From assembly GCF_963921235.1 (NCBI RefSeq), contig NC_086100.1, forward strand, positions 30,566,001 to 30,630,000: 64,000 bases of DNA, written 5' to 3'. A model generated the notes under the pieces. It was not told the origin of the DNA. It saw nothing but the letters and a program-made list of their open reading frames with translations, and ran no database searches. Made by a program: the position numbers and the translations under genes. Source of the stretch: Mobula hypostoma. Taxonomy: Eukaryota. Of this stretch, positions 1-64,000 are shown one piece after another (the first letter of the stretch is position 1; each line of letters opens with the position of its first letter).

Positions 1-554
1 ACTTAGAAACAATTTCTTTTTGTCCATTTCTCCATATAAATTGCTTGTGAACACAGTTTGGATTAAAACACAGACTTCTGCTAGACATCACCTGTATTGA
101 TGTCCATTATCTTCTTCTAAAAGCAATTTAATATTATCATTAGATTTTTCTACATTATAAATGTGGAACAAATCAATGCAAACTTTCTAAAAGCATTCAT
201 TCTTGTTGTTTGGGAGCAAGAATCTGGCTGCGTCCTTTTGAAATGTCTTTCATCATTTTGCACTGTGCCAGATGGAGTACTTTCACGTAGAAAACTGCAT
301 TTAAATCTGATGGAAATTAATTGATAGCCCTGAGATTTAGGTAGTTCGATTTCTATTCAGATGTCTGAGGTTCACACCATTTTCTATGCAGCAGGAGTCA
401 TGTTAAAATGCCATCTCGGTCTCTGTAAACGCTTGGACGCATTTTTTATACTTTGAAACAACACTCAGGGATATGCAAAATTAGGTCGAGCGTAAAAATA
501 AATGACTCCCAATTGTAAATATCAGTTTATTCTAGCTGGATAATGTATATGTTA

Positions 555-1195
555 GCATGGAGCTTAAGTTACTGGTCTAGTATCCAGAGGCTTGAATTCA
601 TGACCCAGGAAAATGAGTTTGAATCCCAGCGTATTTGTATTATTTTATGGCACAGAAGGAGGCCATTTTGGCCATCAGCAGTGCCCCCCCTCCAATCATT
701 CCCATCAGTCCCATCCACATCCCTCCCATTATTTTTCCTGTAAACAATTTTCTCTCAGTCTCTTTTCTGATTCTCCTAAAACTCTCACTCACTATGGGCA
801 ACTTGCAGCAGCTATGTAACTCACCAACACATATTTGAAATATGGGAAAAACCGGGGAATGAACTCCGACAACATCTGAGTTTAGGTACGAGTCTCGTTT
901 GCTAGATCTGTGCAACAGCAGTACTACCTCCTCTGCCCCCATGCCACGTGGCAGCCAGGGAAATTAAATTTGAAAGCAAGCAAGAATAAAACAGTTAGTA
1001 TCAGCGGTCCTGACAATGACGCAAACAGATTGCTGTAAGATGACATTGGGTTCACTCATGTTGTTTAGGGAATGAAAATTGCCATCCTTAATTAGACTGA
1101 ACCATACGTGACTCCACACAGTAGAAATGTCATCAGCTCAGAAATACTGAGAATGTGCAATAAATGCCTGCCTTGTCCACATCCTGTAAACAAAG
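555..1195 (+). mobile_element. Old tRNA-derived SINE (L2-type tail), interrupted by a minus-strand SINE at ~640-945
   Basis: B-box-like gagtttgaatccc at ~615-627; body ttgggttcactcatgttgtttagggaatgaaaattgccatcc; tail gcaataaatgcctgcc...ccacatcctg. A related copy lies at ~22310-22700. Confidence 0.5.
640..945 (-). mobile_element. Decayed V-SINE/HE1-like SINE
   Basis: Reverse complement of a CR1-type tail (cacagaaggaggccattttggcc) and V-domain-like tttgaaatatgggaaaaaccgg; resembles copies at 5455, 32000 and 39905. Confidence 0.45.
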
Positions 1196-1478
1196 GAAAG
1201 AGAAATCTATTCTTGCTCCAGCTATACAAAAAAATATGGATCTTGGCATCAATTTGCATCCTTTATTTTAAGGTTAGTGGTATTGTGGATAGCAAGGAAG
1301 ATTATCGAAGGCTAAAGCAAGATGTAGCTCAGATGGAATGTTAGGAAGAGCATTTACGGATGGAATTTAATCCTGATTACGTCATGCATTTTGGAAAGTC
1401 AAATTGGGTAACATATACCATAAGTGGGAGAGTGTTTATGGATGTTGGTGAACAGAGATCTTGGGTTTCGAGTCCATA

Positions 1479-1992
1479 AGATAGAAAGATAGATATACTT
1501 TATTAATCCCGAGGGAAATTTGGTTTCATTACAGCCGCACCAACCAAGAATAGAGCGTAAATATAGCAATACAAAAAACCCCCAACAATCAAACAACAAA
1601 ATGCAAACTATGCCAGATGGAAAATAAGTCCAGGACCAGTCTATTTGGCTCAGGGTGTCTGACTCTCCACGGGAGGAGCTGCACGTTCGATGGCCACAGG
1701 CAGGAATAACCTCCCGTGCCGCCCAGTGTTGTATCATGGTGGAATGTGGCCGAAGTCCAACAGTAAAAAGTTCAATATCCAGTCTGCAAACACATTCCTC
1801 GATCGTAATATGCCCCGGATTGCACAATCCATTGTTAGCCAGAACAGTAAACACCCAACTCCTTTACACTTACCACTCTCAGTGCACTTCCGGTCAGCCG
1901 GAACCGTATTACCCACCGAACTCCTCTTCTCCATAAGTCTCTGTTGTCTCGACCCGGTCCTCTTTCCTCGGCTTTGTGATCCCCCTCTGCAT
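1479..1992 (-). mobile_element. Internally deleted Rex1/Babar-type non-LTR derivative
   Basis: Minus strand: RGCRGGSQSRGKRTGSRQQRLMEKR, then ADRKCTESGK / VLANNGLCNPGHITIEECVCRLDIELFTVGLRP (APE-like), fused to C-terminal YNTGRHGRLFLPVAI, a 3'UTR with AATAAA and a (TATC)n-like tail. Confidence 0.7.
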
Positions 1993-2054
1993 CCCTGAAA
2001 GTGGTAACTGGGGTAGATAAAGATGATGAATACAGCACATGGCATGCTTACCTT

Positions 2055-2333
2055 TGTTGGATCCTGAGGTTTTTGTGATCCGATGGTTCTTCGGAAGTTA
2101 AGAATGAGTCATGGAGCCTGTTGTTCACGATTGTTTATTAAGTGTTACAAGACCGAAGACTAGAACAGAAGTAGAATGGTGAGAGGCAGAGAAAAAAGAG
2201 GGAGAAAACAGACAAAGGGAAGAGCAGGAAAAGAAATATTCACATGTATACAGGTGATTATATATACATACAAACAAGCATAAGAAATTTAAGCCACAAG
2301 AAAAAAATAACAAACTTCCAACCCGATCCAATG
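2055..2333 (-). mobile_element. Solo LTR (Gypsy-like) inside CR1
   Basis: Inverted termini tgttggatc (2055-2063) and gatccaatg (2325-2333); flanks cctt/cttt; minus-strand TATA-like tatatataat and AATAAA ~80 nt before the terminal ...ggatccaaca. Confidence 0.55.
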
Positions 2334-2993
2334 CTTTCGTATATTGGGCACAAATATAAAACTGAAGCGTAACATTGCAACCTTACAACACACTGATTTG
2401 ATCGACCTTTTATTACTATGTGCAGTTCTGGTCATAATAGTATATGAGGCACGCTGCTGTGCTAAAGAGGGTGCATAGGAGATTCACTGGGGTATTGCCT
2501 GGATTGGAGGACTCTAGATCTGTGGTGGGATTGAGTAGTTTGGGCTTGTTTTCCCTGAAGTGAAGGAGTCTAGGGGGTGACTTATAAGAAGCATAGATAA
2601 GTTAGATAGTCAGAATATTTTGCCATGGTGGGGAGATGAAAAGCAAGAGGCCACAGTGAGAGGAAGTCATTTTAAAAGGGAGTTGATAGTTATGTTTTGA
2701 CACAGAGAGTGGTTAATATCTGCAATTCACTGGCAGAGGAGTTGGTAGAATCAGAAAAAACTGTTCTGTTTAAGAGCCGTTTAGACAGGCACTTAAGTAG
2801 GTGAAACGTAGACACACATGGACATAATGTGGAGATGGGATTAGGGTGGATGGGCAGAAAGGTCAGTATGGATGTGATGGGCTGAAGGGTCATTTCGGTG
2901 CTACACAACCTGATGTCTCTATGGGTGTGTAGTCATCAGCAGAAGTGCCCCATTCACTCTGATTATGCTGTGTCAATGGTTTATTTGAGTAAA

Positions 2994-3281
2994 ACGGTAC
3001 TACGCAGTAGTATAGCAGTTAGCTTGGGGCTTGGGAGTTCCGACTTCAGTTCCAGTATCCTCTGTAAGGAGCCTCTGTATGCCCTCCCTGTGGAATGTGT
3101 GAGTTTCCAGTTTCCTCCCACAGTCCAACGATGTACAATGTTAACTGGACATTGTAAATTTTCCCGTGATTAGGTAAGAGTTAAATTGGGGTTGTCATGG
3201 GTTGCCGGGGCAGCATGGCTCAAAGGGACAGAAGGGCCTACTCTGTGCTCTATCACTAAATAAAACAAATAAATAAATAAA
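2994..3281 (+). mobile_element. V-SINE/HE1-like SINE with CR1-derived tail
   Basis: V-domain motif tttcctcccacagtccaacgatgtac; tail agaagggcctactctgtgctctatc followed by (TAAA)n. Confidence 0.7.
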
Positions 3282-3946
3282 TCTAGTCCAGATGTCCTCT
3301 TCTCTCACTGACAGCTGATGACTTTTTCTGTGAAGGCATCTATTAGATGTATTAATCCTGAGGATTCTGCAAAATAGCATACTAAACAAAGTAACAGCTA
3401 AAGCAGCCAATTTGTAATTATAATAGCCCATTTTATGTTACAATCTTTGTTTTGATTGGCAGTAATTAAGGTTGATTGACAGAATGGCAAAAAGAGTCCA
3501 AACAACCTGCTCCTGTCACACATGAATGCGTGCTCATGTGCGCGCACACACACTTTATGTCTGTTTTATGTCTATTTTGAACTTCATCAAAATTGTAAAC
3601 ATAACATAAGAATAACATCCAATAAGACTTACTGACAGCAAACTTCAATAGACTTGTCTCTGGCAATCTTCAGAGACAGACAGGCTCAAACTGTTGGTTC
3701 AGTTCTAGATCACTAACATATTGCTGGGACTGTCACTGGATAGAGAACGTGACCAGGTGGTCTCTCCTTCTCTCGGGTTCTTTCTCAGTGTGTGGCCTTT
3801 CTTGAACATTTCAACTGACTCCAGGTCTAACTCTTCTTTTAGTCAGATGCTAGCCCCTTTAAGTAATTTCTTCTTGCAAGTGCCACTCCACAACCACAAG
3901 CTGATCCACAAATGCACTCCCAGCCCAGTTCCACTGCCACTGGCTT

Positions 3947-4146
3947 CTGTCTCTCTCTCTGTCTCTCTCTGTCTCTCTCTCTCTCTCGCTCTCTCTCTCT
4001 ATATATATATATATATCTATCCCTATCTCTCTCACTCCCTCCCCTCCTCCTCTCGCCCTCTCTCCTCCTTCCGTCTTCTTCCCCCCCTCTCCACCTCCCC
4101 CTCTCTCTCCCCTTCACGCTCACACTCACACACTCATATTCTCACA

Positions 4147-4232
<86 letters not shown>
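3947..4232. repeat. Compound microsatellite (TC)n/(TA)n/C-T tract/(TC)n(CA)n
   Basis: Directly visible. Confidence 0.95.
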
Positions 4233-4233
<1 letters not shown>

Positions 4234-5454
4234 CTGAATCCAATCCCACCACCACCCCCCACTTGACCTTGGACAAAAACAACAATCCTGGGCACTATTG
4301 AAATTTTTGGCAAGGGGCTTACAACTGTGCAGTTGAGTGCACTAACCATCCTGTGCACAGCCTAGACATGGGTGGCCATGAGACATGTAGCCACGTATCC
4401 TGACATATAGGTGATCCAAGCCAGATAGAAAATTTGATTACACAGATTCTAGTGGAAGCCTGTACACTAACAGAATCAGTCACTGTCCTACGGAGTAACC
4501 TCAACCAGTCTATCCAATAGTCAAATGGAATTTGGCGAACCCTGGCCTCATTTGAGAATACAAGGAATATAAACCAAGTACTCAACGGTAATAAGAGAGT
4601 AAATAATATTACACTGCTTAAAATAAAAATGTATCTATTATTTACAACAGTATGTGTTCTCCCATATGTGATGACATTGATACATTGCACACTGAGGATA
4701 TGATGGATGCAAATGAGATAAAAATGGTTATCGCCCGAATCCCACTGGAAAGTGTAAACACCGATCAATACAGCAAAACGAATGGGATGAAGTTGCCCCT
4801 GTCACTCAGGGAGTGCACTGTCAAAACATTAAATAAGGTTTTTTGAAAAAAATTCTACCCCCTTTTCAGAATTCCATGCAAAACCCCTAATTATTGGTAC
4901 TGATAAATAACAAAACTCGCAGAGAAAATCACCTGCAGTTGTGCCACATAGAAGCATCAAAACACAGAACTGTTTCCAGAATTCAGACCTCTGACACTAA
5001 TCTGCCTCAGCTCTCCTTTGGTGAAGTTCAGGAAATTCTAAATTGTCAGTGTATCACAAAAATAAACATGGTAAAAACAGAACAGTATAAACTACATTTG
5101 ACAGTTTTTAAAGCAGATGTCAGAACAGAGAGGCAAACATTTGAAGGAAATAGGAACACTTTTGATTTACATATAAAAAAACAAAGACTTGAATGATGAA
5201 GACTCAGAACAGAAAAGGAAGGCAGCGTTGCCGAACCTTTATGAAACACTATATAGGCCCTTTCTAAATGTCTATGGATCAGAATCAGGCCCGATCTCAG
5301 AACACCATTTATACCTTCTTCTGGGAATTCAAGTATAACCAGTTTTAATTCAAACTTCCAGTTTCTGTAGAGTGTGTCCCTCAATGTTCAGAAGAAATTT
5401 GATGGAGGTGTTCATACTCAGGTTTTTTTTTATGGAGAAGATGTGGAGGTTTTT

Positions 5455-5712
5455 TTTAAAGATACAACATGATAACAGGGCCAATGAGCCCATGCCACAC
5501 AATCACACCCATGTGATGAATTAACCTAGTAATCTGTACAACTTTGGAACGTGGGAGAAAACTGAAGCACCTTGAGGAAGCCCACACAGTCATGCTGAGA
5601 ACGTAACAAACTCCTCACAGACAGAGGCAGAACTGAACCTGGCTGCTGGCGCTATAGTAGCATTTAGCTAACAGCTCTGCTACCGTCCCTCCCTGCTAAG
5701 CTACCGTGCCAT
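5455..5712 (-). mobile_element. V-SINE/HE1-like SINE
   Basis: ctttggaacgtgggagaaaactgaagcacc (V-domain reverse complement), acaaactcctcacagacag, head gctaacagctctgctaccgt. Confidence 0.7.
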
Positions 5713-5734
5713 CCTTGGTTCCATTGGCAGAAAA

Positions 5735-6166
5735 GATTTACCAGGATGTTACCTGGACTTTGGGACCAATGTTACAAGGAGAGGTTGGGTAGACTGGGAC
5801 ATTATTGACTGAAACACAGAAGACTAAGAGGTGATCCGATAGAGGTATAAAATATCGCATACTCTTTTTCTCAGGGAGGATGTGCTAAAAACAGGAGGAC
5901 ATGTCTAAGGTCGGAGGGAGGCACCGGTCATAAAGGACAGTTTCATCATTTGAAATGTGTTGCATATTTGGAATAAGATAGCATAAGTAGTGGTTGAGGC
6001 AGGAAAAATTGGGAAGTTTAAAAGCTGTTCAGATAAGAACATGGACAGGAGAGGTACGGAGAGCTATGGGTCAAATGAGGACAGATGGGACCAGCTGACT
6101 GAGCAACATGGCATGATCAAGTTGGGCTAAGAGGCCTGCTTCCATGCTTTTAACTCTATGACTCTA
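5735..6166 (+). mobile_element. CR1 3' fragment
   Basis: agatttaccaggatgttacctggact...gaggtgatccgatagaggtataaaat; terminal ggcctgcttccatgcttttaactctatgactct. Confidence 0.75.
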
Positions 6167-7552
6167 AATTATGATAACCAGTGGACACAGATATAAGGGA
6201 CCTGAAAAAGAACGAAAATATAATCTGGGAGGGTTTTATTGTTCACAACATGTTGCCACCTGGCAGATCCTGCCTGAAAGAAAGATGAAGCCGGATTCAA
6301 TTGTAACTTTTAAGTAGGCTATTGAAGGTAAACGCATTGCCAAAAGAAAATGGACGTGATTAGAAAGCTCTGACAAAAACTGATGGGCTGATTGGCCTCC
6401 TGCACTGCCTAATTGTACTGTTCTGAAAGTAATATGATTTACTCATCAAATGATAATTAATAGTTCTGAAGGACTGGTTCATTAACAGTTTACTTTGAAG
6501 CTAGCTTTTGACAAATGAAGACCTATTGATGCTCAGATGGGTTTACAACAGCCTCAATTTCTGGCGCTGAACTGTCAGTTAGTGGCTCCTGCTTTCTTTT
6601 TTCCTTCACGCAAATCAAGAGGTGGGGAAGAGTGAAAAAGCAAGATGCTAGCTAGAGTCCAGCCACAGTCATTGCCCTGGTCAGGACCGCAATTGATACT
6701 GTTGATGAAGGACCGGCTCTTTGAAGCATATAAGGTCAACAATCATGACAGATTCACAGTCAGGATTTAGCAGCTCTTCATCACATTCTAAAAAACAAAG
6801 TTACTGTGCTTTTGTATGGAAAGGCATGGATGATATACTTGGCAATCTTCTTCCTCCCCTGCCTTTAAACACGTCCCTTTTCTGTAAATGTCCAGTTTTC
6901 TCTTTTCAAACAAATCTGCAAAACAATTCGGCATTTATATTTCACTCTCAAATCACCCATTGATGCAGTGGTTCTTCTAAAACCTAAATGCTGCATTCTT
7001 GATGTTGTTGAAATACAGAAGGGGGATGAAGTGAGGGTAGCAGGTTGTTAGAGTGAAGGGCAGAAGCAGGGAGATGCATTCTTCCATAAGAGGAACCAAC
7101 AACCCTTGTATAGCTCCAATCAGTTGTCTTAACACTATCAGTTTGCATTTCTATATTTTGCACAGTGTTCTCTTTAGCTGCATCAGCACTTTGTGTCCAC
7201 AGTGAAAAATAACTTCCCTGCCCTCAGGACTTGTGGCATTATTACATCAGCATGATATATTCCGCAGATGATGCAGACCAAACTTCTTAAAACTCTGAAC
7301 TTTAAAATGAAGTAGAACTCGGGCAGTTTATTTCACCTTGGCCGTTCTCAACGGCTCTGTATCTGGTCAGTAGTCAGACCTCCATAAGTTCATTTGAATA
7401 CACATTGCACAATACCCTGTTGGTCCTAACATGAACAGTTTGTATAAACATGATTGCTATAAGTGCTATTCCCTCACTGTATTCCATACTTGCCTTGATT
7501 ACGTACCATTTGGCATAATTATAAGGTGATTGGAGGTAGTATGGGGGGGGGC

Positions 7553-7962
7553 CGTTGTCAGAGGTAAGTTCTTCACACAGAGAATGGTGGGTGCATGGAA
7601 TGACCTGGCACATGGACGCACAGATGATAGAAAAATGGAGGCTTGTGTAGGAGGGAAGGGATAAATTGGACTTGGAGTAGGTTAGTGGTTGTAGACTCAT
7701 ATTTGTGAACTTTAGTTCTGAGTGTTATTTATTTACTTTTTATTGTTTGCTCAATTTGTTTGTTTCTTCACACAATGGCCGTTTGACGGTCTTTTTTAAT
7801 AGGTTCCATTGGGTTTCTTTGTCTTTGTGGCTGCCTGTAAGAAGACAAATTTCAATGTTGTATATAATTTACATACTTCAATACTAAATGTACATTGAAC
7901 TTTGAAAAGATGGGCACAACATTGTGGGCTGAAGGGCTTGTACTGTGCTGAAATGTTCTATA
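7553..7962 (+). mobile_element. CR1 3' end interrupted by a Rex-type 3'UTR fragment (~7700-7904)
   Basis: ttcttcacacagagaatggtgggtgcatggaat ... gggcacaacattgtgggctgaaggg; the internal piece ends tacttcaatactaaatgtacattgaactttga. Confidence 0.55.
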
Positions 7963-8469
7963 TTCTATCAAGGTTTGTGAACAGATGCATGGCAGCCCCA
8001 CTTGTTTGTGGTCTATTGAAGTGCAAGATTGCAAAAGCGTTCGATGCTGAAAGAATGCACAATGTGTCATGGAAGGTTAGTAAGTAATTAAGGTTGAAGT
8101 GACAGTGAAAATGTTTACTGAAAGTGGCAGGGAGACAATGCTTGGATACAACTAGTGAACCACTTAAGTCCGGAGAGTATTTGTTTGTCCACCTTGATGG
8201 ATCCCTGATCTTAATTGCAGCAAGGGTTTAAAAATGAGAATAACGTTGAAGGATACACTCAAGCAGCAATATTGCCTTTTAGCATGATTTATTTTAAATA
8301 TAGGTTACTTTGTGGAAATTCCATTATGTCCCTGCATATCTCAGAAATAAAAGCTTCTTTTATTGAAGATGTTTGTCAGCACCTTTTCAGAGTTAATTGT
8401 CTTCCTCGTAGTGCATCGGCTAATACCCCACAAAGCATTGCTGAGGTCGGACTCCCTACAATCACTTAC

Positions 8470-8501
8470 CTTACACTTAAGAAACGCATGCAAACCAGGA
8501 G
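8470..8501 (-). other. Candidate 32-nt exon of an unidentified gene
   Basis: Minus strand: tgtgctctgctgttccatttctctcAG|CTCCTGG...TGTAAG|GTAAGT. Confidence 0.3.
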
Positions 8502-8804
8502 CTGAGAGAAATGGAACAGCAGAGCACAAGTATACGGGGTTCTCAATCAACACAAGCTCACTATACTTCAGCTGAATTTTAAAGAGAGCCATCAAATATA
8601 ATTCAGCTGCAAGAAGGGAAGAGGGGAAAATACATAGGTATAATTTATACCAATTTTGATAAATGTGATTTTATTACTGCAAAATAAATCCAGTTCAAAT
8701 TCTATAAGCAGGAATTGCAGTGTTGTATACTGATTATCCTACAAATTACCAAGTTACAATTCTCCTTTAAAGTTTATACTAAACTCACATTAATTTTCCT
8801 TTTT

Positions 8805-9316
8805 AGAATCAGAATCAGATTTAATACCGTCAGCATATGTCGTGAAATTCGTTAACTTAGCAGCAGCAGTACAATGCAATGCATGATAATATGGGAAAAA
8901 AATAAGTAAGTGAATTATGGGGTGTGTGTGTGTGTGTGTGTGTGTGTGACATTAAAAAATAGTGCAAAAACAGAAATATTAAAAGTGAAGTGTTCATGGG
9001 TTCAATGTTCATTTAGGAATTGGATGGCAGAGGGGAAGAAACTGTTCCTGAACCACTGAGTGTGTGCCTTAAGGCTTCTATACTCCTTCCTGATGGTAAC
9101 AATGAGAAGAGGGCATGTCCTGGGTGGTGTGGGTCCTTAATGATGGGCACTGTCTATCTGAAGCACTGTTCCTTGAAGAAGTCTTGGATACTACAGAGGC
9201 TAGTACCCAAGATGGAGCGGACTAATTGTACAACTTTCTGTAGCTTCTTTTGATCCTGTGCAGTAGCTTCCCCAGCCCCCCCCCCCACATAACCGACCGT
9301 GATGCAGCCTGTCAGA
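8805..9316 (-). mobile_element. Rex1/Babar-type LINE 3' fragment with (GATTCT)n tail, containing a (GT)n tract
   Basis: agaatcagaatcagattt tail; closely similar to 55511-55600 + 57715-58160, which translates to HPRHALFSLLPSGRRYRSL. Confidence 0.8.
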
Positions 9317-9679
9317 GTTGACGCATGTTCTCAAAGTGCATGCTTCCCATTTTCTGTATGAGGACACTAAATGTTTAAGAGATCAATAGTACTATTTTCA
9401 TCAGCAAGTGATGCCATTTGACTAAATGTCCCTAGTCCTTCCACATGAGACTGTGCCAATGAAAGAAATTGCTATTAAGTGTTGTCTTTCAAGAGAGGTG
9501 TTTGTGAATAAACAAGGAGCAGATTAATGTGGTTTAGTAATAACTCTGCATTCTCAAAAGTGAAAAAGAAATTTCTGGTGTATATATAGATTTCCACTGC
9601 CTGATAGACCGTTTCCAGTATATATCTTATACAGTATATCAATATATCTATACTTAAATCTATATATAGATATAATATA

Positions 9680-9754
9680 CAGTATTGTGTAAAAGTCTTG
9701 GGCACATATATATATATATATAGCCAGGGCATCTAAGAATTTTGCACAGTACTG
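9680..9754. mobile_element. Tiny Tc1/mariner-type MITE
   Basis: TA-cagtattgtgtaaaagtcttgggcac...(TA)n...gcatctaagaattttgcacagtactg-TA: imperfect ~25-bp TIRs flanked by TA. Confidence 0.6.
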
Positions 9755-10279
9755 TAGTAATTTTATGTACTGCACCGTACTGCTGCTGTGAAAAAAACAA
9801 ATTTCATGACATATGTGAGTGATGATAAACCTGATTCTGATATGGGTCTCTATTGTGGACTGAGAGTAGGAAGGGGACAGGGAGAGGGGAATCATGGTTG
9901 GGAAGAGGGGAAGGGAGAGGGGAAGGAGTGGGAATCATCAGAGAGACATTCTGTAATGATCAATAAACCAATTGCTTGGAATCAAATGACCTTGCTTGGT
10001 GTCTCAGGGTTAGGTGTGTCTGCACCCACACCCCCCCCCCCACCCCTGGCACTTCTTCTCTACCACCCCTCCCATGGCGCTCCACCCTCGCCATTCCCAA
10101 CTTCCTTCGCTCCTGCCAGATTTACAAACTTGCAGTCCGCTCCATGTATATAATAGATTGGAATATGTTTTATGTAGAAATTGCAACAGAAGATGTAGAA
10201 ATCATAGAAATAGACAGCAAAGAAAAAATAAAGCCTTAACCTTACCTCTCAGAAACAATTCAAAGCCAGGTCTAGAGGA

Positions 10280-10572
10280 CATAGCTTTAGGGTGAGAGAT
10301 AAGACATTTAGAGGGAAACTTTATACCCAGGTGGTAGATGGAATCTGGAACACATTGCATAAAAGTGGGTGAAGAGTGAAGATAGGGATCTGGTGGGTGT
10401 TGGAGACTCTCATAATATTTAACGAGCATTGAAACAAGTACTTGAATTATCAAGGCAAGGAAAGCTACAGACCAACTGCTGGTAAACGGCATTAATATAG
10501 ACGATTCTTTGATGATCAGCATGAATATGTGGGCTGAATGGCCTTTTTTAGTGCTGTATGAATTTATGACTG
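10280..10572 (+). mobile_element. CR1 3' fragment
   Basis: gaggacatagctttagggtgagag ... gggctgaatggcctttttagtgctgtatgaatttatgact. Confidence 0.65.
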
Positions 10573-11006
10573 TGAGCTCATGACTCCCTGACCACAATTT
10601 AGCTTTAAACATGAATCATTGTTGTGTGTTAAATTGAATTGTCCCATCAGGGAGCTTCTATGTCTTTCCACTCTGCTTCATTAAAGGATAATTGGAGGTC
10701 TGCATTCCACAGTGAATTCTTTTAAAGATAGGTTTGAGTCTCAATCAGTACTTTCAGATCCAGTGAATAGTAAAGTTGCCACCTTCATATTCTTTTACTT
10801 CTACCTCTGGAATAGTGGTTGATGAAAGTCTGAGTCATCATGTAGACCAAGGAGAAAGATGTTGAAACCACAGAGAATCATGTTATTTGCTGTATTTTCT
10901 TGGACCATTATAGCTTGAGTTCCCAAATTGTCCACTGTCGTAAATGTTATATAGAATAGTTTGCATAAACCTGGCACTTCCTCAGTGGATATTAGTTCCT
11001 TTAAAG

Positions 11007-11086
11007 GAGGGGTTCACAACTGATATTATGCCATGGACCCCTACCATTAACTGAGGGGTCCATGGACACTAGGTTGGAACCCCCTG
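11007..11086. mobile_element. hAT (Charlie-like) MITE
   Basis: TIRs (c/g)aggggttcacaac / gttggaaccccctg; 8-bp TSD ctttaaag/atttaaag; related copies at ~26129-26188 and 51967-52040. Confidence 0.65.
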
Positions 11087-11532
11087 ATTTAAAGGTACAG
11101 TAGTTGCAACATTTTTGGTTCAATATCCTCCAGGCATACTTCTGATTTGTTGAAATATTTTGTATTAAATAGCAATTAATACAGTATTTAGTGTTATTGG
11201 CACATTGAATAATGAGTATTTTGTTTGCCAAGATGGTAGGAAATAAGTGTATTGATGTGAATAGGAACAGAAATAAAATCTGGCCTTGCCGTAAACCTTG
11301 TCAAGATCATGCACTAGTTATATCTCCTCAGCTAAATCTCCTTTCAGCTTTATTTGTTCCAAAGAAAATAATCCAGCGTGAATGGCCACATAGCTAAAAT
11401 TCTCCAGCCTGGGAACATCCTCATGAATCTCCTCTTGACCCTTTCTAGTGCTAACACATCCTTCCTGTAGCGTGGTGAAAAAACTGTAAACAGTGCCTAG
11501 TTGTGGCCCAAGTAATATCTTAACAGTTGACC

Positions 11533-12350
11533 AACACACACAAAATGCTGGAGGAACCCAGCAGGCCAGGCAGCATCTATAGAGAGGAATAAACGGTCAA
11601 TGTTTCGGGCCGAGACACTTCATCAGGACTGGAAAAGATGGGGGAAGATGCCAGAATAAAAAGGTAAGGAGAGGGGAAGGAGTACAAGCTAGAGGGTGAT
11701 AGTTGAAGCCAATTAGGTGGGGTGGGGTGGGGTGGTGAAGGTGAAGTAAAGAGCTGGGATGTGATAGATGGAAAATATAAAGGGCTGGAGAAGAATTTAT
11801 CTGATATGAGGGGAGGGTGGACCATGGAAGAAAGGGAAGAAGAAGGGAAACCAGAAGGAGGTGATTTGCAGGTGAGGAGGAGAAAAGGGATGAGAGGGTA
11901 ACCAGAATTGGGAATGGGAAAAGAGAGGAGGAGGACTGAGGAGCAATTAGAGAAATCGATATACGTGCCTTCAGACTGGAGGCTGCCCAGACGGAATATG
12001 AGGTGTTGATCCTTTGACCTAAGAGAGGCCTCATCAAGGCAGTGGAGGAGGCCATGAACTGACAGGTCAGAATGGGAATGGAAAGGTGAATTGAAATAGG
12101 TGGCCACTGGGAAGTCCCACCTTTTGTGGCTGATAGAGTGAAGGTGCTCAACAAATCAGTCGCTCCAAATGCAGTCGGTGTCACCGACGTAGAGAAGGCT
12201 TCACAGGCTGCACCAGACATAGCTGATGATCCCAACAGACTCACAGGGTAAGTGTCATCTCATCTGGATGGACGGTTTGGGGCCCTGAATGGTAGTGAGA
12301 GAGGAGAATAGGGGCAGGTGTGGCACTTGTCTTGCTGCAGGGTAAGTGTT
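11533..12350 (-). mobile_element. Penelope-like element fragment (GIY-YIG C-terminus + pLTR with degenerate hammerhead)
   Basis: Minus ORF VATYFNSPFHSHSDLSVHGLLHC...QHLIFRLGSLQSEG is homologous to the 16.4-17.1 kb copy; hammerhead-like motif at 11595-11631. Confidence 0.85.
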
Positions 12351-12932
12351 CTTGTGTTAAAAAGCTAAACATTATTAAGCAGTATGCTTAATGAAGGTGA
12401 GAGAGGAGAGGCGGGTCCATTAAAGGATCAGTAATTTAGTGGCCCTGTATTCATAATGTCATTACAATTACACTGCAGCAAATTGAGAACTTCAAGTTAA
12501 TTAAAGCAAAATGTGAAAATATAAAAGAGTCTATTAAAAGTGACCGAGATCGACTATGTTCACTTTGAATGATGAGGCAGACTTGAAGGGCCTGGAGGCT
12601 CCTATTTCCTGCATTCAGCTAGTGTTCCCTTATGTGAAGCTGTCAGGTAATTCTCAAAACCCTACAAAGGGAAAGAATCTGCCATCCTTTCCTGGTTTAT
12701 CGCTCCAGTTTATTCAAACCTCCTTTGATATGTTCTAGTGAGCCTCTAATCAGCAACAGCACCTTCCCAACACTACTGGGAAAGACCTAAAAAAGTGACA
12801 GAAGTGTCCACAACCCAACCTTCATTTTGTTTTACATTTGTTGAATGGAAAAGTTCCGAAAATAGTGAGATAGGCATTGAAAATGACAAATGTGGGGGAA
12901 ACAGGAACAACTGAGATAAGATAATATAAATG

Positions 12933-13672
12933 AATTAGAATTAGAATTTTATTTCTTACATCCATTTCACAACATGAGGGAGTAAAAATCTATATGTTGC
13001 GTCTCCATCGCAATGTATAAGCAGTAAGGAAGGGAAATGTGGGACGATACTGCCCGAACAGTAAGATTGAATACATAATTGTTTTGTATACATGTATGTA
13101 CAGTCAGATATGCAATCAGATCAATGTGTATTGATCAATCTGATGGCCTGGTGAAAGAAGCTGTCCAGAGCCTATTGGTCCTGGCCTTAATGCTGTGGTA
13201 TCATTTGGCAGATGGAAACGGCTGAAACAGTTTTTGGTTGGGATGATTGGAGTCCCTGTTGACCCTCTGGGCCCTTTTTACACACCTGCTGCTGTAAATG
13301 TCCTGACAGAGGGCAGCTCACATCCACAGATGTGCTGGGCTGTCCACACCACTCTCTGCAGTGCCCTGTGATTGAAGGTAGTACAGTTCCCGTACCAGGC
13401 GATGACACAGCCAGCCAGGATGCTTTTGATGGTGCCCCTGTAGAAAGTCCTGAAGATTTGGAGACTCATGCCAAACTTCTTCAGCCGTCTGAGGTGAAAG
13501 AGGCGCTGTTGTGTTTCTTTCACCACACAGTCCAGGTGAGATTCTCAGTGATGTGTATACCGAGGAACTTGAAACTACTCACCTTCTCAACTACAGCCTA
13601 TTAATGTCAATCGGGACTATCCTGTCTCCATTCCTCCTGTAATCCACAATCAACTCCTTCGTTTTTGATGAT
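12933..13672 (-). mobile_element. Rex1/Babar-type LINE 3' fragment
   Basis: KETQQRLFHLRRLKKFGMS...FYRGTIKSILAGCVIAWYGNC...LQRVVWTAQHI; (TTCTAA)n-type tail at ~12935. Confidence 0.85.
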
Positions 13673-13689
13673 ATTCCAGTGATATCTCC

Positions 13690-14135
13690 TTATATTCTGT
13701 CCAGGTACCCTCCAATCTGATGGCATGGATAGCGATTTCTTCTTTCGGTGAACAAATTTCCCTTCCTCTTTTCCTCTGTTCCTCACTCTGACCTTTCTCT
13801 TCTTCTCACCTGCCTATAACTTCCCTCCGAGTCCCCTCCTCCTTCCCTTTCTCCTATGGCTCCCTCTCCACTCCTATCAGATTCTTCCTTCTCCATTCCT
13901 TGACCTTTCCCACCCAGCTGGCTTCACCTTTCACCTTCTAGCTAGCCTCCTTCCCCTCCCCCACCTTTTTATTCTGCCACCTTCCCCCTTCCATTTCAGT
14001 CCTGAAGAAGGGTGTCGACCTGAAATGTCGATAATTTACCCTTTTCCGTAGATGCTGTCTGACCTGCTGAGTTCTCCCAGCATTTTGTTTGTGTTGCTTT
14101 GGATTTCCAGCATATGTGGACTTTCTCATGTTTGT
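13690..14135 (+). mobile_element. Penelope-like element 3' end/pLTR (older subfamily)
   Basis: ORF end ctccaatctgatggcatgg; CT-rich tract; cagtc-ctgaaga-agggtgtcgacct-gaaa-tgtc at 13997-14029; terminal gtgttgctttggatttccagca. Confidence 0.8.
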
Positions 14136-16149
14136 GATTTTTCTCTTTTCTGTGCCCCGGTAGGCACTAGCATTGCAGTCATCTGTCGTTCTATATGTGT
14201 TCAGTCTATAATAACTGTCAGAACAGACACATGCTTTAATATCTCATCAAAGGAACATCCTCTTTTACTTTGCTACACTGTCAGTCCTGTAATGAAATGT
14301 CAGCATAGATTAGGAGCTCAGAACCAGAAAGAAGGTTTAAACCTGTGACTAGCTCTTGAGCTAAGTTGACACCTTATTAGCCATGTCTGTGTACACTCAG
14401 GATTCTTAAGGAGCATGGCTGAATGAGGATTTCTAGACTATTTAGGAGTGAACACAGTGAGCAGCTCTACAGGTGGACACCAATAGAAATTTGGGATTCA
14501 CCTCTACAAACCTCAGTTGAAATCAGGTCAGTCTGAAGTCGGCAGATATTGGTTAATCCAAAGTATTAATGATATGGAGAATAATGTAGTCAGGAAAACC
14601 GTCGTCTTATTAATAATAGAATATGTTTGACAGGCTAAGTAGCATTCCCTGCTCCCATGTATTCCAAATACTAATTGTTGCTTTCAAGAGCAAAGAGGCT
14701 TTTATCTGAGAATGAGAGTGTACCCCTGTCACCCAAGAAGCAGACAAATTGAAATGTAAACATATCGGTTAATTAAAATGGTGTAGTATTACCACTTTAA
14801 AGTACGATGAATCAGAGAATTGTTTGAGCTTTATAATTAGCCATGTACACCACATTGTGCATCATTTGCAATGAAAGGGAAGCTCGACAGGTTCTCTCAT
14901 GGTTATCCACAGCCTGAAACACCGGGCAGTGTTTCCACGGAGCAACATCTGATCCAGCTTGGAACTCTCAGCAGCAAGAAGAAATAAATCCAACTAGTAC
15001 CTCAGCCTTGTAACCTAACGGCCATAATAAATAATGAGAACCTATTTGAAGGAGGAAGATGGGGAATTAGAAGCTATTTACACTACTGGAGTGATGCTAT
15101 CGATCAGGAGCAGCAACCTGCAGATAGGCCTTCATCTATGATGTCATTGTTATTTATGATTAGATACTGACAGTATTGCAGCCAAAGTCTTCTCTCTCAG
15201 ACAGCTTGATTCATTTATGATTATGATGTATTCAGCAGTTAAAGAAATAATCAGCAGTGGTAGGGAGTAGAAGGTGAGCATGGACGGAGGAGATTTCATA
15301 ATAGATGTGGCTTCATAACACATTCATAGAGCATTGGGTGGACACCACCTAAAGGCAATTAGTTGTTAAAAAAATCTGCAGTGCCCACTGCTCAGATATC
15401 TGAGTGATAGGTTTGCCAAATGATGCCGGCTAATCAACATTCTTACAGTCTTTAACTTATTCCAGGAGCTCCTTTTCTTCCTGAATCAGATAATAAAATT
15501 TTGTATCATTAGCTCTTTAGCTAAAGTGCTCTTCCAAAAACAACTACATTTATTTCTTTTTATAGAAACCGGTAATGTTTGAAGCAGGGAGGACTGGATA
15601 ACATTTGGTCAAGACTTGTCTAATTAGTATATAAGAAATGCAATTTTGGCAGCCACTGTTATACTAAAGAGCACAAAACACCTCAGCCAATATCTGTACT
15701 TCTACGTGTCATTCCAGTGAGCAGTTAACACCATGGCTCAGACTACATGGACAAAAAACAGTCTGCAAAAAACTGCAGCGTGCCCAAAATATCTGAAAGA
15801 CTTGAATTTGTATAACACCTTCTTCAATCATTGGGCAGTTCAGAACAACTTAGAACCAATGAAGTACTCTGAAAATGGAGTCTGCTATATTCTAACTTCG
15901 ATCAGGTTTACCCCGTTTGCAACCTATCTCCCAGAACAGCGATGAGAATTTTGTTGATGGTGTTGGTGATGAGTTAGCCATTCTGCAAAAGTGGCCCTCT
16001 GTGCTGTAAATCTAATTAGGTTTATCCTATTAATCATGACCAAGTAATAATTCCAAATGCAGGTGAGAATAGAAATATCACTCACAAGATTCACACATCA
16101 AAGTTGGTGGTGAACGCAGCAGGCCAGGCAGTATCACTAGGAAGAGGTA

Positions 16150-16186
16150 CAGTCGATGTTTCAGGCCGAGACCCTTCGTCAGGACT
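16150..16186 (-). ncRNA. Minimal type I hammerhead ribozyme motif (AUC triplet variant)
   Basis: Reverse complement: AGUC-CUGACGA-AGGGUCUCGGCCU-GAAA-CAUC-GACUG. Confidence 0.7.
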
Positions 16187-16384
16187 AACTGAAGGAAGAG
16201 CTAGTAAGAGATTTGAAAGTGGGAGGGGGAGGGGGAGATCCAAAATGATAGGAGAAGACAGGAGGGGGAGGGATAGAGCCGAGAGCTGGACAGGTGATTG
16301 GCAAAGGGGATATGAGAGGATCATGGGACAGGAGGTCCGGGGAGAAAGACAAGCAGGGGTGGGGGGAACCAGAGGGAAAAAAAA

Positions 16385-17066
16385 TGCATCTCCCCCATTT
16401 CACGTACATCTGCTCTCACTCCATCCTCCCACCACCCCACCAGGAATAGGGTTCCCCTGGTCCTCACCTACCACCCCACCAGTCTCCGGGTCCAACATAT
16501 TATTCTCCGTAACTTCCGCCACCTCCAACGGGATCCCACCACTAAGCACATCTTTCCCTCCCCCCCCCCCCGCTTTCCGCAGGGATCGCTCCTTACGCGA
16601 CTCTCTAGTCCATTCGTCCCCCCCAACCCTCCCCACTGATCTCCCTCCTGGCACTTATCCTTGTAAGCGGAACAAGTGCTACACATGCCCTTACACTTCC
16701 TCCCTTACCACCACTCAGGGCCCCAAACAGTCCTTACAGGTGAGGCGACACTTCACCTGCAAGTCGGCTGGGGTGATATACTGCGTCCGGTGCTCCCGAT
16801 GTGGCCTTCTATATATTGGCGAGACCTGACGCAGACTGGGAGACCGTTTCGTTGAACACCTACGCTCTGTCCGCCAGAGAAAGCAGGATCTCCCAGTGGC
16901 CACACATTTTAATTCCACATCCCATTCCCATTCTGACATGTCTATCCACGGCCTCCTCTACTGTAAAGATGAAGCCACGCTCAGGTTGGAGGAACAACAC
17001 CTTATATTCCGTCTGGGTAGCCTCCAACCTGATGGCATGAACATTGACCTCTCTGACTTCTGCTAA
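16385..17066 (+). pseudogene. PLE ORF C-terminus: Cys-rich linker + GIY-YIG endonuclease (disrupted)
   Basis: PLVLTYHP...AFRRDRSLRDSLVHS...PCKRNKCYTC...FTCKSAGVIYCVRCSRCGLLYIGET*RRLGDRFVEH...VATHFN...RLEEQHLIFRLGSLQPDGMN. VIY at 16773-16781, YIG at 16812-16820; frameshift in poly-C at ~16560; TGA at 16827 is CGA in the 25-kb copy; TAA at 17064-17066. Confidence 0.9.
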
Positions 17067-17369
17067 TGCCTCACCTCCCCCTCGTACCCCATCCGTTATT
17101 TATTTTTATACACACATTCTTTCTCTCACTCTCCTTTTTCTCCCTCTGTCCCTCTGACTATACCCCTTGCCCATCCTCTGGTTTTTCTTCCCCCCCCCCC
17201 AACTTGTCTTTCTCCCCGGACCTCCTGTCCCATGATCCTCTCATATCCCCTTTGCCAATCACCTGTCCAGCTCTTGGCTCCATCCCTCCCCCTCCTGTCT
17301 TCTCCTACCATTTTGGATCTCCCCCTCCCCCTCCCACTTTCAAATCTCTTACTAACTCTTCCTTCAGTT

Positions 17370-17406
17370 AGTCCTGACGAAGGGTCTCGGCCTGAAACGT
17401 CGACTG
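17370..17406 (+). ncRNA. Minimal type I hammerhead ribozyme (intact core; predicted cut after 17401)
   Basis: AGUC-CUGACGA-A-GGGU(CUCG)GCCU-GAAA-CGUC^GACUG: stem I AGUC/GACU, cores CUGANGA and GAAA, palindromic ACGU in place of stem III, GUC triplet. Confidence 0.82.
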
Positions 17407-18539
17407 TACCTCTTCCTAGAGATGCTGCGTTCACCAGCGACTTTGATGTGTGTTGCTTGAATTTCCAACATCTGCAGAATTCCTGTTGTTCACTCACAAG
17501 ATTGCCTGTCTCCTTTTATGGTATACGATGTCAGCCCAAACCTGAGATCAGCTCTTTTGGTAGGACTTGAACCCTCAGACCTTTTAACTTAGACATGTGT
17601 GTTTCCACTGAGAAATTCCTGGGCATACTGCTAAAGCTATCATGCTTTATTGAGAAAAATAATTCATTGGCTTTTTTGCACACAGATTTGTTTCACACCT
17701 TGACACTCAGAGCACCGTTTCATTCATAAAATACTGTAATGTGCTCAGCCTGATGTCCTTCCATAACCTACCTGCTGTCGATATTATACATTTCAGTAGC
17801 ACTATTTCTCAAGAACAAGGTTGTATAGAAAATTTATTGCAACTGGATTGATATATTACTCCATAATAAGTTGGTAAGAGTTATACCTAAACTTCAAATC
17901 AGAAGATACAGAACCATAGTAATTAACCCTCTCTGAGGCTGCCAGTATAAACTGATGCCTTTGTCTCCAAAACACATATTCTGAAAGGGCTGAGGCAAAA
18001 TATATCAGCATTAACAACTGCATGTGTGGAGAATATTATAACGATAAATGGGCTAAGTAGATTTATTTTGATGGCATCAAAAGTTTGAGAACCACGTTTT
18101 TCAATATGTTTGCTTTTAATGTCGCAGTCTTATTACAGAAACACTAACTGCTAAGTCAGTGGCAGGAGCAGAATAGCCACAGCACATGAAACCAGCAACT
18201 ACTTGTCCTGGCTGCTGGCTGTTCTGGAATTCAGTTTTACTTTCACCACCCTTTCTGTGAGGAACAACATTTTTTGAAAATGTTGTGCGTGGCATGTGCA
18301 TTAAAAATGAAGGAAGCAATGAAACAAGGAAATAAAGATCAACTTGAACTCCAATTTAAATTAAAAAGGAATTACCCAAAATAAGGATTTTTGGAAGGTC
18401 CATAATAAGCTCACAACATTAGAATAATTTATCTTCAACAAGGGAGATATGTTCCCTGCGTGTTAGTGCTGATACCCAAATAATAATGTCTTTTACTTTA
18501 AAGGATTAATGGTCTGAGTGTCTCATTTATAGTTACAGT

Positions 18540-18742
18540 TTAGAGTTATATGGTACTACAGCACTGAAACAGGCCCTTCAGCCCATCTAGTCCATGCCAA
18601 ACTTTTATTCTACTTAGTCCTATCAACCTGCACCTGGATCATAGTCCTCTGTACCCATCCCATCCATATGCTTATCCAAACTTCTCTTAAATTGAAATTG
18701 AACCAGCATCTATCAATTCTGCAAGCAGCTTGTTCCATGCTC
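18540..18742 (-). mobile_element. CR1 3' end fragment
   Basis: tacagcactgaaacaggcccttcagcccatc (CR1 terminus reverse complement); a similar fragment lies at 23245-23525. Confidence 0.65.
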
Positions 18743-19489
18743 TTTAAGAATTGCCAGTCCTTACTGAAAGCTAATTCTAAGCAACCAGAGCATAATTCTG
18801 TTGGGTTAGGTTAATGTTAGTCTAAATGAAAGAAAAAATTTTTCACTGAATGAGGATTTTGAAATTAACGACATCGTTGGAGAGGAGAAATTATTGTTTT
18901 GAGAGATGTGTCACTTTTGGAATGGCTGCAGGTTTTGGTTTTGAGGTTCAAAGTATTTTCTTTCAACCCAAAAGATGTGACTTCAGACAGGGGACTATCA
19001 CAAGTTGTGAGATGCATTTCAGAAAAAAATCTACCATTGAAAAGTAATATTTGACACAAATAATTGACATTTTATAAATAGCAGTACCTACAAAATTTAT
19101 GAATGACAGTTTGAACAGCAGAAATACTTATATATAATATTTCATACCTGCTAATATTAGCATTGTCTTGTAGCTCCTGTTGAAAACCTACTAATATTGT
19201 TACTCAGTCATCAACTATCATGCTCCCAGGGTGGGTGCTTGCAGGTGCATCACTCTCTAACTTACTTTGACTGGGGAAAGTGAAGATACATCATTTGGTG
19301 GCATCCAGTCCCTGAAGCTACTTACTGACTGCACCTCAAGCACCTTAATCGACTCTCTGAAACATCACTGTCACCCTATTTCCCATTCTCTGATGGTCAC
19401 TGATCCCTGAGCACTAATTCATGGCCTGCATATGCTGACCCCCGCATGCCTTTCTCCTTCATGTTTTAGCAGCTGTCCTCCATCATAAT

Positions 19490-20045
19490 CTCCCCCTCTC
19501 TCAATATCTCAGTATCTCTATCTCTCTCCCTCTCTTGCTATTTCTCTCTCCCCCTCTTGCTAGCTGTCTGTATCTTTCTCTCTCTATCTCGCTATCTTTC
19601 TCTCCCCTCTCAAAATTTCTTTCTCCCTCCTTCACTAGCTCTCTGTCTCTTTCACTCTTTATCTCACTACCTCTCTCTCCCACTTTTTAGCTATCACTCC
19701 CTCTTATGAGAGCTCTCTCTCTCTATCTATCTTGCTGTCCTCTCTCCCTCTCTTGCTATCTCTCTTTCTTGCTATCTTTCTCTCTCACTATCCCTCTCCT
19801 TGCATCCCTCTCTCATGTTATCTCTCTCACTATCTCTCTCTCTTGCTATCCCTCTCTCTCTCTATATTTCTCTCTTTCACCACCCTGCTATCTCTCTACA
19901 TCTCTTTCTTTCACTCTTTCTCTCTCTCTTACACACTATATCTCTCTCGTTCACTCCCTTGCTACCCCTCTCTCACTCTCTTGCTCTGTCTCTCTCTCTC
20001 TCTCTCTCTCACTCTCTTGCTATCTCCCTCTTTCTTTGTCCCTCC
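19490..20045. repeat. Cryptic polypyrimidine repeat built of ttgctatctctct-like units
   Basis: Directly visible ~550-bp C/T-dominated tract. Confidence 0.9.
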
Positions 20046-20519
20046 TTTTTATTTGGCGAGCTGGGCCAGTGGTATGCAAGACAGTGAATACCACAGAACT
20101 TGACCTTGACACGGATGACTCAGTCACAACCATTGTACTTGAGGCTTCATTTCTGGGTTCTGCAGTTTCTGTAATATCGCTGTTCACTTGGACCGTTTAC
20201 TGCTGGAGATTCTGCTTTTATATTAGTCTAGAGTTAGGTGGTACCCATGTGACCCCCACCTCAATCGCTCTACAACTTAATGGAATTAATGAATACACTG
20301 CAATACATGAAAGATATTCAGTCAGTTTCCTGAATCAAATATCTACAGTTACTTTAATAGTTAATCCAACAACTATTTTCCTTGAGCAACTTTGGTGATG
20401 ACTATATTCGTACAAATATTTATCATTGATTTCTCAACATAACACATGTGATTCCCATTTCTCTATTGGAAACAATAAGAGGACACACACCTGTCCATGA
20501 AACAATGTATTTCCTGTAG

Positions 20520-20620
20520 CACTGGACTTCCTGCATGGCTCCAGGACAATCCCCAACTGCATCATCACAGCTAAAGGAATGCTCTCTTCTGACAGAACAT
20601 CTTCCAATAAAGTTCAGCAG
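20520..20620 (+). other. Candidate 101-nt exon
   Basis: gtatttcctgtAG|...CAG|GTTGGT; two open frames (LDFLHGSRTIPNCIITAKGMLSSDRTSSNKVQQ or HWTSCMAPG...); no recognised homology. Confidence 0.22.
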
Positions 20621-22089
20621 GTTGGTAAACAAGAGGAAAGAGCCATTACATGATTAGGCAATGCTGATGTTGATACATTCCAGATTGTCAGATTGTGCTT
20701 GTTGTCACCAGTTTACTATTTTAGGCCAAGATTCCATGGCGATGAAAGAGATCATTTATTTTAAGTACCACAGAATTTTTGTTCTGTAAGAGATGGACTG
20801 CTCCAAATGAAGCTTTCCATGACAACCAATACTGAAGACGAGCTTTTAGAGAGGACCACTCATTGCTGACTGCTACTTAAACTAAACCTACATAATAACA
20901 CAAAGGCACTTTGTTTTAATACAGAATGCAGAGTGCTACTGGGAAAGAGCAAACAGTCAAAAGATAAAATGGAAAATGGCAGGAATGTTCTGATGATCAG
21001 GTAGCTTCTTTGGAGGGGGATTCTGGTGAAGAAGTTTGTCTTTTGTCAAAGGCACTAAACAAATGTGAGAAAATTGTTCACTTCTACATACTCACCATGT
21101 ACAGTATGTCTCCAGTGAGGTCAGTGGTAAGAGGTGATTATGACAATCTCCCAACCTCCAAAGACAATCTTGGCCCCATTGAGTTATTGGTTCCTGTCAA
21201 TAACTTTGCACATACTACTGGAAGAAACTAGAATTTGACATTTTCACACAAAGGGAGAATGGATTTTAGAAGGCTGTAGAAGATCCATGATCTTGGGTTG
21301 GTGAGTAAACCACAAAGTGAAGGATGCCATGACAAAGGGGGAGGCAAAAAACAAGCAATGGCAGGAAGATGACTCCAACTGAAATGTAAATAGTTGCTAC
21401 AGATGAACTTCTATCAATCATTCACACTTGAGATTTGTACTGTCCGCGTACTTGGGATTTCATGTAGATCAGACTATGTCCACTGGACTCACTACAGAAC
21501 AAAGTGGCTACTGCCCAGTCAAGAGGCACTTCAATTTTACCAGAAAATTCAAGGTTTTCTCACATTTTACTTTGGCACTTTCACACCTTGCAACTGTTCC
21601 AATCTCAAAATAGAAAAATTAAATCTTACTCTATCAGCGAAACTTTTAATATAAATCTGCTTCTTCTGTCAGGATCCTTTATTGTGTTAATTGAGAGGAA
21701 AGTCATTTAAGCTGATATAGAGATATATTTTCCAATTGTGTGAGAAGGAAATACTTCACAGGAAGATTAAATGCAGACTAAAGTTCTCCCTGGACTGTCT
21801 CCATTATGTGACTTATTTATGACTTTCTGAAGATAACTTCCCACTGGACCACAGAGGAAATTCCACTATAAATAAAATCAAGAAGTGTGGCGATATTCAA
21901 ATGATAAGGTAGCATCTGTGGAGAGAGAAGCAGAATTAATATTTCATTTGTCTGACTGTTCATCAGAATTTCCTTTGCTGATATTGATCATTTTTGTGAC
22001 ATGTGCTGGGAATGTTATATACTGCAACGTTGTACTGTATTTAATTTCACATGCGAAGGAACTTGATTCAGGGAGACCCATGCTATGAT

Positions 22090-22178
22090 CATGTTTGAGA
22101 TGCTGGAATCTGGAGCAACACACATAAAGCTGGAGGAAGTCAGCAGGTCAGGCATCGATGGAGGGGAATGGACAGTTA
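22090..22178 (-). mobile_element. Short PLE terminal fragment (tail end)
   Basis: agatgctggaatctggagcaacacacataaagctggaggaagtcagcaggtcaggca is the reverse complement of the PLE 3' terminus. Confidence 0.65.
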
Positions 22179-24770
22179 AAGTAAGCTTATATGCAATGGT
22201 TTTAGCCAACATGAGACTCCAGTTCTTCCTAAGATCTGAAATCAATTTTTAAAAAACTATTATTTTGAACATTGCAGAATAAACTCTGTCACTATCACCA
22301 AGCATCACTGACTTGGGCTAATAGCCCAGAGACTTGAACTTGTAATCTGAAGACTTGAACTAAATCCCACAATGTCAGCTAAGGAATGTAATTTCAGCTA
22401 CTTAAATAAACCTGGGATTAAACACACATCTGTAATGATAACTATTAAATTACCGCATTGCAGTAAAAGAGTTGATCCATTAGTGTCCTTTGCAGAGAGA
22501 AATCTGCCATCTAAATGTGACCCCAGATCCATGGGTGGGTGTACCCTAGTTACCATTTGAAATTGCTGAACAATCAGCTAAGTTATTTCAAACTGCTCTG
22601 AAGTTCAAAAAGGTGGCTCACTATCACCTCGTCAAGGTGTTTAAGCACAAGCATTTATTTCTGCCCTTACTAAAAATGTCTACATCCTACAGGTGATAAC
22701 AACGATTGTTTGCTATGGAATTGGATTTGTGGTATACTGGTACCTTGTGACCCTCAATACTGCTAATGTTTTCCTGTATCAACATTGGCAAAGTAACCAG
22801 ATACTACAGATACCCAACTCCCAATGAGATGTTCGTGCAGGATTTATTTTCTTTTAATAAAGGTTGTTGGAGAAATCAAAAAATTATATAAATGTTTTGT
22901 AAAATTATACTACATTATCAAGGCTTAAGATGTTAGATGAACAAACACTATTTGTCACCATGATTATAATCCAAAACAAAGCTAGAACAGATCGTATCAT
23001 TACTCAATGGAGAGGTATTCTTTATACTGAGTATTCAACCTTTAATTGCTGTCTTGCGCAACTTCAAACCACACACTTAGGACACCCAAAGTGATAATTA
23101 ATCATTATGTTTAGAAAATTTTCTTTTCCTATTTTCTGGATGGTGACACAGCAGTGTTGAGTGTGTTTGCAGTGTTGTTCTACAAAACAACATCTGCTGC
23201 TCTATTGTAACTACTCAATGAAAAAGAAATCCCAGATCTGAAACATAGTCATAGAACACTCCACACAGAAACAGGCCCTTTCAGTCCACACCGAACTGTT
23301 ATTCTGCTTAGTCCCATCAACCAGCACATGGACCATTGCACTCCATTCTCCTCCCACCCATGTATTGCACTCAAACCCACATCCACCACTTCTGCTTGCT
23401 CCAGACTCGCAACACCCTCTGAATGAAGAAGTCCCCTTAAATATTTCACCTTTCACCCTTAACCTGTGGCCTCTATTGCTGGGGACTCAGTGGGAAAGGC
23501 CTGCTTGCATTATCCTATCTATACCTTCATTATTGCCCTATATCTCTCAAATAGGACCACTGGTTTGCAGAGTCGCTTAGGTAGCAGGCCAAATGGAACT
23601 TAAGAGTAGATCAAAGCAATCTTCTTGTTGCCCCATCTTCCTCCATTCCCTCTCCTACTCGGAGCGCATATTCTAGAATCACTCGGGTCCAATGAAACCT
23701 CTTTTCAGTTGGAAACAGCAACAATAAATCTGTATTCTACCCATCTATCACTGCTGATTTATTATTTTGTAGTGGATTATGAAGACAGGCTGAATGAATG
23801 TTTCTGCTCCTATTAACTTAATGTTGACATGGATCATGAATGGAGTCTTAGCTGGTGGCCTATAGTTTCACTGAGATGATTGCTTGAACCTGAAGATGCT
23901 CAGGTGGTGTGCATGCCTGCAGCTTGGGGCAACTGCTCACACAGTGGGTGCTGTACATTGAATATGTGATCCCCAAACGGCTGCAGCAACAAGACTCTGT
24001 CAGTAGCAAGAATGATTCCCACAGATGGTGGCAGAAGTTGATTAATTATCTGTGTGAACCCCAAGTTGGTGTGTGCCACTGTTTAAGGATAAAGACCAAT
24101 TACAAGCAAGCCCTTTTTTAAAATCAAATAGTTTTCCAAGGAGGATATGAAATGAATAAAAATGGAATTTTTGTTGGAATATTTCTTTTTCCTGAAAACA
24201 CCTTTGAATTCTTAATGGCTGAAGCACAGATGTCTGTTTATTGCGTTATTTTAACAAAGTGAATCTAACTGCAGATTAGTCTGCAAGCATCTGTTTTTAT
24301 TGCTATTGTCTTTGTCTTTTGATGTTCTGGGACTTTCTCTTTGTCCTGTGTTTGCATGTTCCAATCAATAAAATTTGCCTCAGCATGGACAGAGAGATGG
24401 TGGTATTGTCTTGCCGTTATATATTTTTTTCAATCATGCAATGTGAAATAGAAACATTGAGACTAATTCCAATCCTACAAGCTTCCCAAGGGCAGAAAAA
24501 ACAGATTAATTCAACCCCAAAAAATACAAGCTGAGAAATGATGCTGTCAATATTGTCCTGCCAAAACAAAGACAGGGTGCTTATATAAACCCTTTATCAT
24601 TGTTAGATGTCCCATCCCAATTCACAGAAACATCATCAAACAAAATTTGACACCAATCCATACAAGGTGATATTTGTGGTTAGTGAAAGGTGTAGTTTTA
24701 AAGGAGCATCATACAGGGGGCAAAAGAATGCAGCTGAATGCAGTGAAAGTCCTGTTATGCATTAGTGGTG

Positions 24771-25512
24771 CAACACACATCAAAGTTGCTGGTGAACGCA
24801 GCAGGTCAGGCAGCATCTCTAGGAAGAGGTACAGTCAACGTTTCAGGCCGAGACCCTTCGTCAGGACTAACTGAAAGAAGAGCTAGTAAGAGATTTGAAA
24901 GTGGGAGGGGGAGGGGGATATCCAAAATGATAGGAGAAGACAGGAGGGGGAGGGATGGAGCCAAGAGCTGGACAGGTGATTGGCAAAGGGGATATGAGAG
25001 GATCATGGGACAGGAGGCCCGGGGAGAAAGACAAGGGGGAGGGGAGCCAGAGATGGGCAAGGGGTATAGTCAGAGGGACAGAGGGAGAAAAAGGAGAGTG
25101 AGAGAAAGAATGCGTGTATAAAAATAAATAACGGATGGGGTACAAGGGGGAGATGGGGCATTAGCGGAAGTTAGAGAAGTCAATGTTCATGCCATCAGGT
25201 TGGAGGCTACCCAGATGGAATATAAGGTGTTGTTCCTCCAATCTGAGTGTGGCTTCATCTTTACAGTAGAGGAGGCCGTGGATAGACATGTCAGAATGGG
25301 AATGGGATGTGGAATTAAAATGTGTGGCCACTGGGAGATCCTGCTTTCTCTGGCGGACAGAGCGTAGGTGTTCAGCAAAGCGGTCTCCCAGTCTGCGTCG
25401 GGTCTCGCCAATATATAGAAGGCCACATCGGGAGCACCGAATGCAGTATTCCGTTCACCAGCAACTTTGATGTGTGTTGCTTGAATTTCCAGCATCTGCA
25501 GAATTCCTGTTG
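24771..25512. mobile_element. Young PLE insertion: long inverted segment (24771-25450, GIY-YIG C-terminus on minus) + short sense 3' end (25451-25512); 15-bp TSD
   Basis: TSD tatgcattagtggtg at 24756-24770 and 25513-25527; the minus strand encodes YCIRCSRCGLLYIGETRRRLGDRFAEH...; closely similar by eye to the 16-kb copy. Confidence 0.93.
24832..24868 (-). ncRNA. Minimal hammerhead ribozyme motif (GUU triplet)
   Basis: Reverse complement: AGUC-CUGACGA-AGGGUCUCGGCCU-GAAA-CGUU-GACUG. Confidence 0.72.
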
Positions 25513-27061
25513 TATGCATTAGTGGTGGTTCATTTCTCTACCAAAGTTAAAACCATTGTTTTGATCATTAATGGTGATGCATCTGACGAAATATTTCATT
25601 TTCGAATAGATGTGAATGTTAAGAGGTTGTCCATTTGGTAATCCACAGAAGAAGACTCAAACAGGCAGTTTAATTATGACTCTCATATAAAACCAAAAGC
25701 TTCAGTCATTTTTTCCCAGTGGTACCAAATCCTTACTTTCGCTAATTTTGCCTTGTATAACACTGAACATACACTTTTTGTTTGCAAACTTGCTTTATCC
25801 GTTAAATCTTCCTAAATTGATAATTTTAAGTCAACAATATAAACTTAAAGATCATCTATTTATATTTATATAAACATTGAAGGTGACTGCATATTGGAAA
25901 ACAATTAGAGCAGTTGTGTGTGGATTTGTGTGAATACTGGCGGGCCCCTTAAATCCTGAATCATGCTACCGGCAGGTCATCAGTCCAATTATTTCTAAGC
26001 TGAAGGGACGACTCAGGAAAATGGCAGCAACATTGCTTTTGACGTGTTCAAGCTATGGTTACAAACTTCTCACTGTTTATGATGATGGTGAATTAGCATA
26101 AGCACTGAACATTACAGCTCAGTACAGGTCAGGGATTCCCAGCCATATTTATGCCATGGACCCCTACCATTAACTGAGGAACCCCTGGTATCGGCCTTTG
26201 GACCCACAATGTTGTGCAGACCTTTTAAAAGATTCAAAACAATTGAATCACAAAATTAATTGCACAATCCATGCCAAACCCTCTGCATTTTTCAGAGAAC
26301 ATGGTACATTTTTGAGGAAAGATCAGGTGTTGGTGTTCTAGCCAACATTAGTTCATCGACCACTGTCTCCCAAAAAGCAGCAAGAGATTGACCCTTTGCC
26401 TTGTTGCTGGAAGTTGGAATTTGCTGTGTACTAATTGACTGCCTTTTTAGCTCAAAGTAATTCACTGGTTGGAAAGCTGTTCATGACATTCTGAATTTTC
26501 AGTTTAATTTCCTTGTTAGAATCGGATGAAGAAACATTGAAACCCGGTAGACATCAGCAGCCCATTAACTCCTTAAGCCCATTCTACCATGTAATGATCT
26601 TGGCAAAAACATACAATTCTAGAAACAGATGGCATACATAGCTGTTACAAATGGAGCTATCTTCCACCTCTCCTCTCCTGGTCTGTAATCTTGTAGGTTA
26701 CAGATCCGCAATGCTCAAACAGGTACATATTAATTGGGATGAAGGTTTCTGTTTTCACCATCCCATTGAGCAGTAATTTCCAGACTCTTACTATTCTGAA
26801 TAAAAGGTGTTTTCCTCCACTTCCCTCTGTTTCCTGTATTAATTAACCCAAATTCATAGCCCATATCTATCAATCATGTCACACTAAGCCAATCAAATTA
26901 GCCACTTTCCCTTGGATCTGATGGTTATTTTCTTTCCATACTTGAACAGCTTTGATTGAGATCTCTTGACTGAACAAAAACAGCACTGCCTTGAAAGTTT
27001 CAGTCCTGAATAGATTTCCAGCACGGAATCAGAAAGCATGGCAGAATTGTTGAGCCACAGG

Positions 27062-29640
27062 ACTATATGACATAGGAGCAAAATTAGGTCACCTGGCCCA
27101 TCGAGTCTGCTCTCCCATTCCATCATGGCTGATCCATGATCCCCCTCAATCCCATTTTCCTGCCTTCTCCCCATAACCTTTGACACCCAGCCTAACCAAG
27201 AACCTATTAACCTCTGCTTTAAATATACTAAACGACTTGGCATTCACAGCTGCCCATGGCAATAAATTCCACAGGTTCATCAGGCTAAGGAAATTCCTTC
27301 TCGTAACTGTTCTAAATGCACATCCCACTGTTCTGAGATTGTGCCTTTCTGAGATGCACCTCCAAGTATCCAAAAACCTCATCCTTAACAATGGACTCGA
27401 TTTTCCCAATTTCTGAAGTCAGGGTAACTGTTCTTTCATTTCCTTTCTTCTTCCTCACTCCCTTAAAGAGTGGAGTGGCACTTGCAATTTTCCAGTCCTC
27501 AGGAACCATTACAGAATATAGTGATTCTTGAAAGATCAAGAATCTGTAATGCCTCTAGAACCTCTTCAGCTACCACTTTCAGAACCCTGGGGTGTAGTCT
27601 GTCTTGTCCAGGTGACGTATCTACCTTCAGACCTTTCAGCTTCCCAACCATTTTCTCCTTAGTAATAGCAACTGCACTCACTTCTGCCCCCTGCACTCAG
27701 ATTTCTGGTATACTGCTGGTGTCTTCCTCTATGAAGATTAATGCAAAATACTTATTAAGTTCATCTGCCATTTCATTGTTCCCCATTTCTATCTCTCCAG
27801 CATCATTTACCAACAGTCCTATATCCAGTCTCACCTCTGTTTTACTCTTTATATGTCTGAAAAAAAGCTTTTAGTATCCTCTTCAAAATTTTTGGCTAGC
27901 TTATCTACATATTTCATCTTTTCTCTCCTTATGGTATTTTTAGTTGCCTCTGTTGGCTTTTAAAATCTTCCCAGTCCTGACTTCCCATTAATTTTTGCTC
28001 CATTATATACTCCCTCTTTTGCTTTTATGCTGTCTTTGACTTCCTTTGTCACCCATGGTTGCCTCATCCTGCCTTTAGAATACTACTTAATCTTTGGGAT
28101 GTTTCTATCCCGTGCCTTCTGAATTGCCTCCAGATTTTCCAGCCATTGCTATTCTACCATCATTCTTGCCAGAGTCCCCTTCCAATCAACTTTGGACAGC
28201 TCTTCACTCCATTGTAAAACTGGTACATTTGACTTTATCTTCTTCCTCTCAAATGACAGGGTGAATTCTATGATATGATGATCACTGACTCCTAATGGGT
28301 CCTTTACCTTAAGCTCCTTAATGAAATCTAGTTCATTTCACAACACAAAATCCAGAATTGCTTTTCCCGTAGTGGGCTCGACCACAAGCTGCTCTCCAAA
28401 GCCATCTACTAAGTATTCTACAAATTCCATCTCCTGGGATACGGCACAAACCTAGTTATCCCAATCGACCTGCATATTGAAATGCCTCATGACTATCATG
28501 ACATTGCCCTTATAATGTGTCTTTTCTATTCCTGTTGAAATTTATATCCAACATCCTGCTACAGTTCAGGGGCCTGTATATAATTCCCATCAGGGTCTTT
28601 TTACCCATGCAGTTTATAACTCTACCCACAGGGATTCTACATCTTCCTAATTGATGTCACCTCTTTCTAAGGATTTGACTTCATTTATTACCAACAGAGC
28701 CACCCCACTGCACCTGTCTACCTGCCTGTCCTTTTGATATAATGTGTATTAAGCTCCCAGCTATGATTTCTTTCAGCCAGGACTCAGTGATGCTCACAAC
28801 ATCATACTTGCCAACCTCTAACTGCACTACAGGATCCATTTACCTTATTCTGTATACTGCATACATTCAAATAAAGCACCTGTAGTCCTGTATTCATCAC
28901 TTTTTGTTTTGATTTTGCTCCAATGTTCCACTTCAACTCATCCCCTGATTGCAATTTTGCTCTGTCATCTGCCTGTCCTTCCTCGTAGTCTCATTGCACA
29001 CTCCACCTACCTGTACACCAACTGCACCATCATCAACCCTATCACTCCAGATTCCATTCTCCAGCCCTCCCCTACAGCTCTGGCAAACCTGCCCATGAGG
29101 ATATTGGTCTCCCACGAGCTCAGGTGTAATCCTTCCTTTCAGTACAGGTCGATTCTTCCCCAGAAGAGACTCTAATGATCCAGAAATCTGAAACCGTGTC
29201 CCTTGTACCTCTTCCTCAGTCACGCAATCAACTGCACACCATCCTATTCCTACCCTGACTAGCATGTGGCACTGGAAGTAATCCAGAGAGAACTACCTTG
29301 GAGGTCCTATTCTTCAGCCACTCCCCTGACTCTGTATACTCACTGTGCAGGACCTCTTCCCCCTTTCTACCAATGTCATTGGTGCCAACGTGCACCAGGA
29401 CGTCTGGCTACTCACCCTCCCTCTTGAGAATCTTCTACAGTCACTCTGTAACATCCTGGACCCTAACGCCTGGGAGGCAACACACCACCCTGGCTTCTCT
29501 TCCACTGCCACAGAATCTCCTGTCCATCCTCCTAGCTATCGAGTCTCCTACCACGATCACTCTGCCTGACTTTACCCTTCCCTGCTGAGCCTCGGCCAGC
29601 CACAGGGCCAAAGGCCTTGCGGCTGCTGCTGTGCACTGAT
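27062..29640 (-). mobile_element. CR1 LINE, long but internally deleted (ORF1 SGNH esterase, APE, RT start, 3' end)
   Basis: ORF1 GRVIVVGDSIARRMDRRFCG...VVCCLPGVRVQDV...VLVHVGTNDIG (SGNH blocks, ~29330-29580); ORF2 GLKVDTSPGQDRLHPRVLK and IFQESLYSVMVPEDWKIASATPLFK; CR1 3' end at ~27062. Confidence 0.88.
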
Positions 29641-29970
29641 GGACCATCTCTGCCACCACTTTGGGTAGAGAATTCCAGACCCCCACCAACTGTTGAGTGA
29701 AAAATGTCGTCCTCTACTCTGTCTACTAATTAATTTAAATACACACCCACTATACTCATATATATCTCTTCCACTGAGTCAGCTTTGAACCTAACTTGCC
29801 ATTTTCCTCATCGCTTTTACATTCTTAATCAATCTATCTTGTAGGATTTTGCCAAATGTCCTGCTACTATCTATCTATCTATCTACCTATTTATTTAGAT
29901 ACAGCACTAAGGATACACTTGCGCCCCTTTGAGCCACACTGCCCAGAAACCCCTAATTTAACCCTAGCCT

Positions 29971-30596
29971 GTTGTTCGTCCATCATTGACGTCGAAGAGG
30001 ACCTCGACACCATAATGATGGTGTCGAGACTAGCGCGTGATTTGGATTTAAGTGAGGGAGAGTTGCCCAGCTTCAGCCTTACTGTCTCTTCCCAATTCCC
30101 ATCTGGATCCAGCGGCAAGACAGAGTCGAGACGGCTGGAGATGGGACTAGGCACAGTGGATGACCAGGACATCTTCTGTGTCTTGTCCTGCTCTACACAT
30201 TCCACGACGCTTGCAGAGACCGCTTTCTTGACCGTTGGACCTTCCATTGGTCTCGTCCGCTCAGTCTGCCGGAGTCTGTCTTCACATGCTGGGATAGACA
30301 ACCCCCTATCTCACCGAGGGTTTGAGACCCGTCGGCTACCCTCACCTGGTTTAGCCGGCTTGTCGAAGCCGTTGCCCGGGGTGTGGCCGCTGATAGCGAC
30401 TCGATAGCTAGGAGGATGGGCAGGAGATTCTGTGGCTGCTGTCACATGCAAACAGCTAGCTGTCACATGCAAACAGCTACGGGGAGCCACAGGTGAGAGC
30501 TGAGTGCCAGGTGGGGACCAAAGGTGGACTAACCGCCCTGAAAAGGACGTGACATGTTCCCCCACCAGAGGTGCTACCCCTCCCTGACACCCCATA
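29971..30596 (-). mobile_element. Bipartite non-autonomous RTE (BovB-like) element: 5'UTR fused to 3'UTR
   Basis: 12-bp TSD taaccctagcct (29959-29970, 30597-30608); (CAA)-type tail; perfect 11-bp stem-loop at 30003-30028; no RT coding; CpG-rich, so probably young. RTE assignment rests on recalled similarity to BovB/marsupial RTE UTRs. Confidence 0.78.
30339..30593 (-). ncRNA. Putative HDV-like self-cleaving ribozyme at the 5' end of the RTE-derived element (this copy probably disrupted)
   Basis: Minus strand: P1 GGGGUG (30593-30588)/CACCCC (30383-30378); P2 CUCUCACCUG (30499-30490)/CAGGUGAGGG (30348-30339); P3 UGGC/GCCA; L3 starts UCC with GG after P1 (P1.1); P4 CGGCUU-CGAC-AAGCCG; J4/2 GCUAAAC. 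Confidence 0.65.
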
Positions 30597-31369
30597 TAAC
30601 CCTAGCCTAATCATGGGGCAATTTACAATGACCAATTAACCTACCAACCTGTGTGTGATTGGACCGTGGGAGGAAACTAACCCACGCAGTCATGGAGGGA
30701 ACGCACAAACTCCTTACAGACAGTGGCGGGAATTGAACCCGGGTCACTGGTACTGTAAAGCGTTGTGCTAACCACTATGCTACCGTGCCTCCCCTATCAG
30801 ATAGACACTATAAATTTACTTCTGTTCTCACATGGCTGTGATTTAGCGGTGCACATATGTTTAAAAAGTGAAAAGGTAATTTTTAACAATGGATTGGTTA
30901 AAAACAGGTAATGGAATCAAGTGAAATGAATTCTCTTTCAGAGAATTAACTCAGACATGGTGGAATCGAGCAACTGCTTGTGTCAGGACTTTGAACAGAG
31001 ATTGGAGTTCATTCAGTCAGTGTAGAAATGGCCTCCAACTCCATTCACACAGTTGTGGACTCATTAATGATGCAGCAGCCTATGCCCAATGTGACACATT
31101 CCATTACATCAGAGACAGTTGCTACCCAACCATTGGGTGCTGCTCTGGATTTTCAGACGCGAATGCATTATAACATGCAGATGGGCTTGCTGGTTAGAAA
31201 GGTGCAAAAATGGATTAGGCATCTCCCTGAGGGAGAGAAAGTGGAACAAGAACCTGCTGCCCTCTTTTAACATGTTCGCATTCACCTTCCAATCTCCTCC
31301 TTGCCTCTTCACCCATGCCCTCGCTTTGTCTTTCAGCTAGCAGCCATTCTGCTTTCATCAGTGCCCAGA

Positions 31370-31662
31370 TGACACAGCCTTAAAGTAAAGGGACTCCCCT
31401 TAACTGAGATGAGAAGCAATTTCTTCAGCCAGAGGATGCTGAATCTATGGAATTTGTTGCCACAGTGCGCTGTGGAGGACAAGTTATTGGGTGTATTTAA
31501 GGCAGAGATTGATAGGCTCTTGACTGCTAACAGGGATAAGAGTTATGGGGAGAAGGAAGGAGAATAAGGTTGGGAAAAAAGTCTGTCATGTTTGAATGAT
31601 GGAGCATTCTCAATGGGCTGAATGGCCTAATTCTACTTCTCTATCTTAAGGTCTTATGGTCT
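31370..31662 (+). mobile_element. CR1 3' fragment
   Basis: gagatgagaagcaatttcttcagccagagg ... gggctgaatggcctaattctacttctctatcttaaggtcttatggtct. Confidence 0.75.
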
Positions 31663-31992
31663 AAGCTGTAACAAAGCCTTCAAGGTCAAGTAGTCCTCTA
31701 TGCCATCCTCTAAATTCAGGTGCGGTCCCCACCACTGAAAACCAGCAACCTTCCTCTAAACTTGCTGGAGCCATTAAGAGTTGTGTAGGTGTATTCATAT
31801 ATGCAAAGGCACATAGAAGACAGGGAATGAGGGTGTGAATAAGGATCATTATTTGTGTGCAGTCTGGCAAAATATCATTCCCTAATTTGTTGGAATACTA
31901 TACAATGTCATACAGAGGAAAGGCAATGAATTGTCTGCTTTTACTGCTTTCATACTGGCAATCAGCAAGGAGCTGCCCAGTTTACCTCCTTA

Positions 31993-32245
31993 TTTATTTA
32001 ATTTGGAGATACAGCACAGTGAAAGCACTTCCAGCCCAATGAGTCCACACTGCCAAATGATACCATGTGACCAATTAACTTACTGACCCACATGTCTTTG
32101 GAACGTGGGAGGAAACCAGAGCACCAGGAGGAAAGCCACGCAGTTACGGGGAGAACGGACAAACTCCTTCCAGACAGCGATGGGAATTGAAACCAGATTG
32201 CTGGTGCTTTAATAGTGTTATACTGACCACTATGCTACCACTCCA
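31993..32245 (-). mobile_element. V-SINE/HE1-like SINE
   Basis: tgtctttggaacgtgggaggaaaccagagcacc; gggaattgaaacc; gaccactatgctacc. Confidence 0.75.
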
Positions 32246-33207
32246 CCCTCTTTTTCCTTTCCTTATCCACCAATTCCTTTTACTCTTTCTTCTGCTCATG
32301 ATCCTCTGCTGTTTCCCATATGGTTGCTGGCAAGGACCATCTACTCAGGACAGTCCAGCATGTAGCACAGACTTATAAGTTTTATGACAAAATATGTCAG
32401 TTGTGCAGTTTGAACACAATAGGCTAATTTTCTGTGAAAAGAACAGACTTTCAAAAATACTCAGTGCTTGTAGCATTGTAACAATGACAAGCCACTGTGT
32501 CAGCTGTGGAATTTAAATTCAATGAATCTGGAATTAAACACTGTAATAGTAATGGTGAAACTACTGCATTGTCAGAAATGCCCATATGCTTCAATAGTTA
32601 TTTTCAGAGTTACAGGGCAGATAGAGGAAACAATCCCTTTGGTCCATCAAGTCCCTGCCAATCCTGTTAACCCTATTTCAGTACAATTTTATTCTCATTA
32701 ACTTCCCCAGATTTTATCATTCACCTGCACACCAGAGGCAAGTTACAGTGACCAATTTAACAACTCATACATCTTTGGCATTTTGGAGGAAGCAGGTTCC
32801 CCCAAAAGAAATCCATAACAGTCACAGGGAGAACTTCTTTTGTTGGTCTGGTCCATATGCAACTCCAGTTCCACCCACACCATCTCTCACCAGCCTTTAA
32901 AATGGTCTGGTACCAGAGAACTACTTTGTTCAGGAAAAATTAGGGGTGGGCAAGAAATGCTGCCCTTGCCAAAAGCAACTACATCCTATGAACGAGCAAT
33001 TAACTTGTAAGCAAGGGATGGTTTCCTTAAGTAGTGAGCACAGTGCCTCTTCAGCTATGTGCAACAAAAAGGCTGCTACCTGTAACACTGAGCCCTGAAA
33101 TGGCTTTGGTGATGACAAATGGTATTGTACACTGATTGCCATCAAGGTGTGTCTGCCCTGCATACTTTCAGTAGACCTTCCTTGTGGACTAGTTGATGGC
33201 GTCACCA

Positions 33208-33385
33208 CACACAAAATGCTGAAAGAACTTAGCAGATCAGGGAAATGAGCAGTTGATGGTTCTGCCCAAAAGCCTTCATCAGGACTGGAAAGGAATGGTG
33301 CAGAAGCCAGAATAACAAGGTGTGAGTTCCTCCAGCATTTTGGGTAAGTTGCTATTTCCAGCATTTGGAGAATCACATGTGTCTA
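33208..33385. mobile_element. Old mini-PLE (inverted arm + short sense tail), 14-bp TSD
   Basis: TSD tgatggc(g/c)tcacca at 33194-33207 and 33386-33399; degenerate hammerhead on minus at 33250-33287. Confidence 0.7.
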
Positions 33386-35220
33386 TGATGGCCTCACCAA
33401 TGTGGTGTCTAATGCACATGTTCCAGCTGCCATCTTGCACTTTCAAAGGCTGTTTTAATGCTTAAATAAAGGTATTACAGAGTGTGATGTCTCCTTCCCA
33501 TGTCCCATCAGTATTATACATTAGCATTTCCCAATGTTTTTTGTTTTTTTTCTGGTGATCTTAAATTTTCGTCTCATAGAATCATGGAATTGTGATCGCA
33601 ACAGAGGAGATCGTTTGGCCATCAAGTCTTTGCCAGCTTTCATGACAAAGCTGCACGGATAGCAAAATCTCGCAAAAGAAGTGAGATGAGTTTGGTATTT
33701 CTGGGTAGTTTGATGCTGTATGTGCACATATCACTTTCCCAGTGGACCTTCAAAGTGTGAACTCTTATGTGCCTATCCAACTCACTTCACAAAACCCTGT
33801 TTTCTCCAATCTTACTAGCTGTGTATCCCAGACCCTAACTATGCCTGGTGTGTAAAAAACAGGTTTTCCTCACACGTCCCTGTGACAGTCACATGAACTG
33901 ACTCCGATCCAGTCAGCCCTGACATTAGATATGTGTGTGTTTACCTGGGACTGTGAACATTATCGGCTAAGGCTAGAAGAAGTGAGATTAATAAATGAAG
34001 GCTGGATGAGATGCAAAAAAAAACAAAGCAGGGATTAACCCAGAGGTAAACACAATTCCAAAGACATATGCTGAAGTAGTGCGACATATGCATAAAACTG
34101 AATGTGAAATTGGACATTTTCTACAGTCAGCAGCAGCAGTCTGAACGCTGCCCATTCAGATGGGTTTCGGGCAATTCTGGTGGGTGGTTTCTCCGATACC
34201 ACAGTTGATTACAGGGTTTAGAAGTTGTGTGGTTCTTTAATACTGAGGTCTGTGGTGTTGTATTACTGGTCTGGATTGCCAGCGTGGTATGTGGCTAATT
34301 GGTGTGTTCAAAAGCAATAAAAGATTATTCTGAGCCCATTAGACAATGTCAACAGAGACAGGTGAAAACTATCACCCCAGTAACAGAGTGCAATTCAGGG
34401 GGTGGGGCTGGGAAAGTGCTACAAGACAACAAAAGGATTCTGGGGAAAAGATTTAGAGCCTTTTGACGATGTAGTGAAGTGGAAGCAGTATTAGCCAGCC
34501 AGACTCACATGGTTCAGAGGGGTCATTGAAAGTGCAGGAACTGTCATAACTTCCTAGCATTCAACACTTAGAATGCCTGAAAGAGATAAGGAATATAAAG
34601 AGAAAAGAGAGCTGTGGGGAACCTGATATTAACACTGAGGCAAAAGTTGCATTCAACATGAAGAAGGCCGTGTGTGTTTGTGTAACAGTTGAAAAATTGG
34701 CATGCCACCAAGTAAACCTTAAAAGATTTCACCATCATTACCTATTCTTTGACCCTTAGGCAACATAGTAACGGTAGATATTGAAAGAATCTGAACTGGA
34801 AACAACTCAAAACACTTCAGAGAAAACAGTTTAGAAGTGGAGCTGCCATTACATGGGCAAATACAACAGCCAGTGTTTGCACAGCAAGACCTCAAGAACA
34901 GTGAATAGATGTGATTGGTGCATTCGGACAACTCGTGTGCGCTAACCTGACCTTCAAAAGACCAACACAGGAGTGAAATGGAATGTAATGTGCCTGCCCC
35001 AGGGCATCTTTCAATAAGAAAGATGCTGTGCAAATACAAGTTGTTATAGTTATTATTATTGCTGTTTTTAAAATAGGAAAATGATGCCCTAAGCCTTGCT
35101 TTTAGCCTGTGTTATTTTTAATGACAACTTTGGTGCTCTCTTGTAAGTTTTCACTGTTGTTTGACTGTTAGCACCCGTCTAGATATACATTCATCACAGA
35201 AGAAATATATAGGGAAGATA

Positions 35221-37323
35221 CTCGGTGGTCAGTTAATTAGGTGCATTTGTACACCTGCTTGCGAATCCAAGTATCTAATCAACCAATTGTGGCAACAACT
35301 CAATATATAAAAGCATGCAGATGTGGTCAAGAGGTTCAGTTGTCATTTCAACCAAACATCAGAATTGGAAAGAAATGTGATCTAAGTGACTTTGACTGTG
35401 GAATGATTGTTGGTGCCAGATACATAAAGAGGCAAAAGTGGATATCAGACCACTGGAAAATGAAGATGGAGAGGAAGTAATGGGGGACAAAGAAATGATG
35501 GATGACCCTAATAAGTGTTTGGCATTGCTCTTCACTGTGGAAGACTCTAGTTGTATGCCAGAAATTGAAGAGTGTCAGTGGGCAGAAGTGAGTGTCATTG
35601 ATATTACTAAGGTGAAGGTGCTTGTGAAGCTGGAAAGTCTGAAGGTAAATAAGTCATTTGGACCAGATGGACTACACCCCAGGGTTCTGAAAGAGGTAGC
35701 TGAAGAGATTGGGGAGGAATTAATAATGATCTTTCAAGGATCACTAGATTCTGTACTGGTTCCAGAGGACTAGGAAATTACAAATGTCACTCCATTCTTC
35801 AAGGATGGAGGGAGGCCGAAGCAAAGAAATTATTGGCCAGTCACCGAGACTTCAATAGTTGGAAAAATGTTGGATTCTATGATTAAGCATGTGGTTTTGA
35901 GGTATTTGGAGGCACATGATAAAATAGGCTGAAGTCAGCATGTTATTTTTTTCCATGGGAAACTCTTTCCTGACAAATCTATTGGAATTCTTGAGGAAAC
36001 AATAGACAGGATAGATAAATGAGAGTCAATACATGTTGTTTAGGTGGATTTTCAGAAGGCCTTCGATAAGGCGCCGCACTTGAGACTGCTCAACAAGATA
36101 AGAGCCTAAGGTATTATAGGAAAGGTACTAGTATGCATAGAAGGAGATTGGCTGACCGGCAGCAGGCAACGAGTGGAAATAAAAGGGGCCTTTTCTGCTT
36201 GGCTGCCATAGATCCATGGTGTGCTGCAGGAATCAGTTTTGGGACCGCTTCTTTTCATATATCTCAATGATTTGGATGAAGGAACTGATGGCTTTCTGGC
36301 TGATATGCAATAGGTGGACGGGCAGGTTGTGTTGGGGAAGCAGGGTGTCTACAGAAGGATTTAGACAGATTGGGGAATGGTCAAAGAAGTGGGAGATTAA
36401 ATATAGTGTGGGGAAATGCAAGGTCTTGCCTTTAGCAGAAGGAATTAAGGTGTGAACTGTTTTCCAAATGGTGAGAAAATGCAAAAATCAGAGGCGCAAT
36501 GGCACGTGGGAGTCCTTGTGCAGGAGTCCTGAAGAGTTAACTTGCAGGCTGAGTCAGTTGTAAGGAAGGCAAATGCGATGTAGCATTCATTTTGAGAGGA
36601 CTAGAATACAAAAGCAAGGATGTGATGTTAAGGGTTTATAAGACATAGGTAAGACCATGAATGGAGTATTGTGAGCTGTTTTGGACCCCTTATCTAAGAA
36701 GAGGTGTGCTGGCAATGGGGAGGGCCCAGAGGAATTTCACAAGAATAATCCCAGGAAAGGAAGGGTTAATGTATGAGGAGAGTTTGATGGCTCTGACCCT
36801 GTACTCACTGGAGTTTAGAAGAATGAAGGGGAATCTCATTGAAAACGATTGAATATGGAAAGGCCTAGATAGGGTGATGTGGAGAGGATGTTTCCTATGG
36901 TCGGTGAGTCTGGGACCAGAGGTCACAGCTTCAGAATAGAGGGGCATCCATTTAAAAACAGAGATGAGGAAAAAGTTCTTTAGCCAGAGGGTGGTGAATC
37001 TGTGGAATTCATTGCCACAAACAGCTGTGGAGGCCAGTTCACTGGGTATATTTTAGGTGGAGGTTGATAGGTTCTTAATTAATGAGGGCATCAAAGGTTA
37101 CGGGGAGAAGGCAGAAGAATAGTGTTGAGAGGGATAACATATCAGCCATGATGGAATGGTAGAGCAGTCTCAATGGGCAAAATATCGAATTCTGCTATCC
37201 TGTCTTATTATCGAAGAGTATCTCTGAATGCGCAATATGTTAAACTTTGAAGTGAATGGGCTACAGCAGCAGAAGACTATGAACATATACTCAGGAAATG
37301 CCTAATAAAGTGGCCACTGAATG
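35221..37323 (+). mobile_element. Tc1-like non-autonomous DNA transposon split by CR1
   Basis: TIRs ctcggtggtcagttaattagg / cctaataaagtggccactga with TA flanks; transposase N-terminus (I)GKKCDLSDFDCGMIVGAR at ~35363-35420; resumes at ~37215. Confidence 0.7.
35421..37210 (+). mobile_element. CR1 LINE, ~1.8-kb 3' part with decayed RT
   Basis: LKVNKSFGPDGLHPRVLKEVAEEI...IFQGSLDSVLVPED; DFQKAFDK; EYCELFWTPYL; CR1 3'UTR. Confidence 0.9.
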
Positions 37324-37489
37324 TATCTTCCCTTGAGCAATTCCATTCCAGTCACCCCAACAAATTTTCTTCCAATCAACTTAGCATTCACCCACCTTGT
37401 ATTTCCTGAAATTTAAAAACATTCACAACCACTCACATAAAAGTTGCTGGTGAATGCAGCAGGCCAGGCGGCATCTCTAGGAAGAGGTG

Positions 37490-37526
37490 CAGTCGATGTT
37501 TCAGGCCGAGACCCTTCGTCAGGACT
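37490..37526 (-). ncRNA. Minimal hammerhead ribozyme motif (AUC variant)
   Basis: Reverse complement: AGUC-CUGACGA-AGGGUCUCGGCCU-GAAA-CAUC-GACUG. Confidence 0.7.
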
Positions 37527-37848
37527 AACTGAAGGAAGAGTGAGTAAGGGATTTGAAAGTTGGAGGGGGAGGGGGAGATCCAAAATGATAGGAGTCTGAG
37601 TCAAAGTGTGGTCGAAAAGTTGAAGAGCCGAAGAAATTACAGATGGGGAGCAGTGAGACATGGTTTCACTGAACTTCCGTCGAAGAGAGGATCTAAACTT
37701 CTTCGGTGTAGCCATCTCTCACTGCTCCCCATCTGTAATTTCTTCGGTTCTTCAACTTTTCGACCACACTTTGACTCAGACTCCTATCATTTTGGTTCTC
37801 TCCCTCCCCCTCCAACTTTCAAATCCCTTACTCACTCTTCCTTCAGTT

Positions 37849-37885
37849 AGTCCTGACGAAGGGTCTCGGCCTGAAACGTCGACTG
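37849..37885 (+). ncRNA. Minimal hammerhead ribozyme (intact; predicted cut after 37880)
   Basis: AGUC-CUGACGA-AGGGUCUCGGCCU-GAAA-CGUC^GACUG. Confidence 0.82.
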
Positions 37886-38284
37886 CGCCTCTTCCTAGAG
37901 ATGCTGCCTGGCCTGCTGCGTTCACCAGCAACTTTTATGTGTGTTGCTTGAATTTCCAGCATCTGCAGAATTCCTGTTGTTTGCCCAACCACTCACCTTT
38001 GGGTAATTCATAATGGTTGGAACAAGTGTCAGACTGGCATGGTTAAGGTTATGTAAAGCACCTGTTTACACGTGAAAATTTTGCGGCATGATCTGTACCT
38101 GCATTCATACACTTTTATGGCAGACAGAAGCAAGAAAACTGGAAACTAGATAAATCGGTTTATCCTTGCCACATGTATTGATGTGCAGGGAAACAATTTG
38201 TCTTGCTTGCTGTTGATGTAGATCAATTCATTGCAACATTGCATTGAGGAAACACAAGTTAAGTCAACAACAGAATACAAAGTG

Positions 38285-38448
38285 TCAAACGAGGAAGTCT
38301 TCAGATGCTGGAAATCTGAGCAATATACGCAAAATGCTGGAGGAACAGCAGGCCAGGCAGCACCTATGGAAAAGAGTACAGTCGACATTCGGGGCCAAAA
38401 TCCTTTGGCAGGACTGGAGAAAAAAGGCTGAGCAGTAGACTTGAAAAG
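38285..38448 (-). mobile_element. Old PLE terminal fragment with decayed hammerhead
   Basis: cagatgctggaaatctgagcaatatacgcaaaatgctggaggaac...cagtcgacattcggggcc...caggactgg. Confidence 0.7.
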
Positions 38449-38687
38449 TTACAAAGTGGTACAGTTACCGAGAAAGTGCAGTTCAGGTAAATAGTAAGAT
38501 GCTAGGTCATAATGAAGTAACTTGTGAGATCAGGTTAAAATAAGTATCACATCTCTAGAAATGATGGATTGCATGGACAAAGCTTGTATAAAAACCATAT
38601 GATCTGAAGCACTAACCTTGGTAATGACATAGAATCCAGCTCAAATGCATAAATAAAAAGAATAACTCCCATTTAAGCAGTAATCAG

Positions 38688-39570
38688 AATATTGGTATTG
38701 GTTTACTATTGGCACAAGTACAAAGGATACAGTGGAAAGCTTTTGTCTGCGTGACATCCAGGCTGGTTATGCCCTACAGAGGAATGTGAGGGAAGTAAAC
38801 AGTAAAAACAGAAATGCAGACTATAATGTTACATCTACATAAAAAGCACAGTGCAGGTACACAAATAAAGGTAGATCAGGAGATCAAGAGTTCATCGTTA
38901 GTGAATGAAAGGTCCATTCAAGAGCCCGATAACAGTAGGGTAGAAGCTGCCTTCGAGTCTGGTGATGTGCGTTTTCAGAGCTTTTGCCTGACAGGAGAGG
39001 AGAGGAGAGAGAATGACTGGGATTGGCGAGATGGGAGGGGTCCTTAACTCTGCTGGTTGCTTTCCCCAAGGCAAAATGAGGTGTGCATGAAATCAATAGA
39101 TGGAAGCTGATTTGCATGATGGACTGAGCTGTGTTCACAACTGTCTGCAATACCAAACTATGATACATTTTAATAGGATGTTTCCTATGGCGCATCTGTT
39201 AAAACAAATTATAAGAGTCATTGAGGACACATTGAATTTCCTTAGTCTTGAGGAAGTAGAGGTGCTGGTGTACTTTGTTGACTGTAGCATCAGTGTGGCT
39301 GGATCAGGACAAATTGTTGGTGATATTTACACCAAGGAACTTGAAGCTCTCAATCAACCATCTCCACCTCAGTACTACTTAACACTTACAGGAGTACGCA
39401 CACCACTGGACTTCCTGAAGCCAATGACCAGGCTTTATGCTTCGCTGTCCACCTCGGCATTGTTTGAGATCTGGCCCACAACAATGGTGTCATTTGAAAA
39501 CCCCTAGTGGAGCTAGAGCAGAATTTGGCCACAAATGTGTGTGTGCATAGGAAGCACAGTAAGGGGCTAT
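38688..39570 (-). mobile_element. Decayed Rex1/Babar-type LINE fragment
   Basis: LQTVVNTAQSIM...VKDPSHLAN remnants; aaggaacttgaagctctc (FKFLG reverse complement). Confidence 0.65.
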
Positions 39571-39904
39571 AGTGAGGAAAGAGAGGCCCAGAAGTTACTT
39601 ACATTCAGAATAGTTGAATGTATTCTTCTTGGTCTTTGTAGAATGCATAACTACGACTTGTACAGAGGTTGTTATACGCATCACTAAAAGCCAGCATTTG
39701 TTTACATATTTAGCACAGTGTAGGCCATTGCTTTGCACTGCTGTAACTATATGTTATAATTATGTGGTCTCGTCAGTGTCAGTCTTTGGTTTGTCCTGTT
39801 TTGTTTTGCGATATCACTCTGGAGGAACATTGTATCATTTCTTAATGCATGCATGCATTTCTAAATGACAATAAACGAGGACTGAGTGTCCTCATAATCT
39901 AATC

Positions 39905-40150
39905 GAATTCTGGTCCTTCAAGCCATGCTGCCCTAGCATCCCCGCAACCCTGATTAGGCCTAACCTCATCATAGGACAACTTGCAATGACCAATTAACCT
40001 GCTAGGCATCTCTTTGGACTGTGGAGGAAACCGGACGACCCAGAAAAAACCCCAGGCATTCCACAGAACGACACCAGAATTAAACTCCGAACTCCAGAAT
40101 GCCCTGAGCTGTAATAGCATCATGCTAACTGCTACACTACCACAGCAGCC
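39905..40150 (-). mobile_element. V-SINE/HE1-like SINE
   Basis: gaccaattaacctgctaggcatctctttggactgtggaggaaaccgg; gctaactgctacactacc. Confidence 0.7.
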
Positions 40151-40344
40151 AACATATAGGAGTAACAATGGTTGGAGAGGTGAACTGAATGTTGGCCTTT
40201 ATTGCATTCAGGGTTGAACATAGAAAAGATGTCTGACTACAATTGTATAGGGTCGTGGTGAGACTGAACACCGTGCATTGTGTTTGGCTTTGGTCTCTTA
40301 ATCTCTTAAGGGAGTGAAGCAAAAATTCATTCTACTGGAATCTC

Positions 40345-40662
40345 ATATTAGATTCCTTCTTCTTCAGACCTTTACCTTTCCACCTATCACCTCCCGGTTT
40401 CTAACTTCAACCCCTCCCACTTCGACTCAGCCAGCCACCTTCCCCTTCACTTGTTCTCACCTGTCACCTGTCAGCTTGTGATCCTTCCCCTCCCCTCTGT
40501 CACCTTATTCCAGCTTCTGTCCCTTTCCAGGTCTAATGAAGGGTCCCAGCCCAAAAAGTTGACTGTTCCTCTATATCGATGTTACCTGACTTGTCGAGTT
40601 CCCCCAGCATTCTGTGTGTGTTGCTCAAGATTTCCCGCATTTGCAGCTTCTCTTCTGTTTCT
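40345..40662 (+). mobile_element. Old PLE pLTR nested in a CR1 fragment (~40160-40820)
   Basis: CT-rich tract; decayed hammerhead gtctaatgaagggtcccagcccaaaaagttgactg; tail gtgtgttgctcaagatttcccgcatttgcag. Confidence 0.7.
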
Positions 40663-42857
40663 TCACTCACTGAATCTTTGGAGTTCTATAGCCCAGAGAG
40701 CTGTGCATTCAGTCAGTAGGTTCATTTAAAACTGAACTCAGTAGATTTGTGCATTTAAGAGAAATTAAGGAATATAGATATAGTTCTAGAAAATTGCACT
40801 GAGGAAGATCACCTCTGATCTTAAGTGGCACATTTTGCCCACTAGCACCTTTTTCAGAATGTTCTTTATTTTAGGCTTTAATATTTGGAAGTAACATGAA
40901 TTTATTAAACCAGAGTTAACGACTATCAAAAATTCCTTAGTGTTCCTCATTAATATTGCAATATTAGGTTTTAAAAATGTATTTAAACTACCCATTATTA
41001 TGTGTATATAGAAAATGTTCATTCTGAACATGCTGTTAATAAGATAAGCAACCATTCTAGTACCCCTGAGATCATGCTAGCTTTAACCTCTACTTAGAGC
41101 TGATTTCCTGTTGCTAACACATTAACCCATGGAGTACAATTACAGTGTTTGAAGTTACATACAGGCTAATTGCATTTCCTATATTCCCCAGTGCAATGAG
41201 GAATCCATCAACTTTTCATATGAATTGTTACCCAACAAAACAAGAGAGGCCACAAATAAAACTTATTTACTGCCAATATCTTTAAATTTAACAAATGTCT
41301 CACTTTAGATCTGAATGTAAGAAACGTGGCCGCAGTCTTCAATGAGGCTAGAACATCATCTCCCAGCTCATAAGATTGTTTTATTTATGCATTTGAGAAG
41401 TTTCCATGTTAATGTTTTCAAAACAAATAGGCAGCATCATCTGGGTGAAGTATAGCATGACCTTTCACTTTTACCCCCTGACCCCACCTCCAGCTTCCCT
41501 ACTCTAGCTGACCTTGGGAATGGAGGCTAAGTGCCCTGGCCTTGTGATGGATGTATCTAAAGATTCGTGTCTCTGACCTCAGACTGGGGCTCAGCTACTG
41601 GGGTCATTAAAGTTGCTTCCTGGCCCCAGGCTCATGTCATTAAGTTCACTGATTGCCTCAGCTTTTTCCAGCTCTTCTCCTCAATCCCATTATCTTCCAG
41701 TGTTCAGGGAATACAGATGTTTCTAACAAGTGGCTTATAATTAATTAACAATTGTTTAAAATGAGAAAGTCCTCTTGTTGGTCCATTAATGTGTCAGACT
41801 AGTGTTTTCAACAAGTTTTACCTAGTACTTTAAATATTGATGTATTACAGGCACAACTTGAAATATTGTTTTAAACATGATTCCTTTCAAAATTGGCAGA
41901 ACCCAGAAAACTACTGCTTTGCCCCCAGAGTAGCATTTCAATGGAGCAGACACTTCCTGTTCATTCTCTCTGTACAGAATTCCCAATCCTTACATAACAA
42001 TTAAGTGCAAACTCCTGGTTTAAGTGTAAAATATTCCCTAATTATCCTTTATTTAGTGTCCAGCCTCACTCAATCAGTTGCCAAATGTTGCTGGAGACAC
42101 TGCCATGTTAGCCCACATCTGCTGGTCTGGACAATATCTGCTTGTCTTCAGTCTTTGACTGTAGCTGTGTAATTAAGTTGGCCTTTGGAAAACCAGTGAT
42201 TTGTGTCTGCAATTCATAGAAGTTCTTATTTATACATATAAAAATATACAGCATGAATGTCTTGTGGAAATAAATTAGATTGCATTGGTGCTGGGAAGGG
42301 TATCAGTAGGATCAATAACTGTCCCTTCTCATCTGTGACCTGACCTGTGTTGGCGTGTATGTGAAACCGATCCCATCAATAACAATTTAAACAACTCTGT
42401 GAAATGAGGAACCTGATACCTAACGCAAACGTATAGGCTTCCAAACTGAGTCTTACACCAGGAACTTCACACATTGAGAGCTGTAATTCTTGTAGCAGCT
42501 TTGTACATTGAGAACTCAGATAACAGATTCACACAGCATTAATACATACCTCTTTAATGGAATTCGTAAACTAACAGCTTGCATTTATATGGCATCTTTA
42601 ATATAACCATTTCACAGGACTGTTGTCAGACAATGTTTTATGATCAGTCACATGTGGAGAAATATTAGAAGAGACTACCAAAACTTAGTCATAAATAAAA
42701 GGTTTTAAGTAACCACATAGTGGTAACAAGTCAAAGGGTCTGCAAAGGAATGCCCAGACATAGGGACTAGGTAGCCAGATGGATGATGATCACTGCTGGA
42801 GTGAAGTAGACAGCAAAACAAGTGACCATTGAATGGGAAGGTCTTTAATCAGATGCT

Positions 42858-43210
42858 ACAACATACAAGATGCTGGAGGAATGGCATCTCTGGAGGAAAA
42901 TGGACAGTCAATGCTTTAGGTCAGATCCTTCATGCGGACTGAAACATCTCAACCTGAAGCGTCAAACTACTCCTCATCTTTTTTTCTCCAGTCCTGCTAA
43001 AGGGTCTTGGCATGAAATGTCAACTGTTTATTCATTTCCACAGATGCTGCCTAGCCTCCAGCATTTTGTGTGTGTTGCCTGGATTTCCAGCATCTGCAGA
43101 TTTCTCTTGTTTCTAAAGGCTCAGTTGTACATTTTCTTCCATAGGTGCTGCCTGATCCACTAAGTTCCTTCAGTATTATGTGTTTGGCTCGAGATTTTAA
43201 CATCTGCCTC
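42858..43210. mobile_element. Cluster of old PLE termini (inverted arm + sense end, nested)
   Basis: Decayed hammerheads on minus (~42905-42941) and plus (~42989-43026); tail tgtgttgcctggatttccagcatctgcag. Confidence 0.65.
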
Positions 43211-43787
43211 CTTAAAGTATGTCTCCTTAAAGAAGAAAGTTTTAGCAATGATATAGAGATAAGGAGGTATGAGACCATTGAGGGTTTGAAAACAAGGGTG
43301 ACAATATTAAAACAAAGGTGTAGCTGGACTGGGAGTCACTGTGGATCAGAGAAGTCAGGGTGATGGCTGAACTGGCTTGGTATGAGAAAGGATACAGATA
43401 GGCATACAGAGAGGTATGTAAACCTGGATAAGTCTGAAGTAGAGAAGCGTAACTGGGGAAAATAGCATGGATAAAGCACATCAAAGCTCACTGTGAATAT
43501 GAGAACTGCACAGAATACAAACTTGCACTGTTGTGTTAGATTCACAGCTAGAAAGCATTAATCCAGGATAAGAGATTCACAAATTGAGAACATCGACTTT
43601 TCTATAATGCACTTACAATACAGACTTGCTTTAAATATTTTTCATTAATTTATTGAATTTGAACCCACCCTGTTTTGTGCGATTTGAACGTTTAGACTCT
43701 TACAAGATTAATTCCATTATAATTTCATGATGAATTTGGAGAAATATTCATTTTATCCCATGGGAATTGGCCTAGCCTGAAACCAAA

Positions 43788-44880
43788 ATTCCAGAGTACT
43801 GGAAAATTGCAAATGTCACTCCACTCTCTAAGAAGGGAGGGAGGTTGAAGAAAGGAAATTGTAGGCTAGTTAGCCTGACTTCTGTGGTAGGGAAGATGTT
43901 GGAGTCCATTATTAAGGATGTGGTTTCAGAATACTTGAAGGCACATAATAAAATAGGCAGAAATCAACATAGTTCACTTTAGGTGAAATTTTGCCTGATA
44001 AATCTGTTGGAATTCTTTGAGGAAATAACAGACAGGATAGACAAAGGTGAGTCAGTGGATGTTGGTTATTTGGATTTTCAGAAGGCCTTTGACAAGGTGC
44101 TGCACATAAGGCTGCTTAGCAAGATACGTATGAGCACATAATATTACAGGGAAGATGCTAGCATGGATCCAAGGTTGGCTGACTGGCAGGAGGCAAAGAG
44201 TGGGAATAAAGCCGACCTTTTCTGGTTGGCTGCTGGTGACCAGAGTTCCGCAGTGGTCGATGTTGGGACCACTTCTTTTCATGTTATATGTCTATGATTA
44301 GGATAATGGAATTGATGACTTTGTGGCCAAGTTTATGGATGATACAAAGATAGATTTAGGGACAGGTAGCGTTGAGGAAGTATGAAATCTGCAAAAGGAC
44401 TTATACATATTGGGAGAATGGGCAAAGATGTGGCAGATGGAATATAGTATCGGGAAGTGTTTAGTCATGTACTTTGTAGAAGCAATAAAGGCATAGACTA
44501 TTTTCTAACCAGGGCAAAAATTCAAAAATCAGAGGTGCAATGTTAACTTGGGCATTGAGTACTTGGTAAAGAAGGCCAATGCAGTGTTAACACTCATTTC
44601 AAGGGGACATGTATGTAATGCTGAGGCATTATGAGGCATGGGTCAGACCACATGGAATATTGTGAGCAGTTTTGAGCCCCTTATCTAAGAAAAGATGTGC
44701 TGGCATTGGAGAGGGTCCAGAGGAGGTTCATGAGAATGATTTTGGGAATGAAAGGGTTAACATATGAGGAGCGTTTGATATCTCTGGGCCTGTACTTGCT
44801 GGAGTTTAGAAGAACGAGGGTAGATCTAATTGAAACCTATCGATTATTGAAAGGCCTAGATAGGGTAGATGTGGAGAGTT
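43788..44880 (+). mobile_element. CR1 RT fragment
   Basis: WKIANVTPLSKKG; YLDFQKAFDKV; KFMDDTK (FADD site); LERVQRRFMRMI...RVDLIETYRLLKG. Confidence 0.88.
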
Positions 44881-44882
44881 TG

Positions 44883-45300
44883 CGTCACAAGAACGGATTC
44901 GGCAGCACAGTAGATGTAGCAATTGTGCTTGTGAATTTACATGTGTCAGCTAATTATTATTTAATTGTGATAGTATTTAACTCCATACTTGTCGTGGTGG
45001 TGCTTGTCGAGACTTGGACAGAGCACAGCAACACTTCGCTGCCTGTTTGCTTTCAGCCTTCCCTGAGAAATTGGACTTTCAAGTCAACTGACTCTGAAGA
45101 CTAGCGGTATTCGTTTAATGTTTATATTTTCTTTTCAGCCGCAGTGTAGGCTTCGTTTCCCATTTCAGAGTTTTAATTAATGGCCCTACTAGGCCTAGCA
45201 TTTATTGTTTATTTTCCCTTTGACACTGTTCACACTAAAATTTGTGAACTATCAACCTGCTTCAGTGTCTCTCACTTCGCACTTGGGCCATATCCAGTTA
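44883..45300 (+). mobile_element. Probable LTR remnant (Gypsy-like)
   Basis: Abruptly terminates the CR1; starts (t/c)gtcacaag; TATA-like gtatttaa; U5-like ...gtgtctctcacttcgcacttggg. No intact 3' CA terminus seen. Confidence 0.4.
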
Positions 45301-45399
45301 TTTGTCTTATATTTGGAGGCTTGTAGGACCCTGAAGATGTTTCAAATTCCAGCATGACAAATGAAAAATTTTATTCACATAGGTAAAAACCTGGAATTA

Positions 45400-48060
45400 A
45401 AATCATTCGCATTAATGGCGATGGAGTATTCTAAAAGTGTTGTATTCTGGGCTTCATGAAGGGAAATCAGAAATTGCTGTGTTCTGCATTTCACAGAGAT
45501 GTGGCTCACTCTGGACATGTAGTATATGTCATTAAGGCTTGGGGCTTTCTCAAAGCACAGGATGGATTGGACTGAGAAGGCAAAAGTTTGGGGTCTGTGT
45601 TTCATGATAAATTCTTTGTGATGCATAGAAACAGCAGTCTTGTTGCACTCTTGTTCCTCCGACCTGGAACATCGAACGATTAAGTTGCAACTGTTTTGCT
45701 TACCAAGAGTTCTGTTCCGTGATCCTGACGGCAGTTTACATATTATCAAAGAGAGATGCTAAACAGGCACTCAAAGTATTGAATGCTGCCATCAGCAAAC
45801 AAGAAACAGCCTACCCTGATGCCTTCCAAATCATTGTCAGGGACTTCAATCTGGTTTGTTTAAAGAAATCTCTGCACCATTATCATCAACATATAACCTG
45901 CAGCACTAGGGGTCCCAACACACACTACTACTGCTTTACTACAATTAGGAATGCCTACTTTTCCGTCCCTAGACTGCATTTCAGGAAATTTGATCACTTA
46001 GCTGTTTCCTTCTACCTACATACAGACAAAGGCTAAAGAACAAGACTCCAGAGATAAGGACAGCAAAAAGGTCGTTAGACAAGGCAGAAGAACAGCTACA
46101 GGATTGCTTCAAGTCAATAGACTGGCCCATGATCAGGGATTTATCAGAGGATCTGAACAAATACATCATGGTTGTCAGGGACTTTATAAAAAACAGTTGT
46201 AGAAGAGTGTGTCTCCACAAAATCATTCAGTCTTCCCCTAACAGAAGCCTTGAATGAACAATGAGATCTACAATCTGCTGACGACCAGGTCATTGCCATT
46301 CATGTCTGGCACCCAAATAAGGTACAAGAGGTCCGGATACGATCTCTGTAAAGCTAAGTGGCAATTCCAGACCAAACTTAAACCACTAAAGGATGCTCAA
46401 CAGCTGTGGTAGGGCTGGAATGCTATTATCTCTTACAAAGTGAAAGCAAGCAGCATAGGTGACAGCGAGGCTTCACTCTCACATGTGTTCAATGCCATCT
46501 ATGCTTGCGTTCACCATCAAAGGATTGAGGAACCATCACAAACTCCCAAAGCTCCCGCTGACCCTATGGTCTCATTCTCTGAGGCTGATTTAAGAGCGTC
46601 ATTCAAGAGGGTGAACCCATGGAAAGCATCTGGCCCAGAATGGATTACTCAGCTGTATACAAAGACCTGTGCTGATTGACTGGCAGGAGTCTGAGGCACA
46701 CAGCTGCTTCAAGAAGGCTTCAATTATACCCATGCCTAAGAACAAAGTGGTAACCTGCCTCAGTGACAACTGACCAGTAGCTCTTAAGTCCACTGTGACG
46801 AATGCTTTGAGAGGCCGGTGATGAAACATCAACTCCTGCCTGAGAAGAAACTTGGATCCATTCCAATTTGCCTACCAGAGCAACAAGTCCACAACAGATG
46901 CCATTTCATTGGCTCTTCACCCAACCCTGGAACATCTGGATAATGAAGGTGCATACATCAGGATGCACACCATCAACTGCAGCTCAGCATTCAATACTAT
47001 TATCCCCTCAAAACTAATTGATAAGCTTCAGGACCTTGGCCTCAATACCTTTTTGAGTTATTGTATCTTTGATTTCCTCACTTCAGTCTGTTCAGATTTG
47101 CAAGAAAATCCCTTCCACAATCTCCATCAGCATAGGTGCACCACAAGACTGTGTGCTTAGCCCCCTGCTCTACGTGCTTTATACTTATGACTGTGAAGCA
47201 AAGTTCAGCTCCAATGCTGTATTTAAGTTTGCTCTCAACACTACTGTCATTTGCCACATCAAAGTTGGTGACAAATCAGAATATAGGAGGGAGATTAAAA
47301 ACCTAGCTGTGCGCTGCTGTGACAGTGACCTCTCACTAAATGTCAGCAAGACCAAGGAGCTGATTATTGACTTCATGTGGAGGAAATGGGAGGTCCATGA
47401 AGCAGTCCTTATCAGTGGATCAGAGATGGAGAGGGTCAGCAACTTTAAATTCCTTAGTGTTATTATTTTGTTGGATCTCTCCTGGGTCCAGCATATAAAT
47501 GCCATTACAATGAAAGCATGACTGATCCTCTACTTTATTAGAAGTTCGCAAAGATTTGGCATGACATCTAACACTTTGACAAACTTCTATGGATGTGTGG
47601 TAGAAAATCCTACAAAAAGAAATGGATATGGCCCAGTCCATCCTGGGTAAAGCCTTCTCCACCACTGAGAACTTCTGCACGGAGCTCTGTCACAGCAAGT
47701 CAGCATCCATTATCAAGTACCCCTACCATACAGGTCATGCTCTCTTCTCACTGCTGCCATCAGGAAGGTGGTACAGGAGCCTCAGGCCCCACACCACCAG
47801 GTTTAGGAACAGTTATTATCCCTCAACCATCAGACTCGAACCAGAGGGGATAACTTCCCTCACCTTCACTCGTTCCATCATGGAATTGTTCCCACAAGCT
47901 ATGTATTTGCACAGCTTGTTGTCTTTTGCACATTGGCTGTTTGTCTGTTCTGTTGGCTGTGGTCTATCATTGATTCTATTGAGTTTCTTTGATCTACTGT
48001 GTATGCCTGTAAGCAAATCACTCAGGTTGTAATTGGATAATGAACTTACTTTGAACTTGG
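45400..48060 (+). mobile_element. Near full-length decayed Rex1/Babar-type LINE (APE + RT)
   Basis: APE: ILTAVYI, IIVRDFN, HITCSTRG, KFDHLAV. RT: DPFQFAYQSNKSTTDAI, GAPQDCVLSPLLY, LNVSKTKELIIDF, FKFLSV. C-terminus HALFSLLPSGRWYRSL...RFRNSYYP; tail ctttgaact. Confidence 0.9.
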
Positions 48061-48269
48061 AAATTTTGGTTTATCAATGGTCTTCGAGGAAGGATATCTG
48101 CCACCTTTAACCAGTATGGCTCTTGAGTTGCTTTACAAACCCTAAAACCAACTAAGCTTTAACAGTCTCCTGAATTGGTCTAGCAAGTCACTCCAGAATG
48201 GATAATAAACAGTGCCTTGCCAGCTACATACACATCTCTTGAACAAAAATATTTTAAAAATCCTGTGGG

Positions 48270-48560
48270 CAGGATGTGGTCTGAAGCAAGGTCCAGCAAA
48301 TCAAAGAAGTGGAGGAGGTGCCAAGCCCTGGGTCAGCAGGAGTACAATACTTTCTGGGGTTCATTAACTATCTGAAGAACTGAATGAGACCTGTGGTCTA
48401 CTCAGACCGTTGACCAACAAGCATGTGGAATGGTGGCTGCTTGGATAATCGTGGGCGTGCTGCCAAAGACATCAAGGAAAATACAGTTGTGTTGTGATAA
48501 TTTGAAGATAACAAAGTGCTGACAATTCTGGAAGATGACTCAGAAAAGTGGGTTGGAGAT
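48270..48560 (+). pseudogene. Highly decayed Gypsy-type pol remnant (RT-RNaseH linker); possible PPT + LTR from 48781
   Basis: Manual translation with frameshifts gives KEVEEVPSP..GVQYFLGFINYL..CGLLRPLTNKHVEW..VLTILEDDS, resembling GVQRFLGxxNYL..CEPLRxLT..TIQxDAS; gaaagaaaaaa|tgtaat at 48781-48797. Confidence 0.5.
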
Positions 48561-51249
48561 ATATACACATCTCACACACAAAGATCATTACTCTTACACC
48601 CCTCCACAAAGAACTAAAGACCTAGTGGAGAATGCTTCTGGGAGAAGCAGGTATACAACATAAAGAGTTGGACAGGACTATCCATTGACTCCTACATCTA
48701 TATAGCTTTATGCAAAGTAAAGCATGCAGAAACTGGAAACCTTTTGAATGTTTTGTCTTTTCTGGTTTTCCTAAGATATTGAAAGAAAAAATGTAATATT
48801 TGTGATATAAGTAAAATTGTTTTGTGCATAATAACGTTGTTTTAATATTAACACCCCTTTATTCATTGTGTCATGTGAACGAATGAGCAGAGATTGTGTC
48901 ATGTCTCCGTGCTTCCAAAAGATGTGCATAGGGTTTCAGAGGTAGTCTGTTAACCATGAACTATTTTTCAGTATCTTAAAGTATTAAGATATTAAAAGAA
49001 CATTATTAGATAGATATAGAATTTCAGCTGACCAGCAGTGGTATATTTTTAAGTTAGGCTGAGGAGTGATTTGGTAAAGAGCCTGTAGGTGGCAGTGTTC
49101 CAGTGCGCCTGCTGACCTCGTCCTTCTTAATGGTAGAGATCATGGGCTTGGGAGGTGCTGTCTGTATAGTCTGGGCCAGTGAGAGCAGCATGCTGCAGCC
49201 TTACTGGGACAGCAATAGAGAGTGCAAATATTTGGAGAGGTTGATTGGGGGGGGGGGGTCACTAAAACAGTTTGGTTTGTTCCAGGTTCCTCTGCACAGC
49301 TGGAGCTGCATACATCCAAGCAAGTGGGGCAAGATGTGTCACTCTGCTAGTTTGTGCCATATTGATGGTGGAAGTGCTCTGGAGTGACAGAGGGTGAGTC
49401 ATTCACCACAAGGTAACCAGCCTCTGGCCACACTCACAGCCAAAGTATTTTTGTGGCTATTCCAGTCAAATTTCTGGATAACGCAGAAGGTGTGCTCCAT
49501 ACCGCAGGACTGAGAACTGGAGAGAAAGAACCAATTTTAATTCCTCTGTGAAGACTGTATTTTCGTCTCTCTTCTTGGCTTAATTATGAAATATTCTCCC
49601 ACTACAGAGGCTTGAGCATAACAAACTGTACCGGTGCCCCTCAATAACGACAATGAAGTATGTCACAGCCAGAGGTGACATCTTACGAAAAGGAGCATTA
49701 ATCTAAGATCCTCTGTACTCTATTTGGAGGTCATAGGGGTCCTGTGACACTATTTCTAAGTGGAACAAGTAAATAAATTTACCTGTGCTCCACCCACACA
49801 GAAGACACTATGGAATTCCAGAATGATGAGATTTGTCACCATACGTGCATGTTTTGTGTGCATATGACTGAAGACCAACCTACCCTATTATCGCACCGTT
49901 TACTGCAGCTTACCGCATGGAGATTTTAAAGTGACTACATTTTCAATGTACGTCATCCAATGTAACACACAACTTTTTTGTCAACTTTCATATGCCATCA
50001 GCTGACACAGTAGTCAATGTGCAGACCCCAATGCAGTGATGCTGCTGCTGTAGTGATTAGCAGCTGCTTTTGGAAAGATTGGGGGCTATTTACTCTGTAA
50101 CACTGAGAGGCTGAGCTTCAGTGGGTTCTGTGTTTGGATAGGACTGGAAGGTCGCAGCCTTGCGTTTTGACAGTTGGACGTCCAGAGGTAGAACGGCAGA
50201 AAGAGATAATATGCACTGGTGATCTCATGTGAGTTCATTACTTTTCTATTCACCTCTTGTTCCCTCTCACTGATTACTCTGATCGTGGCATGGGAAAATG
50301 TCTGGGTGCAATAGGTTGTGGAGGAGGCTGAACTTTTCACCCTGTGATGTGATCATTCATCATGGAGAATTGACAATGCTCAGTGGGCCTCGGACTCATC
50401 CTCCTCTGAGAAGTAGCCACATCCGGACAGTTAAACTTGTTGCTCTCTAAACGTGGGGTGAATTCTGCCTTATGAGTAATATCAGAGCCATTGCATTTGG
50501 AATAATTTGCAAATCAAAAATTTGTCTGGGATGTTCTGAATTTACAGTGCCCATCACCACACAGTGCAGTTATGTGTGTGTGGAGCACACTGATGGATGC
50601 TTCACCGTCTATATATGCAGGGGTACTGCAAGGCACATCGTATCAGATGCAGCTTTTTAGTTTATAATGATGGCGCTGTTTTCACTCTCTTTTATTTTAA
50701 TAATATTTAGGTTTGTGCAGCTGATATGGAGATGCAAAGGGGGAACCTTTGCACCTGAGGTCCTCAGAACAAAGAGCCTCTGCTGATTAGACAATCATGG
50801 AAGAATCTGGAATGTGAGGGCAAAGTGGTGGAGTGGGGGTTCCCCAGAGGAAGGGAGAGGAACCCTAAGGCCAAATCACCCCATCTAACTCTTTTTTTTA
50901 AGCTCTTCAAACAATGCCAGAGTGAAATCACCGCAATCTTTCAAGATGTATTTGAAAGAGTGGAATTAATGTTACCCCCTCCCCCAAAGAAGAGCTGCCA
51001 AATGACCCCAGGTTTTTTATAGGTGTGAGCCATCACTGCAGCTCAAAACTTCTTAATTTTGAAACTGAGAAAAAATTGATATTTGATTATTTGGAATCTG
51101 GACATTCAGAGGATATGTAGATGACTGCAACAGTATAGACTGTGTTGAACTCACTGGAACTGACATCATTTATCTACATCCAGCTCACCAGAAGCTGTTT
51201 ATTCTTCCTAACTAACCCATTAGAGCACTCAGTGAATGTCTCTGATCAC

Positions 51250-51450
51250 AATTCACTGGACACAGTCTTTATCATCCTATAGGTAACTCGCTGACAGCTG
51301 TCTATTATCCTGTAAGTAACTCAAAGGCAGTTATCTGCATTCATCAGTATAATTCAGTACTGGCTGTTTATTATTATCTGTGTAACTCGCTGCTACTTGT
51401 GTATTATCCTCAGGGTTATACTGTGCCTGTCATTTATTATCTTGGCACTA
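51250..51450. repeat. Diverged 33-bp minisatellite
   Basis: Units taactc..g...tg..tattatc start at 51284, 51317, 51350 and 51383 (period 33), with weaker units on either side. Confidence 0.65.
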
Positions 51451-51966
51451 TCAGCCATTTAATACCCATTAAAATTCATTGCCGTATTCCTATGCCACTG
51501 AAGGAATAATGTTTTGTCCATCATCTCCACATGACGTGTGCATCTGATAGTGCTCCTTTAGCATTACTGAGGAGCTAGTTTATTTCAAACTGTAGTCAGT
51601 AATACTTACCACATTAAACTAGACGAGCAATAGAAACAAAAATTATTTTTCAGTTTTCAGGATCTGGGAATTATTAACAAGATCAGCATTTGTTTGTCAT
51701 TGCTAAAGGCCCTTGAGAAGGTCATGTTGAGCTGCCTTCTCAAACCACTGCAATCCTTCTTGTGGAAGTATTCCCACAATGCTCTGAGTTAACAGTCCAA
51801 CAAGGCAGTGAGTTAAACTGTGGATAATGAATGACAGGCAATGTATTTCCAAATCAAAATGGTGTGTGGCTTGGAGGAGAACATGCAGGTATTGGTCTGC
51901 TATCCTTGTCAGAATTGGTGGGAACAGTTGTAGATCAGAGTAGCCTTGGTGAATGACATTCTATAG

Positions 51967-52040
51967 CAGGGGTTCCCAACCTGGGGCCCAAGAATTCCAG
52001 TGGTAGGTGTCCATAGCAATAAAAAGGTTGGGAACCCCTG
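51967..52040. mobile_element. hAT (Charlie-like) MITE
   Basis: Perfect TIRs caggggttcccaacct / aggttgggaacccctg. Confidence 0.75.
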
Positions 52041-52215
52041 ATTCAATGGGTAATGTACTCTGCAGGCTTTGTGTGATGGTGGGAGAAATGAACACTTTTG
52101 GTGGTTGATATGGTGCCAATTAAACATATTTGTCCTTGATGATGTTAACTTCCAGGTTTGTGCAACTTTAAAATGGATCACATTTACCATAGTGATTTTA
52201 TATCTGTAATGCTCA

Positions 52216-52414
52216 TGCTTGTTGTTGTTCCTTTCCACGCCTTGTGGCGTAGCAAGCGGCAACTGTGCCATTTCTCTAGCACTTGTCTGTTTTTTACAAG
52301 GTCGAGTTGGCAGCTCGATGCCCAGTCCACAAAGCGTGCAGGTAGCTGGCTGGATTCAAACCCGGGAGCACTTGCCTTGAAATCCGGTGTGGGTGCCACT
52401 ACACCACGGCCAGC
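52216..52414 (-). mobile_element. tRNA-derived SINE with (CAA)n tail
   Basis: Minus-strand A-box tggtgtagtgg and B-box gggtttgaatcc; (CAA)n tail; TSD aatgctca (52208-52215)/aatgttca (52415-52422). Confidence 0.75.
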
Positions 52415-52618
52415 AATGTTCACTCAGTGGCTATCCTATTGTCATATTGCTGGAATGAGCAAATGGAAATCATGTTATGTTTTAATTACAGAGTAAGGAA
52501 TCCAGATTTTCTTCATAAATGGAACAGCATGGTTTATTGGGAAATATCAAGGTGAGATGATGGGATGGTGTCATAAAAGCAACAAATTAAGTTCAAGGAA
52601 AGCTATTATTAACATTTA

Positions 52619-53151
52619 ACCTCCAGACCTTGTGCTATGGTCGGCCTCACTCCATCTCGTTTACATCATCGAGCTTACAGTACCCTGGGAGGATGCAGTG
52701 GGGGAAGCCTACCAGCTCAAGAAGCTGAGGTATGCTGAGCTTACAGTCAATGAGCTTACAGCAACGTGGCTGGAAAGCAAGGGTCGGACCAGTCAAAGTA
52801 GGCTGCAGAGGATTTGTAGCCACATCAACATCCAGGTTACTCCGGGAATTGGGAGTGCAAGGGAAGACACACCAATAAGCAGTCAAGGACTTCTCCAGAG
52901 CTGCTGAAAAGGGTAGTCAGTGGCTCAGGATGAAGAGAAAGGATTCCATCTGGGCCCCCAAGTGAGTGAAAGGCATCTGGGGGCGAGCCCGGGATGCCGG
53001 GATTCACTGCTGAACCCTCCGGAGGCGTTGTGAGCCTATCAGCGAAACACTGAGGAAAGAGGGCGCCCACTTGATAACCCAGAAGATGCCACCATTCACT
53101 TGGCCGCCCCACAGAGTCTAGGCAGCATGTCTCAGGAGTGCAAATAAGGGA
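52619..53151 (+). mobile_element. HERO-type (RLE) non-LTR retrotransposon 3' fragment
   Basis: PDLVLWSASLHLVYIIELTVPWEDAVGEAYQLKKLRYAEL..PVKVGCRGFVATS..AEKGSQWLRMKRKD (PD..E..K restriction-like endonuclease); possible TSD tattaacat(t/c)ta at 52607-52618 and 53152-53163. Confidence 0.85.
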
Positions 53152-53889
53152 TATTAACATCTACTCCTACATAACATACCAAATTAAAAGGAAATTTGCA
53201 AATGATGCACAATTGTCAAGGAATATTCTCATGGTTGTCTTGCTTGGAGAAATCAGTTAGAGAGTGGTAGTGAGTTGGAACATTTCCTTTATAACACTTG
53301 AATAACACTTGAAACTAAGTTGAATTCACTTCAGACTAATGAGCTGAAAGTGATTTTTTGTTAGCTGTTGGCCAGATTCAGCCAAGTTTTATAAGCATTT
53401 AGAAATCTGAAGCACAAAAGGCTTGTAATTCAGAATTAATTACTGCTGAATTGGCAATGTGTTTCCCCAACATTGATACACTTCACAAACAACATAACCA
53501 TTCTAAATATGTTATATCAGAACAGTTATTTTAGTTGATGAGGAATTTCCAAATGATTGAAAAAAATTAAGAAGGAAATCCCACAAAAGGAAGCATCAAC
53601 AATTTCAAAAACAATGCTGCATGTGCAGATTAATATCTGGAAGGATCATAAATTATAAGGTCCAGTGCAACTCAGCTCAGAAACAGCAGTAGGTGCTACT
53701 GGTGTTTATTACATTCCAATAAAATAGCATAAACTTCATTTTTTGTGCCAATGATTTTCTTTCACATCCAATATTATAATTGTATCAGTGTCAGCTCCGT
53801 GGTAAATGTCTGACTCATAAATGACAGGAAAGCTTCCAGCTTTTGATGATCACAGTAGAGCTACAAGGACTTGATGTTTCAATCACTAT

Positions 53890-55316
53890 GGTAAGTCAGC
53901 ACTCCCGATGTTGGCAGTGGGCTTGGAGTGGTGACAAGGAGGGAGGGTAGGTACGTCATCGGGGTCATCAGGTGGGCACCCTCCTTTGACGTTTCATTGA
54001 TAAGCCCAAGCCGTCTCCAGAGGGCGCAACGATGCTACCTGGCGTCCCAGATACACCCCACTCAGTTCCATACCCTCCTGTCTTCATCTTGCAGCCCATT
54101 TGTTGTCTTTCCTTCTAATCCAGATCCAATTGCTGCTTTCTTCTGATGCATTTGACAAAGACTTGACTGCTTGTTGGAAGGAGTGACCCCCCCCCACCCC
54201 CATCTTCCTCAATAGACTGGTCGTAGACGTAGCAATGAATGCCTGCATCCCACTTCTACAGGAAAAATCTTGGTCTTCCAGCCATTCTGGGCAGTTTCAT
54301 TTGCCAGTTCAGAGTACTTGGCCTTTTTCCTCTCATAAGCTTCTTCGACATCAATTTCCCATGGTATTGTCAATTCCACAACATATGCCAGTTAGGCTGT
54401 TGTGGACCACAGGACCATGTCTGACCGGAGTGTTGTAGCCGCAATGTCTGGGGGAAATACAAGCTTTTTTTCCAAGTCCACGTCCATTTTCCAATCCCGA
54501 GCAACCTGGAGAATGCTTACCTCTTTTGATGTTATATGGTGCTCTGGAGGTTGGCCTGCTGGTACAAACTGTGTGACGTGGACATTTCCTGCCGATGTTT
54601 GCGGGAGAGCATTTGTGGTGATTCGCTTCTGTTCCAAGATTGATGCCAGCTGTCTGAGAACTTGGTTATGCCGCCAAATGTACCGCCCCTGGGTGAGGCT
54701 CGTGGTGCATCCTGTTAAAATGTGCCTTAGTGATCCAGGTGCTTGACAAAGAGAGCAAGCGAGGTCTTCTCCCCACCACCGGTTCAGGTTCTGGGGTGTG
54801 GGTAGGAGGTCATAAGTGGCTCTGATGACAAAACTTAGCTGAGATCCCTCCATCTCCCAGATGTCACGCCAGCTAAGTTTTCTCTTTTCCAGGCTCTCCC
54901 AATTAGTCCATTGGTCCTGCTTGGCCATTGAGATGGCCTTGGTGGTCGCTCTGCCTCCTCCTGTCTTCTCAACTCCTCCACCAAAAGCAGTCTCTTCTAC
55001 GCTGATGTTGTCTTGTGCCACTGAGGAGCTTTTGGGATGAGCCTGAGCCCGGCTCTCCCATGTTGGACTTGGCCAACCACATCCCTGATGCGAAGAGCAG
55101 ACTTAGCACTCTGAATGGCTTCAGATGGGGGACACTTCCTCCCCGTTGCCACACGGGGGCCACTGTTTGAATAACTGTATCTTCAGATTCATTGAGGGTC
55201 ATGACCAATCTTGCTTTGGTGCATTTGAATTCTTCCACAAGACTTGCAATTGGTAATTCCAATTTGCCGTTCCCGTACAGTCCAACAGGACTTGAGCATC
55301 ACGGAAGTCCAAGCCA
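53890..55316 (-). mobile_element. HERO-type (RLE) non-LTR retrotransposon 3' fragment, second subfamily
   Basis: WLGLP*C..GLYG..LELPIASLVEEFKCTKARL; FVIRATYDLLPTPQNL; CCHC knuckle CSLCQAPGSLRHILTGC; RHNQVL; RSDMVLWS..VELTIPWE..AYERKKAKY. Confidence 0.9.
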
Positions 55317-55600
55317 CAGCATAAAGTGTGCCCAAATCTGGACAACTTTCCAGGCAATTTTTCCCTAAAGTTTCCACTCGCAACATTTAAATATTACAGA
55401 ATGTGAAGCTTACTCTAAAATAGTGCAAAGAGGCAGCGTGACCAATTTGTTTAAAAAATGAATTATACTAGAATGATTTTTGCAACTAGGGAGTGATCTG
55501 GAGTAATTACAGAATCAGAATCAGAATCAGGTTTATTATCACCGGCATGTGACGTGGAATTTGTTAACTTAACAGCAGCAATTCAATGCAATGCATAATA

Positions 55601-57714
55601 CAGGTTTCCCCCGCCATCCGAAGGTAGAGCGTTCTTATGAAACGGTTCGTAAGCCGGAATGTAGTAAAGCGAAGAAGCAATTACCATTTATTTATATGGG
55701 AAAATTTTGTGAGTGTTCGCAGACCCAAAAATAACCTACCAAATCATGCCAAATTAGATTATGAAGATTAGATTATTGAAGACACGCAGTCCTCTTTTAT
55801 TGTCATTTAGTAAGGCATGCATTAAGAAATGATACAATATTTCCTCCGGTGTGATATCACAAAACACAGGACAGACCAAGACTGAAAAAAACTAACAAAA
55901 CCACATAATTATAACATATAGTTACAACAGTACAACAATACCATAACTTGCTGAAGAAGTCCATGAGCATAGTAAAAGTTCAAAGTCTCTCAAATGTCCC
56001 ACATCTCATGCAGACGGAGAGAAGGAAGAAAAACTCTACTTGCCATACCTGACCACGGTCCGACTCTGTGTCCCCGAAAACTTCGAGCTCTGATCAGCTC
56101 TCCCACACCGAGTACTGAGCGCCATCACTATCTGAACGAATTGACCTCCTTCTTGGTCACCAAAAGCAGGCAAAGCCGGGGATTTTGAGGCCTTCCCTTT
56201 GAAAGATTCCTGACCGCGCAGTAATGACAGCAGCGAACGAGCGTTTCAGAAATTTTTCCAGATGTTCCTCTGTGCTTTCATGTCCGTCTCCATCAAATCA
56301 GAATTGTCCACGGCCCCTATTTAACAGATACGATATCATTTTTCATCAGAGGGCTGCGAACGCACGGCGTGCTGCTCTCTCTCCTCCCGCCGTCTGATAA
56401 CATATAAAACCTAAAATAACAGTAACATATAGTAAAAGCAGCCTATATAAAGTAGAAATACTTTTCCACAATCATTGCCTGAACTGTTCTCCATAGCGAA
56501 AATCTCATGCAAGTGCCATCGGCAAAAACACAGCGCAAGCGATCTCCAGTAACCTTTAAGCTATGAAGCTGCCAAATCATACCAAATAACACATAAAAAT
56601 ACGCAGCCAATATAAAGTAGAAATAATGTATGTACAGTGTAGTATCACGGGAATCGGGAAGACATCGAGCACACTGCTGGTGTGTTAGGCTGAGTCATCG
56701 CAGGTTGGGGTGGTGCAGTGGCTCCCACCCTCCGGGCAGCGAACCGATACCGATCCGCGAAGCATGCAGGTCTACAGTGGTAGCCGGGACGCATCCAGCA
56801 CATCTTTAAGAAAAAAGCCAAAATAAACATGCTAATTAATTACGTGCCGGGTGGCACCTAATTAATTAGCATGTTTATTTCAGCTTTTTTCTAGAGATGT
56901 GCGGTGTGCCTCCCGGCTACCGCTGTATTCTCCGTGAATCAGTATCTGTCTGTGGCCTGGGGGTTGGGGTGGTGGGACACTGGGGTGTCATCTCATCATC
57001 TATCAGTGCAGGCAGGTCATCTTTTCCTATCTCTGCCTGCCTCGATGTCAAAGGTTGAGGTTCGTCGTCTGCTGTGGCTGATGTGGAAGGCTTGTTTGAC
57101 TTCTTAGCCTCGCGCACTTTTCTATCATACAGTTCTTTGTAAGGACTAAAACTAACTTGCAAATATGCCCAAACCGACGTACCCTTTCAAAATTAAAGTC
57201 GTACTTTATCATTACTCATTCGGTTTCGATTGTAATCCTTTCCTCTTCCAATTGCATCAGCTCTTCATCTATCAGTTCTTGGTCATGGGATGCCAAAACC
57301 TCTTCAACATCATCTTCGTCAACTTCCACGAGCCAAACTCACTTTGTCCTTACTTCGTTCACCACGATCAAAATGCTTAATTATGTCTAGTTTTACGCTA
57401 AGTGTAACACCTTTACGAGCTCCTTTAGGCTTTTCCGATACCTTAGAACTCATCTTGTAAATGGCTGCTCACAGGCATGTGTTAAAGCAATGCCGGCGAG
57501 AATGCCGTTCCGAATCCGGGGGATAGCGGCTGCTCGGGGCACGTGCTGCCTTTTTTTATCGCGCACTGATTTTTCTCACGCGCTGCTTTTTTTGCACGCT
57601 GCTGTTTTCATAACAGTGAAAACACGTTCTGTTCGCGAAAACAGGGAACTAATGTAGGTCTTTCGTAACAGTGAGCTTTCGTAAAGCGAACGTTCGAAAA
57701 GCGGGAGACACCTG
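55601..57714 (-). mobile_element. Tigger/pogo-type internally deleted DNA transposon
   Basis: TA TSD (55599-55600, 57715-57716); TIRs caggtttcccccgc../..gcgggagacacctg; ATG at 57453 gives MSSKVSEKPKGARKGVTLSVKLDIIKHFDRGE (CENP-B-like HTH); C-terminal EVDEDDVEEVLASHDQELIDEELMQLEE and YKELYDRK. Confidence 0.88.
55754..56396 (-). mobile_element. Non-coding retroposon with Rex-type 3' end and (TAATC)n tail, nested in Tigger
   Basis: Colinear with 59349-60019 (ctgatttgatggag..gaggaacatctg; aatgacaataaa..gaggactg..cataatct). Confidence 0.7.
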
Positions 57715-59215
57715 TATAGAAGAAAAAATATAATAATAATAAATAAGTAAATCAATTACAGTATATGTATATTGAATAGATTTAAATCGTGCAAAAACAG
57801 AAATAATATATATTAAAAAAGTGATGTAGTGTTCAAGCGTTCAATGTCCATTTAGGAATCGGATGGCAGAGGGGAAGAAGCTGTTCCTGAATCGCTGTGT
57901 GTGTGCCTTCAGGCTTCTGTACCTCCTACCTGATGGTAACAGTGAGAAAAGGGCATGCCTTGGGTGCTGGAGATCCTTAATAATGAATGCTGCCTTTCTG
58001 AGACACCGCTCCTTGAAGATGTCCTGGATGCTTTGTAGGCTAGTACACAAGATGGAGCTGACTAGATTTACAACCTTCTGCGGCTTCTTTTGGTCCAGTG
58101 CAGCAGCGACCCCGCCCCCCCCCCCCCCCGCCATACCATACAGTGATGCAGCCTGTCAGAATGCTCTCCATGGTACATCTATTAAAGTTTTGAGTGTATT
58201 TGTTGACATACTAAATCTCTTCAAACTCCTAATGAAGTATAGTCGCTGTCTTGCCTTCTTTATAACTGCATCGATATGCTGGGACCAGGTTAGATCCCAA
58301 GAGATCTTGACACCCAGGAACTTGAAATTGCTCACTCTCTTCACTTCTGATCCCTCTATGTGTTCCTTCGTCTTACCATTCCTGAAGTCCACAATCAGCT
58401 CTTTTGTCTTACTGACATTGAGTGCCAGGCTGTTGCTGCGACACCACTTCACTAGTTGGCCTATCTCATGCCTGTACGCCTGGTGATATTTGACTAATAA
58501 TATCAGAATCAGATTTATTATCACGGACATATGACGTAAAATTTGTAATTTGTCAGAAGCAGTACAGTTTAAAGACATAACATTGCTATAAATTACAAAC
58601 AAAAGTGCAAAAACAAAGGAACAAAAGCAAGGAAGAGGTAGTATTCATGGGTTCATAGATCATTCAGAAATCCAGTGGAGATGGGAGAAAACTGTTTCTG
58701 AATCGTATGTGCATCATCCGCTCCTCTGCCTTGCCACTGATGAGAAGAGTGATGAGAAGAGTGCGTGGCTCAGATGGTGAGGGCCTTCATGATGGATGCT
58801 GCCTTCTTGATGCATTCCGTCTTGAAGGTGCCCTCGATGACGTAAAGGGTTTTGCCCATGATGCAGCGGGCTGAATCTACAAATCTCCACAGTCTCTTCC
58901 AATCCCGTTCATTGGAGCCTCAATACCAGACTGTGCTTCCATACCACACTGACCCTTCAATGAGGATTGGTGCACGTCCTTCCGATCTCCATTCCTAAAG
59001 TCTGCAATTAATTCCTTAGTCTTGCTGATACTGAATGTAAGGTTGGTGCTTTGAGAACATTCAACCATCTATCTCACTCCTGCATGCCTTCTTGTCGCCT
59101 TATAAAAATAGACTAACAACAGCAGTGTCAACTGTGAAATAATAGATGGCACTACTGAGCTAGGCTTAGCCACACAGCCGTGTGTGTAGAGAGAACAGAA
59201 CAGTGGCCTTGGCAC

Positions 59216-60685
59216 CAATGTTCTCTTTAAGGTGCATGTAGGTGTGCACGCACACATCTTTTGCCACGAGCACACAAAAGAGTTTAAACCTCACCCAAAA
59301 GGTGGTCACCCTCTACCTCAATGGCTTCTTTAAGTGTATTCCACAATCGTACCCAGAGGAGAAGATGGTGGCACGATGCAGCGCGCAGTGGCCACTCCGG
59401 TGATGAATATCTGTTACCTGTCAAGTAAGGGTGCCGTGCACAATCCTGATTTGATGGAGGCAGACGTGAGAGCACGGAGGAACATCTGTTGAAACTTCTG
59501 AAATGCCTGTTTTGCTGCTGCTACTACTGTGTGATCCAGAATCTCCGGAGTGGAAGGCCCCGAGTCCTCGGATTTGCTTGTTGCTCGGCGGCCGGGGCGG
59601 GGTCAAAGCGCTCAGCAGGGATGGTGCTCGGTGCTCGGTGTCGAAGGCTCGAAGTTGTTGGACGGACTCAGAGTCTGCTGTGGTCGGGTGCTTCCAGGGT
59701 GCTGCATCGGCAAGTTTGCAGCGCTGGAGGTTCATAGCAGGGAGAGTTTCTCCCTTCTACCGTCTGCGTGAGATGATGGGCTATCGGGACTTTGAGACTT
59801 TTTTTTACCGTGCCCATGGTCTGCTCTTTATCAAATTACGGTATTGCTTTGCACTGTTGTAACTATATGTTATAATTATTTGATTTATGTCAGTTTTAGT
59901 CTTGGTCTGTCCTGTATTTCTGTGATATCATACTGGAGGAACATTGTATCATTTCTTAATGCATGCATTTCTAAATGACAATAAAGGAGGACTGAGTGTC
60001 CTCATAATCTGATCTAATCACATTTCCTTTTCTGGTTTCTGATGCAGACGGTGTTGACAATGTGGATTTTGTGATGATTTGTCTGCCGGTTTTAGAACTG
60101 GCTTATTTATACTATTTTAATAGAAGAAATTATTGATTTACTGTGTCGAATTCCGAAGAAGCAAAGGGTGTGATGTGCAAGAGAACTGCTAGTTCACCTA
60201 AAGTGGAATAGCTTAATGGAACAGTAGAAACTTCGACACTGAAAGCTCATGAGGTCAGGAACGTGCAGCTACGTTTATGTACACTACAGAAATTGGTTTC
60301 ACCTGTGTGCATTATCATGATGCAAAAGTTACTGAAGAATTTGCAAGTGGGAAGAAGTGGAGTGATATTTGGAAACTTGACTTTTTAAAGTGTCATTTAG
60401 CAAGCAAATCGCATATGGACGATGCGCAAAAGCTCCGGGGAGAAAATCCTTCTTTATTGGCTATAGGTCTGCTATGTATGTTTTGTGAGAGTGCAGATGA
60501 ACGAAAGCGAAAACGATCAAACTCAGAAGAGATTAAAGTTCTTATTGATATTGTTTTGCTAGCTGTTAAAATGAATACCTCTATATATAAAATTCAGTGC
60601 ACACATGCCGTTGTCACTGGGCAAAAAAATTGCACAGCACAAGATTTTTGTGCACATTGGTCATTACATATTAGTGGGAACATTG
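59216..60685 (+). mobile_element. hAT-type non-autonomous DNA transposon with a transposase N-terminal (zinc-finger-like) remnant
   Basis: TIRs caatgttctctttaa / ttagtgggaacattg; degenerate 8-bp TSD cttggcac/ctaggtgc; host LINE contiguous across it; ORF from 60277 FTCVHYHDAK..FASGKKW..WKLDFLKCHLASKSH. Confidence 0.7.
59349..60019 (+). mobile_element. Non-coding GC-rich retroposon with Rex-type 3' end, nested in hAT
   Basis: CpG-rich 5' part starting ggagaagatggtggc; 3' end closely matches 39722-39903; (TAATC)-type tail; aatc at both junctions. Confidence 0.75.
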
Positions 60686-63140
60686 CTAGGTGCACATCCT
60701 TGAGGTGCACCAATATTCACTGTCAGCGAGGAAGAACTGTTATCATCAGTCTATGCTGATTGTGGACTCCCAATAAGGAAGTTGAGGACCAGATGCAGAG
60801 GGAGGCAGAGAGGCTTAGGTTTAAAAGTTTAGTGATTGACACTGACGTTCCAAAGCAGAGTGTTAAGCAAATGATATTGTACCCAATGTTGACTTGTTGT
60901 GGCGGTAGGTGAATTGCAGTGAATCCAGGTCCTTGCTCAGGCAGCTAATCCTAGCCATAATCAACCTCTTGAAATATTTTATAGATGTAAGTGCTAATCA
61001 GCTTTAGTGTCACTAGTATATGTCATGAAATTTGTTGTTTTGATGCAGCAGTATAGTGCTATACATAATAATAAAAAAACCTACAGATTACATAAGAATA
61101 TCATATAGTGCAAAAAGAGCAAAAAACCAAAAAAAAAATAGTGAGGTAGTGTACATGGGTTCATTGTCCATTCAGAAATCTGATGTTGGAGGGGAAGAAT
61201 CTGTTCCCAAAACATTGTGTGTGTGTCTTCAGGCTCATGTACCTCCTCCTATGATGTTGGCAATGACAAGAGGGCACGCCCTGGGTGATGGGGGTCCTTA
61301 ATGATGGATACAACCTTTTTGGGGAATTGCCTTTTGAAGATGTGCTTGAAGCTGAGGAGGCTAGTGCCTATGATGGAGCTGGCTGAGTTTGCAACTTTCT
61401 GCAGCTTGTTCCAATCCTGTGCAGTGGCCACACCGTACCAGATCGTGATACAACCAGTTAGAATGCTCTCCACGGTCCATCTCTATAAATTCACTATAGT
61501 CTTTGGTGACATATCTAGTCCCCTCAAACTCTTAATGAAACATAACCACTGTTGTGCCTACTTCTTAATTATATCAATATGTTGGGCCCAGGATACATCC
61601 TTGGAGACGTTGATGTCCAGGAACTTGAAACTGCTCACTATTTCCACTGCCGATCCCTTAATGAGGACTGGTATGTCTTCCCTAAACTTTCCTTTCCTGA
61701 AGTCCACTATCAATTCCTTGAACTGGCTGATGCTGAGTTGAAGGTGGTTGTTGCGATGCATGAAACCAGCTGATCTATCTCGGTCCTGCATGCCTCTGCT
61801 TTACCACCTGAAATTCTGCCAACAATAGATCAGTCATTGGCAGATTTATAGATGGCAATTGTGCTGTGCCTAGCCATGCAGTTCAGGGTGTGGAGAGAAG
61901 AGTGGGCTCAGCATGCAACCTTGAGGGGCACCAGTGTTGATTGTCAGCAAGGAGGAGATGTAATTCTGATCTGCACTGATGGCAGTCTCCTGATGAGGAA
62001 GTCAAGGATCCAGTTGCAGAGCAAGGTACAGAGGCCCAAGTCTTGGAGATTGTTGATTAGTACTGAAGGTACGATAGTTTGGAACACTGACCTGTAATCA
62101 TTAAACAGCAGCCTGATGTTGTCCAGGTGAGTGGGGAGCCAGTGAGATTGAATCCACTGTAGACCTATTGTGGCAATTTGCAAACTGCAGTGAGTCTAGT
62201 TCCTTGCTTAGGCAGGGGGTGATTCTGGCCACAACCAACCTCTCAAAGCACTTCATCACAATAGATATGAGTGCAATTGGATCGTTGAGGTAGATTGTCA
62301 TCCTTTAGAAGCAATGGGAAACTTTGATTGCAACAGTGAGAGATTGAAGATGTCCTTGAACACTCCTGACAGTTGGTTGGCACAGGTTTACAGTGCCCTA
62401 CCAGGTACACAATCAGGGCCTGATGTCTTGCAAGAGTTCACCCTCTTGAAGGATGTTCTGGCATTAGTCTCAAAACAGAGATCACGAAGTCCACAAATAC
62501 TGTGGAGATTCAAACAGGTTTAGTATTATTCTCCCTTTCAAATTATGCATAGAATGTGTTGATATAGCTAAAATGGAGTTTATCACAAAAAACACACCTT
62601 CAAACAGAGCACCTAATCAACAAGCATAGGAGAATACAATGTAAAGCAACTAAAAATAATTTTTAAAGTCAATATGGAGCAATTTCATCATTTAATTTGT
62701 GAGTAGTTTATTGTGGGCGCTGTGTGTTTTTATGTGTAAAGGTATGACCAATTTTGTGGACTGGGCTGTCATGAAGTTTAATGGCTTTTTAAAGTACTGT
62801 AAAAAATCACTAACTCAATTTGTGCTGGATATAATTTGAAATTTCCCTGGTCAGGACATCTGTAAATAAATTCAGTTCAAAAAGTCCGCTCTCTCCTGAG
62901 AAACCCGAGACCACAGTATTAGCCCAACAAGGATGGTGTCGTATGAGGTTTTAGCTTCCGTTATAAAGATTAGCAGATCCCATAAAACCAGTATCATGTA
63001 TTCCAAAGTTCAAAGTGTTCCAATATAATTCAACTCCACCCAGAAGCCTTAATGGAAGATCATGATTATGACCTCGCACATTGACATACATCAGTGCCAA
63101 TAAATGCATCAGTCATGTTTCACCCTTTTCTTAACCTCAG

Positions 63141-63161
63141 TACTTTGCCCATGGAGAACCT
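63141..63161 (+). other. Candidate 21-nt microexon of an unidentified gene
   Basis: tttcacccttttcttaacctcAG|TACTTTGCCCATGGAGAACCT|GTAAGT; frame-preserving, no stop in any frame, in unique DNA. Confidence 0.35.
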
Positions 63162-63739
63162 GTAAGTTTAAAGCCTCCTTTGCTCTGATTCTTAATTCTT
63201 GGTCGACCCACTCACCATGAATAGGGTGAATATGATAAATTCCCTAATATGTGTAGTTTATCATCCAAAACCCCCAACATTAAAAGAAAATATTACACAT
63301 CTTTGCTTCTTCCTTTCAAAGTATGCTTGTTTTCTTTTCTTTCTGTTGCTTTTTTAAAAAAAGTTTCTTTTACTACAAGTTTGTCATGAGAAATGACATT
63401 ATTGCCTACAGCAGGTCACACCCAAAATTCATCCTTTCCACATCTGATCCATTATCCTGACTATGAAATGTTGGTAATCCTACCAACTGAAAAACAAAGG
63501 AAGGATATTTAGATCCCAGCCTCTATGCGGGTGGATGAGTTCGTGGGGTATTCGGGACATGCTGCGCGCCACAGTTTTCGAGGAGATGTTTGATCATGTA
63601 GCAAGAGAGAGAATTCAAAAAGGAAGCAAGCAGGGGCATGGAGACATGGTATGAACCCCAGTTTCCAAGGAGAAGTTGAATTGTGCATAATTAGGCACTT
63701 GGCAAGGGCCAATAAAAAGAAGTTACTTTGAAGTTACAT

Positions 63740-64000
63740 TGTGGGAACAACCATCGTGTGAGTGGGTTATCTCAGGCTTTGGCTCATAGAGGCTTCGGCA
63801 AGAAAAGACAGAGGCTGTAGGTAGATTTTTTTTTTTGGTTAAATTTTCTTTTTCTTATTGCACAGTTAGAGCAGTGGGGATACCAGGCAGGACAGTGGAA
63901 TGCTCCTCCTGCGGGATTTAGGAAGGCAGGGAGATCTTCAGCATCCTTGCCAATTAAATCTGCAAGAAGTGCATCCAGCTGTGGCTTCCTTCAGACCATG
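63740..64000 (+). mobile_element. 5' end of a CR1 element (ORF1 zinc-finger region), running off the window
   Basis: GRTVECSSCGI*EGRE...*ICKKCIQLWLPSD (CxxC..CxxC of CR1 ORF1). Confidence 0.7.

What the first reader, a model, noticed from the sequence alone, without database searches (positions are those of the whole stretch)
37426..37996. Fully palindromic ~550-bp mini-Penelope element with a hammerhead on each strand, apparently formed by fold-back at a hairpin over the ORF start
Seen: 11-bp TSD; 225-bp arms (37434-37658 / 37717-37941) differing at about 7 positions, several of them CpG transitions. Both arms share variants absent from the 16-kb and 25-kb copies (ataaaag, gtgagtaaggg, aaagttgga), so they derive from one molecule. 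Pairing continues imperfectly to 37673/37702 around a 28-nt loop, and the tail (37942-37985) is on the right only. The inner ~190 bp is not pLTR; on minus it reads MATPKKFRSSLRRKFSETMSHCSPSVISSALQLFDHTLTQT and joins the pLTR at ctcctatca. Inference: this is the PLE ORF N-terminus fused to the 3' pLTR by internal deletion, and the native imperfect hairpin gcagtgagagATGG...ccatgtctcactgc self-primed the second arm, which would explain a mismatched centre with near-perfect outer arms. A transcript of either strand would be a ~240-bp dsRNA rod containing a hammerhead: a retrozyme/viroid-like, coding-free unit and a possible source of PLE-silencing siRNA.
Basis: partly seen in the sequence, partly recalled or inferred. 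Interest (0 to 1): 0.8.

Follow-up and report, generated by a model that had tools for sequence, protein, structure and literature searches.

The report
Head-to-head mini Penelope retrotransposon insertion
This 550-bp palindrome is real, but it is the dead product of one insertion of a shortened Penelope-like retrotransposon, laid down as two mirror-image copies in the way this class is already known to integrate; nothing tested marks it as a viroid- or retrozyme-like RNA element, though copy number and transcription could not be checked.

Summary
There is an 11-bp target duplication, two 243-nt arms (95% complementary) and a 28-nt loop. The well-matched 225-bp part of the arms has 7 differences, 4 of them at CpG. 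A 39-44-nt tail sits on the right only, and the inner 186 bp is unique in the window.

The minus strand 37715-37593 encodes 41 residues that align Met1-to-Met1, without gaps, at 54-59% identity to the N-termini of four shark Penelope-like (PLE) proteins. A whale-shark locus links that N-terminal domain to RT, a GIY-YIG endonuclease and a homologous hammerhead-bearing pLTR. The template was therefore an internally deleted PLE: ORF codons 1-41 fused to the last ~200 nt.

The architecture is ordinary for PLEs. Two other insertions in this window (16 kb, 25 kb) show the same plan: TSD, tail-less inverted copy, tailed copy, TSD. The published literature describes the same plan, including palindromes at inverted junctions and a self-priming hypothesis.

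Simple self-priming does not fit the one-sided tail. Two priming events are favoured, joined at a native 14-nt imperfect inverted repeat (11 Watson-Crick + 2 G·T pairs).

The hammerheads are minimal motifs only: Rfam gives no hit and the left one carries a helix-III mutation. Earlier notes of this scan report many similar fold-back Penelope insertions elsewhere in this genome.

The parts
37426..37436 (.). Left target-site duplication, CAACCACTCAC
   Evidence: Exact 11-nt direct repeat with 37986-37996
37437..37594 (-). Left (inverted) copy, pLTR part. It lacks the tail and ends at ...CTTTTAT(GTG), the upstream reverse-transcription start region.
   Evidence: blastn 91-93% to the pLTRs at 16094-16254 and 24773-24936. 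End positions compared in alignment A1.
37490..37527 (-). Minimal hammerhead motif of the left copy. Core CUGACGA ... GAAAC, with AUC in place of GUC (G16.2->A).
   Evidence: Pattern match at 37498-37522. The difference at 37497 is listed. No Rfam hit.
37593..37715 (-). Codons 1-41 of a PLE ORF (MATPKKFRSSLRRKFSETMSHCSPSVISSALQLFDHTLTQT). Contiguous with the left copy and spanning the loop.
   Evidence: ORF listing. P0003 residues 1-41 match query 1-41, E 2e-4 against 1.84e9 proteins. BLASTP 23/41 identical. Alignment A2 gives 54-59% identity to four shark proteins. tblastn.
37593..37595 (-). Deletion junction in the left copy: ORF codon 41 (ACT) joined to pLTR CTCCTATCA
   Evidence: pLTR homology stops at 37594. 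Protein homology stops at residue 41.
37674..37701 (-). 28-nt non-palindromic loop, equal to ORF codons 5/6-14 of the left copy
   Evidence: The reading frame matches the shark homologues.
37659..37673 (.). Inner imperfect repeat, left half (antisense of codons 15-19)
   Evidence: Pairs with 37702-37715 by 11 Watson-Crick + 2 G.T of 14, binomial P 4e-5
37702..37716 (.). Inner imperfect repeat, right half: antisense of ORF codons 1-5 plus position -1. This is the far end of the left copy, and the junction with the right copy lies at 37716|37717.
   Evidence: 37716 is mismatched with 37659.
37717..37782 (+). Right copy, ORF codons 20-41 (SHCSPSVISSVLQLFDHTLTQT)
   Evidence: tblastn places P0006 residues 15-41 and P0003 residues 12-41 on the + strand. 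Only residues from SHC onward are native-like.
37781..37941 (+). Right copy, pLTR part
   Evidence: blastn 88-92% to 17302-17490 and 24770-24936
37848..37885 (+). Minimal hammerhead motif of the right copy: helix I TAGTC/GACTG, CUGACGA, A, helix II GGGU..GCCU, GAAAC, GUC
   Evidence: Pattern match at 37853-37877. Features compared with the min-HHR description in PMC4209133. No Rfam hit.
37942..37985 (+). Tail, present on this side only. The canonical part runs to 37980 (...CCTGTTGT), followed by 5 nt TTGCC.
   Evidence: Alignment A1 against the tailed ends of the 16-kb and 25-kb copies. An older copy at 38288-38415 also reads ...GTTTGAC.
37986..37996 (.). Right target-site duplication
16078..17503 (+). 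Comparator, a sibling insertion: 14-bp TSD, tail-less inverted pLTR copy (16092-~16377), then a 5'-truncated copy with the GIY-YIG C-terminus, pLTR and tail
24756..25527 (+). Comparator, a sibling insertion: 15-bp TSD, a long tail-less inverted copy (24770-25451) and a 61-nt tailed copy (25452-25512)

Best explanation
This is one integration event of a Penelope-like element (PLE) in a devil-ray genome. It left two 5'-truncated copies head to head between an 11-bp target duplication.

The template was an internally deleted PLE RNA. The first 41 codons of the ORF are joined, at a CT/CTCCT microhomology, to the last ~200 nt of the 3' UTR/pLTR, which carries the minimal hammerhead motif.

Proposed sequence of events:
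1. The left copy (sense on the minus strand) was primed on one target strand at the upstream, tail-less reverse-transcription start. It was copied through the deletion junction and the ORF start, up to the ATG.
2. The right copy (sense on the plus strand) was primed on the other strand at the downstream start, so it keeps the tail.
3. The two minus-sense cDNAs were joined where the end of the left cDNA (antisense of codons 1-5) can pair with the antisense of codons 15-19 in a second cDNA (11 Watson-Crick + 2 G.T of 14).
4. Extension from that annealed end produced the near-perfect outer arms, while the centre kept the native, imperfectly self-complementary ORF start as a mismatched stem and 28-nt loop.

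Shown: the anatomy, the PLE identity of all parts, the recurrence of the architecture, and the complementarity at the junction.

Inferred: the order of events, the use of two primers, and the pre-existence of the deletion in the RNA.

The element is non-coding and has since decayed (3% divergence between arms, mostly at CpG). It is most likely an inert by-product.
For: Anatomy:
- Palindrome, TSD, tail and arm differences.
- The pLTR parts match PLE copies in the window that carry a GIY-YIG endonuclease C-terminus.

ORF start:
- The inner peptide matches shark PLE N-termini from Met1.
- In whale-shark locus L002 the same N-terminal domain lies upstream of the DKG motif, RVT_1, GIY-YIG and a pLTR 77% identical to the focal one.

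Recurrence of the architecture:
- Two more insertions in this window have the same plan but different inner junctions: TSDs of 14 and 15 bp, a tail-less inverted copy on one side and a tailed copy on the other. The tail-less ends fall within 6 nt of each other.

Centre:
- The loop and ATG are contiguous in sense only with the tail-less copy.
- Complementarity at the junction has P 4e-5.

Literature:
- Inverted 5'-truncated copy plus a one-sided 30-40-bp tail is typical of PLEs (PMC8557442).
- The Anolis PLE protein nicks and extends both target strands and starts reverse transcription at two adjacent sites, with the tail lying between them (PMC11167929).
- Rotifer PLEs show palindromes at inverted junctions, and deletion derivatives flanked by inverted pLTRs and TSDs (PMC3846280).
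Against: - No full-length copy of this ray family was available, so the ORF-start identification rests on 54-59% identity over 41 residues to shark proteins.
- The native sequence upstream of the ATG is unknown.
- The first base after the annealed stretch (37716) is not the one templated by the partner. This needs a later substitution, an untemplated nucleotide, or a longer native hairpin.
- If two independent cDNAs carry the same deletion, a deleted master copy must exist. None could be looked for.
- In the other two inverted pairs the junctions show no comparable complementarity, so annealing at an inverted repeat is not a general rule.
- In vitro (PMC11167929) the two start sites did not differ between strands, so the constant tail asymmetry remains unexplained.
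Confidence: 0.72

Rival explanations
1. A single cDNA of the deleted PLE reached the ORF start. Its 3' end snapped back on a native hairpin (GCAGTGAGAG-ATGG...CCAT-GTCTCACTGC) and copied itself to make the second arm. In the only workable version, the snapped-back strand then had to switch onto a short, separately primed tailed cDNA near ...CTTTTATGTG to acquire the tail.
For: - The junction lies exactly at a native imperfect inverted repeat.
- Both arms share one deletion junction and private variants. A one-off template jump followed by self-copying would explain this without needing a deleted master element.
- Short tailed copies do exist: the tailed copy in the 25-kb insertion is only 61 nt.
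- Self-priming was proposed for PLE inverted junctions with palindromes (PMC3846280).
Against: - A pure fold-back of the tail-less left arm would copy the flank (GTGAGTGGTTG) after ...TATGTG. The PLE tail is found there instead.
- A fold-back starting from the tailed arm is excluded, because the loop and ATG read in sense only with the left copy.
- The tail-less end falls in the same start region as in two independent insertions, so it was target-primed.
- The model needs two annealing steps instead of one.
- The supposed hairpin is not more stable than shuffles.
Confidence: 0.2
2. A self-propagating, non-coding palindromic family, retrozyme-like or viroid-like. The whole hairpin is transcribed, processed by its hammerheads, re-copied as a unit by PLE enzymes, and feeds small-RNA silencing of PLEs.
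For: - The right end keeps the pLTR and tail that PLE enzymes recognise.
- Either strand would fold into a very stable rod.
- Animal non-LTR retrozymes are pLTR derivatives (bioRxiv 10.64898/2026.07.22.740005).
Against: - The inner segment occurs once in 64 kb, while pLTR fragments occur at eight or more places.
- There is no tandem arrangement.
- The left end is a reverse-transcription start site, not a transcript 5' end.
- The hammerhead motifs are minimal, degraded on the left arm, missed by Rfam, and sequestered in duplex in the rod.
- The arms have decayed by 3%.
- There are no transcription or small-RNA data.
Confidence: 0.05
3. An artefact or a secondary DNA event: an assembly fold-back chimera, or a later inverted duplication of a simple insertion.
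For: PLE inverted structures are known to trouble assemblies (PMC8557442).
Against: - The TSD flanks the whole structure.
- The arms differ at 7 sites with a CpG bias.
- The centre and the tail are asymmetric.
- A chimeric read would give a perfect palindrome without a TSD. A later duplication would have duplicated flanking DNA.
Confidence: 0.03

Closest known systems
Canonical EN+ Penelope-like element insertions with an adjacent inverted 5'-truncated copy and a one-sided 30-40-bp tail (Penelope/Poseidon clade; Evgen'ev & Arkhipova 2005; Craig et al. 2021, PMC8557442; Arkhipova et al. 2013, PMC3846280)
   Same: - TSD around the whole unit and head-to-head inverted copies.
- Tail on one end only.
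- pLTR with a minimal hammerhead motif.
- Palindromic sequence at the inverted junction.
- An internal, microhomology-type deletion derivative.
   Different: - Both copies are truncated at almost the same point, so the unit is nearly a complete palindrome.
- All of the RT and EN coding sequence is missing.
- The junction falls on the ORF start.
Anolis Poseidon PLE (PAc) in vitro target-primed reverse transcription (Frangieh et al. 2024, PMC11167929)
   Same: - Both target strands can be nicked and extended.
- There are two adjacent reverse-transcription start sites, and the tail lies between them. This matches the tail-less and tailed ends seen here and in two sibling insertions.
   Different: - In PAc the ORF starts inside the hammerhead, and reverse transcription starts 111-118 nt into the ORF. 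Here the ORF start is not within the terminal ~200 nt.
- In vitro, no strand bias of start sites was seen, whereas here the tail is always on one side.
Minimal hammerhead ribozymes of metazoan PLEs (Cervera & De la Pena 2014, PMC4209133)
   Same: - CUGANGA and GAAA boxes and a GUC cleavage triplet.
[quoted passage not shown]
- A short helix I (5 bp) and no helix III loop.
- Palindromic ACGU on the right arm.
- Pairs of motifs on opposite strands 100-700 bp apart were already reported.
   Different: - Position 11.1 is U, giving G.U or A-U instead of the conserved G10.1-C11.1 pair.
- The left-arm motif has ACAU.
- Activity is untested.
Animal non-LTR retrozymes (tandem hammerhead repeats; Li et al. 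2026 preprint, 10.64898/2026.07.22.740005)
   Same: Non-coding, derived from a PLE pLTR, and carrying a type-I hammerhead motif.
   Different: Retrozymes are head-to-tail tandem monomers that give circular RNAs. This is a single inverted pair with a TSD.
L1 twin priming (Ostertag & Kazazian 2001; recalled from my own knowledge, not read here)
   Same: Two cDNAs are primed from the two nicked target strands and joined at microhomology, giving an inversion within one TSD-flanked insertion.
   Different: In L1 the inverted part comes from a different, more 5' stretch of the RNA, so no palindrome results. Here both copies cover the same 3' stretch.

Membership tests
Penelope-like element (EN+ PLE) insertion | Terminal repeat (pLTR) homologous to copies linked to an RT + C-terminal GIY-YIG ORF | tested here: met
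   The arms are 88-93% identical to pLTRs at 16 kb and 25 kb, which follow a GIY-YIG C-terminus. That endonuclease is 68% identical to the one in whale-shark locus L002, which hits Pfam GIY-YIG above its cut-off. RVT_1 is matched only weakly there.
Penelope-like element (EN+ PLE) insertion | Complex insertion: an adjacent inverted 5'-truncated copy, an optional 30-40-bp tail at one end, and a TSD | tested here: met
   The same plan is seen at 16078-17503 and 24756-25527. Described in PMC8557442 and PMC3846280.
Penelope-like element (EN+ PLE) insertion | Coding sequence of the PLE ORF | tested here: met
   Only codons 1-41 are present. They are 54-59% identical to shark PLE N-termini. RT and EN are absent from this copy.
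Hammerhead ribozyme (type I, minimal PLE variant) | Conserved core CUGANGA ... GAAA and an NUH cleavage site | tested here: met
   CUGACGA, GAAAC and GUC on the right arm; AUC (16.2 G->A) on the left arm.
Hammerhead ribozyme (type I, minimal PLE variant) | G10.1-C11.1 pair and palindromic 15.2-16.2 (PMC4209133) | tested here: not met
   11.1 is U in every young copy in the window (CCUGAAAC). ACGU is intact on the right arm only.
Hammerhead ribozyme (type I, minimal PLE variant) | Match to a curated covariance model | tested here: not met
   No Rfam hammerhead family hits at gathering score or at E<=10. Minimal PLE motifs lack helix III, so this is expected.
Hammerhead ribozyme (type I, minimal PLE variant) | Self-cleavage | not testable with these tools
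   Needs an in vitro assay. Published minimal PLE hammerheads cleave poorly and only as dimers or with protein (PMC4209133, PMC11167929).
Retrozyme (non-LTR, animal) | Head-to-tail tandem monomers each carrying a hammerhead, yielding circular RNA | tested here: not met
   The only direct repeats in 37200-38200 are the TSD and a 12-nt chance pair; the copies are inverted. Circular RNA is not testable here.
Viroid-like RNA | Autonomous circular RNA replicon with ribozymes of both polarities | not testable with these tools
   Only a genomic DNA copy with a TSD is seen. The rod fold is trivial for any palindrome.
L1-type twin-priming inversion | The inverted segment comes from a different, upstream part of the template | tested here: not met
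   The two copies cover the same stretch of the template.

The most novel reading that the evidence does not exclude
The deletion derivative (ORF codons 1-41 fused to the terminal 200 nt with the hammerhead and tail) may be a living non-autonomous 'mini-Penelope' family. Its ORF-start inverted repeat would then systematically nucleate head-to-head pairing of the two cDNAs, so that each insertion becomes a long hairpin locus able to give double-stranded RNA against the PLE 5' end and pLTR.
Probability: 0.08. Interest if true: 0.6.

Novelty: new member of a known kind. Interest (0 to 1): 0.25.

Why it matters
The locus is a clean natural record of how Penelope-like elements integrate.

- It shows a tail-less start on one strand and a tailed start on the other. 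This agrees with the two reverse-transcription start sites and the two-strand nicking seen in vitro for an Anolis PLE.
- The join sits at a short inverted complementarity, which bears on the unresolved choice between self-priming and dual priming.
- It places the ORF start of this elasmobranch PLE lineage outside the terminal ~200 nt, unlike the Anolis element.

As biology of the host it is probably inert. It does not open a new class.

Tried and rejected
- Rfam at gathering score and at E<=10: no hammerhead. The hits were only spurious long-hairpin miRNA models that any palindrome attracts.
- Monomer folds of the hammerhead regions: no better than shuffles.
- The search for homologous proteins on residues 1-41: no candidates.
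- The look-up of encoding contigs with the two window ORFs and with P0003: nothing on record.
- DNA for the shark genes P0006 and P0007 could not be fetched because the sample's file was too large.
- Exact 20-mer scan of metagenome contigs: one unrelated chance hit, L001.
- Whether the whale-shark copy has tail sequence just upstream of its ATG: the similarity does not exceed shuffles, so this was dropped. That copy also has about a 41-nt deletion in codons 7-37, so conservation of the hairpin could not be tested.
- Splicing as the origin of the deletion: rejected. The pLTR side has no AG acceptor before CTCCTA in the sibling copies.
- Fold-back starting from the tailed arm: rejected on loop orientation.

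Full report
**Observation**

The region reads as described. An exact 11-nt direct repeat (CAACCACTCAC, 37426-37436 and 37986-37996) brackets an inverted repeat. Its arms are 37431-37673 and 37702-37944 (243 nt, 95% complementary), separated by 28 nt.

A position-by-position comparison gives 7 differences within 37434-37658 / 37717-37941. Four of them are CpG transitions. The innermost 15 bp carries 4 mismatches. The right arm continues into a 39-nt canonical tail plus 5 further nt before the TSD. The left arm abuts the TSD directly.

Both arms share three variants that the copies at 16 kb and 25 kb lack. A TSD around the whole structure, asymmetric ends and CpG-biased divergence argue against an assembly chimera or a later duplication.

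**What the parts are**

blastn of the element against the window splits it into three parts:
- two outer segments (37434-37594 and 37781-37981) that are 88-95% identical to repeats at 16092-16254(-), 17302-17490(+), 24770-24936(-) and 25452-25517(+), with older relatives at 11.5, 22.1, 38.3 and 43.0 kb;
- an inner 186 bp (37595-37780) that occurs nowhere else in the 64 kb.

The 16-kb copy shows what the repeat is. Upstream of it runs the C-terminus of a GIY-YIG endonuclease (…GLLYIGET*RRLGDRFVEHLRSV…), which stops at 17066 and is followed by a ~420-nt 3' UTR ending in the repeat. The repeat is therefore the terminal part (pLTR) of a Penelope-like element (PLE).

It carries the boxes of the minimal PLE hammerhead: TAGTC-CUGACGA-A-GGGUCUCGGCCU-GAAAC-GUC-GACUG. 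This has the extra nucleotide after position 9 and no helix III loop, as described by Cervera & De la Pena (PMC4209133). The match is at motif level only:
- no Rfam hammerhead model hits, even at E<=10;
- the monomer folds are no better than shuffles;
- position 11.1 is U in all young copies;
- the left-arm copy has GAAACAUC, which breaks the palindromic ACGU.

**The inner segment**

On the minus strand, 37715-37593 reads MATPKKFRSSLRRKFSETMSHCSPSVISSALQLFDHTLTQT.

An exhaustive HMMER search of 1.84 billion representative proteins with the 100-aa ORF gave three hits. Two cover only the pLTR-derived part; at least one of them (P0001, Mobula hypostoma STARD3NL isoform X3) is a gene model that ends in pLTR-derived sequence. 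The third, P0003 from the whale shark, matches residues 1-41 to its own residues 1-41 (E 2e-4 for the whole library). BLASTP gives 23/41 identical and 30/41 similar, without gaps.

A search seeded with P0003 and a second seeded with its relative P0006 brought in further shark proteins. In the alignment, four of them (P0003, P0006, P0007, P0008) start with the same 41 residues at 54-59% identity, Met1 to Met1.

P0003 continues into the region homologous to P0004, which has …KPADKGGAVVVW…KIHKP…GRPIV…. This includes the DKG motif that Craig et al. list as diagnostic for PLEs.

A 72-kb whale-shark locus (L002) could be fetched. There the same N-terminal domain (57085-57681) is followed on one strand by:
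- the DKG region;
- an RT with YIDD (a weak RVT_1 match);
- a GIY-YIG endonuclease (Pfam hit above cut-off, 68% identical to the window's 16-kb copy);
- a terminal repeat with CUGAUGA…GAAAC that is 77% identical to the focal pLTR.

tblastn of the shark proteins against the window hits only this locus. Homology to the proteins stops at T41, where shark proteins continue RYHSHI…. Homology to the pLTR starts at CTCCTATCA. An internal deletion of the rest of the ORF and the first ~235 nt of the 3' UTR is therefore required. Splicing is unlikely, because the sibling copies have no AG before CTCCTA.

**The architecture is ordinary for this class**

Two other insertions in this window have the same plan.
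- 16078-17503: 14-bp TSD, an inverted tail-less copy of ~285 nt, then a 1.1-kb copy with tail.
- 24756-25527: 15-bp TSD, an inverted tail-less copy of 682 nt, then a 61-nt copy with tail.

The three tail-less ends fall within 6 nt of one another (…ATGTG, …ATGTGTG, …ATGTGTGTTGC). The tailed ends lie at …CCTGTTGT(+5). The inner junctions lie at three different places, so each pair was made de novo.

This is the published picture:
- Craig et al. (PMC8557442) describe the adjacent inverted 5'-truncated copy and the 30-40-bp tail at one end.
- Arkhipova et al. (PMC3846280) describe inverted pLTRs with TSDs, a one-sided tail, deletion derivatives, palindromes at the inverted junction, and a self-priming hypothesis.
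- Cervera & De la Pena note pairs of minimal hammerheads on opposite strands 100-700 bp apart.
- Frangieh et al. (PMC11167929) show that an Anolis PLE protein nicks and extends both target strands and starts reverse transcription at two adjacent internal sites, with the tail lying between them.

Earlier notes of this scan report many fold-back mini-Penelope insertions with the same fixed plan elsewhere in this genome. I treated those notes as leads; my own three loci agree with them.

**How the palindrome formed**

Homology to the shark proteins shows that the minus-strand reading is native and continuous from the ATG (37715), through the loop (codons 5/6-14), into the left arm. The plus-strand reading of the centre (MVSLNFRRREDLNFFGVA) is not native; the right copy is native only from SHC (37717) onward. 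The tail-less left copy is therefore the one that reaches the ORF start, and the right copy begins at codon 20.

The last 14 nt of the left copy's cDNA (37702-37715) pair with the antisense of codons 15-19 (37660-37673) by 11 Watson-Crick and 2 G·T pairs (P about 4e-5 for a random junction). Both halves of this repeat are native coding sequence.

It is not a notable structure in itself. The native segment folds no better than shuffles and prefers other small hairpins.

Pure self-priming fails in both directions:
- A fold-back copy of the tail-less arm would continue into the flank (GTGAGTGGTTG), but the PLE tail is found there.
- A fold-back from the tailed arm would put the loop in the opposite orientation.

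The simplest account is two cDNAs, one per nicked strand: tail-less start on one, tailed start on the other. The 3' end of the first anneals to the second at the 14-nt complementarity and is extended along it. This requires the deletion to have been present in the RNA.

A hybrid remains possible: self-copying of one cDNA, then a switch onto a short tailed cDNA. It would allow the deletion to be a one-off template jump. I give it about 0.2.

Three loose ends remain:
- position 37716 is not the templated base;
- it is unknown whether GCAGTGAGAG upstream of the ATG is native;
- the systematic tail asymmetry is unexplained.

**Function**

Nothing indicates activity.
- The unit has no RT or EN.
- The 100- and 117-aa ORFs are fusion products that run open through the pLTR frame.
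- The arms have diverged by 3%.
- The hammerhead motifs are weak, and in a full-length transcript they would be locked in a -490 kcal/mol duplex.
- The arrangement is inverted, not tandem, so it is not a retrozyme.
- Copy number, transcription, small RNAs and long-read support could not be tested with the tools available.

**Verdict**

The identification of the ORF N-terminus and the internal deletion is correct. The mechanism is partly right: a native inverted repeat lies at the join, but simple self-priming does not fit. The viroid/retrozyme reading is unsupported. This is a new member of a known kind of PLE insertion, of modest interest as a natural footprint of the two-strand, two-start-site integration mechanism.

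Noticed in passing
window 37416-38010, 17302-17489; protein P0001: One reading frame stays open through the last ~200 nt of the pLTR, across the hammerhead and the tail (…SVSPDEGSRPETSTAPLPRDAAWPAAFTSNFYVCCLNFQHLQNSCC). The 16-kb copy has a 12-nt in-frame deletion there. The annotated Mobula hypostoma protein STARD3NL isoform X3 (P0001) ends in this pLTR-derived peptide, which is either exonisation or an annotation artefact.
   Followed up: partly
L002:57025-57471 (whale shark NC_063348.1): The RefSeq model 'prostatic acid phosphatase-like isoform X1' (P0009) takes its last 149 residues from the N-terminal domain of a decayed PLE copy. Similarly, 'mucin-2-like' of Hemiscyllium (P0006) is a PLE N-terminus followed by frameshifted low-complexity sequence.
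   Followed up: partly
window 37981-37985: Five nucleotides (TTGCC) lie between the usual tail end (…CCTGTTGT) and the TSD. An older copy at 38288-38415 reads …CGTTTGAC at the same place. The downstream reverse-transcription start therefore seems to wander by at least 5 nt, rather than these being untemplated bases.
   Followed up: partly
window 16378-16388: The inner junction of the 16-kb inverted pair carries a run of eight A (GAAAAAAAATG) between the end of the inverted copy and the start of the ORF-bearing copy. This may be filler or untemplated addition. Unlike the focal locus, there is no inverted complementarity at this junction.
   Followed up: no
window 11515-12300 (-), 22098-22154 (-), 38288-38415 (-), 42990-43112 (+): Four older PLE 3'-end fragments of a related family, with decayed hammerhead boxes (for example CUGAUGA…GAAACAUU at 11.6 kb). 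The 11.6-kb copy is tail-less and has no inverted partner. Together with the three young insertions this makes at least seven PLE ends in 64 kb.
   Followed up: partly
window 16822-16830: The GIY-YIG motif of the 16-kb copy is interrupted by an in-frame stop (YIGET*RRLGDRF), so that copy is dead too.
   Followed up: no
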